From assembly GCA_046733235.1 (NCBI GenBank), contig JBKPOT010000030.1, positions 1,825-65,824 of the forward strand: a stretch of DNA of 64,000 nt, written 5' to 3'. The DNA comes from Pseudomonadota bacterium (GTDB lineage: Bacteria; Pseudomonadota; Alphaproteobacteria; Sphingomonadales; Sphingomonadaceae). Of the stretch, positions 1 through 64,000 are shown one piece after another; within the stretch, counting starts at the first letter, position 1; each line of letters opens with the position of its first letter. Both the position numbers and the translations under genes were made by a program. The notes beneath the pieces were generated by a model that did no database searches, was not told where the DNA came from, and saw nothing but the letters and a program-made list of their open reading frames with translations.

Positions 1-1
1 G

Positions 2-486
<485 letters not shown>

Positions 487-487
<1 letters not shown>

Positions 488-1164
488 TGGCCGATCGTCT
501 TCGAAGGACCGGTGCAACTGCACAAACGGCGATCGCGGTCTCACTGCTTCTGGCGTCCTGCGGTCCCGATCGAATGACCCTTCCCAGTCAGCCGGTCGAC
601 CGGGCCGCCACCTGCGGGATCGTCGCCGCGGCCGGGGCCCGGCTCGCGGTCACCGACCCGAAGGCGCCGCTGCCGCTCGCCGAGCATGGCCGGATCGTCC
701 ATTATGCCTTGCTCGCGGCGTCGGAGAGCGGCGAATATGATCCCGAAATCGCCGGCGCGGTCAGCCGCCGCATGCAGTCTCTTCAGGACCGGGTGACGAG
801 CGGCGAATGGAAGCCGCTCGGCGCCGCCTGCAAGGCCGCCTTTCCGGCCGCCGAGAAGCAGGACGTGACTCTCCCCGAGGACAGGTTCGACGCCCAGTTC
901 CAGTGCAACGAGCTCGCCCAGTTCATGACCCAGGCGCTGGCCGGCCAGGCGAGCTCGTTTCGCAACGAGATCGCCGATTACCGTCATTTGCGCGAGCGGC
1001 TGAACGACGCGATCGCTCCGGTGCTCAACGCCAGGGCCGGCTCCAAGGTCAGCGACCAGCAGAGGCTTCGGCACCGCGCGCTCGCCGACGCCTCCCGCCT
1101 CGGCGCCCCGGTCGCGACCATGAAACTCTGCGTCGATCGGTTCGGGCAGAAGCGCATATTTTAG
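487..1164 (+). CDS. Hypothetical lipoprotein
   Basis: ATG overlaps the lpdA TGA (TGATG); hydrophobic stretch ending in lipobox LASC. Confidence 0.75.
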
Positions 1165-1215
1165 CTTGCGCGCCGCTCCGCGAAGCTCGACTCCCGGGAG
1201 CGGGGAGGACGGCCG

Positions 1216-1899
1216 ATGAAGGCGGGTCGAAGGCTGAGGCGCTATCATATCTGGCTCGGTTGGCTGGTCGGTCTGCCGGTCCTGATCTGGTGCCTCAGCG
1301 GGCTGGTGATGGTTATGAAGCCGATCGCCGAGGTCCGCGGGGAAAAGCTGCTCAGCCCGCCGCCTCCGCTTGCTTTGTCCGCGCCGCCGGTGCCGCCCGC
1401 GATCGGTCCGCGCCCCATCTCCTCGCTCACCCTCGAGCAGCGCGACGACGGACCTCGCTGGGTGGTTCATTATGAAGGCGGCGGCGGCCGGCTCGCCGAT
1501 CCCGCCACGGGACGGCTGCTGGCGCCGCTCAAGGCCGCCGACGCGGCGCGGATCGTCGGCGCCCGCTATACGGGGAAAGAGCGGATCGCCGCGGTCGACC
1601 GGACCTCGGCCGACGACCCACCGCTCGACCTTCGCAAGAATGTGGCGGCGTGGCGGGTGACGATGAGCGACGGCACGCGATTCTATCTCGACGCCGCGAC
1701 CGGCGAGGTGCTGGCCCGCCGCACCCCGTTCTGGCGCTTCTACGATTTCATGTGGGGAATCCACATCATGGACCCCGGCGGCCGCGAAGATTCGCACAAT
1801 CCCTGGGTGATCGGGTTCGGAGCGCTCGCTTTGGTCACCTCGATCCTCGCCTTGATCATGCTGCCGATGACGATCGCCCCGCGGCGGCGGGGTCGTTGA
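1216..1899 (+). CDS. PepSY-associated TM domain protein
   Basis: HIWLGWLVGLPVLIWCLSGL N-terminal helix, periplasmic PepSY-like repeats, WRFYDFMWGIHIMD, C-terminal TM; GGAGGA RBS. Confidence 0.85.
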   Translation: MKAGRRLRRYHIWLGWLVGLPVLIWCLSGLVMVMKPIAEVRGEKLLSPPPPLALSAPPVPPAIGPRPISSLTLEQRDDGPRWVVHYEGGGGRLADPATGRLLAPLKAADAARIVGARYTGKERIAAVDRTSADDPPLDLRKNVAAWRVTMSDGTRFYLDAATGEVLARRTPFWRFYDFMWGIHIMDPGGREDSHNPWVIGFGALALVTSILALIMLPMTIAPRRRGR

Positions 1900-2546
1900 T
1901 GATAGCGCTGCCGATCGGCGTTCCGCCCGCGGTCGATCCCATCCTCGAATGGCTCGATCTCGCCGGGGTGGCGGTGTTCGCGCTCAGCGGCGCCCTGGTC
2001 GCGGCCGAGAAAAAGCTGACCATGGTCACCTTCATCTTCTTCGCGGTCATCACCGGCATCGGCGGAGGCACCGCCCGCGACCTGTTGATCGGGGCTCCGG
2101 TCTTCTGGGTTCACGAGAACGCGACCTTGCTGATCTGCCTCGTGGCGGCGCTCGCCGTCTGGATGCTTCCGGCGCGCAGCTGGAAGGGGACGGCGCTGCT
2201 CTGGTGCGATGCCGCCGGCATGGCCGCTTATGCCGCCTATGGCGCGTCCAAGGGCCTGACCTTCGGAATCGCGCCGCTGCCGGCGATTGGAATGGGGGTG
2301 TTGACCGCCTGCCTCGGCGGAATCATCCGCGACGTCCTGGCGAACCAGCCCTCGATCCTGATTCGATCCGAGCTCTACGTCACCCCGGCGGCCCTCTCCG
2401 CATCCCTCATGGTCGGCCTGTCCTTGGCGGGCCTGCCCGGAGTCGTCGCGGTGCCGATCGGCGCGGTCGCCGGTTTCCTGCTGCGCGCCGGAGCCCTGCT
2501 CTGGGGCTGGAAGCTCCCGGCCTACGGACGACGCGAGCCGACTTGA
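1899..2546 (+). CDS. Trimeric intracellular cation channel (TRIC/YadS, UPF0126) membrane protein
   Basis: Duplicated motifs TGIGGGTARDLL and TACLGGIIRDVL; ATG overlaps upstream TGA. Confidence 0.9.
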   Translation: MIALPIGVPPAVDPILEWLDLAGVAVFALSGALVAAEKKLTMVTFIFFAVITGIGGGTARDLLIGAPVFWVHENATLLICLVAALAVWMLPARSWKGTALLWCDAAGMAAYAAYGASKGLTFGIAPLPAIGMGVLTACLGGIIRDVLANQPSILIRSELYVTPAALSASLMVGLSLAGLPGVVAVPIGAVAGFLLRAGALLWGWKLPAYGRREPT

Positions 2547-2547
2547 C

Positions 2548-2567
2548 TTGGTTGAATGCTCAACCAA
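2548..2567. promoter_or_regulatory. Putative TetR operator, inverted repeat TTGGTTGA-ATGC-TCAACCAA
   Basis: Perfect 8-bp inverted repeat between a TTGACT (-35-like, 2543-2548) and the TetR start at 2578. Confidence 0.7.
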
Positions 2568-2577
2568 TAAGGATGCA

Positions 2578-3177
2578 ATGAGTTCGAAGGGCACGAGAGA
2601 GCGGATCGTCGAAGCGGCGATGGAGCTGTTCTGGCTCAAGGGCTACGGTTCGACCTCGATCGCCGACATATTGAGCCGGAGCCAGGTCAATAGCGGCAGC
2701 CTCTACCATTTCTTTCCCGGCAAGCAGGACGTGCTGGTCGCCGTGCTCGACCTTTATCGCGAGGGGATCGGGCCGATGCTGCTCGAGCCGGCCTGGGCGG
2801 GAGTCGAGGATCCGATCGAGCGGATCTTCGCTCTGCTCGGCCGCTACCGCCAGGCGATCGTCACCACCAATTGCGAATATGGCTGCCCGATCGGGAGCCT
2901 GGCGCTCGAGCTTCACGAGCCCGATCCGCCGGTCCGCGAGCGGCTGGCCGCCAATTTCACCGGCTGGGTCGACGCCGTCCGCTCCTGCCTCGAGGCCGCG
3001 GAAGATCGGCTGGCGCCGGGCGTCGATCTCCAGTCGCTGGCGGAGTTCATCCTGACGGTGATGGAAGGGGCGGTCATGCAGGCCCGGACCCATCGCGACG
3101 TCGGCTATTTCGACCGGGCCGTCGCCCAGCTTCGAGCCCATTTCGGCCAGCTCGCCCGGGTCAAGGAGGCGGCATGA
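2578..3177 (+). CDS. TetR/AcrR family transcriptional regulator
   Basis: TRERIVEAAMELFWLKGYGSTSIADILSRSQVNSGSLYHFFPGKQD HTH; YGCPIG C-terminal motif. Confidence 0.93.
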   Translation: MSSKGTRERIVEAAMELFWLKGYGSTSIADILSRSQVNSGSLYHFFPGKQDVLVAVLDLYREGIGPMLLEPAWAGVEDPIERIFALLGRYRQAIVTTNCEYGCPIGSLALELHEPDPPVRERLAANFTGWVDAVRSCLEAAEDRLAPGVDLQSLAEFILTVMEGAVMQARTHRDVGYFDRAVAQLRAHFGQLARVKEAA

Positions 3178-3231
3178 CGATCCCGGCTGACCGGGACGAG
3201 AGGCAGGAAAGAGAAACAAGGGGAGGGGAAG

Positions 3232-3630
3232 ATGCCTGACGTCAACTGGATCGCGGTCCTGCTGTGCGGGATCAGCTCGATGGTGCTCGGCGGGATCTGG
3301 TATTCGCCGATGCTGTTCGCGAAGCGCTGGCAGGCCGGCGCGAAGCTGAGCGACGAGGATCTGGCGGGCGTCAACATGCCCCTCATTTACGGCACCGCCT
3401 TCGCGCTCAGCCTGATCGCCGCCTTCGTCTTCGCTCTGTTCATCGGCCGGGGCATGCCGCTCCTCCCTTCGGTCGAGTTCGGCGCGGCCGCCGGCATCTG
3501 CTGGGTCGCCGCCTCGTTCGGGATCTCTTATCTGTTCGAGCGCAGGGGGATCGTCCACTGGCTGATCAACGGCGGCTATCACGCCGTCCAGTTCACTCTG
3601 TTCGGCCTGATCCTGGGGCTGATGCAATGA
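3232..3630 (+). CDS. DUF1761-type four-TM membrane protein
   Basis: VNWIAVLL...LGGIWYSPMLFAKRW...LINGGYH signature. Confidence 0.85.
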   Translation: MPDVNWIAVLLCGISSMVLGGIWYSPMLFAKRWQAGAKLSDEDLAGVNMPLIYGTAFALSLIAAFVFALFIGRGMPLLPSVEFGAAAGICWVAASFGISYLFERRGIVHWLINGGYHAVQFTLFGLILGLMQ

Positions 3631-4103
3631 TCTGGCTGGCCGCCATGCTCGCGGCTTCGTCCGCGGCGCCGCCGCTTCGGCCGGAGCTCGAGCCGATGCG
3701 CTTCCTCGTCGGCCATTGCTGGCGGGGACCGATGAAGCAGGGCGCGCAGCACGACGTGCACTGTTTCGAGCCGGTGTTCGGAGGCCAGCACATCCGCGAC
3801 CGCCACGAAGTCACCGGAGGCGCCACCATCTATCGCGGCGAGACCCTCTACAGCTGGAACGGGGCGGCGAAGCGGATCGACTATGTCTATTGGAACTCGC
3901 TCGGCGGGGTGAGCAAAGGCTCGATGACTCCCCGGCCCGGCCTGTTCGATTTCGGGGGCGAGACCTATACCGGCGCCGACGGCCGGCAGTTGACGATGTC
4001 GACCGAGTGGCGAAGGATCGACGAGCGAAGCTACGAGGCGCGGACGACGTCGCGGGAGAATCCGATCGGCGACCGGATCGTCCGATTCACCCGGATCGAC
4101 TGA
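3627..4103 (+). CDS. Secreted hypothetical beta-barrel (calycin/DUF1579-like) protein
   Basis: ATGA overlap with upstream gene; signal peptide; LEPMRFLVGHCWRG then beta-strand pattern. Confidence 0.7.
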   Translation: MIWLAAMLAASSAAPPLRPELEPMRFLVGHCWRGPMKQGAQHDVHCFEPVFGGQHIRDRHEVTGGATIYRGETLYSWNGAAKRIDYVYWNSLGGVSKGSMTPRPGLFDFGGETYTGADGRQLTMSTEWRRIDERSYEARTTSRENPIGDRIVRFTRID

Positions 4104-4653
4104 GGGCTTCCGCCAGATCGCGGGGAAGGGAGGTACGCGGCTCGGCCGGCGGGTCGGCCGCGGCGGCGAGCGGCCGCTGCCACAGGCCCACGTCCCACCA
4201 GCGGCCCATCTTGTAGCCGACCCGTGCGTAGGTTCCGGCATGGGCGAAGCCGAGCCTTTCGTGGAGCCGGACGCTCGCATCGTTGGGCAGAGCGATCGCG
4301 GCGATCGCCTGGCTGAAGCCCTGCGCTTCGAGCATCGCCAGCAACGGCGCGTAGAGCCGCCGGCCCAGCCCGGACCCTTCCGCCGCCGGGCGAAGATAGA
4401 TGGTCGTCTCGACCGCGAATCGATAGGCCTCGCGCGGACGGAAGCGGGCCGCATAGGCATAGCCCGCGATCTCGCCGGCCTCGTTCACCGCCGCGAGCCA
4501 GGGATAGAGTCCCGCGCCCGCCGCCATCCGGGCGCGCATTTCCGCTTCGTCCGGCGGTTCGGTCTCGAACGAGATGTGGCTGCCGGCGACGAAGGGCGCG
4601 TAGATCTCGGCGAGGGCCGCGGCGTCGTCGGGCGTCGCGGCCCTGATCCTCAC
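4087..4653 (-). CDS. GNAT N-acetyltransferase, phosphinothricin acetyltransferase/YncA-like
   Basis: GTG start overlaps sppA stop; IRAATPDDAAALAEIY...ISFETEPP...GYAYA...GLGRRLY...NDASVRLHERLGF...GYKMGRWWDV. Confidence 0.92.
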   Translation of the reverse strand: MRIRAATPDDAAALAEIYAPFVAGSHISFETEPPDEAEMRARMAAGAGLYPWLAAVNEAGEIAGYAYAARFRPREAYRFAVETTIYLRPAAEGSGLGRRLYAPLLAMLEAQGFSQAIAAIALPNDASVRLHERLGFAHAGTYARVGYKMGRWWDVGLWQRPLAAAADPPAEPRTSLPRDLAEALSRSG

Positions 4654-6536
4654 GCCGCGAACAGCTTCAACAGCCAGGCGGCGAAGCCGTCGGCGCGGGG
4701 GCGCCGGGGAGCGCTCGCCGGGGGCGGGCACTCGAGACAGCGGACCTGGATCGAGGACCCGCCGAGCATCCTTTCGGCGTCGGTCAATGCCCGGATCAGG
4801 GTCAGCTGCGGCCCGGTGCCGATCCGGCCGAACGCGTCGCGGGCATTGGCCTGGCTGTCCTCCTCGTCATTGCCGTCGGTGGCGAGCGCCATCAGCAGAT
4901 TGTCGGCGAATCCCGGCTTCTTCTCGAGCCAGGCGACCTCGACGTCGTCGGGGTCGAGTTTCGCCCGCCGGGCCGCCTCGGCGATCGCGTCGTCGAGCCC
5001 GCCGAACGCGTCGACCAGGCCCAGCTGCCGCGCCGTGCCGCCGTCCCAGATCCGCCCCTGGGCGATCTGATCGACCCTGGCGACGGGCAGCTTGCGCGAC
5101 TGCGAGACCAGGCCGAGGAATCGCCGATAGACGCTTTCGACGCCCATTTGCAGAAGCTTCCCGGCCTCGGGCGACGGGCCGCGCAACAGGTCGGGCTCGC
5201 CGGAGAGCGGGGTGGTCTTGACGCCGTCGGCGCCGAGGCCGAGCTTGGTCATCGACCCCTGGAAGCTCGGGAGGATCCCGAACACGCCGATCGACCCGGT
5301 GATCGTGCTCGGCTCGGCATAGATCTTGTCGCCGACCGTCGACACCCAATAGCCGCCGCTCGCCGCGACATTGCCCATCGAGACGACGACCGGCAGCCCC
5401 TTCGCCTTGGCGTCGAGAATTGCATGGCGGATCCGTTCCGAGGCCAAAGCCGATCCGCCGCCCGAATCGACCCGAAGCACCAGGGCCTTGAGATTGCCGC
5501 GCTTCAGCCCCGTCTCGAGCTGCCGGACGATCGTCTCTCCGCCGGCGGTTCCGGCGGGCGCCTTGCCGTCGACGATGTCGCCGGCGACGGTCAGAACCCC
5601 GATCGCTCCATCGTCGTCGCTGGCCGGATAGGCGGCGACCCAGCGGTCGAGCTTGATCGCCCGGAACCCTTCGGGGACGTCAGAGTCGATCGTCCCGGCG
5701 ATCTCGGCGACCCGCCGGCCGAAGGCGTTGCGGTCGCCGATCCGGTCGACCAGGCCGAGCGACAAAGCGCCCTTCGCCATGTCGCCGCCGGCCGCGGCCA
5801 TGCGCGCTCCCGGATCGGCGACATAGGCCGCGATCTGCGCCTTGGGCCGGGCGCGCTTGACGTCCTGCTGCCAGCTCTCCCAGAGCTGGTCGGCGACCAC
5901 CTGGAGCGCTTCCTTCGCCTCGGGGGACATGTCGCTGCGGGTGAACGGCTCGACCGCCGCCTTGTAGGTTCCGACCCGATAGACGTTGGCGGTGATCCCG
6001 AGCTTGTCCATCAGGCCCTTGTAATAAAGGTTCGTCCCGCCCGGCCCGGAGACCAGGACCGCGCCCATCGGGTCGAGCCAGACCTCGCTGGAATGGGCGG
6101 CGAGCTGGTAGGAATCGTCGTCATAGCCGGTGGCGAAGGCGAGCACCTTCTTGTTTGCCTTGCGGACATTGTCGAGCGCTTCGCCGACGTCGGCCAAGGC
6201 GGTCTGGCCGCCCCCCGAGAAGATGTCGAGATCGAGCGCGACGACCTTGATCCGGTCGTCATCGGCCGCTTTCTCCAGAGCATGGATCACGTCGCGAAGC
6301 CGATATTCGCGGGTCCTGCCGCCGCCGCCAAACACGTCCGCCGCGGTCGCCTGGGTCGGCTGCTCGACGATCGGACCGGCGAGGTCGAGCAACAAAGCGC
6401 CATGCTCGCCCGGCCCGACGGTCGGCCGTGCCGACAGGGCCGCGAACAGCATCCCGAAGAAGCCGAGCATGAAGAGCAGGACCATGAAGTCCTTCACCCC
6501 GACGAGAAGTTTCCAGACCTTGCCCGCGAACCGCAT
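4650..6536 (-). CDS. sppA: Signal peptide peptidase SppA, 67K type
   Basis: Two S49 domains; LRVDSGGGSALASE, SMGNVAASGGYWV, ITGSIGVF, QIAQGRIWDG. Confidence 0.95.
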   Translation of the reverse strand: MRFAGKVWKLLVGVKDFMVLLFMLGFFGMLFAALSARPTVGPGEHGALLLDLAGPIVEQPTQATAADVFGGGGRTREYRLRDVIHALEKAADDDRIKVVALDLDIFSGGGQTALADVGEALDNVRKANKKVLAFATGYDDDSYQLAAHSSEVWLDPMGAVLVSGPGGTNLYYKGLMDKLGITANVYRVGTYKAAVEPFTRSDMSPEAKEALQVVADQLWESWQQDVKRARPKAQIAAYVADPGARMAAAGGDMAKGALSLGLVDRIGDRNAFGRRVAEIAGTIDSDVPEGFRAIKLDRWVAAYPASDDDGAIGVLTVAGDIVDGKAPAGTAGGETIVRQLETGLKRGNLKALVLRVDSGGGSALASERIRHAILDAKAKGLPVVVSMGNVAASGGYWVSTVGDKIYAEPSTITGSIGVFGILPSFQGSMTKLGLGADGVKTTPLSGEPDLLRGPSPEAGKLLQMGVESVYRRFLGLVSQSRKLPVARVDQIAQGRIWDGGTARQLGLVDAFGGLDDAIAEAARRAKLDPDDVEVAWLEKKPGFADNLLMALATDGNDEEDSQANARDAFGRIGTGPQLTLIRALTDAERMLGGSSIQVRCLECPPPASAPRRPRADGFAAWLLKLFAA

Positions 6537-6646
6537 GATTTCGACCTTCCGAATGACCTTTGAGTCTGAGCTAGACCAGCCCCGTCTTTGTGTAAATCGG
6601 CGGCTTCCATGGCGGCGCGGGAGGCGAAAGATTCCCTCGCCGACGG

Positions 6647-6674
6647 CTTGACCGCGGATGAACAGCTCTTACAT
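6647..6674 (+). promoter_or_regulatory. Sigma32 (RpoH)-type promoter of groESL
   Basis: CTTG-N17-CTTACAT, matches alphaproteobacterial RpoH consensus. Confidence 0.75.
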
Positions 6675-6682
6675 CCGCCGTG

Positions 6683-6709
6683 CTGGCACTCGCTCGATGC
6701 GAGTGCCAA
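6683..6709. promoter_or_regulatory. CIRCE element (HrcA operator)
   Basis: CTGGCACTC-N9-GAGTGCCAA directly downstream of the promoter. Confidence 0.93.
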
Positions 6710-6763
6710 CAAAGTTCAATCCATGCGGCCCGGGGCCGCATTCAAACCAAAGAGGTGACTCGC

Positions 6764-7051
6764 ATGAACTTTCGTCCGCTCCACGATCGGGTGCTGGTCC
6801 GCCGCGTCGAGGCCGAAGAGACCACGGCCGGCGGGATCATCATCCCCGACACCGCCAAGGAAAAGCCGCAGGAAGGCGAGGTCGTCTCGGTCGGCACCGG
6901 GACTCGCGCCGAGGACGGCACCGTGACGCCGCTCGACGTCAAGGCCGGCGACAAGATCCTGTTCGGCAAATGGTCCGGCACCGAGGTCAAGATCGACGGC
7001 GAGGACCTTCTGATCATGAAGGAAAGCGACATCCTCGGGATCGTCGGCTGA
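6764..7051 (+). CDS. groES: Co-chaperonin GroES
   Basis: [14 protein letters not shown]...[21 protein letters not shown]. Confidence 0.99.
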
Positions 7052-7058
7052 ACTCTCC

Positions 7059-7123
7059 GTCATGCCAGCGCAGGCTGGCATCCATTCGGACTCAACATGG
7101 ACCCCAGCCTTCGCTGGGGTGAC
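7059..7123. repeat. CGTC/REP-like palindromic repeat, family I
   Basis: GTCATGCCAGCGCAGGCTGGCATCCA...TGGACCCCAGCCTTCGCTGGGGTGAC; nearly the reverse complement of 56452-56522. Confidence 0.85.
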
Positions 7124-7130
7124 TAAGTAA

Positions 7131-8789
<1,659 letters not shown>

Positions 8790-8813
8790 GTCCCAGGCTC
8801 AGCCGAAAAAGAG

Positions 8814-8845
8814 AAGGGCCGGGGTCAAACCCCGGCCCTTTTTTT
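8814..8845 (+). terminator. Rho-independent terminator of groESL
   Basis: AAGGGCCGGGG-TCAAA-CCCCGGCCCTT followed by a T run. Confidence 0.92.
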
Positions 8846-8955
8846 GAGGTCGGCCATGTCGATCGTTACGGCGGGACCGTCATCGACCGGATTGCGAACA
8901 TCCCTTATATGTCGGGTCAGCTCACCCGGCGTGGGAACAAGGATGATGAGACGCT

Positions 8956-10590
8956 GTGACCCGATTCGAGCCGCTGGTTGTTCCGAGCGAAGAGCCTAGC
9001 TCGATGGCATCGCGATTTGCCGAAAGGGCGCCAGACCGGCCTCGGCCACGCACCGGATTGCTGGCGGCCGCTCTGTGCTGTCTCCTTTGCGGGTCGGCGG
9101 CCTATGCGGTGCCTGCCGTCTTCGTCAGCGAAATCACCGGAAAACAGCTCCGGGAATCTCGAAAACAGGCAAAAGCGGATGCCGCACTTTGCCGCGACGT
9201 GACGCGACATCGCGCCCGGTTGCACAGCTTCCTCGAGACGAAGAATGTCGAACCGTTCAAGCTTGGAAGGATTGGCGAGCGCTTCTGGTACGGTAATGGC
9301 TGCCCCGAGGACCGGTCCCTCGCGATCGCGATCATGACTTACGTCGTCGGTCCGGATCCGCTGAACAGCGAGAATAGAGAGGCCATAGGGCAGTTGGTCA
9401 CCTATCTTTCGATGAGCGGTCAGGCCGATGACAGAGTGCGCTCGATCGAGCTGCAGCGCATAATGTCGCTTCGCGGCGATTATTATGGGGCTTTTCCGAA
9501 GGTCCAGTGGACTTCGGAGGAGCTGCGCGCCTTCGTGATCCGAGACGATGTCTGGGCCTATCTCAACCGGCCCGGCGCCAGGACGAGCTGGCAAGCGAAA
9601 CTTGCCTTTTTCGACGCGCTCAGCGACCCGAGCTCGCCCCGCTTCGATCGCGATCGAAGCATCGCCATGGGCGAAAGCGTCAACGCCACGCCGGAACAGA
9701 AGACGCGCGCGGCCCGGCTGTTGCTTTCGGGTGCGGAACGCCCCGGCGACATGGATCGCGCGGAAGCCCTGCTGACCAGCGCGGCACGGTATAGCGAGGA
9801 GTCGCGACTGCTCCTCCTCGAGATGGTACGGCCACGATTGCTCAGCAGCGACCGCAACGTCCGGGACCGCACGGTCGCGACCCTGTCCGAATGGTCGGAC
9901 GCGCAGACGCCGGCCGGGGCGGCGGCGCGATCGGCAATGACAACCGTGATCGCTCGCGACCTGTCCTGGGGTGTCGCGGACCTGGAGGCCAGGACCGCGA
10001 AGCTCTTGGCGGATTTTGTCATTCTCGGCACTCGGGATGCCGAAGCACCGCTTTTCGCCTGGGTCGACAGCGCCCTTCAAACAGGCGGAAACGCCCGGAA
10101 AGGTGCTGCCCTGGAAGTGGTCAGGCGGCTTGCTCTCGCACGGCATCCCTTCGCGAGGCATATCCTGAACGCCGAGTTCGACAGGCATGGCGGTCTGGCC
10201 CAAGCGGGCCGATTTTCACCTGAGCAGGGCAATCTGGCTCAAATATTCACCGCTGAGGACTATCCGGCCGCTGCCCTTCGAGCAGAGGAGCAGGGCGTGG
10301 TCGAGGCATCGGCGCTGATCGCTCCGGATGGCAGGATCATCGCCGTGATCGTAACCCGATCGGCCAGTCCGGCGCTCGATAAAGCGGTCTCGAGGCTGAT
10401 CCCGAGCCGGGCGCGCGGAATGACGCCGCCAGGCTATTCGGGGCGATATGTTCAGGCGCCGCTGCCGCCAATCCAGTTTCGCCTCAAGCAGTGCGAGCGG
10501 GATGCGCCTGCCGATCCGATTCTGCCCGGGGCGCTGCTGGTTCAGTCGGATTTTTGTCCTCCCCGGCCCGTGCTTCAGACTGTTTCCTGA
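8956..10590 (+). CDS. Secreted/periplasmic protein with C-terminal TonB_C domain (alternative start 9004)
   Basis: YPAAALRAEEQGVVEASALIAPDGRI...SASPALDKA TonB-C signature; signal-like LLAAALCCLLCGSAAYA; helical middle region. Confidence 0.75.
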   Translation: MTRFEPLVVPSEEPSSMASRFAERAPDRPRPRTGLLAAALCCLLCGSAAYAVPAVFVSEITGKQLRESRKQAKADAALCRDVTRHRARLHSFLETKNVEPFKLGRIGERFWYGNGCPEDRSLAIAIMTYVVGPDPLNSENREAIGQLVTYLSMSGQADDRVRSIELQRIMSLRGDYYGAFPKVQWTSEELRAFVIRDDVWAYLNRPGARTSWQAKLAFFDALSDPSSPRFDRDRSIAMGESVNATPEQKTRAARLLLSGAERPGDMDRAEALLTSAARYSEESRLLLLEMVRPRLLSSDRNVRDRTVATLSEWSDAQTPAGAAARSAMTTVIARDLSWGVADLEARTAKLLADFVILGTRDAEAPLFAWVDSALQTGGNARKGAALEVVRRLALARHPFARHILNAEFDRHGGLAQAGRFSPEQGNLAQIFTAEDYPAAALRAEEQGVVEASALIAPDGRIIAVIVTRSASPALDKAVSRLIPSRARGMTPPGYSGRYVQAPLPPIQFRLKQCERDAPADPILPGALLVQSDFCPPRPVLQTVS

Positions 10591-10721
10591 CCCTCGCTTA
10601 TTCCGCGGGCCGCAAGACCGGGCTCGGACCCGGCGAAATCCACGTCCTCCGCCGCCCGGCCGTCATCGCCATTGACACGGTCGCCGATCCGAACAGAGTC
10701 CGATCCCGGGAAGGAAGCGCG

Positions 10722-12419
10722 ATGATCCGGACATTCCAGATACTTGTCCAGGCCATCGCAATCGCTCTCTTTTCTCTGGCGATGGCGGGTCCGGCTCGAG
10801 CCTGCTCGATGGACATCGAATCTGTCCGGCCAAGCAATTACGAGCTGGTCCAGATGGCCGATGCGATCGTCGTCGCGACGGCTGTCCGGCATTCGGGCGG
10901 CAATGGCCGGACATTCCCCGCCTTTCGGATCGAATCGACGCTGAAGGGTTCGCCGCCCGCCACGGTCGAGGCGCCCTACGCCTCCTTGCAAGTGACAAGG
11001 CCAAGCGATCCGAATGCGCCTTATCCGGTCGCCGCGATGGGCTCGTGCGGCGACAGGCCCTACGACGAGGGTAAGCGCTATCTGCTGCTCCTTACCAGGC
11101 TCGAGGGCGGCGGCTGGAAACCGCTCGACTACGGTTTTGCGGAGGCCGGGGAGGAATATGCCGGCGAGGCGAGCCCGTGGACCCGCACCGTTCGCCGCTA
11201 CATACAGCTTCAGAACCGCTTCAGGGCCATGGCTCAGCTGGAGAAGCTGAAGCAGATGCTGAAGACGCGCGAAGGGCTCGCCGGCGAGACACTCTCCGAA
11301 GCCGAGCTCGGCGATATTCGCGAGCATCTGCAGTCGCTGTCGCCCTACAAGCCGACGCTTTATCTGCTGGCCGCCTGGAACCGTCTGGAACGCGGCGAGC
11401 AGCCGGATTTCGGTATCGGGCCGGCCGCCGCCGGAACGAACGAAGAAGCGGCAGGGCCGGCAGGCGGGGTAAGCAGCAAGCCGGTCCACGTGTCCGACAT
11501 GTCGAGGCAGCGCCGAAACCTTCTCCTCGCGCTCGTCAACGGCGATCATCCCGACGCGCTGCCGCTGTTCAACAGGCTGGCCGCCTCGCCGTCGACGGTT
11601 CCGGGCGAGCTCGGGCCGGCGCTGCGCTTCTTCGCGAAGAACGGCCAATATCCACGCGCATATCAGTGGATCGAGACCAGGTTGATGAACCTGTTGCCGA
11701 CCTTGCCGGAGCGGGAGGCGAAGACGCTCATCGAGGATGTGGACGAGGTGCAGGATGGCGATTCATCGGATGAAGGGCACGAACGCTGGCGGCGCGACCG
11801 GCATGCGGCAGCAAACTGGCCGGAACTGGCCCTCGCGCTCCACTGGTACCAGGTCCGTTTCTTCGGCGAGGACAGCATCTCCAGCACCAGCGAAGCGATC
11901 GGCGCGATCCGGGTCCCGGATTATCGCGCCCGTCCCTTCGTCACGCTCGCATTGGCGGCCGACTTCGACGCGAACGTGTCCAGATGGGCGATGGCGGAGC
12001 TGAAAGACCAGGCCAAGAGGCGGGCGTGGGAGGCTCGCCCCGTCGATCCCGACTGGCCGCCGCCGGCCGAGGACGATCCGGCCTGGCTGCCGCTGATGGC
12101 CCTGCTCACGGCCTGGACGGCGGAAAAGGAGCAGTTTCTGGCCGACATCTTCTGCCAGAGCGAGAGTCGCCGCCATCTCCTGATCTCGATGCTCGGCACC
12201 GAGGCCGAAATCAATTATTCGGACGTCCTCGAGCGGATCGCCGCCACCCCGACACTGACGCAGGCGGAGCGCGGCCTGCTGGCTGAGGCGATCGTCCGTT
12301 TCGTCGGGCGTCGGGACGGGAGAATGGATATCTCACTCGAAGACGGACCGACGCGGATCCTCGAGCGATTGCGCATAGACGCCGACGCCAGGCCGGCCGC
12401 GATCGTCTGTTCTCACTGA
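10722..12419 (+). CDS. Secreted hypothetical protein, TIMP/NTR-like N-terminal domain plus helical C-terminal region
   Basis: RBS AAGGAAG; signal peptide ending ARA-C; CSM...ADAIVVA...FRIESTLKG...SCG...YLLLL pattern. Confidence 0.75.
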   Translation: MIRTFQILVQAIAIALFSLAMAGPARACSMDIESVRPSNYELVQMADAIVVATAVRHSGGNGRTFPAFRIESTLKGSPPATVEAPYASLQVTRPSDPNAPYPVAAMGSCGDRPYDEGKRYLLLLTRLEGGGWKPLDYGFAEAGEEYAGEASPWTRTVRRYIQLQNRFRAMAQLEKLKQMLKTREGLAGETLSEAELGDIREHLQSLSPYKPTLYLLAAWNRLERGEQPDFGIGPAAAGTNEEAAGPAGGVSSKPVHVSDMSRQRRNLLLALVNGDHPDALPLFNRLAASPSTVPGELGPALRFFAKNGQYPRAYQWIETRLMNLLPTLPEREAKTLIEDVDEVQDGDSSDEGHERWRRDRHAAANWPELALALHWYQVRFFGEDSISSTSEAIGAIRVPDYRARPFVTLALAADFDANVSRWAMAELKDQAKRRAWEARPVDPDWPPPAEDDPAWLPLMALLTAWTAEKEQFLADIFCQSESRRHLLISMLGTEAEINYSDVLERIAATPTLTQAERGLLAEAIVRFVGRRDGRMDISLEDGPTRILERLRIDADARPAAIVCSH

Positions 12420-12456
12420 TCGCCGCCGCCCACCGGCGCTCGGTCCGGCCGACTCG

Positions 12457-12720
12457 CTATTGGGCATTCCCCGCCGAATTCGCCGATCCTTCACCGGCCG
12501 GCGCGGGCTCCTCGGTCTCGACGACGTCGACCTCGCCATTGCCGAGCGGGGCGTCCTCGTTGGCGGCCATGCTGTCGGGCGAGGCGTCGAGCATCTCCGC
12601 CGCATTGTCGAGCTGGCGATTCTCTTCCTCGGTGGGCGTGGTCGAATTGTCGTCGCGGTTGCATCCGGCCAGGAACGTCAGGCTCGCAACAAGTGCGGCG
12701 GCCGCAATCATCTTTCGCAT
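12457..12720 (-). CDS. Small acidic lipoprotein
   Basis: MRKMIAAAALVASLTFLAGC lipobox; Asn/Asp/Glu/Ala-rich disordered body. Confidence 0.85.
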   Translation of the reverse strand: MRKMIAAAALVASLTFLAGCNRDDNSTTPTEEENRQLDNAAEMLDASPDSMAANEDAPLGNGEVDVVETEEPAPAGEGSANSAGNAQ

Positions 12721-12770
12721 GCTGGCGTCTCCCGATGCATCCCCTGGCATCAGTCTAGCCAGGCGCCTGA

Positions 12771-12812
12771 AAATAAAAAGGGCCGCGTGCCATTGAGGCA
12801 CGCGACCCTTTT
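12771..12812 (-). terminator. Rho-independent terminator downstream of the 13109-12834 lipoprotein gene
   Basis: AAAAGGG-C-CGCGTGCC-ATTGA-GGCACGCG-A-CCCTTTT with A/T tails on both sides. Confidence 0.8.
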
Positions 12813-12833
12813 CAAATCGATCGCGAGACGAGC

Positions 12834-13109
12834 TTACTTGCCGTCGGTCGCATTCGAGATGGTGTTGCCGGCCGCATCGGCGGCGTTCTCGATGGTGTTG
12901 CCGGCGTCGGAGGCAATGTTGCCGGCGTCGCTGGCAAGGTTGCCGTCGAGCGAGCTGTTGGCGGCGTCGGTCGCGTTGTCGACGTCGACGGCGGCGCCGT
13001 TCTCGGTCAGGTTGAGGTCGGTGCTGTTGTTGGTCTCGGTGCCGGCATTGTTGCAGGCGGCGAGGCCGAGGGTCGCGACGGCGACCAGGGCGATGGCAAT
13101 CTTCTTCAT
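12834..13109 (-). CDS. Small Asn/Ala/Asp-rich repeat lipoprotein
   Basis: MKKIAIALVAVATLGLAAC lipobox; GN(L/I)ASDA and GNTI(E/S)NA repeats; GGAGGG RBS. Confidence 0.88.
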   Translation of the reverse strand: MKKIAIALVAVATLGLAACNNAGTETNNSTDLNLTENGAAVDVDNATDAANSSLDGNLASDAGNIASDAGNTIENAADAAGNTISNATDGK

Positions 13110-13262
13110 GGGCTTTCCCTCCTGAGACAGGATGATTGTGGTGCGCCGGGCGAGGCGCAGGGAGTCTCCTCCCGGCTTCCGGCGAGCACAGATGTAAACG
13201 AGCTCCGGCCCTATGTCTACTGTTTCAGTAAAGAATTGGCGCGGGCATTGCGCGTCCGTGAC

Positions 13263-13291
13263 TTGACCGACATATAAAGATATCTTTATAT
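13263..13291 (+). promoter_or_regulatory. Sigma70-like promoter with a perfect 20-bp palindromic operator (SahR/SamR-type)
   Basis: TTGACC at 13263-13268; ATATAAAGAT-ATCTTTATAT at 13272-13291 covers spacer and -10. Confidence 0.8.
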
Positions 13292-13299
13292 CCTTATCT

Positions 13300-14262
13300 A
13301 TGTCCGGCGCTTCAGAAATCTTCCGTTCGCTCGGCGATTCGACCCGGCTTCGGATCATCGCTCTTCTGCGCGCGATGGAGCTTTCGGTCGGCGAGCTCGC
13401 CCAGGTGCTCGGCCAGAGCCAGCCGCGCGTGTCGCGCCATGTCCGGATCCTGATCGACGCCGGCCTCGCCGAGCGGCGCAAGGAGGGCAGCTGGGTGTTC
13501 CTCAGCCTCGCCGACGCGGCCCGGGTCGGACCTTTGTTCGACCTGCTCGACCGCTGGGCGGAGCTGGACGGCGACGATCCCTGGATGGTCGCGGACTCGG
13601 CCCGGCTCGCCGCGGTCCGCGCCGACCGCGCCGCCGCCGCCGAAGCCTATTTCGCCTCGCACGCCAAGGATTGGGACGAGCTTCGCTCGCTCCATATCGC
13701 CGAGAGCGAAGTCGAGGCGGCGATCGCCCGAGCTCTCGACTCCGAGGGCCGTCCGGTCGGCCGGCTGGTCGATATCGGTACCGGCACCGGCCGGATGATC
13801 AGCCTGTTCGGCCCCGACGCCTCGCACGCCCTCGGCGTAGACCGCTCGCCCGAAATGCTTCGCCTCGCCCGGGTCAAGCTGGCCGAGGCGGGTCTTGCCT
13901 CGGCCGAGCTTCGCCAGGGCGACATGTATGCGCTGCCTTTGGCCTCGGGCTCGGCGGACACGGTGATCCTTCACCAGGTTCTCCATTACGCCCAGCAGCC
14001 CGCGGCCGCGGTCGCCGAGGCCGCGCGTCTGCTCGCGCCCGGCGGGCGTCTGCTGGTCGTCGATTTCGCGCCGCACGACCGCGAGGAGTTGCGAAGCCGC
14101 GACGCCCATGCCCGCCTTGGCTTCGCCGACGACGTGATGCTCAAATATCTGGAGGGCGCCGGGCTCGAGGCGCGAGTCGTCGAGCATCTCGAGGGCGGCG
14201 AGCTGACCGTGACGATCTGGGCCGGCGAGCGCGGCGAATCGCGCCTGAAGGTGGTGGCATGA
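13300..14262 (+). CDS. ArsR-HTH plus SAM-methyltransferase fusion regulator (SahR/SamR-like)
   Basis: FRSLGDSTRLRII...SQPRVSRHVRIL...RKEGSW; LVDIGTGTG; VILHQVLHY; heads the metF-metH operon. Confidence 0.92.
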   Translation: MSGASEIFRSLGDSTRLRIIALLRAMELSVGELAQVLGQSQPRVSRHVRILIDAGLAERRKEGSWVFLSLADAARVGPLFDLLDRWAELDGDDPWMVADSARLAAVRADRAAAAEAYFASHAKDWDELRSLHIAESEVEAAIARALDSEGRPVGRLVDIGTGTGRMISLFGPDASHALGVDRSPEMLRLARVKLAEAGLASAELRQGDMYALPLASGSADTVILHQVLHYAQQPAAAVAEAARLLAPGGRLLVVDFAPHDREELRSRDAHARLGFADDVMLKYLEGAGLEARVVEHLEGGELTVTIWAGERGESRLKVVA

Positions 14263-15194
14263 GCCCGGTCGCCCACCCCGCCGGCCAGTGGAGCCATCCT
14301 TTGTTCGAGGACGCGGCGGGCGACATCGCGGTCTCGTTCGAATTCTTCCCGCCGCGCACCGAGAAGATGGAAGAGACTCTCTGGGAGTCGGTCGAGACCC
14401 TCGCTCCGCTCGCACCGCGCTTCGTCTCGGTCACCTATGGCGCCGGCGGCTCGACCCGCGAGCGGACCCACAATACGGTCGTCCGGATCGCCAGCGAGAC
14501 CGATCTCGAGGCCGCCGCTCATCTCACCTGTGTCGAGGCGAGCCGCTCCGAGATAGACGAAGTCGCTCGCGCCTACTGGCAGGCCGGAATCCGCCATGTC
14601 GTCGCTCTTCGCGGCGACCCGCCGGTCGAGGGCAAGAGGTTCGAGCCGCGTGCCGACGGCTATGCCAATGCCGCCGAGCTGGTCGCGGGCCTGCGCAAGG
14701 TCGCCCCGTTCGAGATTTCCGTCGCGGCCTATCCCGAGGTCCATCCCGAGGCCGGCACCCAGCAGGCCGATCTCGACAATCTGAAGCGCAAGCTCGACGC
14801 CGGCGCGGTCCGGGCGATCACCCAATTCTTCTTCACTCCGGACTGCTTCTTCCGGTTCCGCGATGCGGCCGCCGCCGCCGGAATCGACGCCGAGCTGGTC
14901 CCGGGGATCCTCCCCGTCTCGAACGTCGCCCAGACCCGCAAATTCGCCTCGCTGTGCGGCGCCTCGATCCCGCCCTGGATGGATCGGCTGTTCGAGGGGC
15001 TCGACAATCTCCCGGCCGCCCGCCAGCTCGTCGCGGCCACCGTCGCCGCCGAATTGTGCGGCCAGCTCTATGCCGGCGGAGTCCGCCAGTTCCATTTCTA
15101 CACGTTGAACCGGGCCGAGCTCGCTTATGCGATCTGCCATTTGCTCGGGCTCCGGCCGAAGGACCAGACAGATGAACGCCGCACAGCAGCTTAG
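14259..15194 (+). CDS. metF: 5,10-methylenetetrahydrofolate reductase
   Basis: VSFEFFPP, SVTYGAGGS, AAHLTCV, ALRGDPP, AAYPEVHP, AITQFFF, FHFYTLNR. Confidence 0.98.
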   Translation: MSPVAHPAGQWSHPLFEDAAGDIAVSFEFFPPRTEKMEETLWESVETLAPLAPRFVSVTYGAGGSTRERTHNTVVRIASETDLEAAAHLTCVEASRSEIDEVARAYWQAGIRHVVALRGDPPVEGKRFEPRADGYANAAELVAGLRKVAPFEISVAAYPEVHPEAGTQQADLDNLKRKLDAGAVRAITQFFFTPDCFFRFRDAAAAAGIDAELVPGILPVSNVAQTRKFASLCGASIPPWMDRLFEGLDNLPAARQLVAATVAAELCGQLYAGGVRQFHFYTLNRAELAYAICHLLGLRPKDQTDERRTAA

Positions 15195-16206
15195 GGCAGA
15201 GGCCGCCACGCGGATCCTGATCAAGGACGGCGCCTACGGCACCCAGGTCCAGGCGCGCCGCCTCAACGAGGCCGATTATCGCGGCGGGCTCGCGCTCGAG
15301 CGCGACCAGAAGGGCAATAACGATCTTCTCAACCTGACCCGGCCCGACCTGGTCAGCGAGATCGCTTTGGCCTTCACCGACGCCGGCGCCGACATCCTCG
15401 CCACCAACACGTTCAACGCCAATGCGATCAGCCAGGCCGATTATGGCGCCGAGCATCTCGTCCGCGACATGAACCGGGCATCGGCCGGGATCGTCCGCGA
15501 GGTCGCCGACGCCGCGACCGCGAAGGACGGCCGCCGCCGATTCGTCGCCGGAGCGCTTGGTCCGACCAACAAGACATTGTCACTGTCGCCCAACGTCAAC
15601 GATCCGGGCTTTCGCGAGATCGACTTCGATACTCTGTCCGACGTCTATGTCGAGCAGATCGAGGCTCTGGTCGAAGGCGGCGCCGAGTTCGTCCTGATCG
15701 AGACGGTGTTCGACACTCTGAACGCCAAGGCCGCGATCCATGCCTCGCGCCGGGTCGATCCGGATCTTCCGATCATGCTGTCGATGACGGTGACCGACCT
15801 TTCCGGCCGCAACCTCTCCGGCCATTCGATCGAGGCCTTCTGGGCGTCGGTGCGCCACGCCCGGCCGCTCTCGGTCGGGCTCAATTGCTCGTTCGGAGCG
15901 GCCCAGCTCAGGCCCCATATCGCCGCTCTGTCCGCGGTCGCCGACACTCTGATCATGGCCTATCCCAATGCCGGCCTGCCCAACGATCTCGGCGAGTATG
16001 ACGAATGCCCGGAGACCACTTCGGCGCAGGTGCGCGAATGGGCTGACAGCGGCACGGTCAACATCGTCGGCGGCTGTTGCGGAACCACTCCGGCCCATAT
16101 CCAGGCGATCGCCGGGTCGGTTGCCGGAGTGCCGCCGCGCAGGCTTCCCGAGCCGCCGCGCTGGACGCGCCTCGCCGGCATCGAGCCGATGGTGATCGCC
16201 GCATGA
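15172..16206 (+). CDS. metH: Methionine synthase N-terminal half (homocysteine S-methyltransferase domain)
   Basis: [47 protein letters not shown] Zn ligands. Confidence 0.96.
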
Positions 16207-16484
16207 AGCGCAGGAGTCGGTCATTGACGAGCGACCAGGCCGGATTGTTGATGTGCATTGGCGGAATTTTCGGACCGCTCGCGATTGTCCTGGCGGCCGG
16301 CGGGATCGGCTACGCTCTGGGTTGCCCCGTCAATGAGGGCGGCTCGGCCTGCATGGCTCTGGGTGTGGACATCGGACCGCTGCTCGCTGCCATGTTTTCG
16401 TTTTTCTGGCTGATGTTCCTCATTCCCGTCTGCATGGTCGGGGCCGCAATTTTCACCGTCAAGATCGCCCTCGGGCGCAGATAG
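16203..16484 (+). CDS. Small two-TM membrane protein with a C-x8-C loop
   Basis: ATGA overlap with metH-N stop; hydrophobic helices flank [19 protein letters not shown]; ends 11 nt before metH-C. Confidence 0.75.
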
Positions 16485-16495
16485 ATCTTTCCCAC

Positions 16496-19099
16496 ATGAC
16501 CACACTCCCCAAGGGCACCTTCGTCAATATCGGCGAGCGCACCAACGTCACCGGCTCGGCCAGGTTCAAGAAGCTGGTCATGGCCGGCGACTATGCCGCC
16601 GCGGTCGAGGTCGCCCGCGACCAGGTCGAGAACGGCGCCCAGGTCATCGACATCAACATGGACGAGGGCCTGCTCGACGCCGAATATGCGATGACCACCT
16701 TCCTGAAGCTGATCGCGGCCGAGCCCGACATCGCCCGGGTCCCGTTCATGATCGACAGCTCGAAATGGACGGTGATCGAGGCCGGCCTCAAATGCGTGTC
16801 GGGCAAGCCGATCGTCAATTCGATCAGCATGAAGGAGGGCGAGGAGGAGTTCATCGCCCACGCCCGCAAGGTCCGCGATTATGGCGCGGCGGTGGTGGTG
16901 ATGGCATTCGACGAGACCGGCCAGGCCGACACCAAGGAGCGCAAGGTCGAGATTTGCGAGCGCGCCTACAAGCTGCTCGTCGAGGACGGATTCCCGCCCG
17001 AGGACATCATCTTCGATCCGAACATCTTCGCGGTCGCGACCGGGATCGAGGAGCATCGCCGCTACGCCCTCGACTTCATCGAGGCCTGCCGCGAGATCAA
17101 GGCGCGCTGCCCGCACGTCCACATCTCGGGCGGCCTGTCCAACCTCTCTTTCTCGTTCCGCGGCAACGAACCGGTCCGCCGGGCGATGCACGCCGTCTTC
17201 CTCTATCACGCGATTCCCGCCGGGCTCGACATGGCGATCGTCAATGCCGGCCAGCTCGATGTCTACGACGTGATCGATCCCGAGCTCCGCGAGGCGTGCG
17301 AGGACGTCGTGCTCGATCGCCGGGATGACGCCACCGAGCGGCTGGTCGACCTCGCCGAGCGCTATCGCGGCTCCGACCCGGTCCAGGAGAAGATCGCCGC
17401 CGAATGGCGCGGCTGGCCGGTCGAGAAGAGGCTCGAGCACGCTCTGGTCAAGGGCATCGACGCCTTCGTCGTCGACGATGCCGAGGAGGCGCGGCAGAGC
17501 GCCGAGCGGCCGATCCACGTCATCGAAGGGCCGCTTATGGACGGCATGAACGTCGTCGGCGACCTGTTCGGATCGGGCAAGATGTTCCTTCCCCAGGTGG
17601 TCAAGTCGGCGCGGGTGATGAAGAAGGCGGTCGCCCACCTCATCCCCTATATCGAGGCCGAGAAGGAGAAATCGGGCGCGACCCAGGGCAAGGGCCGGAT
17701 CGTGATGGCGACGGTCAAGGGCGACGTCCACGATATCGGCAAGAACATCGTCGGGGTGGTCTTGCAGTGCAACGGCTTCGAGGTGATCGATCTCGGCGTG
17801 ATGGTGCCCTGGCAGGACATCCTCCAGGCCGCCAACGAGAATGAGGCCGACATGATCGGCCTCTCCGGCCTGATCACCCCCTCGCTCGACGAGATGGTGA
17901 CGGTCGCGGGCGAGATGCAGCGCGCCAGCCTGTCGCTTCCGCTTCTGATCGGCGGGGCGACGACGTCGAAGGTCCACACGGCGCTTCGCATCGATCCGGC
18001 CTATGAAGGGCCGGTCATCCACGTTCTCGACGCGAGCCGCGCGGTCGGGGTCGCCTCGTCTCTGGTCTCGGACACGCAATGCGATCCGCTCGTCGCCCAG
18101 ACCCGGCAGGATTATGAGCAGATCCGCGACACCCGCGCCAACAAGGGCCAGAACGAGCTCGCGACGCTCGACGAGGCCCGCGCCAACGGCTTCGCCTATG
18201 ACGAGACCGGCAAGGCGCCGCCGCCCAAGCGGCCGGGACTCCACAGCTTCGGCGAATGGCCGCTTCGCGATCTGAGGGACGGAATCGACTGGACCCCCTT
18301 CTTCCGCGCCTGGGAGCTGGCCGGCAATTATCCTGCGATCCTCGAGGACGAAGTGGTCGGCGAAAGCGCCCGCTCATTGTTCGCCGACGCCCAGGCGATG
18401 CTCGATCGGATCATCGCCGAGCATTGGCTCGCCGCGCGCGGGACGGTCGGCCTGTGGCGCTGCCGCCGAGAGGGCGACGACGTCTTCGTCCTCGCCGGCA
18501 ATGACGAGACTCTCCTGCCCTTCCTCCGCCAGCAGGTGAAGAAGAGGGAAGGGCGGGCCAATATGTGCCTCGCCGACTTCATCGCGCCCGAGGGCGAGGA
18601 TTGGATCGGCGGATTCGCGGTCGCGATCCACGGCCTCGAGCCCCACCTCGCCCGGTTCAAGGCCGAGAATGACGATTATTCCGACATCCTCCTCAAGGCG
18701 CTCGCCGACCGGCTCGCCGAAGCCTTCGCCGAGCGGCTCCATCAGCATGTCCGCGAAAGCGTCTGGGGCTATGAGCCCGAGGAATATCAGACCAACCAGG
18801 ACCTGATCCGCGAGCGCTACGAGGGAATCAGGCCGGCGCCAGGCTATCCCGCCTGCCCCGATCACAGCCTCAAGCCGGTGCTGTTCCAGATGTTGGGAGG
18901 CGACCCCGCCGGGATCACGCTCAGCGACAATTATGCGATGCTTCCGGCCTCGGCGGTGTCGGGCTTCTATTTCGGCCACCGCGACAGCCAGTATTTTGGG
19001 GTCGCCCGGATCGGCCGTGACCAGCTCGAAGACTATGCCGCCCGCCGCGGGGTCTCGCTTCAGGAGGCCGAGCGCTGGCTGAGGCCGAACCTGGACTAG
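16496..19099 (+). CDS. metH: B12-dependent methionine synthase C-terminal half (pterin-binding, cap, cobalamin-binding and activation domains)
   Basis: [44 protein letters not shown]. Confidence 0.98.
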
Positions 19100-19136
19100 C
19101 GCAGGCTGCGATGGAAGGAATCGCAACCTGCCCTAG
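19096..19136. repeat. CTAG-bounded hairpin at the metH stop (possible terminator or miniature element)
   Basis: CTAGCGCAGGCTGCGAT-GGAAGGA-ATCGCAACCTGCCCTAG. Confidence 0.55.
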
Positions 19137-19153
19137 GGCGTATCGACATTTAG

Positions 19154-19281
19154 TCCTCCCTGTCGCCGCAGGCGATGGGGAGGGGGACCGCGGACCGCGG
19201 TGGAGGGGCCAACAGCACCAAACGCCCCTCCACCATCCTTCGGATGGTCCCCCTCCCCACGTGCTTCGCACGCAGGGAGGA
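19154..19281. repeat. Long composite palindromic repeat, family III
   Basis: TCCTCCCTG...GGGGAGGGGGACC...GGTGGAGGGGC / GCCCCTCCACC...GGTCCCCCTCCCC...CAGGGAGGA. Confidence 0.8.
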
Positions 19282-19322
19282 CGAGAGCCGTCGAGATCAG
19301 CCGAAGTGAATGTCGATACGCC

Positions 19323-19391
19323 CTAGAACCTGTTGTTGCCGCATTGCTCTTTGCGAAAAGCCGGTACCCACCTTTTCGCGCAATGCTCTAG
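19323..19391. repeat. CTAG-flanked palindromic repeat, family IV
   Basis: CTAG...GCATTG..GCGAAAAG-CCGGTACCCAC-CTTTTCGC-GCAATGC-T-CTAG; supplies the stop codon of the neighbouring gene. Confidence 0.65.
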
Positions 19392-20011
19392 GTGGGCGGG
19401 CCGGCCTGCCGGGCGCCCTCCCAAAGCATGGCGGCGAGCCACTCGTCCACCACCGCGTCGATGACGAGATGGACCCGGTCCGTATCGCCGCGGTTGGCGA
19501 CCGAGTGGGGATCGAGCAGCCGCACATACCAAATGCTTCCCGCTTCCATCCGGACCGGGCGGCGATTGACCATGAACTCGACTTCGGAATTGGTGGCGAC
19601 CACGACATGGAGGCGGGCAATGCCTTCGTCGGCGTCGAGACCGGGATCGCAATGCTCCTTGATCTGCGATCCCGGCGACAGCCGCATCAGTCGCGCCGCC
19701 TTGAGTGGGCAGGGGAAGCAGCCGAGCACCTCGCGCAGATAGGGGGCCCGGTCGAGCAAATGCGTGTCCTCGAAACGGCTCGCTCCGAGGTCGGCATTGA
19801 TCAGCCGCAGCGGATGGGTTTCGCCGGCGGCGGAGCGAAGCGGCAGGACCGTCCAGTCGCCTTCATAATTGGCCCTGACGACGTGGCGTACCCATTCGGC
19901 CTCGTCGAACCGGCCGAGATCCTCTGCGAGCCGCTCCGGATCGAAGCTCAGGCCCAGCCGCACCCGGTCCGGGAGGCGCGATCCCGCCGCCTCGCCTTCA
20001 GCGATCCGCAT
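19388..20011 (-). CDS. Aspartyl/asparaginyl beta-hydroxylase-family Fe(II)/2-oxoglutarate dioxygenase
   Basis: RLMRLSPGSQIKEHCD (HxD), RLHVVVATN, HSVANRGDTDRVHLVID (distal His and 2OG Arg). Confidence 0.9.
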   Translation of the reverse strand: MRIAEGEAAGSRLPDRVRLGLSFDPERLAEDLGRFDEAEWVRHVVRANYEGDWTVLPLRSAAGETHPLRLINADLGASRFEDTHLLDRAPYLREVLGCFPCPLKAARLMRLSPGSQIKEHCDPGLDADEGIARLHVVVATNSEVEFMVNRRPVRMEAGSIWYVRLLDPHSVANRGDTDRVHLVIDAVVDEWLAAMLWEGARQAGPPT

Positions 20012-20133
20012 CCCCGCAATGTCTTGCGCTCCGTCCACCAAGATGATGCTATGCGGCGCGGGCCGGATTGGAAAGGTGCCTGGCTCGCACGCAACCGGCG
20101 GGGCGCTTCGAGGTGGGAAGGACGAAGGCTGCC

Positions 20134-21321
20134 ATGAACGACAGCGCCTCCGCCCCGCTCGACCGGTTCCGGAACCATGTCATGGCCGACGAAGCGCTGC
20201 AGATTCGGCTGGCGCGCTGCGAGAGCCCGGAGGCGTTCGTCGCCTTGGCGCTAGACGAGGCGGCAAGAGCGGGGATCGCGCTTTCGGCCGATTCTTTCGG
20301 AGAGCTCAGGCCCGATCCGATCGGCATGTTCCTGGGCGCGCCCGCTCCGATTCACGGCGCCTCCTGGCCCGGGCCCGACTGGCGCCCGATCCAGTTGGTG
20401 TCGCTGCCCGAGGGAGGGATCGCGGTGGACTGGGTCCATTTCGCCGGCGCCGCGCTCGACAAGCCGTTCTTCGCAACCAACGCCAGAAACGCCGCGGAGC
20501 GGCCGTTCAATCTCGCCTTCCGCTATCGCGTCGGGCTCGACGATTTCATCGAGGGAGCCGCCGCCGCCCCGCCGCCGCCCGACGGCTTCATCTTCCATAT
20601 GTCGCGATGCGGCTCCACTTTGGTCTCGCAGATGCTCGCCGCTTTGCCCGATATCGTCGCCGTCTCGGAGCCGCCGCCGCTCGATATCATGGTTCGGCTG
20701 GCCGCCGATGCCGACGAGGCCGGCGACGAGCGCGGCCTGCGCGCATTCAAGGCCATGGTTCACGCGCTGGGCCGCGATCGTCCGGGCGGCGGGCGCCGCT
20801 TCGTCTTCAAGCTCGACAGCTGGCAGACCATCATGCTGCCCTTCTTCCGCAGGGCCTTTCCGGCGGTGCCCTGGGTCTTCATCTACCGCGACCCCGTCGA
20901 AGTCCTGGTCTCGCTGATTCTGACTCCAAGCATCCAGGTCATGGCCAACGTGCCGCATCATCACCGCATCGAGACCGAGGCGGGAGCCTCGCCTGAAGAG
21001 TATATCGCTCAAGTCCTGGAGCGGGTTTGCACCATGGCCGCGGATTGCGCGGAGTCAGGCGGGCTGCTGGTCAGCCACGAAGAGCTGCCCGGAGCGATCG
21101 GGAAGATCCTCGCTCACCTGAAAATCCACGCGGGCGAGGGCGGATCGGCGGCCATGGCGGAGGCGGCACGCCGCGACGCCAAGTCGCCCTGGCGGGACTA
21201 TCAGGCGGATTCCAAGGCCAAGAGGAGCGGCGCCTCCCCGGCCGTGCGCGCCGCGGCGGAGCGTCACCTGGCGGAACCCTATCGCCGCCTAGAGGCGCTT
21301 CGGCGGGCCCGGAATCGATGA
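20134..21321 (+). CDS. Sulfotransferase-fold protein with a Nif11-like N-terminal domain
   Basis: FIFHMSRCGSTLVSQML (5'-PSB), FIYRDPVEVLVS (3'-PB); N-terminus LDRFRNHVMADEALQIRLA...AFVALA...AGIALS. Confidence 0.85.
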   Translation: MNDSASAPLDRFRNHVMADEALQIRLARCESPEAFVALALDEAARAGIALSADSFGELRPDPIGMFLGAPAPIHGASWPGPDWRPIQLVSLPEGGIAVDWVHFAGAALDKPFFATNARNAAERPFNLAFRYRVGLDDFIEGAAAAPPPPDGFIFHMSRCGSTLVSQMLAALPDIVAVSEPPPLDIMVRLAADADEAGDERGLRAFKAMVHALGRDRPGGGRRFVFKLDSWQTIMLPFFRRAFPAVPWVFIYRDPVEVLVSLILTPSIQVMANVPHHHRIETEAGASPEEYIAQVLERVCTMAADCAESGGLLVSHEELPGAIGKILAHLKIHAGEGGSAAMAEAARRDAKSPWRDYQADSKAKRSGASPAVRAAAERHLAEPYRRLEALRRARNR

Positions 21322-21357
21322 GGGCGTGCCACCCCGAAGCGATGCTATAGACGCGGC

Positions 21358-23427
21358 GTGAATCGTCTCAGCCGCCTCCTGCTCGCCCTCGCCGGGGCGC
21401 TGATCGCCGTACAGGCCGCGTCCCAGATCCTGCCGCCCGGACAAAAAGCAATGGCGGTCAGCCTGGTTGCCGAAGGCGACGCTCCGCCGGCGGGCGGCAA
21501 GGTCACTCTGGCGCTGCTGATGAAGCCGCGCCCCGGCTGGCATGGCTATTGGGAGAATCCGGGCGACGCCGGTGTCCCGAACCGAATCGAATGGCGTCTT
21601 CCCGCCGGCCTGAGCGCCGGGCCGATCCAATATCCGGTGCCGAAGCGGCTGATCGTCGCCGGCTTCATGAATTACGTCTTCGAAGGCGAGCATGCCGAGC
21701 TGATCGACCTCGAGGTGCCGGCCGGCCTCGCTCCCGGCTCGACCCTGCCGCTTCGCGCGACCCTGAATTACCTGGTCTGCACCGACCAGGTCTGCGTCCC
21801 CGAGAAAGCCGAGCTTGCGCTGGATCTCAAGGTCGCGGCGGGCCGGGTGGACGCGGCGCGCCGGGCCGAGTTCGACCTTTACCGTCAGGCCTTGCCTCGA
21901 CCGCTCGGCAGCGAGGCGCGCTTCGAGCGGGCAGGCGGCAAGCTGCGTCTCGCCATTCCCATCCCGGCGGCGATGAAGCTCGACGATCCCTATGTCTTCC
22001 CGCTCACCCTCGAAGCAGTGAACCATAGCGGACCGCAAAGGCTGTCCCGAAGCGGCGACCTGCTGATCGTCGAGACCGAAGCGGGCCGGGCACGTCCGTC
22101 TTCGCTCGACGGCGTGCTCGCGGTCGGCGGCGGCGCCGGGCTGGCCTTCCACGCCGGAGCGGGGCCGGTTCCGCCGCCCGGAGTCGCGATCGCCGGCACG
22201 GCCGGGGGCGATGATGGCGAGGGCGCGGCGAGCAATGGCGGGAGCGGCGGAGCCATGGCCGTGCTTCTGGCGCTCGGCGGAGCGATATTGGGCGGCCTGT
22301 TGCTCAACATCATGCCCTGCGTCTTCCCGATCCTCAGCCTCAAGGCGCTGAGCCTCGCGAAAGCGGGCGGGGACGAGCGGGCGGCGCGGCGAGAGGCGCT
22401 CGCTTACACGCTGGGCCTCGTCTTCGTCTGCCTCGCACTGGGCGCGACGATGCTCGCGCTCCGCTCCGGCGGCGACGCGGTCGGCTGGGCGTTCCAGCTC
22501 CAGGATCCGCGGATCATCCTGGTCCTGCTTCTGCTGGTGACCGCGATCGCGCTCAACCTGGCGGGCCTGTTCGAGCTTCCCGCGCTCGGCCTCGGCGACC
22601 GGCTGACCCGAAGCGGCGGGACCGCCGGCGCCTTCTGGACCGGCGCTCTCGCGGCCTTCGTCGCGACCCCATGCACCGGGCCGTTCATGGGCGCGGCGAT
22701 GGGCGCGGCTTTGCTTCTGCCGGGCGTCTTTGCTCTCGCCATCTTCGCCGGGCTCGGCCTCGGCCTCGCAATCCCCTTCCTTCTGCTCGGCTTCGTGCCC
22801 GCCTTGCGCCGGCGCCTTCCCAAGCCGGGACCGTGGATGGGCCGGTTCCGGCGGATATTGTCGGTGCCGATGTTCCTGACCGCATTTGGCCTCGCCTGGG
22901 TGCTGGGACGCCAGACGGGAACGGACGGGCTGGCCATCGGCCTCGCGGCCGCCCTGACTGCGGGGCTGGCCTTGTGGTGGGTCGGAAGGAGGGGTGGTTG
23001 GTATCGCCTCGCTCCCGCGGCGCTCGCGGCGGCCATTGCCATCGCTCTCTTGCCCTCGGCAGTGGAGCCCGCCTCCGCGAGGCGAAGCGGGCTTCCGGGC
23101 GAGGAACCGTTCAGCGAGCAAAGGCTTGCCGCTCTGCGCTCGGAGGGCCGTCCGGTCTTCGTCTATTTCACCGCCGACTGGTGCCTCACCTGCAAGGTCA
23201 ACGAGGCCGGAGTGCTCGAGCGGGGCGAGGTAGAGCGCGCCTTCAAGGAAAAGAACGTCGCGGTGCTGGTCGGCGACTGGACCAGAGGCGACGCGGCGAT
23301 CGGCCGATTCCTCGAAAAGGAGGGCCGGTCGGGGATCCCGCTCTATCTCTATTATCCGCCGGGCGGACGGTCCGAGACGCTGCCGCAGATCTTGACGGTC
23401 AGTCGGTTGACCAGGCTGGCGCGCTAG
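21358..23427 (+). CDS. dsbD: Thiol:disulfide interchange protein, DsbD/ScsB family
   Basis: GWHGYWENPGDAG, CTDQVC, MPCVFP, ATPCTGP, thioredoxin WCLTCK. Confidence 0.92.
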   Translation: MNRLSRLLLALAGALIAVQAASQILPPGQKAMAVSLVAEGDAPPAGGKVTLALLMKPRPGWHGYWENPGDAGVPNRIEWRLPAGLSAGPIQYPVPKRLIVAGFMNYVFEGEHAELIDLEVPAGLAPGSTLPLRATLNYLVCTDQVCVPEKAELALDLKVAAGRVDAARRAEFDLYRQALPRPLGSEARFERAGGKLRLAIPIPAAMKLDDPYVFPLTLEAVNHSGPQRLSRSGDLLIVETEAGRARPSSLDGVLAVGGGAGLAFHAGAGPVPPPGVAIAGTAGGDDGEGAASNGGSGGAMAVLLALGGAILGGLLLNIMPCVFPILSLKALSLAKAGGDERAARREALAYTLGLVFVCLALGATMLALRSGGDAVGWAFQLQDPRIILVLLLLVTAIALNLAGLFELPALGLGDRLTRSGGTAGAFWTGALAAFVATPCTGPFMGAAMGAALLLPGVFALAIFAGLGLGLAIPFLLLGFVPALRRRLPKPGPWMGRFRRILSVPMFLTAFGLAWVLGRQTGTDGLAIGLAAALTAGLALWWVGRRGGWYRLAPAALAAAIAIALLPSAVEPASARRSGLPGEEPFSEQRLAALRSEGRPVFVYFTADWCLTCKVNEAGVLERGEVERAFKEKNVAVLVGDWTRGDAAIGRFLEKEGRSGIPLYLYYPPGGRSETLPQILTVSRLTRLAR

Positions 23428-23434
23428 TTCGAAC

Positions 23435-23518
23435 CGTCATTGCGAGGAGCGGAGCGACGCGGCAATCCAGCAGGCCTCTGGAGCCGTACTGGATTGCTTC
23501 GCTACGCTCGCAATGACG
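23435..23518. repeat. CGTC/REP-like palindromic repeat, family II
   Basis: CGTCATTGCGAGGAGCGGAGCGACGCGGCAATCCAG...CTGGATTGCTTCGCTACGCTCGCAATGACG; second copy at 36806. Confidence 0.9.
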
Positions 23519-23541
23519 AAGCCAATTGACGGAAGCCTGGC

Positions 23542-25185
23542 TCAGTTCGGCCAGACCTTCTGGCCGGCGATCCAGGTCTCGAGCACCTTGGTCTCGCGAA
23601 TGTCGGCCGCGGACATGCCGTCGAAGATATCCCGGTCGATCAGCACGAAATCGGCATATTTGCCGCGCTCGAGGCTTCCGAGCCGGTCGTCGGCGAAGCC
23701 GGCATAGGCCCCGCCGCGGGTGAAGGCGGCGAGCGCCTGCTCGAGAGTCAGCTTCTGCTCGGGCATCCAGCCGCCGGGCGGCTGGCCCTGCGCGTCCTCG
23801 CGGCTGATCGCGGCGGCCAAGCCGGGAAAGGGATTGGGCGATTCGACCGGGAAGTCCGATCCAAACGCCAGCGGCACATTGTTGGCGAGCATGCTCCGCC
23901 AGGCATAAGCGCCGCCGAGCCGCTCGATCCCCATCCGGGCTTCGGCCATCCGCCAGTCCGAGGTCTGGTGGACCGGCTGCATCGATGCGATCGTGCCGTG
24001 GAGCGCGAATTTGGGCAGGTCCGCCGGATCGACGATCTGGGCATGCTCGATCCGCCATCGCCGGTCGCCGGTATAGGTCTCGGAAAGCTCATCGATCGCT
24101 CCGAGCAATTCGGCATTGGCGGCATCGCCGATCGCGTGGACCGCGACCTGGAATCCGTCCATCGCCGCCCGGCTCATCAGATTCTTCATCTCGGTGTCGT
24201 TGTGGAAGGAGAGGCCGCGCTCGCCGGGCCTGTCCTTGTAGGGCTGCTTGAGCCACGCCCCGCGCGAGCCGAGCGCTCCGTCCGAGTAGAGCTTCACCCC
24301 GATCATCCGGAGCCGGCTGTCATAGAGCCACGGGGTCGGCCCGGTGCCGGCGACGGCGAGCGTCGATTCGAGCCCGGAACCGTAGGAGATGATCCGCACC
24401 CGAAGCCGGCCGAGATCGCCGGACCGGCGCATCGTCAGCCAATCCTCCACGCTCGTCCCCATGTCGGCGACGCTGGTGATTCCGGTGGCGAGCAGGATGT
24501 CCTGGGCCCGAACCAGAGCGAGATCGCGGATCCGCGGCAGCGGCGGCGGCACGACCTTGTCGATCAGCTGGGTCGCCGCGTCGATGAAGATCCCGGTCGG
24601 CCGGCCATTGGCCATTTCCACCTTGCCACCCGCCGGCGAGGCCGTCCGCGCGGTGATCCCGGCCGCCTGAAGCGCTTTGCTGTTGGCCCAGCCGGCATGG
24701 CCGTCGACCCGCTCGAGCCAGACCGGCCGATCGTTGACCACGGCATCGATGTCGGCGGCGGTGGGAAAGCGCCCGAGGCCCCATTTCTCCTGGTTCCAGC
24801 CGCGCCCCACGACCCAGACCGGAAGCGGGTTGGCGGCCGAGAAAGCGGCGATCTTCGCTTTGGCCTCGTCGAGACTCCTGGTGTCGCTGAGATCGAGGGT
24901 GAGAGCGCCGAGGCCGAGGCTCATGACATGGCCGTGAGCGTCGATCAGGCCGGGGATCAGCGTCTTGCCTTTGGCGTCGAAGCGGAAGCGGGGGCGCTCC
25001 GCCCTGCGCTCGCCGCGGGCGTAGATCTGCTGGACCTTGCCGTCGTCGCCGACCAGCATCGCGACGAAGCGGACCAGCCGGCCGTCGCGCCCGATCGTGT
25101 AGCCGTTGACATTGTCGACCAGGACGTCGGCCAGCGCCGCCTGCGCCCAGAGCAGGAGGGCGAGCATGGCAAGCAGCTTCTTCAT
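23542..25185 (-). CDS. Secreted amidohydrolase 3 (YtcJ-like)
   Basis: Signal peptide; PGLIDAHGH, VKLYSDGALGSRGA, VHAIGDAAN, RIEHAQ, FGSDFPV. Confidence 0.93.
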   Translation of the reverse strand: MKKLLAMLALLLWAQAALADVLVDNVNGYTIGRDGRLVRFVAMLVGDDGKVQQIYARGERRAERPRFRFDAKGKTLIPGLIDAHGHVMSLGLGALTLDLSDTRSLDEAKAKIAAFSAANPLPVWVVGRGWNQEKWGLGRFPTAADIDAVVNDRPVWLERVDGHAGWANSKALQAAGITARTASPAGGKVEMANGRPTGIFIDAATQLIDKVVPPPLPRIRDLALVRAQDILLATGITSVADMGTSVEDWLTMRRSGDLGRLRVRIISYGSGLESTLAVAGTGPTPWLYDSRLRMIGVKLYSDGALGSRGAWLKQPYKDRPGERGLSFHNDTEMKNLMSRAAMDGFQVAVHAIGDAANAELLGAIDELSETYTGDRRWRIEHAQIVDPADLPKFALHGTIASMQPVHQTSDWRMAEARMGIERLGGAYAWRSMLANNVPLAFGSDFPVESPNPFPGLAAAISREDAQGQPPGGWMPEQKLTLEQALAAFTRGGAYAGFADDRLGSLERGKYADFVLIDRDIFDGMSAADIRETKVLETWIAGQKVWPN

Positions 25186-26048
25186 CGGGTCAGCCTTCTG
25201 ATCAGCGAGGAGGTGTCGTTGCGTGCCCCGCCCATCGCCTGGACGTCGGCATAGAATTGATCGACCAGCGCCGCGACCGGCAGGCGCGCGCCGTTGCGCC
25301 GCGCCTCGTCCAACGTGAGGCCGAGATCCTTGCGCATCCAGTCGACCGCGAAACCGAAATCGAACCGCCCTTCGTCCATGCTGTGCCAGCGATTGATCAT
25401 CTGCCAGCTCTGCGCCGCGCCGCCCGAAATCGCCTCGAACACCTTGCCGGTATCGAGCCCCGCCGACTTGGCGAAATGAAGCGCCTCGGACAGGCCCTGG
25501 ACGACGCCGGCAATGGCGATCTGGTTGACCATCTTGGTGAGCTGGCCGCTTCCGTCCGGGCCGACATGGACGATCCGCGCCGCATAGGCCCGCATCAGCG
25601 GCTCCGCCGCCGCGAACGCTTGCGGAGTCCCGCCGCACATGATCGCGAGCTGGCCTTTCTCGGCGCCCGCCTGGCCGCCCGAAACCGGCGCGTCGAGCGC
25701 CAGCAGCCCGCGGCCGGCCGCCTCCCCGGCGAGGCGTCGGGCGATCGACGCCGACACGGTGGTATGGTCGACGAACAAAGCGCCGGCGCGCATCGCCCGG
25801 AAAGCGCCGTCGGGCCCGAGGGTCACCGCCTCGAGATCGTCGTCCGCGCCGACGCAGGAGATGACCGCATCCGCGCCGGCGGCACCCTCGGCGGGGGTCG
25901 CAGCGACAGCGCCTTTATACCTAGCGACCCAGGCTTCCGCCTTGGCGACGCTCCGATTGTGGACGACGAGGTCGTGTCCCGCGGCGGCGAGATGGCCGGC
26001 CATTGGGCCTCCCATGACTCCGAGGCCGATGAACGCGATCCGTGCCAT
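25182..26048 (-). CDS. NAD(P)-dependent beta-hydroxyacid dehydrogenase (3-hydroxyisobutyrate/tartronate-semialdehyde family)
   Basis: IAFIGLGVMGGPMA, LDAPVSGGQAGA, GQLTKMVNQI, KDLG. Confidence 0.93.
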   Translation of the reverse strand: MARIAFIGLGVMGGPMAGHLAAAGHDLVVHNRSVAKAEAWVARYKGAVAATPAEGAAGADAVISCVGADDDLEAVTLGPDGAFRAMRAGALFVDHTTVSASIARRLAGEAAGRGLLALDAPVSGGQAGAEKGQLAIMCGGTPQAFAAAEPLMRAYAARIVHVGPDGSGQLTKMVNQIAIAGVVQGLSEALHFAKSAGLDTGKVFEAISGGAAQSWQMINRWHSMDEGRFDFGFAVDWMRKDLGLTLDEARRNGARLPVAALVDQFYADVQAMGGARNDTSSLIRRLTR

Positions 26049-26122
26049 TGCCCGGCGCATAAGGCCTGTTGCTGCGCGACGCCAGATGGGCCTGTTTGCC
26101 AAGTGAACGGCAATTCTCAAAT

Positions 26123-26227
26123 CGTCATCCCCGCGAAGGCGGGGATCCCGCTTCCTTTGCTGACGGCGCGCTTACGCGGAATCAGGAAGAAAGAAGAAGC
26201 GGGATCCCCGCTTTCGCGGGGATGACG
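26123..26227. repeat. CGTC/REP-like palindromic repeat, family I
   Basis: CGTCATCCCCGCGAAGGCGGGGATCCCGCTT...AAGCGGGATCCCCGCTTTCGCGGGGATGACG. Confidence 0.9.
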
Positions 26228-26391
26228 GGAAGAAGCTCACCCCTCCCAATCCGGTAGCGAATGGCGCTCGGTTCGTCCCGTGCTGGAACGGCTCGTCTCT
26301 TAACCCTGGTTTGGACCGGTCTCGCTCTTTTCAAGACTTGCCGGGAGGCTCATAAAGAGTCCGGCAACCACGCCTCTCAACCGTCGGAGCA

Positions 26392-27156
26392 TTGGTGAGC
26401 GCACCCTTCCGCTTTCCACGATTTTTCGTAACCAGCCCCGCTCCGTGCCCCTATTTGCCGGGCAAGACGGAGCGAAAGGTGTTCACGGAATTGTCGGGTC
26501 CGCACGCCGGCGAGCTCAACGATGCGCTCGGGCGGATCGGCTTCCGGCGAAGCCAGAGCGTCGCCTACCGGCCGAGCTGCCTCGATTGCTCGGCGTGCAT
26601 CTCGGTCCGGGTCGTCGCCGGCGAGTTCCAGCCGAGCGCGACCCAGCGCAAGATGCTCCGCAAGCATTCCGATCTCGAGGTCACCGCCTGCAAGCCGTGG
26701 ACGACCGACGAGCAATATGAATTGCTCCGCCGCTATCTGCGCCAGCGCCATCCGGGCGGCGGGATGGTCGACATGGACGAGGGCGATTTCGCCGACATGA
26801 TCGAGCAGAGCCCGGTCAAGACCTATGTGATCGAATATCGCGAGCCGTCCGAGGGCGGGCGGCCCGGCCGGCTGGTCGGCGCCTGCCTGACCGACCAGCA
26901 GGCCGACGGCCTGTCGATGATCTACAGCTTCTTCGAGCCCGACGATTCGAAGCGGCAGGGTCTCGGCACCTACATCATCCTCGATCACATCATCCGCGCC
27001 GGGCGGGCCGGGCTCCCCTATGTCTATCTCGGCTATTGGGTCGAGAGCTCGCGCCGAATGGCCTACAAGGCGCGCTTCCGCCCGCTCGAGCGGCTCGGGC
27101 CGAACGGCTGGCACCGCTTCGAGCCGGACCAGAGAGAGCTTCCGCTCAATTCCTGA
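26392..27156 (+). CDS. ate: Aminoacyl-tRNA-protein transferase (ATE/Bpt family, N-end rule)
   Basis: [20 protein letters not shown]...[35 protein letters not shown]. Confidence 0.93.
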
Positions 27157-27281
27157 GCTGCGCAAGGCTTGGCAGGGCAGTCGTGCCGTGCCGACCGCCG
27201 AATTTCTTGGTCTATACTGTATTAACCAAGGCATTGCGCCGACAACAGCCTTTTAACATCTTCTCTCTAAATCTGTTTCCC

Positions 27282-29273
27282 ATGGGGTTTGTGAAGACTT
27301 GCTTCGGCGGGCTCATCGACGTTGGGGAGGCCGAGAGCCTCGTGGGGCGGTCGCTCCTCGAGGAGCGCTATCGCGCGCTCCAGCGCCAGATCCCTTTGCT
27401 CTACATCATCGCTCTGGCGAACTTCACCAGCCTCCACCTCGCGACCGCCGGCCTGGGGGCGATTCTCAGCCCCTCGTCTTTGCTCGCCGGCGGGGTGTTG
27501 GTCAGGCTCGCTTACTGGGTGCGCGCCCGCAACCGCAGGCCCTCGCCCGAGCAGATCTTGCGCGAGCTCAGGAAGACCTTCCTCTTCGCTCTGGCCTTCT
27601 GCGTCTGCTTCTGCGCCTGGGGCATCTATCTGATGGAGACCGGCGCGGTCGGGGAACGGAATTATGTGATCCTGTTCGGAAGCCTGGCGGCGATCGGCTG
27701 CGCCTACGGCCTGAGCAGCTTCCCGAGCGCCGCCCGTTTGCCCCTGCTTCTCCTCGGCCTGCCGCTCGCGGTGAGGCTGATGCTGTTCGGCGACCTTGCT
27801 CACGTCTCGACCGGGCTCAGCCTGTTCGTCATCACCCTGGTCAGCCTTCGACTGCTTGGGATCCATAACGAGAATTTCTCCAAGGTCGTCGAATCGCGCG
27901 CCCAGATCGGCGCCGAGCGCGAGCGCGCCCGCCGTGCCGAAAAGGCCGCGAAAGCGGAGAAGGCCAAGGCGCGCATCGTCGCCGATACCGACCCGCTGAC
28001 CGGCCTCGCCAATCGCCGGGCTTTCCTTCGGGTACTGACCCGCGAAGCGGGATCGCTCAATCGCACCAGGCGGCATTTCGCCCTGGCGATGGTCGATCTC
28101 GACGGCTTCAAGCCGATCAACGACACGTTCGGCCACGCCACCGGCGATTCGGTTCTGACCGAGGTCGGCAGCAGGCTGAGGCGCGTCGGCGGCAAGGGCG
28201 CCCTCGTCGCACGAACCGGCGGCGACGAATTCGCTCTTCTTCTTCCGGGCTGCGCGAACGCCGAGGAGGCGGCCGTGGCCGGCGCGGGCGTCTGCGCCGT
28301 GCTCCAGGCGCCGTTCACGGTCGACGGCCGCGAGTTCCGGATCTCCGGCTCCTGCGGCCTCACTCTGCTCGACGCCGGGGATTGCAACGTGTCGCGCGCC
28401 TTGATCCGCGGCGACACCGCGCTTTACCGCGCCAAGCAGAACGGCCGCTCGGGCGTGGCGGTCTTTTCCCCCGACATGGAGGAGCTTCACCGGCGCCGCG
28501 TCCGGATCGAGAAAGCGCTTCGGCTCGCCGAGACCCGCGACCGGATCGATCTCCGCTACCAGCCGATCATCGACCTCGCCAGCGGACGGCTTCGCGCCTT
28601 CGAGGCGCTGGCGCGCTGGCAGGACGACGAGCTCGGGATCGTCTCGCCGGGCGAGTTCATCCCGATCGCCGAGCAGATCAGCGTCATCACCGATCTGAGC
28701 GACAGCCTGCTCGCCAAGGCGGCGAGCGAGGCGGGCAATTGGCCCGAGGTGATCAGGCTGTCGTTCAACCTCAGCGCGGTCCAGCTGTGCAGCGTCGGCT
28801 CGGCCGGGCGGATCCTCTCGATCCTCGAGGCGAGCGATATGCCGCCGTCGCGGCTTCAGATCGAGGTGACCGAGACCGCCTTGCTGGTCGACTTCACCGT
28901 CGCCCGCGACAATCTCCAGGCGCTCCGCGCCGCCGGGGCACGGATCGTCCTCGACGATTTCGGCGCCGGCCACGCCTCCATCTCCTACCTTCGCGAGATG
29001 CGGTTCGACGGAATCAAGCTCGACGGCGCCCTGGTCGCCCAGGACGGCGACAATCTGCGCGGCCGCCGCCTCCTGAAGGGCGTGCTCGAATTGTGCGCCT
29101 CGCTCGGCCTGCCCTGCGTCGCCGAGCATATCGAGACTCCCGCCCAGCTGACCCTGCTTCGCGAGCTCAATTGCCGGGACGGCCAAGGCTTCCTGCTCTC
29201 GCCGCCGCTCGACGCGAAGCACGCCTCGGCTCTGGCGGCCTCGTCGATCGGCGAGGTCCGGAGAATCGCCTAG
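27282..29273 (+). CDS. Membrane-bound diguanylate cyclase/phosphodiesterase (GGDEF-EAL)
   Basis: About 5 TM helices, DPLTGLANRR, DLDGFKPIND, GGDEF, FEALARW, DDFGAG; exact start uncertain. Confidence 0.92.
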   Translation: MGFVKTCFGGLIDVGEAESLVGRSLLEERYRALQRQIPLLYIIALANFTSLHLATAGLGAILSPSSLLAGGVLVRLAYWVRARNRRPSPEQILRELRKTFLFALAFCVCFCAWGIYLMETGAVGERNYVILFGSLAAIGCAYGLSSFPSAARLPLLLLGLPLAVRLMLFGDLAHVSTGLSLFVITLVSLRLLGIHNENFSKVVESRAQIGAERERARRAEKAAKAEKAKARIVADTDPLTGLANRRAFLRVLTREAGSLNRTRRHFALAMVDLDGFKPINDTFGHATGDSVLTEVGSRLRRVGGKGALVARTGGDEFALLLPGCANAEEAAVAGAGVCAVLQAPFTVDGREFRISGSCGLTLLDAGDCNVSRALIRGDTALYRAKQNGRSGVAVFSPDMEELHRRRVRIEKALRLAETRDRIDLRYQPIIDLASGRLRAFEALARWQDDELGIVSPGEFIPIAEQISVITDLSDSLLAKAASEAGNWPEVIRLSFNLSAVQLCSVGSAGRILSILEASDMPPSRLQIEVTETALLVDFTVARDNLQALRAAGARIVLDDFGAGHASISYLREMRFDGIKLDGALVAQDGDNLRGRRLLKGVLELCASLGLPCVAEHIETPAQLTLLRELNCRDGQGFLLSPPLDAKHASALAASSIGEVRRIA

Positions 29274-29277
29274 GGCC

Positions 29278-30060
29278 TTATTCGGCCGCCTTCGGCTGTT
29301 CCTTCTCCGAATTCGCCTCCGCCATGAAGGGCGGGTTGGGGATTGCCCGGGTCGCCTCGTGGAGAAGGATCGACCAGCGCAGCGACAATTCGTTGAAATA
29401 TTCGTCGTCGGGCTCGATCCGCCGGGTCAGGATCGGCGCCTTGGGATCGCGCTTCATCACCATCAGGTCGAGCGGCCGGGCGACCCCCAGGTTCGACCGC
29501 ATCGCGCTGTCGAACGAGAGAAAGGCGGTCTTGACCGCCTCGTCGAGCGGCGTGTCGACCTCGATCCCGCGGTCGAGGATCGGCTTGCCATATTTGGTCT
29601 CTCCGATCTGAAGGAAGGGCGATTCCGGCTTGCACTGGATGAAATTGCCGGCCGAATAGATCTGGAACAGCTGCGGCGCGGCCTTGCCGATCCTTCCTCC
29701 GACCAGGAGCGAGACCGAGCTGTTGAGATTGATCGCTTCGAGCGCGGTCCCGACCGTCCGGTTGGCGGTCTGGACGGCCTCGCCGACCAGCTGAGCGACC
29801 CGGAACATAGAGTTGCAGCGGTTAAGGGTGCGCGGCAGCTCGTCGCCCTCGCCCGAGGGCAGTCCCTCCATGACCAGGCTGATCACCGACTGGCTCATCG
29901 ACAGGCTGCCCGACGTGCAGGCGTAGATCTGGCGGTCCGGAGCCGCGGCGAGCGTGTGCAATTTCTTGTAGGAGGAAAAATTGTCGACTCCGGCATTGGT
30001 CCTTGTGTCGGCGATCATCACCAGGCCGTCCTCGAGCAGCATTCCGATGCAATAGGTCAT
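29278..30060 (-). CDS. Anbu proteasome-type (Ntn) peptidase
   Basis: MTYCIGM...ADTRTNAGVDN (N-terminal Thr), GSLSMSQ, QIGETKYGKPILDR, SFDSAMRSNLGV. Confidence 0.93.
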   Translation of the reverse strand: MTYCIGMLLEDGLVMIADTRTNAGVDNFSSYKKLHTLAAAPDRQIYACTSGSLSMSQSVISLVMEGLPSGEGDELPRTLNRCNSMFRVAQLVGEAVQTANRTVGTALEAINLNSSVSLLVGGRIGKAAPQLFQIYSAGNFIQCKPESPFLQIGETKYGKPILDRGIEVDTPLDEAVKTAFLSFDSAMRSNLGVARPLDLMVMKRDPKAPILTRRIEPDDEYFNELSLRWSILLHEATRAIPNPPFMAEANSEKEQPKAAE

Positions 30061-30067
30061 ATCGCCC

Positions 30068-30943
30068 TCAATTCTGCGACTGCGACTGCGACTGGCTTCG
30101 GCGCGACCGGCTTTGCGACTGGCTCTGGTTCTGAGCGTCCGCCTGGCGCACCTGCACCTCCACCTTAAGCTCTTCACGGCCGCCGCCGTTCCGTGCCCCG
30201 GCAAAAGGCGCGGAATCGCGATAATCGAGTCCGGCGGCAACCCTGATATAGGCGTCGTCGGTGCAGATGCCGTTCGACGGATCGAAGGCGACCCAGCCGA
30301 GATGCTCGACCCAGGCCTCCGCCCAGGCATGGGCGGCTTCCTGGAGCACGGCACCGTCGCGGCGGAACAAATGGCCCGAAATGTAGCGGGCTGGAATATG
30401 GATCGACCGGGCGACGGCGATGAAGATGTGGGCGAAATCCTGGCAGACGCCATGGCCTTCGGCATAGGCTTCGGTCGCCGGCGTATCGACTCCGGTCCGC
30501 CCCGTATCGAAGGTCATCCGGGAATGGATGGCCGCGGTCAGCCGGTGCAATTTGTCGAGATCGGCGCCGCCCTGGGCGACGAGCGCGGCGGCGAGATCGT
30601 GGAGCGGCCGCCCGGCCTCGGTCAGGCTGGTCGGTCGAAGGAAGACCTGGGGCGGAAGATCGTCGGGAAGGCCGCCGACCACGCCGGCCCGGTCCTCGGT
30701 CAGCACCTTGCCGGTCACCGAGACCCTGAGAGCCTCGACCGGCCGGTCGACATAGAGCATGTGCGTGACGTTGCCGTAACCGTCCTTGCCCTCGCGAAGC
30801 CGGGCGTCGCAATCGACGTCGATCCGCCAGTCGAGCACCGACTGGCCGGCGAAGCTGAGCGGAGTCACCCGAAGCAGCTGGATCACCCGCCGGGTCGGCT
30901 GGGAATAATGATAGCTCGTGTCGTACTGGACGGAGAGACGCAT
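30068..30943 (-). CDS. Transglutaminase-like protein (Bact_transglu_N plus core) with a Gln/Ser tail
   Basis: Catalytic triad GVCQDFAH / AHAWAE / FDP; ends QNQSQSQSRSRRSQSQSQSQN. Confidence 0.93.
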   Translation of the reverse strand: MRLSVQYDTSYHYSQPTRRVIQLLRVTPLSFAGQSVLDWRIDVDCDARLREGKDGYGNVTHMLYVDRPVEALRVSVTGKVLTEDRAGVVGGLPDDLPPQVFLRPTSLTEAGRPLHDLAAALVAQGGADLDKLHRLTAAIHSRMTFDTGRTGVDTPATEAYAEGHGVCQDFAHIFIAVARSIHIPARYISGHLFRRDGAVLQEAAHAWAEAWVEHLGWVAFDPSNGICTDDAYIRVAAGLDYRDSAPFAGARNGGGREELKVEVQVRQADAQNQSQSQSRSRRSQSQSQSQN

Positions 30944-30952
30944 CAGCTCAAC

Positions 30953-31888
30953 CTACCCGAACCTGAACTGGGCGGCGATCGCCTGGTCGAGCGCCGCATT
31001 GTCGTTGATGAAACGGTTGAGGAACTGGTGGAGCCCCTGGCGGAAGATCGAGTCGATATCGGTCTCGAGCAATTCGCGCTCGCGCTTTCGCGCCATCCGG
31101 TCCGCCGGGCCCTGCCGCCCGCTTCGGTCGCCGAGCTCGGCGAGCAGCGCCACGGTCTCGATCGCCGAGGCGGCGAGCGAGCGCGGAAGCTCGCGGCGAA
31201 GCACCAGCAGGTCGGCGACCAGCCAGGGCTTGAGCGCCTCCTGGTAGATGTGGCGGAAGGCGGTCCGCGCCGAGACGGTGTGGAGGATCGTCGTCCACTG
31301 GTCGCGGTCGAGCGCTCCGCCGACCTCTTCGCCGCGCGGCAGAAGCAAATAATATTTGACGTCGAGCAATCGGGCGGTGTTGTCGCCGCGCTCAATCACC
31401 GATCCGAGCCGGAGGAACCAATAGGCCTCCTTGCGAAGCATCCGCGCCACCGCCCCTTCGAAACCGCGCGCCTCCGCCTTGATCGCCTCGACCAGGTTGA
31501 GGGTCGCCTGGGCGCCGCCCGGGCTGGACCGGTCGCGGACGCTCAGCCAGGCGCGGTTGATCGCCTCCCAAGCCTCGCGGGTCAGAGCGGTCCGGGCGGC
31601 TCGGGCATTGTCGCGCGCCAACCGAAGGCAGGTCCGGACCGAGTTCGGATTCTCCTCGGCCAGGGTGAGGTAGCGGACGATGTTGAACGGCGTGAAGCTC
31701 TCGCCGAACGCCTTGAATGCGGCGACCTCGCCCTTGACCGCGAGTGCGCTTCGCCAGGCCTGGTCGGCCTGGGCGTTGCGCGACAGCGAGGCGAGCCGGA
31801 TCGTCGCCTCGACCAGGCGGGTGGTGAACTCCGCCCTCTCCATGTAGCGGCCGACCCAGTAGAGGTTCGAGGCGGTGCGCGACAGCAT
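30953..31888 (-). CDS. Alpha-E domain protein
   Basis: MLSRTASNLYWVGRYMERAE and LGSVIERGDNTARLL ER motifs. Confidence 0.93.
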   Translation of the reverse strand: MLSRTASNLYWVGRYMERAEFTTRLVEATIRLASLSRNAQADQAWRSALAVKGEVAAFKAFGESFTPFNIVRYLTLAEENPNSVRTCLRLARDNARAARTALTREAWEAINRAWLSVRDRSSPGGAQATLNLVEAIKAEARGFEGAVARMLRKEAYWFLRLGSVIERGDNTARLLDVKYYLLLPRGEEVGGALDRDQWTTILHTVSARTAFRHIYQEALKPWLVADLLVLRRELPRSLAASAIETVALLAELGDRSGRQGPADRMARKRERELLETDIDSIFRQGLHQFLNRFINDNAALDQAIAAQFRFG

Positions 31889-33327
31889 CAGCGCTCACCC
31901 TCTCTTTCGGCGAGGATGAAGCTGTCCTTGGTGCCGCCGCCCTGGCTCGAATTGACCACCAGCGAGCCCTCGGGGAGAGCCACCCGGGTGAGTCCGCCCG
32001 GAACGATCCGGATGCTGTCGGGGCTGCTGAGGACGAACGGGCGGAAGTCGACATGGCGCGGCACGACGCCTTTCTCGGTCAGCGTCGGGACGGTCGACAG
32101 AGCGAGGGTGGGCTGGGCGATGTAGCGGTGCGGCTCGGCCTTGAGAGCCGCCCGGAACCGCTCGATCTCGCTCGAGCTCGCGGCCGGGCCGACCAGCATT
32201 CCGTAGCCGCCCGAGCCGTCGACCAGTTTCACCACCAGCTCGGCCAGATGGTCGAGAACGTAAGCGAGCGCCTCGGGCTCGCGGCAGCGGAAGGTCTGGA
32301 CGTTGGGCAGCTTCGCCTCGCCGCCCGAATAGTAACGGACGATCTCGGGCATGTAGGAATAGATCGCCTTGTCGTCGGCGATCCCGGTTCCCGGCGCGTT
32401 GGCGAGGGTGACGTTGCCGGCGCGATAGGCGGCCATCAGCCCCGGCACTCCGAGCAGGCTGTCGCGGTTGAACACCAAGGGGTCGAGAAAGGCGTCGTCG
32501 ATCCGGCGGTAGATGACGTCGACCCGGAGCCGCCCGTCGATCGTCCGCATCCAGACCACGTCGTCCTCGACCTCGAGGTCCGAGCCCTCGACCAGCTCGA
32601 TGCCCATATTGTCGGCGAGGAAGCTGTGCTCGTAGAAAGCCGCGTTGAAATGGCCCGGAGTCAGCAGCACGCAGACCGGGTTCCGGGCCTCGGGCGGAGC
32701 GACCGAGTAAAGCATGTCGCGGAGCAGGTCGGGATAGGTGTCGACCGGCCGGACCGGATAGATGTCGAACAGTTCGGGGCAGAGCCGAAGCATCGCCTCG
32801 CGATTCTCGAGCATGTAGGAGACGCCGGAAGGAGTCCGGCAATTGTCCTCGAGGACGAAGAATTGGTCGGCGCCGGTGCGGACCATGTCGATCCCGCAAA
32901 TATGGGCATGGACTCCGTGCGGCGGCTCGACCCCGGCGATCTGGACGCAAAACTGCGGATTGGCGAGGACGATGTCGGCGGGCACCACGCCGTCGGCGAT
33001 GATCCTGCGCTCGCCATAGACGTCGGCGAGGAAGGCGTTGATCGAGCGGACCCGCTGCTCGAGCCCTTCGGCGAGGCTCGCCCATTCCCTGGCGGAGAAG
33101 ATTCGGGGAACGATGTCGAACGGGATGATCCGCTCGGCCGAGCTCTCCTCGCCATAGACGTTGAAGGTGATGCCGAGCGTCCGGAACGCGGTCTCCGCCG
33201 CCTGCTGGCGCCGGTCGAGCTCGGCCGGGGGAGTCTCGGTCAGCCAGGATGCGAGCGGTTCGAAGCCGGGACGCGGTTTCCTGCCCCGGCTTATCCCCCA
33301 AAGCTCGTCGAAAGCGGTCCGCGCCAT
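31888..33327 (-). CDS. Circularly permuted type 2 ATP-grasp protein
   Basis: IIPFDIVPR, VLEDNCRTPSGVSY, VDVIYRRIDD, GTGIADDK, GSGGYG, VPGGLTRVAL, VVNSSQGGGTKD. Confidence 0.95.
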   Translation of the reverse strand: MARTAFDELWGISRGRKPRPGFEPLASWLTETPPAELDRRQQAAETAFRTLGITFNVYGEESSAERIIPFDIVPRIFSAREWASLAEGLEQRVRSINAFLADVYGERRIIADGVVPADIVLANPQFCVQIAGVEPPHGVHAHICGIDMVRTGADQFFVLEDNCRTPSGVSYMLENREAMLRLCPELFDIYPVRPVDTYPDLLRDMLYSVAPPEARNPVCVLLTPGHFNAAFYEHSFLADNMGIELVEGSDLEVEDDVVWMRTIDGRLRVDVIYRRIDDAFLDPLVFNRDSLLGVPGLMAAYRAGNVTLANAPGTGIADDKAIYSYMPEIVRYYSGGEAKLPNVQTFRCREPEALAYVLDHLAELVVKLVDGSGGYGMLVGPAASSSEIERFRAALKAEPHRYIAQPTLALSTVPTLTEKGVVPRHVDFRPFVLSSPDSIRIVPGGLTRVALPEGSLVVNSSQGGGTKDSFILAEREGER

Positions 33328-33381
33328 ACGGGCTGAATGCACGAAAGGCAGGGGCGGTGCAAAAGGGGAGGCAATACCGGT

Positions 33382-33987
33382 TCAGTTCAGGTCCAGATGA
33401 CCCTCCTCGTGAAGATAGCGCAGGGTGGGCTGAAACCAGCCGGGCATCTCGGAATATTCATGGTGGAGTCGGATCACGACACCTCGAATCTCGCAGATCA
33501 GCCTGAACGGATCGTCTGGATCACTGTTGTCGAACACCGACGCGAAATGGCTTGCGAGGAGCGCGTGGGGAAGCCTGGCAAGGCTCTTCCCATATCGTTC
33601 GCGGATCTTGTCGACCGGGACGTCATGGCCTCCCCGGCCCACCCTCTCCCGAACGCGCAACGCGTTGACGACCGGATCTTCCGTGGCCACGTAAATAACA
33701 TTGACCTGAAAACCCGCCCTGCGCGCGGTGAGCAGATGCTCAATGTGGGAGGGATGGGACATCACCGTCTCCCAGGCATAGTCCCGTCGCTCGGCCAAGG
33801 CTTGATCCCGCAGCTCGCGTATCAGTTGCTGAGCTTTCCTGTTCGCCTCGTCGCCGCTTCCGAGCGATCGCGCTATGTCATCTGGATTGAGATATTCGCC
33901 GAACGAAAGACCGGCCGCCATCAACTTCTCGATCAAGGTCGATTTGCCGGATCCGTTGGGCCCGGCGATCATGGTGACCTGGGGCAC
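33382..33987 (-). CDS. Zeta-toxin-like P-loop ATPase/kinase (COG4185-type)
   Basis: IAGPNGSGKST Walker A, LNPDDI, AWETVMS, RVRERVGRGGHDVP, FDNS. Confidence 0.88.
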   Translation of the reverse strand: MPQVTMIAGPNGSGKSTLIEKLMAAGLSFGEYLNPDDIARSLGSGDEANRKAQQLIRELRDQALAERRDYAWETVMSHPSHIEHLLTARRAGFQVNVIYVATEDPVVNALRVRERVGRGGHDVPVDKIRERYGKSLARLPHALLASHFASVFDNSDPDDPFRLICEIRGVVIRLHHEYSEMPGWFQPTLRYLHEEGHLDLN

Positions 33988-33999
33988 GCCCGAGCGTCG

Positions 34000-34311
34000 T
34001 CAACGGCCGTCTTTGTCCGGCCGGGTTGTATCCGCCATCGCCGCATCGCCGGACCGGTCAGCGTCCGATTTCCTCGCAAGCGGACCAGCCGATCGGATGT
34101 ACCTGCCCAAGACCCGAGCGCGCCGCTTTCCCGATTTCGAATCCAGCGATATCGAAAGGACCTCGCCGGCCTTGGCCGCTCCTATTTCGGCGCCTTGCGC
34201 AAGGCGAGTTTCCACATCGCGCCGTACCTCAGCCCTTATGCGGGACAGCTTGTCCGCCATCGCCGAGAACAGCTCTTCCGACATAGGCTCATCCGCTTCT
34301 TGTGGCGCCAT
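34000..34311 (-). CDS. Small hypothetical protein, putative partner/antitoxin of the zeta-like ATPase (start 34311 or 34284)
   Basis: Co-oriented, ends 12 nt before the ATPase; RAEVRRDVETRLAQGAEIGAAKAGEVLSI. Confidence 0.6.
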   Translation of the reverse strand: MAPQEADEPMSEELFSAMADKLSRIRAEVRRDVETRLAQGAEIGAAKAGEVLSISLDSKSGKRRARVLGRYIRSAGPLARKSDADRSGDAAMADTTRPDKDGR

Positions 34312-34400
34312 TTGCGCACCGCGGCGCAAGATGTTCTATTGGCGGCAGATTGTCGACCCCTTCCACTGAACAATCAATGAAGGATCGCGGGACGACCTGC

Positions 34401-35102
34401 TCAGGCGACCTTGGCGGTCTCCATCTCCTCCGGGTCGCGAAGCACGTAGCCGCGGCCCCAGACGGTCTCGATATAATTGTCGCCGCCGCAGGCGAGGCTC
34501 AATTTCTTGCGGAGCTTGCAGATGAAGACGTCGATGATCTTGAGCTCGGGCTCGTCCATCCCGCCGTAAAGGTGGTTGAGGAACATCTCCTTGGTGAGGG
34601 TGGTGCCCTTGCGGAGCGAGAGCAGCTCCAGCATCGCATATTCCTTGCCGGTCAGATGGACCCGCGAACCGTCGACCTCGACCGTCTTGGCGTCGAGGTT
34701 GACCGCGAGCTTGCCGGTCCTGATCACCGACTGCGAATGGCCCTTCGAGCGGCGCACCACGGCGTGGATCCGGGCGACCAGTTCGTCGCGGTGGAACGGC
34801 TTGGTGACATAATCGTCGGCGCCGAAGCCCAGGGCCCGGACCTTCGAATCCATCTCGCTGATCCCGGAGAGGATGAGGACCGGGGTGCCGACCTTGGCGA
34901 GCCGCAGCTTCTTCAGCACGTCGTAGCCGTGCATGTCGGGCAGGTTCAGGTCGAGGCAGATGATGTCGTAATCGTAGAGCTTGCCGAGGTCCAAGCCCTC
35001 TTCGCCCAGGTCGGTCGTATAGACGTTGAAACCTTCGCTCGTCAGCATCAGCTCGATGCTCTTGGCGGTCGTCGGCTCGTCCTCGATCAGCAATACGCGC
35101 AT
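34401..35102 (-). CDS. ctrA: Cell-cycle master response regulator CtrA
   Basis: [20 protein letters not shown]...LDLNLPDM...[18 protein letters not shown]...LTGKEY...KLRKKL...IETVWGRGY. Confidence 0.98.
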
Positions 35103-35193
35103 CTGCCTGGCCCCTCTGCTCCGCCGGGCTCGGCGCGGACGCGCCGGTTCGGCTGGTGCTGTTCATTAACCATGGGAGATGTGAACGCAAAAG

Positions 35194-35209
35194 GTTAATT
35201 TCGAATTAA
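35194..35209 (-). promoter_or_regulatory. CtrA binding box upstream of ctrA
   Basis: Minus strand reads TTAA-TTCGAAA-TTAAC, a perfect TTAA-N7-TTAAC. Confidence 0.88.
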
Positions 35210-35275
35210 ACGAGGATTCCCAACGAGTCGCGCGGACTCGTTGCGCGAGAGTCACGGTCGTGGCACGGGCAGGGC

Positions 35276-35932
35276 ATGTGGGATGACTATGTCCTGTTCA
35301 TCGACGGCGAGGCGATCGTCATCGACAAGCCCGCCGGTCTCGCTGTCCATCCGGGCTCGAAGACCCGCGAGAGCCTGGAGGATTATCTCGGGCATTTCCG
35401 CTTCGGCTTCCGGCGCGCGCCGCTGCCGGTGCACCGGCTCGACCGAGACACCAGCGGCTGCCTCCTGCTCGCCCGCAACCCCAAGGCGCATAAGAGATTC
35501 CAGCGGGCCTTCGAGGCGAGGGAGGTGATCAAGACCTATGTCGCGATCCTCGACGGCGTGCCCGAGGCGGACGAGGGAGAGATCGACATGCCGCTCGCCA
35601 AGATTTCGAGCGCCGAGCAGGGCTGGCGGATGGTTTCGGACCCAAAGGGCAAGCCGGCGCTGAGCCGCTGGCGCAAGGTGGCGGCCAGAGACGGAAGGGC
35701 GATGATCCTGTTCAGCCCGGAAACCGGCCGAACCCACCAGCTTCGGGTCCACGCCGCTTCGGGCCTCGGAATCCCGATCGCCGGCGATCCGGTCTACGGG
35801 GCCGGCCGGGGGCCGATGCTTCTCCATGCCCTTTCGCTGTATATGGACCGCGAGGGCAAGAAGCCGGTCGAGGCTCGGGCTCCACTTCCGCCGACCTTCG
35901 TCAATGCCGGGTTCGGCGATGTCGAGCCCTGA
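35276..35932 (+). CDS. RluA-family RNA pseudouridine synthase
   Basis: IDKPAGLAVHP, VHRLDRDTSG, TGRTHQLRVH, IAGDPVYG. Confidence 0.94.
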   Translation: MWDDYVLFIDGEAIVIDKPAGLAVHPGSKTRESLEDYLGHFRFGFRRAPLPVHRLDRDTSGCLLLARNPKAHKRFQRAFEAREVIKTYVAILDGVPEADEGEIDMPLAKISSAEQGWRMVSDPKGKPALSRWRKVAARDGRAMILFSPETGRTHQLRVHAASGLGIPIAGDPVYGAGRGPMLLHALSLYMDREGKKPVEARAPLPPTFVNAGFGDVEP

Positions 35933-36332
35933 GCCTTTTGCCGTTCCCGAGGAGGCGCTGGAGGAGAAGTTCCTCGCCTCGACCGGTCCCGGGGGACAGA
36001 ATGTCAACAAGGTCGCGACCGCCTGCCAGCTGCGCTGCGACGTCTTCAAGCTCGGCCTCTCGCCGCCGGTCTACGCCCGGCTCAAGACCCTTGCCGGCAG
36101 CCGGATGACCAACGAGGGCGAGATAATCGTCACCGCCCGGAGCCACCGCACCCAGGAAGCCAATCGCGAGGAGGCCCGGACCCGCCTCGCCGACCTGATC
36201 GCCAGGGCGCACGTCGTCCAGCCCAAGCGCATCCGAACCAGGGTCAGCAAGGCGGCCAAGGCGCGGCGGGTCGAAGGCAAGAAACAGAGAAGCAGCGTCA
36301 AGCAGGCGCGGGCCAAGCCGCGTCTAGACTGA
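35919..36332 (+). CDS. arfB: Alternative ribosome-rescue peptidyl-tRNA hydrolase ArfB
   Basis: STGPGGQNVNK (GGQ), RTQEANR, basic tail RRVEGKKQRSSVK. Confidence 0.95.
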   Translation: MSSPEPFAVPEEALEEKFLASTGPGGQNVNKVATACQLRCDVFKLGLSPPVYARLKTLAGSRMTNEGEIIVTARSHRTQEANREEARTRLADLIARAHVVQPKRIRTRVSKAAKARRVEGKKQRSSVKQARAKPRLD

Positions 36333-36338
36333 GCCGGC

Positions 36339-36689
36339 TTAGCGCGTCCGGCCGACCGCCGCGCTCAGCGCCTGGCGGCGAAGCTCGAGCTCGCTTCGCT
36401 CGGACGGCGACAGGCCGTCGGCGCCGTAGCGCGCCGCCATATGTTCGATCGCCCTTGCTTCCCGGCTGAGCCGACGTGCCTCACGGCGGGAGATCAGACC
36501 CTCGTCGCGGGCCCGGCGCACGCGCTCCTCTATCTTGCGCGCCTCCCGGCCGGCGCCTCGGGGCGGCAGGCTGCTGTCGCCGATGAACGGATTGGATCGC
36601 GGCGCCGGCCCGTAATCGTGGCGCCCGACGATCCCGGCGTCGGCCGGAGCCGCGAGCAACAGGCAGGCGAGAAGGGCAAATCGGCGCAT
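36339..36689 (-). CDS. Secreted hypothetical helical protein
   Basis: Signal peptide; IEERVRRARDEGLISRREARRL...DGLSPSERSEL; GGGAG RBS. Confidence 0.75.
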   Translation of the reverse strand: MRRFALLACLLLAAPADAGIVGRHDYGPAPRSNPFIGDSSLPPRGAGREARKIEERVRRARDEGLISRREARRLSREARAIEHMAARYGADGLSPSERSELELRRQALSAAVGRTR

Positions 36690-36758
36690 CGCGGGCTCCC
36701 TGCTGGAAGGACTTCGCCGCGAATGTTTCGCTACCGCAGCTTAACCGCCGCCGAACGG

Positions 36759-36786
36759 CTTGGAGTTCGGTGTCGCACTCCCATAT
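36759..36786 (+). promoter_or_regulatory. Putative sigma32 promoter of the GAF/MsrC gene
   Basis: CTTG-N17-CCCATAT, same geometry as the groESL promoter. Confidence 0.65.
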
Positions 36787-36805
36787 TGAGGGCTGCACAT
36801 CTGCC

Positions 36806-36881
36806 CGTCATTGCGAGGAGCGCAGCGACGCGGCAATCCAGACGGCGCCGGACTGGATTGCTTCGCTCCGCTCGCAATGAC
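36806..36881. repeat. CGTC/REP-like palindromic repeat, family II
   Basis: Arms nearly identical to 23435-23518, with a different loop. Confidence 0.9.
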
Positions 36882-36900
36882 TGCCGAGGGAAGAGCGGCC

Positions 36901-37410
36901 ATGTACGATTTCAGGATCAAGGCTGACGACAAGCCGGCGCTCTATCGCGAGCTGGTCCAGGCCGCCGATGCCCTGACCGACGGCGAGCCGGATCCGATCG
37001 CCAACATGGCCAATGTCGCGGCCCTGCTCTGGGAGAGCCTGCCCGACCTCAACTGGGCCGGCTTCTACCGCAATGTCGGCGGCGAGCTGGTGCTCGGGCC
37101 GTTCCAGGGCCGCGCCGCCTGCATCCGGATCCCCTTCGGGCGCGGAGTCTGCGGCGCCGCCGCGGCGACTCTCGAGCCTCAGCTGGTCGAGGACGTGAAC
37201 CTCTTTCCGGGCCATATCGCCTGCGACTCCGCTTCGGTCTCCGAGCTGGTCGTGCCGCTGATCCACGACGGCGAGCTCATTGGAGTGATCGATCTCGACA
37301 GCCCGATCCGGGCGCGCTTCGATGACCGGGATGTCGCGGGCTGTCTCGATTTGGCACGCCTGCTCGCGCCCCGGCTCGCCTCTGTAGCAAATCCGGCCCC
37401 CAAGCGTTAA
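36901..37410 (+). CDS. msrC: GAF-domain protein, free methionine-R-sulfoxide reductase-like
   Basis: LNWAGFY, LGPFQGRAACIRIPFGRGVCG, HIACDSASVSELVVP, DLDSP. Confidence 0.88.
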   Translation: MYDFRIKADDKPALYRELVQAADALTDGEPDPIANMANVAALLWESLPDLNWAGFYRNVGGELVLGPFQGRAACIRIPFGRGVCGAAAATLEPQLVEDVNLFPGHIACDSASVSELVVPLIHDGELIGVIDLDSPIRARFDDRDVAGCLDLARLLAPRLASVANPAPKR

Positions 37411-37421
37411 AAAAGTCTTAA
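37407..37421. promoter_or_regulatory. CtrA binding box upstream of the RcnB-like gene
   Basis: G-TTAA-AAAAGTC-TTAA, a perfect TTAA-N7-TTAAC on the minus strand. Confidence 0.75.
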
Positions 37422-37474
37422 TCGGCGCCCGGATCACCGGGAGCCGTGCGAGTCTGCAAAACAGGGGACCGATC

Positions 37475-38665
37475 ATGATCAAGCGGGCGATGATTGCGCT
37501 GGCGGCATCCGCCGCTCTGGTGCCGGCGGCTGCGATGGCACAGACCGTTGCCGACCCCGATCCGACCGCCGGCGTTCCGGACATCGCGCTCGTCGCGGCC
37601 GCCGCCGCCCAGGGCGCGGGTCAGATGGGCCCGATGCGCTCGGGACCGGTTCGTACCGGCGGTCCGCTCCGGGCCGGAATGCCCGGCCGTTACAATCCCG
37701 GAATGCGGATGAACGCTCGCCCGATGAAACCCGGGATGGGCCGGGGCGGAAGCAATTCCTTCAGCAATTCCTACAGTAACTCCGTCAGCAATTCCGTCAG
37801 CAATTCCTTCAGCAATTCCTTCAGCAATTCCGGAAGCCGCGGCCGTTGGAATGGCGGACGTCGTGGCGGCTGGAGCGGCGGCACGATCGGCGGCCCGGCC
37901 TGCGGCGGAACCGGCTGCGGCGGATCCCATCATGGCGGCGGCATGAATCACGGCGGCGGAATGCACGGCGGAATGCATGGCGGCGGCAATAACCATCATT
38001 TCCGGTTCAACCGGGTTTTCCGCGGCGGCTTCATTCCGCCCCAATTCTTCGGCGGCCAGTTCGTGATCAACAATTGGAGCAATTTCGGCTTCTCCCAGCC
38101 GGGACCGGACAGCTGGTGGATCCGCTACTATGACGACGCTTTGCTGATCGACCGCAACGGCCGGGTGCTCGACGGCCGCTATGGCTTCGACTGGGACCGT
38201 TATGGCGGCGGCTGGGCCTATGGCGACGACGGCGCGCCCTATTGGGGTGGCGAAGATTCGGACGAGTGGGACGAGGACATGGACGACGGCTATGCGCGCG
38301 GCGACTACGGCCGCGACGGCGACAGGGTCGTCCGGGTCGAGCGCCACGTCATGGGCCGCGACGGCCACAGGGGCCCGCCGGCCGGTTATCGCGGCCCGCC
38401 CATGCCGATGCCGATGCCGCCGATGCCGCCCGCGCCTCCGGGCTATGGCGGCTATGGCTACGGATACGGCTATGGCGGCTACGGCTATGGCGGCGGAGTC
38501 GTCATCGTCACCGAAACGACGGTCAATCCGGCGCCGGTGGTCGAGACCCGCACCGTCTACGAGACGGTGGTCGAACGGGTCCGGGTCGCTCCGCGGGTCC
38601 GCCACAAAGTGCGCTGCGTCTGCTCGCGGCCGGCTCCGCCGCCCCGCCCCGGCGAACGCGGCTGA
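37475..38665 (+). CDS. Secreted low-complexity protein with an RcnB-like domain
   Basis: Signal peptide; INNWSNFGFSQPGPDSWWIRYYDDALLIDRNGRVLD RcnB-like core; G/S/N/H/Y/P-rich flanks. Confidence 0.85.
   Translation: MIKRAMIALAASAALVPAAAMAQTVADPDPTAGVPDIALVAAAAAQGAGQMGPMRSGPVRTGGPLRAGMPGRYNPGMRMNARPMKPGMGRGGSNSFSNSYSNSVSNSVSNSFSNSFSNSGSRGRWNGGRRGGWSGGTIGGPACGGTGCGGSHHGGGMNHGGGMHGGMHGGGNNHHFRFNRVFRGGFIPPQFFGGQFVINNWSNFGFSQPGPDSWWIRYYDDALLIDRNGRVLDGRYGFDWDRYGGGWAYGDDGAPYWGGEDSDEWDEDMDDGYARGDYGRDGDRVVRVERHVMGRDGHRGPPAGYRGPPMPMPMPPMPPAPPGYGGYGYGYGYGGYGYGGGVVIVTETTVNPAPVVETRTVYETVVERVRVAPRVRHKVRCVCSRPAPPPRPGERG
37751..37831 (+). repeat. 12-bp coding tandem repeat, about 7 units, encoding (S-N-S-F/Y/V)
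   Basis: AGCAATTCCTTC, AGCAATTCCTAC, AGTAACTCCGTC, AGCAATTCCGTC, AGCAATTCCTTC x2, AGCAATTCC. Confidence 0.95.
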
Positions 38666-38674
38666 CGCCAAGCT

Positions 38675-39130
38675 CTAGCTGAGCTGATCGAGGACCTGGT
38701 CGTCGAGGCGGCCGGGAACGATCACCAGCGGGCAGGGCAGGGTCCCCGCCACCGCGCCCGAGAAATGGCTGACCAGAGGTCCCGGCCCACCCTCGGCGGC
38801 GGCGCCGAGGACCAGGGCGGCGATCGTGTCGCGCTCCTTGAGCAGATCGGTGATCGCCTTGATCGGATCGCCCTGGCGGACCAGGATCGCCGGCTCGAAG
38901 CCGGCTTCCTCGACGATCGCTCCGGCGGCCTGGAGCGCCATCGCCTCGGCTCGAAGCCGCGCTTCCTCCTCCATCGCCGCCTGGACTCCGCCCCATTGAA
39001 CGAATTCCTGCGGCGGGATGATCGCCAATATGTCGACCTGGCCGCCGGTCCGGGCCGCCCGGCGCGCGGCATAGCGGAGCGCCACCCGCGCCTCGCTCGT
39101 CTCGTCTATCACCACCAGATAAGACCGCAT
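38675..39130 (-). CDS. Universal stress protein
   Basis: [22 protein letters not shown]...GDP...LVLGA...GPLVSHF...CPLVIVPG. Confidence 0.92.
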
Positions 39131-39335
39131 TCGTCCTCCATTCGGGCGGGAGACGAAGCCGTTCGGCCGTTCGAGTCACCCGGCAATGGGAGGCCGATGG
39201 CCTTCCGCGCGCCCCCCTAAGCGACTGCGATGCTGCGCCAGTTCGCCCCACGGCGCAAGCGCCGCACTTGACCCGCCCCCCGCACTTGCTGTTTGGGTCT
39301 CGGCGCACAGTCCGACGCCGGGAGCGCTGAGCGCC

Positions 39336-40628
39336 ATGCCAATCGAACTCAAGATGCCCGCTCTCTCTCCGACGATGGAGGAAGGCACGCTCGCCAAATG
39401 GCTGGTCAAGGAAGGCGATACGGTCGCTGCCGGCGACCTTCTGGCCGAGATCGAGACCGACAAGGCGACCATGGAGTTCGAGGCTGTCGACGAGGGGACG
39501 ATCGCAAAGATTCTGGTCCCCGACGGCACCGACCAAGTGAAGGTCGGGACGGTGATCGCTCTGATCGCCGGTGAAGGCGAGGAGGCCGGAAGCACCGCTC
39601 CCTCGCCGCCGCCGGCGGCGAAGCAAGCGGCGCCCGCGCCGATGGCGCCGGCTTCGGAAGCGCCCAAGCCCGCCGCTCCACCCCCGGCGCCGTCTCAGCC
39701 GCAACCCAAAGCGGATCTCGGCGACCGGATCAAGGCGAGCCCGCTCGCCCGCCGCCTCGCCGAGCAGAAGGGCGTCGATCTCGGCTCGCTGACCGGCTCC
39801 GGCCCGGGCGGCCGGATCGTCAAGGCGGACATAGACGGCAGCCCCGCCGGGGCCGCCCCGGCGGGGCCGGCCGCCGCCCCGGCTCCAGCCGCGCCCCCGG
39901 CTGCGCCTGCTCCCGCACCGGTCCATGGCGCGCCGGACATCCCCCATGAAGCGGTCAAGCTCTCCAACATGCGCAAGACGATCGCGCGCCGGCTGACCGA
40001 ATCGAAGCAGCACGTTCCCCACATCTATCTGACCGTCGACATCCGGCTCGACGCTCTGCTCAAGCTTCGCGGCGAGCTGAACGCCTCGCTCGAGCCGCGC
40101 GGGGTCAAGCTCTCGGTCAACGATCTGCTGATCAAGGCGCTCGCCGCCTCGCTGATGGAAGTGCCCGAGTGCAACGTCCAATATACGGGCGACCAGCTTC
40201 TGACCTTCAAGCGCGCCGACATCTCGGTGGCGGTCTCGATTCCGAACGGCCTGATCACCCCGATCGTCAAGAGCGCGGACTCCAAGCCTGTCTCGGCGAT
40301 CGCGACCGAGATGAAGGACCTTGCCGGCCGCGCCCGCGAGGGCAAGCTCCAGCCCGAGGAATATCAGGGCGGCACCGCCAGCCTCTCCAACATGGGCATG
40401 TACGGGATCAAGCAGTTCGAGGCGGTGATCAACCCGCCGCAGGGCATGATCATGGCGATCGGCGCCGGCGAGAAGCGCCCCTATGTGATCGACGACAGCC
40501 TCCAGATCGCCACGGTGATGAGCGCCACCGGAAGCTTCGACCATCGCGCCATCGACGGCGCCGACGGCGCCCGGCTGATGCAGGCGTTCAAACGGCTGGT
40601 CGAGGCGCCTCTGGGGATGCTGGCGTAA
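39336..40628 (+). CDS. pdhC: Pyruvate dehydrogenase E2, dihydrolipoamide acetyltransferase
   Basis: [16 protein letters not shown] lipoyl Lys, KASPLARR E3-binding domain, FDHRAIDGA. Confidence 0.97.
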
Positions 40629-40633
40629 TTTGA

Positions 40634-41332
40634 ATGGCAAATGCTCTGAAGAATTTCCTTGATGAAACGACTGATTTGGCTCGTGTTCACATCTATCTTT
40701 ACGACGCACTTGAAGTACATCCAGACTATGTCACGGCGGGGTTAGGCGAAAAGAGCCAGCTCGAAAAGCTCAAGGATATGGATACAGAGGAAAAGGAGAA
40801 ACTCTTGGTTCTACTAAGGAATCAAGCGAAGGCCAGAGAATTGGTTACGAAACTTTTTCAGCTTCACATAATTGCCTCCTTCGAAGTGTTTATTAGCGAG
40901 ACAATTGACTGGATATTCCAAACAGATGAGCGGACTTTGAATGCTTATGTTGATCGGAAAGTACGGGACATATTTGCGGTATCCACGCTAGATGAGCTTA
41001 AGGAGTCTATAAGAGAGAGATTAACTCATGACCTAATGTTTCTGCCGATCGATGAAATGGTAACAAAACTTAAGAAAAACCATGGAGTCGAGATACTAGG
41101 CTATTATGAAATGATCTATGTACGATATCTGTTTAGTCACCGTAACTTGTGGCTTCATAACCGAGGCATCGTGGACCGCAATTTCTTGAGGTCCACCAAA
41201 TCTAAACAGCGTCGTGGATCTGTTGTGCGTAATCTCAAGATTGCTCCCATTTTTTCGGAGCTCCAGAGGATTGCAAAATTGGTCGATGCGAGGACGCGGC
41301 AGCATTTTGCAAAGGAAGAAAAGAGTGTCTGA
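40634..41332 (+). CDS. AT-rich hypothetical protein with a HEPN RNase motif (R-x4-H)
   Basis: IASFEVFISE and HRNLWLHNRGIVD; sampled lines about 38-40% GC; stop overlaps the lpdA start. Confidence 0.8.
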   Translation: MANALKNFLDETTDLARVHIYLYDALEVHPDYVTAGLGEKSQLEKLKDMDTEEKEKLLVLLRNQAKARELVTKLFQLHIIASFEVFISETIDWIFQTDERTLNAYVDRKVRDIFAVSTLDELKESIRERLTHDLMFLPIDEMVTKLKKNHGVEILGYYEMIYVRYLFSHRNLWLHNRGIVDRNFLRSTKSKQRRGSVVRNLKIAPIFSELQRIAKLVDARTRQHFAKEEKSV

Positions 41333-42707
41333 TATCTACGACCTGATCGTTCTCGGCTCCGGGCCGGGCGGCTATGTCGCCGCGATCCGGGCGTCGCAAC
41401 TCGGCCTGAAGACCGCGATCGTCGAGCGCGAGAAACTCGGCGGGATCTGCCTCAACTGGGGCTGCATTCCGACAAAGGCCCTGCTCCGTACCTCCGAGAT
41501 CAACCATTATCTCACCCACGCCGCCGCCTACGGGCTCAGCGCCGAGAAGACAGGCTTCGACCTTTCGAAGATCGTCGAACGATCGCGCAAGGTCGCCGGC
41601 CAGCTCAATGCCGGCGTCAAGGGGCTGATGAAGAAGAACAAGGTGACGGTCGTCGAAGGCGACGGAGCGATCACGGGGAAGGGGAAGCTGACCGTCAGCA
41701 AGGACGGCGCCAGGACCGAGCTTCAGGCCAAGCATATCATCATCGCGACCGGCGCCCGCGCCCGGGATCTCCCGTTCGCCAAGGCCGACGGCAAGAGGAT
41801 CTGGACCTACCGCCACGCCATGGTCCCCGCCGAGATGCCGACCAGATTGCTGGTGATCGGCTCGGGCGCGATCGGGGTCGAGTTCGCAAGCTTCTATTCG
41901 GACATGGGCGCCGAAGTGACCATCGTCGAGATGCTCGACCGGATCCTCCCGGTCGAGGACGAGGACGTCTCCGCCTTCGTCCACAAGGCGCTCGTCAAGC
42001 AGGGCATGAAGATCCACGTCTCGTCGGGAGTCGACAGGCTCGAGGCGGGGTTGGACGGGGTCAAGGCGACCCTCAAAGGCGGCGCGGTCGAGACCTATTC
42101 GCACGCCATCGTCGCCATCGGAATCGTCCCCAACAGCGAGAATATCGGCCTCGAGGCGTTGGGTGTTAAGACCGACCGCGGCCACATAATCGTCGACGGT
42201 TTTGCCCGCACCAATGTCGAGGGCATCTATGCGATCGGCGACGTCACCGGTCCGCCCTGGCTTGCGCACAAAGCGAGCCACGAGGGCGTGGTCTGCGTCG
42301 AGGCGATCGCCGGCAAGAAGCCGCACCCGTTCGAGACCTGGAACATCCCGGGCTGCACTTACTCACGCCCGCAGGTCGCCTCGGTCGGACTCACCGAGGC
42401 CAAGGCGAAGGAGAATGGCCGAAAGATCAAGGTCGGCAAATTCCCGTTCATCGGCAACGGCAAGGCGATCGCTCTCGGCGAGGCCGAGGGCTTCATCAAG
42501 ACCGTGTTCGACGAGGCGACCGGCGAACTGCTCGGCGCCCATATGGTCGGCGCCGAGGTCACCGAGCTTATCCAGGGCTATGCGATCGCCCGCCAGCTCG
42601 AGACCACCGAGGCCGAGCTGATGCACACGGTGTTCCCGCACCCCACATTGAGCGAAATGATGCATGAAAGCGTACTCGACGCCTATGGAAGGGCGCTGCA
42701 TTATTGA
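41325..42707 (+). CDS. lpdA: Dihydrolipoyl dehydrogenase (E3) of PDH
   Basis: GTG start; GSGPGGYVAAI, GGICLNWGCIP, FPHPTLSE. Confidence 0.97.
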   Translation: MSDIYDLIVLGSGPGGYVAAIRASQLGLKTAIVEREKLGGICLNWGCIPTKALLRTSEINHYLTHAAAYGLSAEKTGFDLSKIVERSRKVAGQLNAGVKGLMKKNKVTVVEGDGAITGKGKLTVSKDGARTELQAKHIIIATGARARDLPFAKADGKRIWTYRHAMVPAEMPTRLLVIGSGAIGVEFASFYSDMGAEVTIVEMLDRILPVEDEDVSAFVHKALVKQGMKIHVSSGVDRLEAGLDGVKATLKGGAVETYSHAIVAIGIVPNSENIGLEALGVKTDRGHIIVDGFARTNVEGIYAIGDVTGPPWLAHKASHEGVVCVEAIAGKKPHPFETWNIPGCTYSRPQVASVGLTEAKAKENGRKIKVGKFPFIGNGKAIALGEAEGFIKTVFDEATGELLGAHMVGAEVTELIQGYAIARQLETTEAELMHTVFPHPTLSEMMHESVLDAYGRALHY

Positions 42708-42752
42708 GCCAGGCATCGGCTGGACTCAGGCTGAGGCCGTAAGGAGCGAAAA

Positions 42753-43079
42753 GTGCCGTCGAGAACATGCCCGAAGTGCAGCGGCTCGATGAGTGAAGGG
42801 TTCGTCGCCGACCGGACTGACCACAGCATCGCCGCGGTGCCGAGTTGGATCGAGGGGGAGCCGGAAACCAGCGTCTGGACGGGCCTCAAGCTTGACGGCA
42901 AGCCGCGTTTCGACATCGCCACCTGGCGCTGCGGGCGCTGCGGCTTCCTCGAACATTATGCCTCCGACCAGCCGAGCCGTCACGGCCAGCGCCAAAAGAA
43001 GGTCCTATTTGTGGTGCTCGCCGCGGCGATCGTCGTCAGCGTCATTGCCGCCGTCGTGGCGGGGCTACTCGCGCGATGA
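42753..43079 (+). CDS. Small zinc-ribbon protein (DUF6487-like) with a C-terminal TM anchor
   Basis: CPKCSGSMSEGF...WRCGRCGFLEHYA; hydrophobic tail. Confidence 0.75.
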   Translation: MPSRTCPKCSGSMSEGFVADRTDHSIAAVPSWIEGEPETSVWTGLKLDGKPRFDIATWRCGRCGFLEHYASDQPSRHGQRQKKVLFVVLAAAIVVSVIAAVVAGLLAR

Positions 43080-43137
43080 GCCTAGGCGTGCTGGATGGCT
43101 TCGGGAGGACGCTGCGACATTGGACGAGGAGGGAGCG

Positions 43138-43740
43138 ATGGGTGACCTGCGGGTAAGCTTTCCCAGGCCTTGCGATGAGAAATGGCAGGCCATGACGCCC
43201 GAGGGACGAGCTCGAATCTGCGGCAGGTGCGACAAGGCGGTCCACGACCTTTCGCTCTATTCGATCGACGAAGCCGAAAAGCTGCTGCGGGCCAACCCGG
43301 AGGCTTGCGTGCGCGCTCGAATCGATGCTGACGGTTCCATCGCGCTCAGGCCGAACCGTCGGGGCACTACGCGGCGAATGGTGATCGCGGCCGCCGCCAC
43401 GGCCGGCTTGCTGACGTCGGGCGCGCCTGCCTTCGCGAAGCAGGACCGTCCCGGCGGCGCCATTGCCGGAAAAATGTACCCGCCCACGACCCGCACGCGG
43501 GTCGTCGCCACCGGGACGGACGGCCGGACCTTCCGCACCACCGTCAAGGTCAACGGCCGCTTCAGGATCAGGAACCTTCCCACCGGCACCTATTCGCTGA
43601 CGTTCAAACCAAGGTGCGGTGAGAATTGGACGCTCGAGAATGTCGTCGTCCAGTCGGGAGAGACATTTCTGCCGGACGTCCCGGTAGAAGGCGGCTGTAT
43701 CACCATCGGCATGCTGAGGATCGAGGGGGCCAAAGGCTGA
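43138..43740 (+). CDS. Protein with a Cys-rich N-domain, internal signal/TM and carboxypeptidase-regulatory-like beta-sandwich
   Basis: PCDEKWQAM...CGRCDKAVHD...AC; RRMVIAAAATAGLL; TVKVNGRFRIRNLPTGTYSLTF; GGAG RBS. Confidence 0.78.
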   Translation: MGDLRVSFPRPCDEKWQAMTPEGRARICGRCDKAVHDLSLYSIDEAEKLLRANPEACVRARIDADGSIALRPNRRGTTRRMVIAAAATAGLLTSGAPAFAKQDRPGGAIAGKMYPPTTRTRVVATGTDGRTFRTTVKVNGRFRIRNLPTGTYSLTFKPRCGENWTLENVVVQSGETFLPDVPVEGGCITIGMLRIEGAKG

Positions 43741-43825
43741 CCGATCGCCTGCCCGTCAGCCCGGGACCGAGGAGGAACTGGCCGGCCCGGTCCGACATTG
43801 TCCCCGGCGACAGGAATTCTGAACG

Positions 43826-44776
43826 ATGAGCGCCCAAGGCCATAGCAACCGCACCCTGCTGATCGCCTTCGGCGCCAATCTCGGCATCGCCGTCGCCAAG
43901 TTCGGCGCCGCCTGGGCCACCGGCTCGTCGGCGATGCTGACCGAGGGCATTCACAGCGTCGTCGATTCCGCCAACCAATTGCTCCTGATCTGGGGACGCA
44001 AGCAGGCACGCAAGCCCGCCGATGCCGACCATCCGTTCGGCTATGGCCGCGAGCTCTATTTCTGGAGCTTCATCGTCGCGGTCCTGGTCTTCGCGCTCGG
44101 CGCGGGAGTGTCGGTTTACGAAGGCATCCTCCATATCAAGGAGCCCGAGCACGCCGTCTCGCCGATCTACGGTTACGGAGTCCTGCTGATCGCCTTTCTG
44201 CTCGAAGGCGGCTCGACCTGGGAGGCGTTCAAGGAATTCCGCGAGGCCAAGGGCAAGCTCGGCTGGTTCGAGGCGGTCCTCAAGTCGAAGGACCCGCCGG
44301 CCTTCATCGTCCTTCTCGAGAACGGCGCGGCGATGGCGGGAATCATCGTCGCTGCCATCGGTCTCGCTCTGGCCCAGTTCACCGGCAATCCTTTCTTCGA
44401 CGGCGCCGCGTCGGTCATGATCGGGATCATCCTCGGCTTTACCGCTCTGCTGCTCGCGATCGAATCCAAGGCACTGCTGATCGGCGAGGCGGCCGATCCC
44501 GAGCTCGTCGCCGCGCTTCGCGAGGAAGCGCTCGGGCGCGACGGGGTGATCGGAGTCGGCGACATCCTCACCGTCCATTCGGCGCCGGACCAGATCACCG
44601 CGATGCTCAGCGTCGATTTCGAGGATGAGATCAGGGCCGCCGAGGTCGAGCGGATCGTCTGCGAGATCGAGGATGAGGTGAAGCGGCGCTGGCCGATCGT
44701 GAAGCGGCTCTACATCCGCCCGGTCCATGGCGCCGGCGAGAAGCGCGGAATGCTCTCGCAGGTCGCGGGCATCTAG
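43826..44776 (+). CDS. Cation diffusion facilitator (CDF) transporter
   Basis: SSAMLTEGIHSVVD, HPFGYGRELYFW, LENGAA, DGAAS. Confidence 0.93.
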   Translation: MSAQGHSNRTLLIAFGANLGIAVAKFGAAWATGSSAMLTEGIHSVVDSANQLLLIWGRKQARKPADADHPFGYGRELYFWSFIVAVLVFALGAGVSVYEGILHIKEPEHAVSPIYGYGVLLIAFLLEGGSTWEAFKEFREAKGKLGWFEAVLKSKDPPAFIVLLENGAAMAGIIVAAIGLALAQFTGNPFFDGAASVMIGIILGFTALLLAIESKALLIGEAADPELVAALREEALGRDGVIGVGDILTVHSAPDQITAMLSVDFEDEIRAAEVERIVCEIEDEVKRRWPIVKRLYIRPVHGAGEKRGMLSQVAGI

Positions 44777-44846
44777 AATAACCGTTTTTGATTGCGGCGG
44801 CCGGGGAGCGCCCTATTTTCCCGCCGACTCCAGCCCGGGAAATCGC

Positions 44847-46130
44847 ATGATCAGAACATTTCCGCTCGTCGCCGCCGCGATCGCCGCCGCGATCGCCTCA
44901 CCGGCCTCGGCCAAGTCGGTCGTCGTCACCGCAGGCCGGATGGTCGACGTCCTCGCCGGCCGTGTCGTCGAGGAGCCGGTCGTCGTCATCACCGACGGCC
45001 GGATCGTCTCGGTCGTCGGCCGCGGCGGCGCCCGTCCGGTCATCCCGGAGGGCGCGACCCGGATCGACCTGCCCGGCAAGACGATCCTTCCGGGGCTGAT
45101 CGACATGCACGTCCACCTGACCTCGCTTGCCGAGATCGGCGGCTATCGCGGCTTCCGCTACACCGATTCCTTCTGGTCGGCGGTCGGGGTCGCCAATGCC
45201 GAGAAGACTCTTCGCGCCGGCTTCACCACCGTGCGCAACGTCGGCTCGGACGGCTTCCAGGACGTCGGCCTTCGCCAGGCGGTGGACGAAGGCTGGATCC
45301 CGGGGCCGCGGATCGTCACCGCGGGCTATGCGATCGGCGCCACCGGCGGCCATTGCGACAATAATATGCTGCCGCCGAGCTTCGACCGGCCCGAAAACAG
45401 CGTCGTCAACAGCGAGGCCGAAGGCCGGGCCAAGGTGCGCTGGCTCCACAAATATGGCGCCCAGGTGATCAAGATCTGCGCGACCGGCGGAGTCTTTTCG
45501 TTGGGCGATTCGGTCGGCGGCCAGCAGCTCAGCCTCGCCGAAATGAAGGCGATCGTCGAGGAGGCGCACATGCTCCACCTCAAGGTCGCCGCCCACGCCC
45601 ATGGCGACGAGGGCATCAGGGACGCGATCCTCGCCGGGGTCGATACGATCGAGCATTGCAGCCTGGCCAGCGACGCGACGATCGCGCTCGCCGTGCAGCG
45701 CCACACCTGGTTCGACATGGATATCTACAATGACGATTATATCCTCGCGACCGGGACCGCCAACGGCACCGAGCAGGAGAGCCTCGACAAGGAAAGGGCG
45801 ATCGGCCTCAAGCAGCGGCAGACCTTTCAGCGCGCGTTCCGCGCCGGCGTGCCGATGCTGTTCGGGACCGACGCCGGAGTCTATCCGCACGGCGACAATG
45901 GCCGTCAGTTCGCCAAGATGGTCGAATGGGGCATGACCCCGATGCAGGCGATCCAGGCGGCGACGAAAAGCGCGGCTCAGGCGCTGGGCCGCGAGAATGA
46001 CGTCGGAGCGATCGCGGTCGGCCGCTGGGGCGACATCATCGCGGTCGACGGCGATCCGCTCGCCAACGTCCGCGAGCTCGAGGACGTCGACGTGGTGATC
46101 AAGGCCGGCGAGGTGGTGAAGAACGACTGA
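44847..46130 (+). CDS. Secreted metal-dependent amidohydrolase (Xaa-Pro dipeptidase-like)
   Basis: PGLIDMHVHL, GFTTVRNVG, IKICATGGV, AHAHG, TIEHC, FGTDAGV. Confidence 0.93.
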   Translation: MIRTFPLVAAAIAAAIASPASAKSVVVTAGRMVDVLAGRVVEEPVVVITDGRIVSVVGRGGARPVIPEGATRIDLPGKTILPGLIDMHVHLTSLAEIGGYRGFRYTDSFWSAVGVANAEKTLRAGFTTVRNVGSDGFQDVGLRQAVDEGWIPGPRIVTAGYAIGATGGHCDNNMLPPSFDRPENSVVNSEAEGRAKVRWLHKYGAQVIKICATGGVFSLGDSVGGQQLSLAEMKAIVEEAHMLHLKVAAHAHGDEGIRDAILAGVDTIEHCSLASDATIALAVQRHTWFDMDIYNDDYILATGTANGTEQESLDKERAIGLKQRQTFQRAFRAGVPMLFGTDAGVYPHGDNGRQFAKMVEWGMTPMQAIQAATKSAAQALGRENDVGAIAVGRWGDIIAVDGDPLANVRELEDVDVVIKAGEVVKND

Positions 46131-46465
46131 TGCCGAAGCCGCTGGACCGGGCGCGGATCGAGAAGGATTTCCGTGCCGCGGTAAACATGGACTCGGCTGA
46201 GCTGGAGCAATGGCTCGGGACTCTCGAGAGCCGGAGCGTCGGATTCAAGAAAGATGGCGGCGAATCGGTCGGCCACGCCTCCGGTCGCCGGATCGTTCGG
46301 ATATTGCGAAAGCGCGTGGCCGAGCTCGACGACGAGGATTATGCGCATATGCGCAAGACTGTGGGCTTCGTGCGCCGCCACCGGGCCCAGGAGCCCGCCA
46401 ACATGGTAACCTCGCGCTGGCGCTACGCGCTGATGAACTGGGGTAATGACCCGCTGAAAGGATAA
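46130..46465 (+). CDS. DUF3140-family protein
   Basis: FRAAVNMDSAELEQWL...ESVGHASGRRIV...HMRKTVGFVRRH...WRYALMNWGNDP. Confidence 0.88.
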   Translation: MPKPLDRARIEKDFRAAVNMDSAELEQWLGTLESRSVGFKKDGGESVGHASGRRIVRILRKRVAELDDEDYAHMRKTVGFVRRHRAQEPANMVTSRWRYALMNWGNDPLKG

Positions 46466-46527
46466 GCGGCACTGGCACGGTCGTCCCGCGTTGGGTGCGA
46501 CATATGAGATCGGACAAGGAGCGGACG

Positions 46528-46929
46528 ATGAAGGGCTATGTCGACAATATCGAGCGGCGCACGATCGAGAATGAGGATTTCCGGCGAGTCCTCTACACGG
46601 GCGAGCATCTCCAGCTCGTCCTGATGACCCTGCCGCCCGGCTGCGACATAGGCGAGGAGGTGCATGAGGATCGCGACCAGTTCTTCCGGATCGAGGAAGG
46701 CGAGGGCAAGATCCGTATCGACGGCGTGGCGAACCGGGTCGAGGACGATTTCGCGGTGATCGTCCCGGCCGGAGCGCGCCACAATGTCATCAACACCGGA
46801 GCCACGGCGCTCCGCCTGTACACCATCTACGGTCCCCCTGAGCATCGCGACAAGGTGGTTCACAAGACGAAAGAAGATGCCGAACGCGATCACGACAGCG
46901 ATCATTGGGATGGCGAGACGAGCGAGTAG
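46528..46929 (+). CDS. Cupin-2 domain protein
   Basis: FRRVLYTG..LQLVLM...IGEEVH..DQFFRIEEG...VPAGARHNVIN...LYTIYGPPEH. Confidence 0.92.
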   Translation: MKGYVDNIERRTIENEDFRRVLYTGEHLQLVLMTLPPGCDIGEEVHEDRDQFFRIEEGEGKIRIDGVANRVEDDFAVIVPAGARHNVINTGATALRLYTIYGPPEHRDKVVHKTKEDAERDHDSDHWDGETSE

Positions 46930-46951
46930 GCTGGCCCGGCGCCGCCGGTCT

Positions 46952-47065
46952 TCAGCCGATCAGCGACTCCTCCCGCTTTCTCACCGGCCACAACTGCCAC
47001 TGAAATAGCCGTCTGTAGATCCCGCCCTCCAGAGCGAGCAGCGCGCCGTGGGCACCGTCCTCGAT
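46952..47065 (-). pseudogene. C-terminal relic (38 codons) of an ABC transporter ATP-binding/permease gene
   Basis: Minus frame reads IEDGAHGALLALEGGIYRRLFQWQLWPVRKREESLIG*, resembling the E-G-T-H-x-x-L-x-x-x-G-x-Y-x-x-L end of exporter NBDs; no matching upstream sequence. Confidence 0.65.
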
Positions 47066-47155
47066 TGAACAGTAGCAGCGGTATCGTCGCCCCAGAGCTT
47101 GACGCACGCCGGGCAATGCGACCTAATGTCTCGAAAACGGCGCGTGGGGCAGCCG

Positions 47156-48436
47156 ATGAGTGCAGATTTGCACAACATCAGAGAGGAGCGCTTTCCGGCA
47201 GAGGTTCTGACTGGAACCGTGCCGTCTGCGGATATCGAATCGTCGGTAGGTGCGCTCGATCTGCGCCAGCGTCGAGCGATCTTTGTGCGATACGCGGTTG
47301 TCGTAGGCCTCATTGCGATCACCGCGAACACGCTTCAAAACCTCGCTATCTTTGAAGCGCAGCGAGCAACGCATTACGTCTTTTGGGCAATCGCACTCGG
47401 CGCTAATCTGTTGACACTCTTTTTCTGGGCTGGGTCGAAATATTACGCCGCCCATCGCTGGATTGACGTCATCATCGCGCTACCCATCATCTTGATGATG
47501 GACGGGTTAAGACGCGTCGACAGCAGCCAAGCCGAGCTGTTTGGGTTCATTCCCGCTGCGACGTTGATGGGGGATTCGATTGTCGCGGTCGCATTTGTTT
47601 CGACCTTCTTCGCGGGTAATTTCAGAGGGTATGCTGTTTGGTGCATAGCGCACGCGCTTTGTTACTATTACTTCTCAATCGAAATGGGTGCGAGCGGTGT
47701 TCAAATCGCGCAGGCGAGTAGTTTCTATGTGCCGATCCTCGTCCTGAGTCTTTATCTTAACTGGGCGATTGAGCGAGAGGGATATAAGAATTTGTATCTT
47801 CGTGTCCAACTTGAGGAGGAAAAAGCAAAGAGCGAAATCCTCCTATACAATGTGCTCCCTGAAGAGGTGGCGCAACGCCTGCGAAGGGGCGAAGCGATAG
47901 CTGATGCTTATTCGGACGCGACGGTAGTTTTTGTCGATATTGTTGGATCGTCCAGCTTGGCTCGCGCGCTATCGCCGCGGCATTTTGTAGCGGTACTCAA
48001 CGATGTCTTCTCCCTTGCCGACAATTGCGCCGAACGTCATGGGGTTGAGAAAGTGAAGACAATTGGCGACGCCTATCTTGCTATCACTGGAGGTCGTGCC
48101 GGCGGCAATGCGGTTGGCGCGGTATGCTTTGCTCTCGAAATGGCACAGAAGGTTCGCGAGCTGGCGCAGACCCGCCAGCTAAGCCTCGATGTTCGTGTTG
48201 GGATCCATACCGGGCCGGTAGTCGGGGGCATCATTGGTGAAACCCGAGCTACTTACGATTATTGGGGGGACACCATGAATGTTGCCGCGAGGGTGCAGGG
48301 CGCTGCCGATGCTGGGGGCGTGACCACGACAGAACCGACCTATTTCGCGACGCGGGAGCATGTTCCCTATCGGCCGCCTCGGATGGCGTCCCTGAAAGGC
48401 ATTGGCGACGTTAAAGTTTTCGACGTCGCCCTTTGA
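47156..48436 (+). CDS. Membrane-bound class III adenylate cyclase (start uncertain, 47099-47156)
   Basis: About 6 TM helices; VFVDIVGSS, KVKTIGDAY, RVGIHTGPVVGG, YDYWGDTMNVAAR; sampled lines about 47-50% GC. Confidence 0.9.
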   Translation: MSADLHNIREERFPAEVLTGTVPSADIESSVGALDLRQRRAIFVRYAVVVGLIAITANTLQNLAIFEAQRATHYVFWAIALGANLLTLFFWAGSKYYAAHRWIDVIIALPIILMMDGLRRVDSSQAELFGFIPAATLMGDSIVAVAFVSTFFAGNFRGYAVWCIAHALCYYYFSIEMGASGVQIAQASSFYVPILVLSLYLNWAIEREGYKNLYLRVQLEEEKAKSEILLYNVLPEEVAQRLRRGEAIADAYSDATVVFVDIVGSSSLARALSPRHFVAVLNDVFSLADNCAERHGVEKVKTIGDAYLAITGGRAGGNAVGAVCFALEMAQKVRELAQTRQLSLDVRVGIHTGPVVGGIIGETRATYDYWGDTMNVAARVQGAADAGGVTTTEPTYFATREHVPYRPPRMASLKGIGDVKVFDVAL

Positions 48437-48520
48437 TCGATCATCGACCATGAACGCAATGTGTTCGCTAGGGTCGATCGAGCGCTTGCTATCGCTGAAG
48501 CCCAACGGCACCCTGCCGGT

Positions 48521-49444
48521 ATGGCCAAGGGCACTCATGACAGCGCTTCCGACGCGCGCAACGCCTCGATCCTGATCAACGTCAACGGCGCATTGAAGCC
48601 GCGGGCCGAGGCCGTCGTCTCCGTGTTCGATTCGGGCTTCATGCTCGGCGACGGCGTCTGGGAGGGGCTTCGGGTCCATAAAGGCCGGATCGCTTTCCTC
48701 GACCGCCACCTCGACCGGCTCTGGGAAGGCGCCAAGGCGATCGCCATGGATATCGGCCTCAGCCGCGATGCGCTCGTCGCCCGCCTCTACGAGACTCTCG
48801 ACGCCAACACCATGGAGGAGGGGGTCCATATCCGGCTGATGGTGACCCGGGGTATCCGGTCGACGCCCTATCAGGACCCGCGGGTCGTGATCTCGCCCGC
48901 GACCATCGTCATCATCCCCGAATATAAGGAGCCGCTTCCAGTCACGGTCGAAAAGGGGATCACCCTGTTCACCGTCCACGTCCGCCGCGGCGACCCGGCG
49001 GTCCAGGACCCGAAGCTCAACTCCCATTCCAAGCTCAACTGCATCACCGCCTGCATCCAGGCGGCGCAGGCCGGCGCGGACGAGGGGCTGATGCTCGATC
49101 CGCACGGCTTCGTCGCGACCTGCAACTCGACCCATTTCTTCATCGTCCGCAAAGGCGAGGTGTGGACCTCGACCGGCGATTATTGCCTCGGCGGGATCAC
49201 CCGCGGCAACGTGATCGAGATCTGCCGGGAGCAGGGCATCCCGGTGTTCGAGAAGAATTTCTCGCTGACCGACGTCTATGGCGCCGAGGAAGCTTTCGTC
49301 ACCGGCACCTTCGCGGGAGTGGTGCCGGTGCGGGTGATCGACGGGCGGCACATCACCGATGGCCGCGGGCCGATGGTCGAGCGGCTCCAGGCCCTCTACA
49401 AGGCACGGATCGAGACCGACGTGGCGGGACAGGCCCGACCCTGA
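48521..49444 (+). CDS. Class IV PLP aminotransferase (branched-chain/D-amino-acid type)
   Basis: VSVFDSGFMLGDGVWEG, HLDRL, NSHSKLN (PLP Lys), LGGITR, EAFVTGT. Confidence 0.93.
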   Translation: MAKGTHDSASDARNASILINVNGALKPRAEAVVSVFDSGFMLGDGVWEGLRVHKGRIAFLDRHLDRLWEGAKAIAMDIGLSRDALVARLYETLDANTMEEGVHIRLMVTRGIRSTPYQDPRVVISPATIVIIPEYKEPLPVTVEKGITLFTVHVRRGDPAVQDPKLNSHSKLNCITACIQAAQAGADEGLMLDPHGFVATCNSTHFFIVRKGEVWTSTGDYCLGGITRGNVIEICREQGIPVFEKNFSLTDVYGAEEAFVTGTFAGVVPVRVIDGRHITDGRGPMVERLQALYKARIETDVAGQARP

Positions 49445-50169
49445 TGGACCCGCTACGGATCGCGATGTGGTCCGGTCCGCGCAACCTCTCGACGGCGATG
49501 ATGCGCAGCTTCGGCAACCGCTCCGACACGTTCGTCAGCGACGAGCCCTATTACGGCGCCTTCCTGAAGCAGAGCGGCGCTCAGCACCCGATGCGCGACG
49601 AGGTGATCGCCGCGATGGACTGCGACTGGCACAGAATCGCCGCGACCCTGAGCGGGCCGTGCCCGGGCGGTTCGGCGATCTGGTACCAGAAACATATGTG
49701 GCACCACATGATCGGCCCGATCGGGCACGAGCATTTCGCCGGCTTCACCCACGCCTTCCTGATCCGCGATCCGGCCCGGATGATCGCTTCCTATCTGAGG
49801 AAAAGAGAAAGCGCGGCGTTCGAGGATTTCGGGCTCGAACGGCAGGCCGATTTCTTCGAACGCGAGGCCGACCGGCTCGGCCACGCCCCGCCGGTGGTCG
49901 ACGCCGGCGACGTGCTCGCCGCGCCGCAGGCGACTCTCGGCGCATTATGCTCGAGCCTCTCAATCCCGTTCGATCCGTCGATGCTGAGCTGGCCGCCGGG
50001 CCGCCGGGCGACCGACGGGCCGTGGGCGAGCCATTGGTACCGGGCGGTCGAAGCGAGCACCGGTTTCGGCCCGCCCGAGGAGGATGAAGTCGATCTGCCG
50101 GACGAGGCGAGGCGCCTCGCCGACCGCTGCCGGCCTTATTATGAGCGGCTCGCCGCGTACCGCATCTGA
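49444..50169 (+). CDS. Sulfotransferase-like protein of the aminotransferase-associated type
   Basis: TGATG-coupled; IAMWSGPRNLSTAMMRSF, YQKHM, FLIRDP, WASHWY. Confidence 0.88.
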   Translation: MDPLRIAMWSGPRNLSTAMMRSFGNRSDTFVSDEPYYGAFLKQSGAQHPMRDEVIAAMDCDWHRIAATLSGPCPGGSAIWYQKHMWHHMIGPIGHEHFAGFTHAFLIRDPARMIASYLRKRESAAFEDFGLERQADFFEREADRLGHAPPVVDAGDVLAAPQATLGALCSSLSIPFDPSMLSWPPGRRATDGPWASHWYRAVEASTGFGPPEEDEVDLPDEARRLADRCRPYYERLAAYRI

Positions 50170-51353
50170 AGCGCGGCGGGCGGCGCCAGCAGCCGGGCCG
50201 AGACCGCGACGGTCGCGGCGATCATCAGCAGCGCGCCGACCGTCGCGGGCCGGGGGTCGCTGATCAGATAGGACCAGAGCGCGAGGACCGAGCCGGTCTG
50301 CACCGCGGCGAGGACCAGGCAGCTTCTCCGGTCCCGGTTGCGCAGCGCAAGTACCAGAGCGAGCGCGTCGGCGAGGAAGAAATAACGGTCGTGCATCCGG
50401 GGCAGCAGGCCGGGCAGGATCAGCGCCGACAGCAAAGCCGCTTCGATCATTTCGCTTTCGCCGAACCGCCGGCCGAACCGGGCGATAAAGGCGAGGCTCG
50501 CGGCGCCCGCCGAGAGGAAAGCGGCCGCCGAGAGCGGCAGCGATTGGGCGCCGGGCAGCTGCTGCGCGATCAGCCACAGATTGGGCGCGTTCATGCTGAG
50601 ATCGTCGAAATATTGGGCCTGGCGGAGGTAGATTGTGGCAAGATCCGCGGCTGGCCAGCCCGCCGCCCAGGCCGGCGCCATCAACGCCGCATAGACGGCC
50701 GGGGGGATCAACCAGTGCCGGAGCGGCGCGCGCTGATCGATCAGGCAGGCGATGGCGAAGGGCGCGATGAAGATCGCCTGCGCCTTGATCGAGAAGGCGA
50801 TCCCGCACCAGACCAGCATCGCCGCCGGCCGCCGCTCGATCGCGCAGGCGACCGCAAGCAGGCATGGCGCCGCCCACAAGGCGTCGCACTGGCCGAGGAA
50901 GGCCGCGTTGAGCAGGATGGTCGGCAGGAGCAGCATCAGCGCCGCGGCGCGCGGGCCGGATCGAGCCCCCGAAGCCGCCAGGATCCGGTGCGCTCCCCAG
51001 GCGAGCCAGGCGTTGCCGAGCACCGAGATGCCCTTGATGATCGTGATCTTGTGGACGATCGCGAGCAAGGGCGAGGCCAGAGCAAGCAGATAGAGATAGA
51101 CGGGCGTGTAGTTCGAGAAGGGATGGGCGAAGGCGCCGACCGGTCCCTCGGCCTCGATGTGCCCGAGCCAGGGATAGAGAAACGCCTTCATGTCGAAGGT
51201 CTCGGCCGGCCAGAAGGCGCCATAGGCCGCGATCGCGAGGGCGAGGGTGATTCCAAGGCGCGGCAAAGCGGCGTCGCCCGGGCGTCCGTCGTCCGGCTGA
51301 CCGGCGCCGGACCGGGCCGGAATCGCCTCATCCATCCTCTCAGCTATGCCCAT
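50139..51353 (-). CDS. GT-C fold polytopic glycosyltransferase (mannosyltransferase-like)
   Basis: TFDMKAFLYPW, SNYTPVYLY, LNAAFLGQCDALW, KAQAIF, LPRMHDRYFF. Confidence 0.85.
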   Translation of the reverse strand: MGIAERMDEAIPARSGAGQPDDGRPGDAALPRLGITLALAIAAYGAFWPAETFDMKAFLYPWLGHIEAEGPVGAFAHPFSNYTPVYLYLLALASPLLAIVHKITIIKGISVLGNAWLAWGAHRILAASGARSGPRAAALMLLLPTILLNAAFLGQCDALWAAPCLLAVACAIERRPAAMLVWCGIAFSIKAQAIFIAPFAIACLIDQRAPLRHWLIPPAVYAALMAPAWAAGWPAADLATIYLRQAQYFDDLSMNAPNLWLIAQQLPGAQSLPLSAAAFLSAGAASLAFIARFGRRFGESEMIEAALLSALILPGLLPRMHDRYFFLADALALVLALRNRDRRSCLVLAAVQTGSVLALWSYLISDPRPATVGALLMIAATVAVSARLLAPPAALQMRYAASRS

Positions 51354-51448
51354 CCTCGCGGGTGTGGCGCCGGGATGGTTAATCTTTGGTTGGCGAAGCG
51401 CGCCGCCTGGCCGATTTTCGGGCCCGCGCAGGTTGCAAACTTCCGCCG

Positions 51449-51477
51449 TTGACCCATATGGGATGCACGGCTATAGG
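51449..51477 (+). promoter_or_regulatory. Sigma70-type promoter of the str operon
   Basis: TTGACC-N17-TATAGG upstream of rpsL. Confidence 0.7.
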
Positions 51478-51640
51478 CCGCGTCGCCCGGGGCTGGTGGT
51501 GGTTTTCAGACCAGACGCTGTCCTGAGACGGGCGCAGAGCTTGAACATTGCTGCATGACCAAGGGCCTGGGGGGCCGATAGGCCGCCGGGGCTTTTGCGC
51601 TTTTCGCATGCCGCAAAGTAACTGAGGAAGTGAAGGCTTC

Positions 51641-52012
51641 ATGCCGACGATCAACCAGCTGATCCGCAAGGGTCGGGAGCCGCAAAAGGCTAAATCCAAG
51701 GTTCCCGCGATGGAGCAGAACCCGCAGAAGCGGGGAGTCTGCACGCGCGTCTACACAACCACTCCGAAGAAGCCGAACTCGGCTCTCCGCAAGGTCGCCA
51801 AGGTCCGACTGACCAACCAGCGCGAAGTGATCAGCTATATTCCGGGTGAAGGCCACAACCTTCAGGAGCATAGCGTCGTCCTGATCCGAGGCGGCCGAGT
51901 CCGCGACCTTCCGGGCGTCCGCTACCACGTCCTGCGCGGAGTCCTCGACACCCAGGGTGTCAAGGATCGCCGCCAGTCCCGCTCGAAGTACGGCGCCAAG
52001 CGCCCGAAATGA
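51641..52012 (+). CDS. rpsL: 30S ribosomal protein S12
   Basis: [10 protein letters not shown]...[13 protein letters not shown]...DLPGVRY. Confidence 0.99.
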
Positions 52013-52037
52013 CCGAGCGGGCGTAAGCCCGCGTAGA

Positions 52038-52091
52038 GCCACCCCGGCGAAGGCCGGGGTCCCGACTGGATCCCGGCCTTCGCCGGGAAAC
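52038..52091. repeat. REP-like palindromic repeat, family I variant
   Basis: GCCACCCCGGCGAAGGCCGGGGTCCC-GA-CTGGATCCCGGCCTTCGCCGGGAAAC. Confidence 0.8.
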
Positions 52092-52155
52092 ATGATGAGG
52101 AGTAAGCCCCGGACGGGTTCCGGACCAGGCTGAAGAAGAAAAAGGATTTGAACGA

Positions 52156-52626
52156 ATGTCCCGTCGCCGCCGCCCAGAGAAGCGCGAGATCCTGCCCGAT
52201 CCGAAGTTCGGGGATATCGTGCTCAGCAAGTTCATGAACAGCGTCATGCTCGACGGCAAGAAGTCCGTCGCCGAAGGAATCGTCTACGGCGCCTTCGAGA
52301 CGGTCGAGAGCCGCGCCAAGCGCGATCCGCTCGCGGTCTTCCACGACGCCTTGAACAACATCAAGCCGGGCATCGAGGTCCGCAGCCGCCGGGTCGGCGG
52401 CGCCACCTATCAGGTTCCGGTCGAGGTCCGTCCGGACCGCGCCCAGGCGCTCGCAATCCGCTGGCTGATCACCGCGGCACGCGCGCGATCGGAGAATACG
52501 ATGTCGGCCCGCCTCTCGGGCGAGCTGATGGACGCCGCCAACAATCGCGGCAACGCGGTGAAGAAGCGCGAGGACACGCACCGGATGGCCGAGGCCAACC
52601 GCGCCTTCTCGCACTACCGCTGGTAA
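52156..52626 (+). CDS. rpsG: 30S ribosomal protein S7
   Basis: [10 protein letters not shown]...[11 protein letters not shown]...[13 protein letters not shown]. Confidence 0.99.
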
Positions 52627-52663
52627 CCAATTGAACGCCGGGCCGGAGCCCGGCCTGGAGTGA

Positions 52664-54745
<2,082 letters not shown>

Positions 54746-54792
54746 CCGAATTGAATTTTTGGAATTAGACAGAAAGAATGAGGGTTTAGGAA

Positions 54793-55983
54793 ATGGCCAA
54801 AGCTAAATTCGAGCGGACGAAGCCGCATTGCAACATCGGCACCATCGGTCACGTCGACCATGGCAAGACGTCGCTCACCGCGGCGATCACCAAGGTCCTC
54901 GCCAAGACCGGCGGCGCCACCTACACGAGCTATGCGAATATCGACAAGGCTCCCGAGGAGCGCGAGCGCGGAATCACCATTTCGACCGCCCACGTCGAAT
55001 ATGAGACCGAGGCGCGCCACTACGCCCACGTCGACTGCCCGGGCCACGCCGACTATGTGAAGAACATGATCACCGGCGCCGCCCAGATGGACGGAGCGAT
55101 CCTGGTCGTCTCGGCCGCCGACGGCCCGATGCCGCAGACCCGCGAGCACATCCTGCTCGCCAAGCAGGTCGGCGTTCCGGCGATGGTCGTCTACATGAAC
55201 AAGGTCGACCAGGTCGACGACGAGGAGCTGCTGGAGCTGGTCGAGCTCGAGATTCGCGAGCTTCTCTCGTCCTACGACTTCCCCGGCGACGACATTCCGA
55301 TCGTCAAGGGTTCGGCTCTCGCCGCGCTCGAGGACAAGACTCCGGAGATCGGCGAGAACAGCGTTCTCGAGCTGATGAAGGCGGTCGACTCCTACATCCC
55401 GCAGCCGGAGCGTCCGCTCGACAAGGCCTTCCTGATGCCGATCGAGGACGTCTTCTCGATCTCGGGCCGCGGAACGGTCGTCACCGGGCGAGTCGAGACC
55501 GGAATCGTCAAGGTCGGCGAGGAAGTCGAGATCGTCGGCATCACCGACACTCACAAGACCGTCGTGACCGGCGTCGAGATGTTCCGCAAGCTGCTCGATC
55601 AGGGCCAAGCCGGCGACAATATCGGCGCCCTGCTCCGCGGCGTGCCGCGTGACGGCGTCGAGCGCGGCCAGGTCCTGGCCAAGCCGGGCTCGATCACTCC
55701 GCACACCGACTTCAAGGCCGAGGTCTATGTCCTCTCCAAGGACGAAGGCGGCCGTCACACGCCGTTCTTCGCCAATTACCGCCCGCAATTCTACTTCCGC
55801 ACGACCGACGTGACGGGCGAAGTGGTTCTGCCGGAGGGAACCGAGATGGTCATGCCCGGCGACAATGTGAACCTCGGCGTCAAGCTGATCGCTCCGATCG
55901 CCATGGACCAGGGCCTGCGCTTCGCGATCCGCGAGGGCGGCCGGACCGTCGGCGCGGGGGTTGTCGCGGAGATCACTAAGTAA
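54793..55983 (+). CDS. tuf: Elongation factor Tu
   Basis: [30 protein letters not shown]. Confidence 0.99.
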
Positions 55984-55989
55984 TATAGG
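55961..55989 (+). promoter_or_regulatory. Putative S10-operon promoter overlapping the end of tuf
   Basis: TTGTCG-N17-TATAGG; same -10 and spacing as the rpsL promoter. Confidence 0.55.
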
Positions 55990-55995
55990 GCCGTC

Positions 55996-56034
55996 AGCCG
56001 CCCGGGTCGGGAGATTCGGGCGGCTCGCCTTTTT
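55996..56034 (+). terminator. Terminator/attenuator-like hairpin between tuf and rpsJ
   Basis: AGCCGCCCGG...TCGGGCGGCT followed by CGCCTTTTT. Confidence 0.6.
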
Positions 56035-56128
56035 AGTATGAGTTTTGGCCAGTCCGGGGCCGCGAGGGCCCGGGTGGTTTTGTTTGGTTCGCTCCTTCGG
56101 GAGCAGGCTCTTTGGCATCGGTAGGGAC

Positions 56129-56440
<312 letters not shown>

Positions 56441-56451
56441 CCGCCAGTTAC

Positions 56452-56558
56452 GCCACCCCAGCGAAGGCTGGGGTCCATCGGGCCTCCGAGGCCGCTTGGA
56501 TGCCAGCTTTCGCTGGCATGACGGAAAAAGGATGGGTCCCAGCTTTCGCTGGGACTGC
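56452..56558. repeat. REP-like palindromic repeat, family I, plus an extra single arm
   Basis: GCCACCCCAGCGAAGGCTGGGGTCCA...TGGATGCCAGCTTTCGCTGGCATGAC, then TGGGTCCCAGCTTTCGCTGGGAC. Confidence 0.88.
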
Positions 56559-56731
56559 GAATGAAGACCCCCGGGTTTTCATTCTTGGGATACCGCACGG
56601 ATCCGTCCGTGGTCTGCGTCCCCCGCATCTCCGCTTCGGCGGGGAACACAGCCCAGGCGGGGTGATGCATCTGTTTCGGGCTGTTCACGCCCGCGGCTTC
56701 GCCGTGGGCCTCTGATTGAAAGGATCTGGTC

Positions 56732-57658
56732 ATGCGCACCGGCGTGATCGCGAAGAAAATGGGGATGACCCGCTTGTTCCAGGAGGACGGCCGCCACGTG
56801 CCGGTCACCGTCCTGGCGCTCGACAATGTCCAGGTCGTGGCTCGCCGCGAGACCGGGCGCGACGGCTATGCCGCCGTCCAGCTCGGCGCCGGCACCGCCA
56901 AGGCCAAGAACGTCGCCAAGCCGCAGCGCGGCCATTTCGGCAAGGCCGAGGTCGAGCCGAAGGCGCGGGTCGCCGAGTTCGTCGTCGCCGAGGATGCTCT
57001 CCTCGACGTCGGCGCCGAGCTGACCGCCGGCCATTATGTCGCCGGCCAGATGGTCGACATCCAGGGCGTCACCCAGGGCAAGGGCTTTGCCGGCGGAATG
57101 AAGCGCTGGGGCTTCGGCGGACTTCGAGCCACCCACGGCGTGTCGCTCTCGCACCGCTCATTGGGTTCGACGGGCCAGCGCCAGGATCCGGGCCGGGTCT
57201 TCAAGAACAAGAAGATGGCCGGCCATATGGGCGCGAAGAACCGCACCCAGCAGAATCTCGAAGTGGTCCGCACCGACGTCGAGCGCGGCCTGATCTTCGT
57301 CAAGGGATCGGTCCCCGGCCACAAGGGCGGCTGGCTGCTGGTCAAGGATTCGGTCAAGGTGCCGCGTCCGGACGAGGCGCCTTATCCCGCCGGCCTTCGC
57401 GCGCTGGTCGAGGAAATCGTCCATGAGGAAGCTCCGGCCGGAATGGTCGAGGAAGCCGCCGTCCACGAGATCCCGGCGCTTCCGGGCGCCGAGGAAGTCG
57501 CCGCCGGAGTCGCCGAGGCCGACGCCCACGCGGCAGAGACCGCCGAGGCTGAAGCCGCCGAGGAGGCCCAGGCCGAAGCGCCTGCCGCCGACGCCGCAAA
57601 TGAAGACAATCAGGCTGGCGGCGATACGCCCAAGGCCGACGAAGGCCAGGAAGGCTAA
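56732..57658 (+). CDS. rplC: 50S ribosomal protein L3 with a long acidic C-terminal extension
   Basis: [13 protein letters not shown]...[11 protein letters not shown]...KMAGHMG; about 75-aa E/A-rich tail. Confidence 0.99.
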
Positions 57659-57661
57659 GTC

Positions 57662-58303
57662 ATGAAGGTCAAGGTTCAGACCCTGGGAGATTCTGGCTCC
57701 AGCAAGGGCAAGGGCTCGGACATCGAGCTCAACGACGAGGTGTTCGGTGTGGAGCCGCGCGCCGACATCCTTCACCGGGTCGTCACCTGGCAGCTCGAGA
57801 AGCGCCGCGGCACCGCCCGCGCCGCCCGCGAGCGCTCGGACGTCGCCCGCACCGGCAAGAAGTTCGGCCGCCAGAAGGGCGGCGGAACCGCCCGTCACGG
57901 CGACCGCCGCGCCCCGATCTTCGTCGGCGGCGGCAAGGCGCACGGCCCCCGGGTCCGCGACTTCAACCCGTCGCTGAACAAGAAAGTGCGGGCGCTCGGC
58001 CTGAAGATGGCGCTTTCCGCCAAGGCCCGCGACGGCCAGCTGATCGTGATGGAGAATCTCGACGTCAAGGAAGCGAAGACCAAGTCGCTCAAAGAGCAGC
58101 TCGGCAAGCTCGGCTTCGGCAAGACGGCCCTGGTGATCGACGGCGACGCATTGAACGTCGGCTTCGCTCAGGCCTCGTCGAACCTTCGCGAGATCGCTTT
58201 GCTGCCGGCGGTCGGAGCCAATGTCTACGACATATTGAAGCATGAGACTCTGGTGCTGACCCGCGCCGCGGTCGAGAGCCTGGAGGCGCGGTTCAATGGC
58301 TAA
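57662..58303 (+). CDS. rplD: 50S ribosomal protein L4
   Basis: [18 protein letters not shown]. Confidence 0.99.
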
Positions 58304-58613
58304 GAAGCCTGCCAAGACGGCGATCGACATCAACCATTATGATGTCGTCCTCGCCCCTCACATCACCGAGAAGTCGACTTTGCTCTCCGAGCAGAATGCG
58401 GTCGTCTTCAAGGTCGCGAACGACGCCACCAAGCCGCAGATCAAGGCGGCGGTGGAGGCTCTGTTCGGAGTCAGCGTGACTGGCGTGAACACCATCACCC
58501 AGAAGGGCAAGACCAAGCGCTGGAAGGGCCGTCCCTATCAGCGTTCGGACATGAAGAAGGCGATCGTGACGCTGGCCGAGGGCCAGTCCATCGACGTCAC
58601 CAGCACGATCTGA
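58296..58613 (+). CDS. rplW: 50S ribosomal protein L23
   Basis: PHITEKS...[12 protein letters not shown]...KKAIVTL. Confidence 0.98.
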
Positions 58614-58625
58614 GGCTAGGGCAAG

Positions 58626-59462
58626 ATGGCACTCAAGAAATACAATCCGACGACCTCGTCGCAGCGCGGCCTGATCCTCGTCGACAAATCGTCGCTGTGG
58701 AAGGGCAAGCCGGTCAAGGCTCTGACCGAGGGCAAGCGCAAGACGGGCGGCCGCAACAATAAGGGCCATGTCACGTCGCGCGGGATCGCCGGCGGCCACA
58801 AGCAGCGCTACCGCTATATCGACTTCAAGCGTCGCAAGTGGGACGTTCCGGCCACGGTCGAGCGGCTCGAATATGACCCGAACCGCACCGCCTTCATCGC
58901 CCTCGTCAAATATGAGGACGGCGAGGTCGCCTACATCATCGCTCCGCAGCGTCTCGCTCCCGGCGATTCGATCGTCGCCGGCAAGAAGGTCGACGTGAAG
59001 CCGGGCAATGCGATGGAATTGGGCCAGATGCCGGTCGGAACCATCGTCCACAATGTCGAGATGAAGCCGGGCAAGGGCGGCCAGATCGCCCGTTCGGCCG
59101 GAACCTATGTCCAGGTCGTCGGCCGCGACCGCGGAATGGTCATGGTCAGGCTCAATTCAGGCGAGCAGCGCTACATCCGCTCGGACTGCATGGGCACGGT
59201 CGGAGCCGTCTCCAACCCGGACAACCAGAACCAGAATTTCGCCAAGGCCGGCCGAAGCCGCTGGATGGGCCGCCGTCCGCTGACCCGCGGAGTCGCCAAG
59301 AACCCGGTCGACCACCCGCATGGCGGCGGCGAAGGCCGCACCTCGGGCGGCCGTCATCCGGTCACTCCGTGGGGCAAGCCGACCAAGGGCGCCCGAACCC
59401 GTTCGAACAAGGCTACGGACAAGATGATCATCCGGTCCCGTCACGCAAAGAAGAAGAGGTAA
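58626..59462 (+). CDS. rplB: 50S ribosomal protein L2
   Basis: [27 protein letters not shown]. Confidence 0.99.
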
Positions 59463-59465
59463 GAG

Positions 59466-59741
59466 ATGGCTCGTTCCGTCTGGAAAGGCCCGTTCGTCGA
59501 GCTGTCGCTGCTGAAGAAAGCAGAGGCTGCGCAGGAGTCGGGCGGCCGCGCGCCGATCAAGACCTGGTCGCGCCGGTCGACGATCCTGCCGCAGTTCGTC
59601 GGGCTCACCTTCAACGTCTACAACGGCCGCAAATTCGTTCCCGTCTCGGTGAACGAGGACATGGTCGGGATGAAGCTCGGCGAGTTCGCGCCGACCCGCT
59701 ACTTCCCGGGCCACGCCTCCGACAAGAAGGGCAAGAGGTAA
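59466..59741 (+). CDS. rpsS: 30S ribosomal protein S19
   Basis: [11 protein letters not shown]...[10 protein letters not shown]...KLGEFAPTR. Confidence 0.99.
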
Positions 59742-59744
59742 GCC

Positions 59745-60125
59745 ATGGGCAAGCAGAAAAGCCCCCGCAAGGTCGCCGACAACGAGGCTTTGTCGGTCGG
59801 AACGCAGATCCGCGGTTCCGCCCAGAAGCTCAACCTCGTCGCCGGCCTGATCCGCGGCCGCAAGGCCGAGGACGCATTGAACATCCTCTCCTTCTCCAAG
59901 AAGGCGATGGCTGTCGACGTCCGCAAGGTGCTCGCCTCGGCGATCGCCAATGCGGAGAACAACCATAATCTCGACGTCGACGCCCTCGTCGTCGCCGAGG
60001 CTTCGGTCGGCAAGAGCATCTCGATGAAGCGCTTCGCCACCCGCGCCCGCGGCCGCTCGAGCCGAATCGTCAAGCCGTTCAGCCGTGTCCGCATCGTCGT
60101 CCGCGAGCAGCAGGAAGCAGAATAA
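59745..60125 (+). CDS. rplV: 50S ribosomal protein L22
   Basis: SAQKLNLVA...[10 protein letters not shown]...RARGRS. Confidence 0.99.
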
Positions 60126-60820
60126 TGGGTCAGAAAACCTCTCCGATCGGCCTCCGGCTCCAGATCAACCGGACCTGGGACAGCCGCTGGTACGCCGAAG
60201 GCGCCGATTACGGCCGGCTTCTGCTCGAGGACCTCAAGATCCGCGAGTTCGTCATGAAGACGATCCCGCAGGCGGCCATCTCCAAGGTGGTGATCGAGCG
60301 TCCGGCCAAGCTTTGCCGGGTCTCCATCTATGCCGCGCGCCCCGGCGTGATCATCGGCAAGAAGGGCGCCGACATTGAGAAATTGCGCAAGCAGCTCGGA
60401 GCGATGACCTCGAGCGACGTGTCGCTCAACATCGTCGAGATCCGCAAGCCCGAGATCGACGCCCGCCTGGTCGCCCAGTCGGTCGCCGATCAGCTCGAGC
60501 GCCGGATCGCGTTCCGCCGGGCGATGAAGCGCGCGGTCCAGTCGGCTCTCCGGCTCGGCGCCGAGGGCATCAGGATCACCTGCGGCGGCCGTCTCGGCGG
60601 CGCCGAGATCGCCCGCACCGAATGGTATCGCGAGGGCCGGGTGCCGCTCCACACGCTTCGCGCCAATGTCGATTATGCCGAGGCCACCGCGCACACCGCC
60701 TACGGCGTCTGCGGGGTCAAGGTCTGGATCTTCAAGGGCGAGATTCTCGGCCACGACCCGCTCGCCCAGGACCGGCTGATGATGGACGCCCAGACCTCCG
60801 GCGTTCGCCCGGCGCGATAA
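60125..60820 (+). CDS. rpsC: 30S ribosomal protein S3
   Basis: [12 protein letters not shown]...[10 protein letters not shown]...[12 protein letters not shown]. Confidence 0.99.
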
Positions 60821-60832
60821 GGAACTTCAGAA

Positions 60833-61264
60833 ATGCTGCAACCGAAACGCACCAAGTTCCGAAAGGCCTTCAAGGGCCGGATCTCGGGCAACGCCAAGGG
60901 CGGGACCGACCTCAATTTCGGTGCCTATGGCCTCAAGGCCATGGAGCCGGAGCGGATCACCGCGCGCCAGATCGAAGCGGCCCGCCGAGCGATCACCCGC
61001 CACATCCGCCGTCAGGGCCGGCTCTGGATCCGGGTCTTCCCGGACGTGCCGGTGTCGAAGAAGCCTGCCGAGGTCCGTCAGGGCAAGGGCAAGGGCTCGC
61101 CCGAATACTGGGCCGCCCGCGTCAAGCCCGGCCGCATCCTGTTCGAGCTCGACGGAGTCCCCGGTCCGCTCGCCCGCGTCGCCTTCGAGCGCGCCGCGGA
61201 GAAACTGCCGATCAAGACCAAGGTGGTCGCCCGTCTCGGCGAATCTTTGGTGGAGGAAGCATAA
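60833..61264 (+). CDS. rplP: 50S ribosomal protein L16
   Basis: [11 protein letters not shown]...RQIEAAR...[10 protein letters not shown]. Confidence 0.99.
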
Positions 61265-61267
61265 GAG

Positions 61268-61474
61268 ATGGCCAAGTTCGACGATCTCAAGACGAAGACC
61301 GACGACCAGCTCAGCGAGCAGCTGGCGGAGCTGAAGCGCGAGCAGTTCAACCTGCGCTTCCAGGCCGCCACCAACCAGCTCGAAAAGCCGTCGCGGGTCC
61401 GCGAGGTGCGCCGCACCATCGCCCAGATCAAGACGCTTCAGACCGAGCGCTCAGCCGCTCAGGCCGAAGCGTAG
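61268..61474 (+). CDS. rpmC: 50S ribosomal protein L29
   Basis: [12 protein letters not shown]...[10 protein letters not shown]. Confidence 0.98.
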
Positions 61475-61484
61475 AGGAGTAGAC

Positions 61485-61775
61485 ATGCCCAAGCGCGTTC
61501 TGACCGGGACCATCGTGTCCGACAAGACCGACAAGACCGTGGTGGTGAAGGTCGAGCGGCGGGTGAAGCACCCGCTCTACGGCAAGATCATCAAGAGGTC
61601 GAAAAAGTATCACGCCCATGATGAGGGCAATGAGTTCAAGGCCGGCGAGATGGTCCGGATCGAGGAGACCCGGCCGATCTCGAAGCTGAAGACCTGGAGG
61701 GTCCTGGGGCGGGTCGACACCCACGCCACGCCGCAGAAGGTCGAAGTGGAAGCCGAAGCGGGAGCGGAAGCCTGA
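61485..61775 (+). CDS. rpsQ: 30S ribosomal protein S17
   Basis: [14 protein letters not shown]...HPLYGK...ETRPISKLK. Confidence 0.99.
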
Positions 61776-61776
61776 G

Positions 61777-61849
61777 CCGTTCCCCGGCGGAAGCCGGGGT
61801 CCAGCGGCACGGAATTAGGAACTGGGCCCCGGCCTTCGCCGGGGAACGG
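61777..61849. repeat. REP-like palindromic repeat, family I variant
   Basis: CCGTTCCCCGGCGGAAGCCGGGGTCCAG...CTGGGCCCCGGCCTTCGCCGGGGAACGG. Confidence 0.85.
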
Positions 61850-61875
61850 GATGGAAAGAAGAAGGAATTGGATCG

Positions 61876-62244
61876 ATGATCCAGATGCAGTCCAACCTTG
61901 AGGTCGCCGACAATAGCGGCGCCAAGCGCGTCCAGTGCATCAAGGTGCTCGGCGGCTCGAAGCGCCGCTTTGCCGGAGTCGGCGACATCATCGTCGTCTC
62001 CGTCAAGGAAGCGGCGCCGCGCGGCCGGGTCAAGAAGGGCGACGTCCACAAGGCCGTCATCGTCCGAACCGCCAAGGACATCCACCGCGCCGACGGATCG
62101 ACGATCCGCTTCGATTCGAACGCGGCCGTCCTGGTCAACAACAATGCCGAGCCGATCGGCACCCGTATCTTCGGCCCGGTCGTGCGCGAGCTGCGCGCGA
62201 AGAAGCATATGAAGATCATCAGCCTGGCGCCGGAGGTGCTCTGA
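61876..62244 (+). CDS. rplN: 50S ribosomal protein L14
   Basis: [17 protein letters not shown]...GTRIFGPV. Confidence 0.99.
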
Positions 62245-62245
62245 A

Positions 62246-62566
62246 ATGTCCGCGCAGAAGATCAAGAAGGGCGACCGCGTCGTCATCCTGTCCGGCAAGG
62301 ACAAGGGCAAGCATGGCGAAGTCACCAAATCGATGCCCAAGGAGGGCAAGGTGATCGTCTCGGGGGTGAACGTCGCCGTTCGCCACCGCAAGCCGAGCCA
62401 GGCCAATCCGCAGGGCGGGCTGGAGCGGGCGGAAGCGCCGCTTCACGTCTCCAAGGTTGCGATCGAGGATCCCAAGACCGGAAAGCCGACCAGGGTCCGC
62501 TTCGAGGTCAGGGACGGAAACAAGGTCCGCGTCGCTGCGCGGTCCGGGGAGCTGATCAATGGCTGA
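62246..62566 (+). CDS. rplX: 50S ribosomal protein L24
   Basis: [18 protein letters not shown]...EAPLHVSKV. Confidence 0.99.
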
Positions 62567-63152
62567 AGCCCAGAACAAGGCGGCCTACACGCCGCGTCTC
62601 AAGGCCGATTATGACGAGCGCATCGTCAAGGCGATGACCGAGAAGTTCGGTTACAAGAACGCCCTCGAAGTGCCGCGCCTCGAGAAGATCGTGATCAATA
62701 TGGGCGTCGGCGAGGCGACCCAGGACAAGAAGAAGGTCGAGATCGCCGCCCAGGAGATGGAGCTGATCGCCGGCCAGAAGCCGGTCATCACCAAGGCGAA
62801 GAAGTCGATCGCCCAGTTCAAGCTGCGCGAAGGCATGCCGATCGGAGTGAAGGTCACCCTTCGCCGCGAGCGCATGTACGAGTTCCTCGACCGGCTGGTG
62901 ACGGTCGCTCTGCCCCGGGTCCGCGACTTCCGCGGCCTCAATCCGCGCTCGTTCGACGGCCGCGGCAATTACGCGATGGGTCTCAAGGAGCAGATCGTGT
63001 TCCCGGAGATCAACTATGACCGCATCGAGAAGGTGCGCGGAATGGACATCATCATCACCACCACCGCAAGGACGGACGACGAGGCGCGCGAGCTGCTGCG
63101 CCTCTTCAACTTCCCGTTCCCGGCGGAAGAGGATCAGAAGCAGGCGGCCTGA
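62559..63152 (+). CDS. rplE: 50S ribosomal protein L5
   Basis: [13 protein letters not shown]...[10 protein letters not shown]...LPRVRDFRG. Confidence 0.99.
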
Positions 63153-63186
63153 GGCCGTCTGCCAGGAAAGGAAGAGAACTTAAGTC

Positions 63187-63492
63187 ATGGCGAAACTGAG
63201 TTCGATCAACAAGAATGAGCGTCGCAGGAAGCTGGTGAAGAAATATGCCGGCCGATACGCGAAGCTGAAGGCGATCGCGGACGACGAGTCCAGGGACGAT
63301 ACCGAGCGTCTGATCGCCCGGCTGAAGATGGCCGAGGTGCCCCGCAACGGCAACCCGACCCGGGTTCGCAACCGCTGCGAGGTCACCGGCCGCTCGCGCG
63401 CCGTTTATCGCAAATTCCGACTGTCGCGGATCATGATCCGCGAGCTGGGCAACAAGGGACTGATCCCGGGCCTCACGAAGTCGAGCTGGTAG
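63187..63492 (+). CDS. rpsN: 30S ribosomal protein S14 (long, non-Zn form)
   Basis: [13 protein letters not shown]...[10 protein letters not shown]; 101 aa. Confidence 0.99.
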
Positions 63493-63501
63493 GGTAGAGA
63501 C

Positions 63502-63897
63502 ATGCCATTGACCGATCCATTGGGTGATATGCTCACCCGCATCCGCAACGGCCAGCAGGCGCGCAAGGACAGCGTGGTCTCGCCCGCGTCCAAGCTTCGC
63601 GTGCGCGTCCTCGACGTTCTCCAGCGCGAGGGCTATATCCGCGGTTACAGCGAGGAAGCGCTCGGGCCGGCCAAGGGCCTGCGAATCGAGCTGAAATATT
63701 TCGAGGGACAGCCCGCCATCCAGCACCTGTCCCGGATTTCGAAACCGGGCCGCCGCGTCTATTCGGGAAGCCAGGAGCTCCCCCGGGTCCGCAACGGCCT
63801 TGGAATCACCATCGTCTCGACGCCCAAGGGCGTTCTCTCGGACGCGGAAGCGCGCGAGCAGAATGTCGGCGGCGAGGTGCTCGCGGAGGTGTTCTGA
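63502..63897 (+). CDS. rpsH: 30S ribosomal protein S8
   Basis: [12 protein letters not shown]...SKPGRRVY...STPKGV...GGEVL. Confidence 0.99.
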
Positions 63898-64000
63898 TGA
63901 GCCGTATCGGAAAAGTGCCGGTCGCGTTGCCGGACAACGTCACCGCGTCGATCGAGGGATCGATCCTGTCGGTGAAGGGCCCGAAGGGCACCCTCACCAT
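63897..64000 (+). CDS. rplF: 50S ribosomal protein L6, truncated by window end
   Basis: [12 protein letters not shown]...[10 protein letters not shown]. Confidence 0.97.

Follow-up and report, generated by a model that had tools for sequence, protein, structure and literature searches.

Two adjacent genes in a genome of the family Sphingomonadaceae, encoding a putative 2OG/Fe hydroxylase and a putative PAPS-dependent sulfotransferase, raise the question of whether their products act together and, if so, on what kind of substrate. To our knowledge, bacteria have hardly been studied for protein sulfation, and RaxST, the bacterial functional analogue of tyrosylprotein sulfotransferases (TPSTs), is the sole well-studied case. 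The original prediction, drawn from the window (the whole stretch of DNA that was analyzed, 64,000 nucleotides in length), held that an Asp/Asn beta-hydroxylase and a sulfotransferase with a Nif11-like N-terminus sequentially beta-hydroxylate and then O-sulfate a peptide or protein. The idea of hydroxylation and sulfation by such a pair is not new: in 2010, a purely computational study based on comparative genomics (Iyer, Abhiman, de Souza, Aravind, NAR 38:5261, PMC2938197) predicted that operons of this kind hydroxylate and then sulfate tail-collar or collagen-like proteins. The Nif11 module goes unmentioned in that study.

Gene layout and the two enzymes

The coordinates of the open reading frames and their likely ATG starts agree with the predicted layout, in which the two genes diverge from a 122-bp spacer:

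19388..20011, minus strand: hydroxylase gene, 207 aa (likely ATG at 20011 within ORF 19388-20041)
19475-19477, minus strand: 2OG-binding R179 of the hydroxylase, invariant in homologs
19505-19507, minus strand: Fe ligand H169 of the hydroxylase, invariant in homologs
19646-19654, minus strand: Fe ligands H120 and D122 of the hydroxylase (HxD motif)
20012..20133, no strand: intergenic spacer of 122 bp between the divergent hydroxylase and sulfotransferase genes
20134..21321, plus strand: sulfotransferase gene, 395 aa, in three parts (likely ATG at 20134 within ORF 20068-21321)
20155..20298, plus strand: helical module with the Nif11 fold (sulfotransferase residues 8-55)
20299..20580, plus strand: linker and beta-hairpin sub-domain, residues 56-149 of the sulfotransferase
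20581..21318, plus strand: PAPS-sulfotransferase core, residues 150-395

Both promoters presumably lie within the spacer, where a consensus scan returned no sigma-70-like site and no terminator. The Met/SAM operon beside the pair is an incidental neighbor, as had been suspected, because the genes that flank the pair differ between genomes.

The hydroxylase matches the Pfam family Asp_Arg_Hydrox (PF05118) with an E-value of 5e-14 and 52.9 bits, above the gathering threshold of 22.6, and H120, D122, H169 and R179 are invariant in an alignment of 21 homologs, such that the enzyme appears intact, as originally described. Its structure model (pLDDT 92.6) displays a double-stranded beta-helix fold. 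The further description of the protein as an Asp/Asn beta-hydroxylase is not supported, that term being the name of the Pfam family: its best relatives in the PDB are the free L-proline cis-hydroxylases 4p7w (L-proline cis-4-hydroxylase; profile E-value 8.9e-19) and 1e5r (proline 3-hydroxylase; 3.9e-11), to which the model aligns with a Foldseek TM of 0.68 (1e-10 for the cis-4-hydroxylase), and a nucleoside-antibiotic hydroxylase is also among the best matches in both sequence and fold. Human AspH was absent from the sequence-profile matches to the PDB, and ranked below the proline hydroxylases in the fold comparison. Four separate, canonical and high-scoring Asp_Arg_Hydrox genes, with open frames of approximately 400-550 aa, are found in the same genome.

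The sulfotransferase, taken as the window protein alone, scores 24.4 bits against Pfam Sulfotransfer_3 (PF13469), slightly below the cut-off of 27, and all 39 of the aligned members of its family match that model (best E-value 2e-10). Its AlphaFold model (pLDDT 90.5, pTM 0.90) matches sulfotransferase folds, and the top 13 PDB matches in a Foldseek search are tyrosylprotein sulfotransferases (TPST1, TPST2 and a tick TPST; E-values 4e-6 to 1e-4), with heparan-sulfate 3-O-sulfotransferase and other glycan sulfotransferases ranked below them. Sequence and HMM searches of the PDB with the same protein yielded nothing useful, including no detectable sequence match to a TPST. Within the core, the 5'-phosphosulfate loop (H155-L163, residues 155-163) is invariant in the family alignment, as are R158, S161, T162, E179 and K226, and R252 and S260 of the 3'-phosphate motif (R252...S260); these features, together with the fold, confirm the predicted PAPS-motif sulfotransferase. 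The sub-domain at residues 56-149, which contains strands at 83-90 and 96-102 in the AlphaFold model and in which P60, D61, P62, W83, P85, W100 and P124/N126 (PFN) are invariant or nearly so, is part of the sulfotransferase unit, because it is retained where the Nif11 module is absent (in loci L028, L031 and L035, and in both halves of the protein P0053). The latter protein (611 aa) was considered as a possible hydroxylase fusion and rejected, since the alignment resolved it as a tandem sulfotransferase-sulfotransferase. An APS kinase for the synthesis of PAPS is encoded in the same genome. Judging from the modeled fold, the enzyme may be a sulfotransferase of the protein type, resembling the TPSTs, for which Tyr, Ser, Thr or an enzymatically made hydroxyl would be candidate acceptors.

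The Nif11 module of the sulfotransferase

The resemblance of the sulfotransferase N-terminus to Nif11 is weak in a single sequence and clear, as a remote homology, when profiles are compared. With the Pfam model PF07862, whose cut-off is 23.8 bits, the whole protein scored 20.8 bits and the same stretch scanned as part of the genome 24.3 bits, and individual matches are limited to three of the 39 family members; these single-sequence tests being borderline, a profile-profile comparison was used to decide the matter. The profile of the module, aligned by hhalign to that of 25 genuine Nif11 domains, gave a probability of 94.2%, an E-value of 1.1e-7 and a score of 34.6, compared with a maximum of 14.8 across 60 column shuffles. 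The same profile retrieves stand-alone proteins that lie above the Pfam Nif11 cut-off (26.7-29.7 bits), and also true tandem-Nif11 RiPP precursors. Four helices (8-17, 20-27, 32-45 and 52-55) are modeled by AlphaFold with a pLDDT of 94-98.

The module is an enzyme-side part, always found directly ahead of the sulfotransferase; elsewhere it occurs as a stand-alone protein of 68-70 aa, or is fused to the C-terminus of the hydroxylase. Its scores against the leader-peptide model TIGR03798 (17.5 and 20.1 bits) are far under the cut-off of 32.3, and what comes after the domain is an enzyme rather than a core peptide. Of the notion that this domain is a built-in leader or recognition module, the membership in the Nif11 family and the position on the enzyme side are supported; the module is not a cleaved leader. 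The earlier remark that no precursor is encoded locally also holds, and extends to the whole genome, which is 93.6% complete and in which a scan found no Nif11-leader precursor besides the sulfotransferase itself; a classical RiPP of the Nif11 type is therefore unlikely. A precedent for contact between the fold and a hydroxylase has been described in a RiPP pathway, where the Nif11 leader bundle of MppE docks a 2OG/Fe hydroxylase (preprint 10.64898/2026.10.04.756588).

Coupling of the two genes and their association with collar proteins

The hydroxylase and the sulfotransferase work together. The two genes adjoin one another in 25 of 35 related loci (20 divergent, four on the same strand or fused, and one with the hydroxylase downstream), and this adjacency spans several phyla. 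In one locus (L034) a single ORF encodes hydroxylase, Nif11 module and sulfotransferase; in two others (L028 and L031) a hydroxylase-Nif11 ORF overlaps that of the sulfotransferase; and in another (L107) the hydroxylase, Nif11 module and sulfotransferase are encoded in that order by three genes with 4-nt overlaps. In a set of 201 genomes from this family, four carry the hydroxylase, each time beside the sulfotransferase, and it is found in none of the 195 genomes that lack the sulfotransferase. These co-occurrence statistics reflect few independent lineages (three genera), and were drawn from the family because a class-wide set of 301 genomes was too sparse, containing one full-length ortholog. 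The predicted functional pairing is thus borne out by adjacency, by fusions and by co-occurrence.

The reverse dependence does not apply, in that the sulfotransferase occurs without an orthologous hydroxylase in two genomes of 99-100% completeness and in seven MAGs. Hydroxylation followed by sulfation is therefore not obligatory, and strict O-sulfation of the newly formed hydroxyl is not required, a conclusion with which the proximity of its fold to the TPSTs agrees. Small Asp_Arg_Hydrox paralogs in two genomes (G356 and G422) were considered as substitutes for the hydroxylase and set aside, as they reside in unrelated clusters that contain PqqD-like genes. The cluster around the paralog in G422 also holds a sulfotransferase-like gene.

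Analyses of the surrounding genes, in which ORFs were clustered after a GC3 filter (the unfiltered version having been swamped by shadow ORFs of high GC content), indicated a recurrent set of partners. Tandem Collar proteins lie within 6 kb in 14 of the 35 loci, accompanied by a GNAT, DUF6916 and an Asn-synthase homolog, and the same association is seen at L099 and L109. In the genome studied here a trio of leaderless tail-collar genes, a GNAT, a DUF6916-like gene and an Asn-synthase-like gene are found on contig C23, separate from the pair in the window; in all five of five further sulfotransferase-positive genomes, a collar trio is likewise found elsewhere in the genome. DUF6916 is present in five of the 201 family genomes, including all four that possess the hydroxylase. 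The collar genes of genomes without the sulfotransferase are of another type, mostly bearing Sec signal peptides and having neither GNAT nor DUF6916 nearby. For the Asn-synthase homolog of related clusters, the best model is that of a lasso-peptide isopeptide cyclase (4e-111, below the cut-off of that model), which, like the TPST-like fold of the sulfotransferase, favors chemistry directed at proteins. Two genomes (again G356 and G422) contain the sulfotransferase without a trio-type collar cluster or DUF6916, and the enzyme may therefore have other or additional substrates. When trio-type collar proteins were compared with the others, no Tyr, Ser, Thr, Pro or Asn proved specific to the trio type, the contrast consisting of just one shifted Cys and one His. 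A search of the literature for studies on the function of stand-alone collar proteins, COG4675 or DUF6916 yielded none.

Candidate substrates and comparison with known systems

On balance, it appears somewhat probable that the pair supplies enzymes to a protein-tailoring system whose parts are dispersed in the genome and which acts on the collar proteins of contig C23, small proteins that resemble phage tail fibers. In such a system, the hydroxylase would be a cytoplasmic 2OG/Fe(II) enzyme of the proline-hydroxylase/AspH clade; the sulfotransferase would be a cytoplasmic, PAPS-dependent enzyme with a TPST-like fold; and the N-terminal Nif11-fold bundle would belong to the sulfotransferase as an enzyme-borne module for contact between proteins. 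The three leaderless phage-tail-collar-domain proteins would be the most likely substrates, and the DUF6916 proteins encoded beside them less likely ones, with a protein common to both enzymes probably being modified in the cytoplasm and then exported. The expectation of a peptide or protein target is accordingly supported by the analysis, the target probably being a protein. Several observations limit the collar-substrate reading: the pair and the collar genes lie on different contigs, the nearest solved hydroxylases act on free amino acids, G356 and G422 have the sulfotransferase without the trio-type cluster or DUF6916, the collar comparison marked no target residue, and the co-occurrence statistics come from three genera.

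The unrelatedness of the two genes, which would then be neighbors with independent functions, would fit their divergent transcription in the window, where they form no operon, and the occasional solitary occurrence of the sulfotransferase; it is strongly disfavored, and highly improbable, because fusions of the two exist, to which the overlapping ORFs, the adjacency across several phyla and the constant company of the sulfotransferase among the 201 family genomes may be added. A pathway to a small molecule, in which free proline, pipecolate or a similar amino acid is hydroxylated and a metabolite sulfated, with a regulatory or indirect link to the collar genes, is unlikely: the best matches of the hydroxylase (L-proline cis-4-hydroxylase, proline 3-hydroxylase and the nucleoside-antibiotic hydroxylase) speak for it, and the GNAT and amidotransferase partners could conceivably yield a small amide product, but the hydroxylase lacks the C-terminal domain of approximately 100 residues found in proline hydroxylases, the sulfotransferase resembles protein more than small-molecule sulfotransferases, operons tie the enzymes closely to the collar trio (L099 and L109), and the Nif11 module is a fold for contact between proteins.

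Two further proposals were weighed. That a RiPP-type peptide undergoes peptidyl Asp/Asn beta-hydroxylation and then O-sulfation of that same hydroxyl, with the Nif11-like domain as a built-in leader, is quite unlikely given a 93.6%-complete genome without a Nif11-leader peptide other than the sulfotransferase, a TIGR03798 score far under its cut-off, genomes with the sulfotransferase and no hydroxylase, a hydroxylase nearer to proline hydroxylases than to AspH, and a sulfotransferase fold nearest to enzymes that sulfate native Tyr; in its favor are the Pfam assignment to Asp_Arg_Hydrox, the real homology to Nif11, the lasso-cyclase-like enzyme among the cluster partners, the same order of reactions as put forward by Iyer et al. 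(PMC2938197), and the known docking of a 2OG hydroxylase by a Nif11 leader (preprint 10.64898/2026.10.04.756588). Tailoring of the envelope, with an exopolysaccharide or glycolipid as the acceptor of the sulfotransferase and a lipid as the substrate of a hydroxylase that acts as LpxO or OlsC does, is distinctly improbable. Sphingomonas loci do place the pair near PEP-CTERM/XrtA exopolysaccharide genes (a TIGR03013 glycosyltransferase, PrsK, PrsR and a gene that, judged by eye from its sequence, resembles mannose-1-phosphate guanylyltransferase), and the C23 collar cluster adjoins a gene resembling an exosortase-associated O-glycosylation ligase; the exopolysaccharide neighbors are limited to one lineage, however, the four canonical Asp_Arg_Hydrox genes are available for work on lipids, the hydroxylase of the window is small and soluble, and glycan sulfotransferases, including heparan-sulfate 3-O-sulfotransferase, ranked lower than the TPSTs when folds were compared.

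Returning to the dispersed system acting on collar proteins, a more far-reaching version of it can be formulated, which is speculative and itself unlikely: the Nif11 bundle would be a leader borne by the enzyme rather than by the substrate, and would serve as a portable docking module (occurring free or attached to either the sulfotransferase or the hydroxylase) that assembles tailoring enzymes of the RiPP type (2OG hydroxylase, TPST-like sulfotransferase, GNAT and lasso-cyclase-like ligase) onto folded tail-collar proteins of approximately 180 aa, the product being a hydroxylated, sulfated and possibly cross-linked heterotrimeric fiber. If true, this reading would define a new class of O-sulfation of proteins in bacteria, and RiPP recognition would be inverted in it. 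We know of no bench test of any member of the hydroxylase, sulfotransferase and tail-collar system since its prediction in 2010. The analysis defines a testable set of parts, in which the two enzymes are joined by candidate substrates (encoded on contig C23) and a supply of PAPS, and the assumed chemistry has been corrected, with the hydroxylase being similar to proline hydroxylases and the sulfotransferase being TPST-like and able to occur alone.

Compared with known systems, the hydroxylase shares its HxD...H...R arrangement with both proline hydroxylases (4p7w and 1e5r), from which it differs in its length (207 aa versus approximately 290 aa), in lacking their C-terminal domain (residues 14-187 of 207 align to residues 16-186 of 292 of the proline hydroxylase), in an identity of 21-25%, and in a gene context that suggests proteins rather than free proline. 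With human AspH, LpxO and OlsC it has the Pfam Asp_Arg_Hydrox family and the double-stranded beta-helix fold in common, and it possesses neither a TPR nor a membrane part. The sulfotransferase core finds its best structural match in TPST1/2 (3ap1/3ap3/5wrj; Foldseek E-value 4e-6, 19-23% identity over approximately 220 columns), the likeness extending to the PAPS 5'-phosphosulfate loop, the invariant Glu and Lys, and the 3'-phosphate motif; in contrast to the TPSTs, the protein carries an additional Nif11 module and beta-hairpin sub-domain, and is predicted to be cytoplasmic, facing neither the Golgi nor the periplasm.

The system predicted by Iyer et al. in 2010 comprises the identical pair of enzymes, with tail-collar proteins, an acetyltransferase and genes for PAPS synthesis as partners, and follows the same proposed logic, in which co-encoded collar proteins are modified. 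It differs in placing hydroxylation before sulfation, an obligatory order that the sulfotransferase-only genomes oppose, and in that the pair in the window lies apart from its collar genes, these being adjacent in 14 of 35 relatives. Finally, the Nif11 module belongs to the same helical-bundle domain family as the Nif11 leaders (N11P, TIGR03798 and MppE). A fold familiar from RiPP leaders is here carried on the enzyme side, which provides a counterpart in nature to the recent demonstration that Nif11 leaders bind enzymes through their tertiary structure; the difference is that this module, having no core peptide, is fused to an enzyme or encoded immediately before one.

The hydroxylase-sulfotransferase pair

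The original observation of two intact, divergently transcribed genes was confirmed by open reading frames that place the hydroxylase and the sulfotransferase on either side of a 122-bp spacer:

19388-20041, minus strand: hydroxylase (likeliest start, the ATG at 20011; 207 aa)
20068-21321, plus strand: sulfotransferase (likeliest start, the ATG at 20134; 395 aa)

When the sequences were read by eye, neither protein displayed an N-terminal signal-like stretch. The hydroxylase scores above the Pfam Asp_Arg_Hydrox cut-off, yields a confident structural model (pLDDT 92.6), and retains H120, D122, H169 and R179, all invariant across 21 homologs. Among solved proteins it is most closely related to L-proline cis-4-hydroxylase (profile E 8.9e-19; Foldseek 1e-10), together with proline 3-hydroxylase. 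Proline hydroxylases possess a C-terminal domain of ~100 residues that the window's enzyme lacks. Human AspH ranked lower than these enzymes in fold comparison and was not reached by the sequence profile; the earlier designation ‘Asp/Asn beta-hydroxylase’ thus names the family and does not identify a substrate. The same genome also harbors four canonical Asp_Arg_Hydrox matches (L100-L103; 145-163 bits, open frames of ~400-550 aa), three within 27 kb at C4:114118-141063 and one at C13:150357-150845, as well as a small paralog at C8:186769-187029 (L105).

The Sulfotransfer_3 match of the sulfotransferase falls just below the cut-off, and that domain is matched by all 39 of its aligned relatives; residues 155-163, which form the PAPS loop, do not vary. 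The predicted structure (pLDDT 90.5, pTM 0.90) comprises a helical Nif11 bundle, a conserved beta-hairpin sub-domain and a P-loop sulfotransferase core, for which the best 13 PDB matches are tyrosylprotein sulfotransferases (TPSTs). An APS kinase, needed for PAPS, is encoded in the genome. More than 2,400 matches of ~400 aa, mainly from sphingomonads and other Alphaproteobacteria, make this a large family. One metagenomic relative (P0053, 611 aa) carries the beta-hairpin sub-domain and core twice in tandem, without the Nif11 module.

Coupling of the enzymes and the role of the Nif11 module

The two enzymes form a functional unit, and their predicted co-occurrence across genomes held up. Among 35 loci fetched from species genomes, the hydroxylase adjoins the sulfotransferase in 25 (20 divergent, four same-strand or fused, and one downstream and frameshifted). 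In an Acidobacteriota locus (L034) a single reading frame runs hydroxylase-Nif11-sulfotransferase; in two others (L028, L031) a hydroxylase-Nif11 frame overlaps a sulfotransferase frame devoid of the module; in L107 the three are separate genes in that same order with 4-nt overlaps; and L109 begins with Nif11, followed by the sulfotransferase and then the hydroxylase. Across 201 Sphingomonadaceae genomes, six encode the sulfotransferase and four the hydroxylase, which always adjoins the sulfotransferase and occurs without it in none (Fisher 2e-7, related genomes not being independent). The pair is missing from both genomes of its own genus and is thus an accessory trait. The frameshift-split hydroxylase 3' of one sulfotransferase (L033:7233-7833) probably represents a pseudogene, or else a mistake in the assembly.

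Hydroxylation followed by sulfation as a fixed order, as originally proposed, was not borne out. Two genomes that are 99-100% complete (G356, G422) and seven MAGs carry the sulfotransferase and no orthologous hydroxylase, and in three other genomes the hydroxylase lies on a different contig. Together with the TPST-like fold, the genomes having only the sulfotransferase argue that sulfation would not need prior hydroxylation by this enzyme. Small Asp_Arg_Hydrox paralogs of G356 and G422 were considered as the counterpart hydroxylase and rejected as members of unrelated clusters. Around such matches from the genome scan, a separate RiPP-like cluster of other sphingomonads, unrelated to the pair (L074, G356:C1:94000-102000; L075, G422:C6:229000-237000), contains, by eye, a small protein resembling PqqD and possibly another resembling HPr kinase; L075 additionally has a sulfotransferase-like gene with a PAPS-loop motif, likewise read by eye.

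Scored as a single sequence, residues 8-55 resemble Nif11 weakly (20.8 bits; cut-off 23.8), and only three of 39 relatives match Nif11 individually, so the resemblance was tested with profiles. When 37 N-terminal domains were aligned and compared by hhalign with 25 genuine Nif11 domains from alphaproteobacterial genomes, the probability was 94.2% (E 1.1e-7, score 34.6, 48 columns), against a maximum score of 14.8 in 60 column shuffles. The N-terminal domain is a real but remote member of the Nif11 family, as had been suggested. Since it stands directly 5' of the sulfotransferase in every fused or split arrangement and is retained in genomes that lack the hydroxylase, the module belongs functionally to the sulfotransferase.

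Its wider relatives bear both on this family assignment and on a possible place in a classical RiPP pathway. Searching its profile against 1.84 billion representative proteins returned 969 matches, which include true tandem-Nif11 RiPP precursors and stand-alone proteins of 66-70 aa above the Pfam Nif11 cut-off; the same module is also found within fusion enzymes. The stand-alone 68-aa proteins terminate in a conserved short tail of basic and aromatic character, in place of a variable core. Counting against a classical RiPP, the leader model TIGR03798 scores well under its cut-off, and the sulfotransferase N-terminus is the sole Nif11-like sequence in its 93.6%-complete genome. By analogy with a Nif11 leader reported to fold into a tetrahelical bundle and to bind a 2OG hydroxylase by protein-protein contacts (preprint 10.64898/2026.10.04.756588), the module would best be interpreted as a contact domain carried by the enzyme, which may recruit a substrate or partner.

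The collar cluster and candidate substrates

Gene neighborhoods suggest that the pair belongs to a larger system. Within 6 kb of the sulfotransferase, 14 of the 35 loci encode two or three tandem phage-tail-Collar-domain proteins of ~180 aa, together with a GNAT acetyltransferase, a DUF6916 protein and an asparagine-synthase homolog (best curated match, at 4e-111, a lasso-peptide isopeptide cyclase model, whose cut-off it does not reach); metagenomic contigs carry the same set as tight operons. In a Methylobacterium locus (L035:4686-5738), a GNAT-hydroxylase fusion precedes a sulfotransferase without the Nif11 module, which links the acetyltransferase of the cluster with this pathway. DUF6916 occurs in five of the 201 family genomes, including all four that encode the hydroxylase (Fisher 8e-8), and each of those four has a tightly packed collar trio with GNAT. 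Another five genomes that encode the sulfotransferase but have no collar genes near it all harbor a trio elsewhere. Collar genes in sulfotransferase-negative genomes are of another type, mostly paired and mostly with Sec signal peptides, and none has GNAT or DUF6916 nearby.

The window's genome fits this pattern, the pair being set apart from its probable substrates on a different contig:

C23:12000-25000 (L041 coordinates 6560-18655): collar trio, GNAT, a DUF6916-like protein with a Tat signal, and a weak asparagine-synthase homolog

Neighboring genes there encode an exosortase-type O-glycosylation-ligase-like protein (TIGR03097), a secreted beta-helix protein and a type I secretion pair (HlyD, ABC); upstream lies an apparent very large repeat-rich gene. 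A second DUF6916 gene is located on C2. The trio proteins lack signal peptides and could therefore be reached by cytoplasmic enzymes before export, at which stage the hydroxylase and sulfotransferase could act on them. A target residue was sought by contrasting trio-type with other collar proteins, but this brought out nothing beyond a shifted Cys and a single His, and no target was identified. In L109 (1-4939), an adhesin-like giant of more than 3,183 aa (Big_3_5, CLIPPER, Calx-beta) directly adjoins the trio, which may hint at a cell-surface role.

Given that separation from the probable substrates, the genes beside the pair, the Met/SAM operon and a DsbD gene, probably represent mere local synteny. 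At 13300-19099 an ArsR-HTH/SAM-methyltransferase fusion (13300-14262) lies upstream of a split cobalamin methionine synthase (homocysteine S-methyltransferase domain, 15127-16206; pterin/B12/activation domains, 16496-19099), and directly 3' of the sulfotransferase is the gene for a DsbD-type thiol:disulfide interchange protein (21358-23427). The DsbD-type gene recurs after the sulfotransferase in Allosphingosinicella-like genomes (L006-L010, L014, L024), where a secreted beta-helix protein lies 5'.

Relation to predicted protein-tailoring systems

The original observation thus stands, and its interpretation is supported in part: peptide or protein tailoring has precedent and an explanation in outline, whereas a classical RiPP leader is unlikely and a fixed order seems not to be required. 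Experimental studies of stand-alone collar proteins or of DUF6916 did not turn up in the literature searched. The system lends itself well to experiments. In 2010, Iyer, Abhiman, de Souza and Aravind (PMC2938197) reported conserved neighborhoods of beta-hydroxylase-family genes and sulfotransferases. Several also encode acetyltransferases and PAPS synthetases, as well as tail-collar or collagen-like proteins, which the authors proposed to be hydroxylated and then sulfated. The pair is probably a further member of this computationally predicted protein-tailoring system. The Nif11 module, unmentioned in that study, is here part of the sulfotransferase; its status as a mobile enzyme-side part, the ability of the sulfotransferase to stand alone, and the affinities of the hydroxylase to proline hydroxylases and of the sulfotransferase to TPSTs are details that are new here.

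What the first reader, a model, noticed from the sequence alone, without database searches (positions are those of the whole stretch)
40634..41332. Foreign standalone HEPN-motif gene embedded in the pdhC-lpdA operon: candidate anti-phage RNase
Seen: a 232-aa ORF at about 38-40% GC (24/60 in 40801-40860; 23/60 in 40981-41040) against 43/60 in the adjacent pdhC line 40561-40620. It starts 5 nt after the pdhC stop, its stop overlaps the lpdA GTG, and the lpdA RBS (AAGGAAG) lies inside it. It carries SFEVF and RNLWLH (R-x4-H) followed by NRGIVD. There is no antitoxin, promoter, transposase or terminal repeat. Established: E...R-x4-H is the HEPN RNase active site; HEPN proteins act in abortive infection and toxin systems, and some families sit in housekeeping operons. 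Inference: a horizontally acquired single-gene defence effector, constitutively expressed and hard to lose because lpdA translation starts within it.
Basis: partly seen in the sequence, partly recalled or inferred. Interest (0 to 1): 0.8.

Follow-up and report, generated by a model that had tools for sequence, protein, structure and literature searches.

The report
HEPN-like gene inside pyruvate dehydrogenase operon
A small AT-rich gene wedged between two pyruvate dehydrogenase genes belongs to an unnamed family of probable RNA-cutting (HEPN) proteins; one branch of that family always sits at this spot in sphingomonads and is swapped between close relatives, as conflict or defence genes are, but no function has been tested.

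Summary
A 232-aa ORF (40634-41332) with GC 0.43 lies between pdhC and lpdA (GC 0.64-0.68). It starts 5 nt after the pdhC stop and overlaps the lpdA GTG by 8 nt.

It matches no Pfam, NCBIfam, PADLOC or PHROG model. Exhaustive HMMER found about 106 distant relatives in which R170 and H175 are invariant and N171 is near-invariant (RNxxxHNRG). One relative passes Pfam's cut-off for HEPN_RiboL-PSP. AlphaFold (pLDDT 90) gives an all-helical protein with the motif at a helix end. Foldseek found no solved HEPN structure, so the fold test is open.

It is not a one-off insertion. All 11 members with known context (window included) of one branch of the family lie between pdhC and lpdA in Sphingomonadales. 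All are AT-rich. Two near-identical hosts (flanking proteins 99% identical) carry alleles only 48% identical, with sharp gene-edge boundaries. In 21 congeners the same gap is empty (3) or holds other cargo, including PIN toxin-antitoxin pairs.

Best reading: an operon-embedded, recombination-exchanged HEPN RNase toxin or defence effector. The anti-phage role is inferred only. This scan earlier noted toxin-antitoxin pairs at PDH junctions in other alphaproteobacteria.

The parts
38675..39130 (-). Usp (universal stress protein) gene, conserved upstream neighbour of the PDH genes
   Evidence: ORF. The same Usp-pdhC arrangement, with Pfam PF00582, is seen in L101, L114, L115, L116 and L117.
39339..40628 (+). 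pdhC (E2, dihydrolipoamide acetyltransferase). The start is inferred at [13 protein letters not shown]; the stop is TAA 40626-40628.
   Evidence: It is 78-88% nt identical to congeners. Orthologues carry Biotin_lipoyl/E3_binding/2-oxoacid_dh domains.
40629..40633 (+). 5-nt spacer (TTTGA) between the pdhC stop and the ORF start; left edge of the cargo
   Evidence: In all 21 congener junctions, homology ends exactly at the pdhC stop codon.
40634..41332 (+). 232-aa HEPN-like ORF (P0001), AT-rich, an outlying relative of Pfam HEPN_RiboL-PSP
40865..40906 (+). Conserved helix-2 block (residues 78-91, HIIASFEVFISETI), with E84 and E89 as candidate upstream acidic residues
   Evidence: Column counts: E84 in 21 of 101, D81 in 71 of 101 of the other sub-type, E/D89 in 77 of 101. 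E84 aligns with the RiboL-PSP Glu.
41141..41167 (+). Predicted catalytic motif R170-N-L-W-L-H175-N-R-G178
   Evidence: R170 and H175 are invariant in 101 sequences; R170, N171 and H175 are invariant in the 56-sequence alignment. Other counts: N171 95/101, N176 89/101, R177 77/101, G178 89/101. The motif lies at the C-terminal end of helix 157-176 in the pLDDT-90 model.
41312..41318 (+). AAGGAAG, the likely Shine-Dalgarno sequence of lpdA, inside the ORF's last codons
   Evidence: sequence read directly.
41325..42707 (+). lpdA (E3, dihydrolipoyl dehydrogenase). It has a GTG start overlapping the ORF by 8 nt. Its first four codons (VSDI) differ from the MAD[TQS] of congeners.
   Evidence: It is 77-86% nt identical to congeners.

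Best explanation
The ORF encodes a standalone, all-helical protein of the HEPN superfamily. It belongs to an unnamed family at the edge of Pfam HEPN_RiboL-PSP. By analogy with characterised HEPN enzymes, it would act as a metal-independent RNase, with R170, N171 and H175 (and probably E84) forming the active site.

It is not a random insertion. It belongs, or is closest, to a family branch that lives only in the pdhC-lpdA gap of Sphingomonadales PDH operons. There it is co-transcribed and translationally coupled with its neighbours. It stays AT-rich, and homologous recombination through the highly conserved flanking genes replaces it with very different alleles.

The most likely role is a latent toxin of the abortive-infection or defence type, or a purely selfish addiction toxin. 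It would be kept at a low level by poor codon adaptation and activated by an unknown trigger.

Shown here: gene anatomy, motif invariance, family distribution, slot fidelity and allele replacement. Inferred: RNase activity, dimeric active site, low expression, trigger and anti-phage effect.
For: Homology and motif:
- Exhaustive HMMER finds 106 relatives at E <= 1e-3. R170 and H175 are invariant and N171 near-invariant.
- Members weakly hit many independent HEPN profiles: PF18735 in 6 of 101, one of them above Pfam's cut-off (29.6 against 28.4 bits); PADLOC RTasHEPN in 19 of 101; HepT in 2; Cas13, Csx1 and Cthe2314 as singles.

Structure:
- The AF2 model has pLDDT 90.1 and pTM 0.87. It is all alpha, with the motif at the end of a helix followed by a loop. 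HEPN helix-3 is described this way in PMC3710099.

Accessory status:
- Not found in 24 congeners; 3 of those have empty sites.
- Found in 9 of 401 genomes of the order.

Slot fidelity:
- 11 of 11 branch members with known context (window included) lie between pdhC and lpdA.
- The tree that forces P0001 into that branch has a log-likelihood 31.7 higher than the free quick tree; AU p = 0.75.

Allele replacement:
- G581 and metagenome contig L123 share 99% identical pdhC and lpdA proteins and 90-100% nt identity in the flanks.
- Their HEPN genes are 48% identical at the protein level and about 50-65% at the nucleotide level. The drop falls exactly at the gene borders.

Composition and context:
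- Slot genes have GC3 0.41-0.55 against 0.68-0.92 in the flanks. Co-resident TM74 and 4HBT genes have native GC.
- The same gap holds PIN_2 toxin-antitoxin pairs in 3 congeners and an IS1595 transposase in 1.
- Elsewhere the family sits in an integrase-flanked island, beside RteC/HTH_17, and on plasmids.
Against: - The ORF itself matches no HEPN model or any other model.
- Foldseek against the PDB gave no hit better than E 0.66 and no HEPN chain among the top 50.
- Profile-profile comparison with 13 genuine PF18735 proteins reached a probability of only 15% or less.
- The ORF lacks the D81/N82 of most family members.
- Its placement in the slot branch is not secure. The free tree put it, on a long branch, with non-slot members that share the 'FExF' motif.
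- Neighbours of 45 non-slot members are mostly ordinary genes. Only about 6 of 91 are of mobilome or defence type.
- No family member was found in 50,697 phage records.
- There is no expression, toxicity or phage data.
Confidence: 0.55

Rival explanations
1. A purely selfish addiction or toxin element with no defence role. The HEPN toxin persists because it is embedded in an essential operon, with lpdA translation starting inside it, or because it is paired with an unrecognised neutralising factor. It spreads by recombination through conserved flanks.
For: - Toxin-antitoxin pairs (PIN_2 plus antitoxin) occupy the same gap in 3 congeners.
- The lpdA Shine-Dalgarno sequence and start lie inside the ORF.
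- Earlier scan notes report toxin-antitoxin pairs at PDH junctions in other alphaproteobacteria (unchecked leads).
- No defence-system model matches.
Against: - No antitoxin candidate lies next to any of the 11 slot members. The co-resident TM74 and 4HBT genes have native GC, and a small membrane-protein gene (TM69) occupies the same post-pdhC position in 9 congeners that lack the HEPN gene.
- The frequency is very low (9 of 401 genomes), which is odd for an element that is hard to lose.
- Allele replacement between near-identical hosts fits diversifying or frequency-dependent selection better than simple addiction.
Confidence: 0.2
2. An accessory RNase dedicated to the PDH operon. It would process the polycistronic pdh transcript, or bind E2/E3, to tune the relative output of pdhC and lpdA in some sphingomonads.
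For: - Strict positional conservation between pdhC and lpdA in 11 of 11 branch members.
- Translational coupling on both sides.
- HEPN domains also serve in RNA processing (PMC3710099).
Against: - Present in only about 1-2% of sampled Sphingomonadales and in none of 24 congeners.
- Alleles only 48% identical sit in hosts whose PDH proteins are 99% identical.
- The gene is persistently AT-rich and poorly codon-adapted.
- The rest of the family sits in unrelated places, including plasmids and islands.
Confidence: 0.1
3. Not a nuclease. It would be a helical protein of another fold whose conserved RNxxxHNRG block serves binding or structure, and the HEPN resemblance is convergent.
For: - Foldseek finds no HEPN structure.
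- hhalign probability is 15% or less.
- Most profile hits are 12-22 bits and centred on the motif helix.
- R-x4-H is common by chance.
Against: - Invariance of R and H, plus a polar residue after R, across about 100 sequences at 17-30% identity.
- One member exceeds Pfam's curated cut-off over profile positions 23-163 of 191, and another aligns over 7-190 of 191.
- Weak hits fall repeatedly on HEPN families, whereas non-HEPN hits are singletons.
- The motif sits at a helix end, as in HEPN helix-3.
Confidence: 0.12

Closest known systems
Pfam PF18735 HEPN_RiboL-PSP ('Ribo L-PSP-HEPN' of Anantharaman et al. 2013, PMC3710099)
   Same: - An R-N-x3-H motif followed two or three residues later by Gly.
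- A conserved Glu in the preceding long helix, aligning with E84.
- An all-helical protein of about 200 aa.
- One family member (P0106) passes the Pfam cut-off, and five others score 16-22 bits.
   Different: - The ORF itself gives no hit.
- Profile-profile probability is 15% or less.
- There is no fusion to endoRNase L-PSP and no ParB neighbour, the contexts the paper lists.
- The signature is extended to HNRG[IV][VI]N.
- A branch is tied to the pdhC-lpdA gap.
AbiD/AbiF-type (Abi_2) abortive-infection HEPN proteins
   Same: - Standalone HEPN proteins implicated in phage abortive infection.
- The paper calls RiboL-PSP-HEPN distantly related to them.
   Different: - No Abi_2 hit for the ORF or in the member tally.
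- No plasmid or lactococcal context. The relationship was not tested further here.
HepT/MntA type VII toxin-antitoxin systems (HEPN toxin with MNT nucleotidyltransferase antitoxin)
   Same: - A HEPN Rx4H toxin logic.
- Earlier scan notes place HepT/MntA pairs at the same PDH junction in other alphaproteobacteria.
- 2 of 101 members weakly hit the HepT model.
   Different: - No MNT or any other partner gene beside any slot member.
- The protein is longer, with an N-terminal helical extension.
Defence or cargo hotspots between conserved core genes (from my own knowledge of defence-island and integration-hotspot literature; not checked in a paper here)
   Same: - A fixed position flanked by conserved core genes, with variable cargo among close relatives.
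- Empty sites occur.
- Toxin-antitoxin genes and an IS element are among the cargo.
- Allele replacement has sharp borders.
   Different: - The slot lies inside an operon, between two translationally coupled genes of one enzyme complex.
- It usually holds only one to three small genes.
- No integrase or att repeats are present in the window.
PADLOC PDLC03820 'RTasHEPN' (HEPN model filed under DRT systems)
   Same: 19 of 101 family members match it around the Rx4H helix.
   Different: - Scores are only 12-15 bits in the members whose hits were inspected in detail; the best E among all 101 was 4.1e-5, with bits not shown.
- The ORF itself does not match.
- No reverse transcriptase was seen among the domain families tallied for neighbours or in the contexts inspected.

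Membership tests
HEPN superfamily | Conserved Rx4-6H motif | tested here: met
   R170 and H175 are invariant in 101 sequences. R170, N171 and H175 are invariant in 56 sequences.
HEPN superfamily | Polar residue immediately after the conserved Arg | tested here: met
   N171 in 95 of 101 and H in the other 6. The feature is defined in PMC3710099.
HEPN superfamily | Conserved acidic residue upstream, in helix-2 | tested here: inconclusive
   E84 is present in the ORF but in only 21 of 101 members. D81 is present in 71 of 101 of the other sub-type, and E/D89 in 77 of 101. E84 aligns with the RiboL-PSP Glu.
HEPN superfamily | [quoted passage not shown] | tested here: inconclusive
   The AF2 model (pLDDT 90.1) is all alpha. 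The motif lies at the end of helix 157-176, and helices 119-150 lie between the two conserved helices. However, Foldseek against the PDB gave no HEPN hit, best E 0.66.
HEPN superfamily | Metal-independent RNase activity dependent on R and H | not testable with these tools
   Needs biochemistry.
Pfam PF18735 HEPN_RiboL-PSP | Score at or above the gathering cut-off (28.4 bits) | tested here: not met
   The ORF gives no hit even at E <= 10. The relative P0106 scores 29.6 bits, and five other members score 16.6-21.8 bits.
Pfam PF18735 HEPN_RiboL-PSP | Fusion to endoRNase L-PSP or an operon with ParB (contexts listed in PMC3710099) | tested here: not met
   No such neighbour in the window or among 91 neighbours of family members.
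HepT/MntA type VII toxin-antitoxin | Adjacent MNT nucleotidyltransferase antitoxin gene | tested here: not met
   pdhC and lpdA are the direct neighbours. No MNT gene lies beside any slot member.
Two-gene toxin-antitoxin module (generic) | A small partner gene conserved next to the toxin | tested here: not met
   No recurrent domain family among the immediate neighbours of 45 non-slot members. There is none in the window.
Catalogued anti-phage defence system (PADLOC 2.0) | Match to a defence-system protein model | tested here: not met
   0 families for the ORF. Members give only weak RTasHEPN hits.
PDH-slot branch of the family (defined here) | Gene located between pdhC and lpdA, and AT-rich relative to its flanks | tested here: met
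   Window. Ten other members.
PDH-slot branch of the family (defined here) | Phylogenetic placement inside the branch | tested here: inconclusive
   The free quick tree places the ORF elsewhere on a long branch. The constrained tree is 31.7 log-likelihood units better, with AU p = 0.75. The top two phmmer hits (P0002, P0003) are branch members.

The most novel reading that the evidence does not exclude
Sphingomonadales keep a dedicated intra-operon 'cassette slot' between pdhC and lpdA. One lineage of HEPN RNases has specialised to live there. It is carried from genome to genome by recombination through the conserved PDH genes and maintained as many old, very different alleles. It is held AT-rich by selection, for example to throttle its own translation or to make its own mRNA the preferred substrate. 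Its position could also couple the effector's dose or activation to central-carbon status or to phage takeover of transcription.
Probability: 0.2. Interest if true: 0.8.

Novelty: new variant of a known kind. Interest (0 to 1): 0.62.

Why it matters
If the protein is an active HEPN RNase, three things follow.
- It adds an unnamed standalone family to the toxin and defence repertoire. About 100 clusters at 50% identity were found across at least six phyla.
- It shows that a conflict gene can be housed inside an essential metabolic operon, rather than in a defence island or mobile element.
- It offers a clean natural system: one gene, fixed flanks, empty sites and highly divergent alleles in near-identical hosts. 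This could be used to ask how toxin-like genes are kept, exchanged and kept harmless.

Together with earlier scan notes of toxin-antitoxin pairs at PDH junctions in other alphaproteobacteria, it points to a general, undescribed preference of such genes for PDH operon junctions. I found no paper describing this.

Tried and rejected
- Direct profile scans of the ORF (Pfam, NCBIfam, PADLOC) gave nothing. PHROGs was scanned through alignment A1, whose first member is the ORF; it had 0 families.
- The word-indexed homologue search found only the ORF itself. PDB sequence searches with the ORF and with three profiles gave only noise.
- The first AlphaFold run, with an 11-sequence alignment, was unusable (pLDDT 54).
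- Foldseek against BFVD gave one significant hit, to an uncharacterised siphovirus protein. It is not informative.
- hhalign against 13 genuine PF18735 proteins gave weak results.
- I searched for a conserved partner gene around 45 non-slot members and found none.
- tblastn against phage records found nothing.
- Rfam found nothing. Promoter, terminator and repeat scans found nothing on the coding strand.
- I considered and rejected a one-off insertion from a low-GC donor. The same family branch occupies the same gap in at least eight other sphingomonad genomes or contigs.
- I considered vertical inheritance with fast divergence. It was rejected as the sole process, because hosts with 99% identical flanking proteins carry alleles only 48% identical, with gene-sharp borders.
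Full report
**1. The observation**

The window holds a 232-aa ORF at 40634-41332 on the + strand.
- The pdhC stop (TAA, 40626-40628) lies 5 nt before its ATG.
- Its TGA (41330-41332) lies 8 nt inside lpdA, which starts at GTG 41325 (VSDIYDLIVLGSGPGGY).
- The purine tract AAGGAAG (41312-41318) is inside the ORF.
- GC falls to 0.38-0.44 within the ORF, against 0.60-0.78 on either side.
- GC3 is 0.46, against 0.86 in pdhC and 0.87 in lpdA.
- Codon adaptation to the neighbouring genes is 0.26, against 0.63-0.75, and a quarter of its codons are rare.
- No promoter-like or terminator-like site lies on the coding strand between 38600 and 43000.
- There are no flanking repeats beyond chance, no Rfam match, and no transposase or small partner ORF.

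One caution applies. R-x4-H occurs in half of all shuffles of this protein, so the motif carries weight only through conservation.

**2. What the protein is**

The ORF matches nothing in Pfam, NCBIfam or PADLOC. The word-indexed search of 5.8 billion proteins found only the ORF itself.

An exhaustive HMMER pass over 1.84 billion cluster representatives found 106 relatives. E-values ran from 5e-10 to 1e-3 and identity from 17% to 34%.

In the 101-sequence alignment:
- R170 and H175 are invariant.
- N171 is present in 95 of 101, and N176, R177 and G178 in 77-89 of 101.
- The family signature is RN[LIV][IL][VA]HNRG[IV][VI]N.

The E of SFEVF (E84) is shared by only 21 members. Most others have D81-N82 one turn earlier, and E/D89 is present in 77.

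Family members hit HEPN profiles repeatedly, while non-HEPN hits are singletons:
- PF18735 HEPN_RiboL-PSP in 6 members.
- PADLOC RTasHEPN in 19.
- HepT in 2.
- Cthe2314, Cas13 and Csx1 once each.

Most of these hits are weak, at 12-22 bits. P0106 is the exception. It scores 29.6 bits on PF18735, above Pfam's 28.4-bit cut-off, over profile positions 23-163 of 191. P0099 aligns over positions 7-190. P0106 aligns with the ORF at 28% identity over 134 residues (pairwise E 8e-11). SFEVF pairs with SFENF, and HRNLWLHNRG pairs with RRNLILHNDG.

AlphaFold2 with a 56-sequence alignment gives pLDDT 90.1 and pTM 0.87. The protein is all helical, and the motif sits at the C-terminal end of helix 157-176, followed by a loop. 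The HEPN survey places Rx4-6H in the same position (end of helix-3), with the acidic residue in helix-2 and an insert between helices 2 and 3 (PMC3710099).

Against this:
- Foldseek found no HEPN chain in the PDB. The best E was 0.66.
- hhalign against 13 genuine PF18735 proteins gave a probability of 15% or less.

I therefore file the protein as a probable HEPN-superfamily member, at about 0.8. It belongs to an unnamed family bordering RiboL-PSP-HEPN. It is not a member of PF18735.

**3. Where the family lives**

A genome scan found 49 loci in Acidobacteriota, Chloroflexota, Actinomycetota, Bacteroidota, Pseudomonadota and others.
- The gene is standalone.
- The 91 immediate neighbours of 45 members share no recurrent domain. 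They include two integrases, two RES toxins, one Pycsar-type TIR and one primase-polymerase domain, among ordinary genes.
- Individual members lie in an integrase-flanked island of unknown genes (Pseudoxanthomonas), beside RteC/HTH_17 (Formosa), among metabolic genes, and on plasmids of Parageobacillus, Rhodococcus and Nostoc, always annotated 'hypothetical'.
- None was found in phage records.
- In 46 of 48 loci the gene has lower GC than its flanks, with a median difference of -0.08.

**4. The slot**

In 24 same-genus genomes the ORF was not found, but the pdhC-lpdA gap is hypervariable. Of the 21 gaps assessed (20 congeners plus the window):

| Gap content | Genomes |
|---|---|
| Empty (-4 to 12 nt) | 3 |
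| Conserved 69-aa membrane protein | 9 |
| PIN_2 toxin with a small antitoxin-like gene (Pfam 1e-25) | 3 |
| SH3_3 secreted protein | 3 |
| 185-aa membrane protein | 3 |
| IS1595 transposase within 3.7 kb of cargo | 1 |
| Unrecognised genes | 5 |
| HEPN-family gene | window only |

Some genomes hold more than one cargo type, so the rows overlap.

Homology with relatives stops exactly at the pdhC stop codon. It resumes at codon 5 of lpdA.

**5. The slot is home to a branch of this family**

Every member with known context (window included) of a 19-sequence branch lies between pdhC and lpdA of a sphingomonad:
- Sphingorhabdus MAG.
- G534 and G581.
- Sphingomonas sp. CJ20, Sphingopyxis sp. LC81, Erythrobacter sp. 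SAORIC-644 and a metagenome scaffold.
- Three short contigs. One is binned as Flammeovirgaceae, but its 842 bases begin with a 2-oxoacid_dh tail.

Counting the window, that is 11 of 11. All have GC 0.39-0.47 (GC3 0.41-0.55 in the six measured), against flank GC3 of 0.68-0.92. Co-resident genes (a 74-aa membrane protein and a 4HBT thioesterase) have native composition.

The ORF's own place in the tree is uncertain.
- The free quick tree puts it on a long branch with non-slot 'FExF' members.
- The tree that forces it into the slot branch has a log-likelihood 31.7 higher and is not rejected (AU p = 0.75).
- Its two best phmmer hits, P0002 and P0003, belong to that branch.

In a sample of 401 genomes of the order, 9 have any family member and 3 have one in the slot.

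**6. Exchange of alleles**

G581 and metagenome contig L123 have pdhC and lpdA proteins that are 99% identical, yet their HEPN genes are 48% identical.

Along the nucleotide alignment, identity is mostly 85-100% in pdhC, the small membrane gene, the 4HBT gene and lpdA, apart from a short dip to 63-80% around the junction of the small membrane gene and the 4HBT gene. It drops to about 48-67% exactly over the HEPN gene (L123 1939-2613) and recovers at lpdA's first codons. Erythrobacter and G534 show the same pattern: lpdA 93%, HEPN 61%.

This is replacement of the gene by a distant allele, not in-place divergence. Across all pairs, HEPN identity still rises with lpdA identity (Spearman 0.63; the pairs are not independent), so exchange seems to occur mostly among relatives.

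The window's 3' junction (GCAAAG-GAAGAAAAG-AGTGTCTGAT, protein ending AKEEKSV) resembles the Erythrobacter HEPN-to-4HBT junction (GCAAAGAGTGTCTGAT, protein ending AKSV, with the next gene starting GTGTCTGAT). This may mean that lpdA here inherited the start of a deleted 4HBT gene. That is an inference from 18 shared bases.

**7. How it most likely works**

Shown:
- The gene is a tightly embedded, probably co-transcribed and translationally coupled passenger of the PDH operon.
- It carries an intact, invariant HEPN-type motif.
- It is accessory.
- It belongs to, or next to, a lineage bound to this slot and exchanged as divergent alleles.

Inferred from what is established for HEPN enzymes (PMC3710099):
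- A metal-independent RNase, with H175 as the catalytic base and R170/N171 stabilising the transition state. It probably acts as a dimer.

Inferred from context:
- Patchy distribution, AT-richness, allele turnover, toxin-antitoxin cargo in the same gap, and mobile-element contexts elsewhere suggest a latent toxin. It would be used in abortive infection or defence, or simply in its own maintenance.
- Its dose would be limited by poor codon adaptation.

The trigger, the RNA target and any neutralising mechanism are unknown. I put the whole chain at about 0.55, HEPN identity alone at about 0.8, and a genuinely anti-phage role at about 0.4-0.45.

**8. Rivals**

| Rival reading | Confidence | Main point against |
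|---|---|---|
| Selfish addiction toxin | 0.2 | No partner gene in any slot member; very low frequency |
| PDH-specific RNA-processing factor | 0.1 | Presence in only 1-2% of genomes; 48%-identical alleles in hosts with 99%-identical PDH proteins |
| Non-nuclease helical protein | 0.12 | Motif invariance; the Pfam-passing relative |

**9. Comparison with what is known, and novelty**

The closest named family is Pfam HEPN_RiboL-PSP, which the survey paper calls a distant relative of AbiD/AbiF. That family is described as fused to L-PSP or next to ParB. Neither context applies here.

I found no paper on a HEPN gene in a pdh operon or on cargo between pdhC and lpdA.

Two earlier notes of this scan, on other genomes, report toxin-antitoxin pairs, including HepT/MntA, wedged into PDH operon junctions of other alphaproteobacteria. 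I did not re-examine those genomes. I did confirm PIN_2 pairs in this gap in three congeners. The general phenomenon was therefore seen before in this scan.

New here:
- An unnamed standalone HEPN family.
- A family branch faithful to the slot.
- Its persistent AT-richness.
- Direct evidence of allele replacement.

I rate it a new variant of a known kind, with interest 0.62.

Noticed in passing
L118 (G020:C185) about 664-780 and 1494-1605: A same-genus genome carries a direct duplication of the last ~110 bp of its own pdhC (97% identical, reading ...[30 protein letters not shown]). The second copy starts about 720 bp downstream of the gene's end, so about 700 bp of inserted DNA lies between the copies. 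This looks like the footprint of an element that integrated into, or recombined at, the 3' end of pdhC.
   Followed up: partly
L107 (G581) against L123 (metagenome contig), L123 1939-2613: Two hosts with 99% identical pdhC and lpdA proteins carry HEPN alleles only 48% identical. Nucleotide identity falls from 90-100% to about 50-65% exactly at the gene's borders.
   Followed up: yes
window 41300-41335 against L116 (Erythrobacter) 4640-4690: The window's HEPN-to-lpdA junction (…GCAAAGGAAGAAAAGAGTGTCTGAT) nearly matches the Erythrobacter HEPN-to-4HBT junction (…GCAAAGAGTGTCTGAT). Both proteins end in AK..SV, and both downstream genes start GTG TCT GAT (VSD). The window's lpdA may have acquired the start of a deleted thioesterase gene.
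   Followed up: partly
L025 (G010) oriented coordinates 526-1065; L023 (G011) 303-719: Other low-GC orphans sit in the same gap in congeners. One is a 179-aa protein (GC 0.49) with an N-terminal membrane helix; the other is a 138-aa membrane protein (GC 0.57). Neither has a Pfam match.
   Followed up: partly
L019, L020, L030 (G013, G008, G023), pdhC-lpdA gap: A PIN_2 toxin (Pfam 1e-25) with an 87-96-aa antitoxin-like gene lies in the same gap, downstream of the conserved 69-aa membrane protein, in three congeners.
   Followed up: yes
L120, L121, L122 (G613, G392, G384): Three genomes of the same taxonomic family (f1) hold longer members of the protein family (481, 513 and 285 aa), with extra N- and C-terminal parts. 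Their stronger matches came from loci showing no pdhC or lpdA motif nearby. Their architecture and context were not examined.
   Followed up: no
L125 (GCA_046087185.1, JBJTZJ010009727.1, 842 bp): A contig binned as Flammeovirgaceae begins with a GC-0.70 2-oxoacid_dh tail typical of sphingomonad pdhC, followed by a slot-branch HEPN gene. It is probably a mis-binned sphingomonad fragment.
   Followed up: partly
model md90fbd95b86d against BFVD: The only significant structural neighbour is an uncharacterised protein of an uncultured siphovirus (A0A8S5NVI2; E 4.9e-4, TM 0.56 on the query). A second phage protein has probability 0.96. Their sequences could not be examined here.
   Followed up: no
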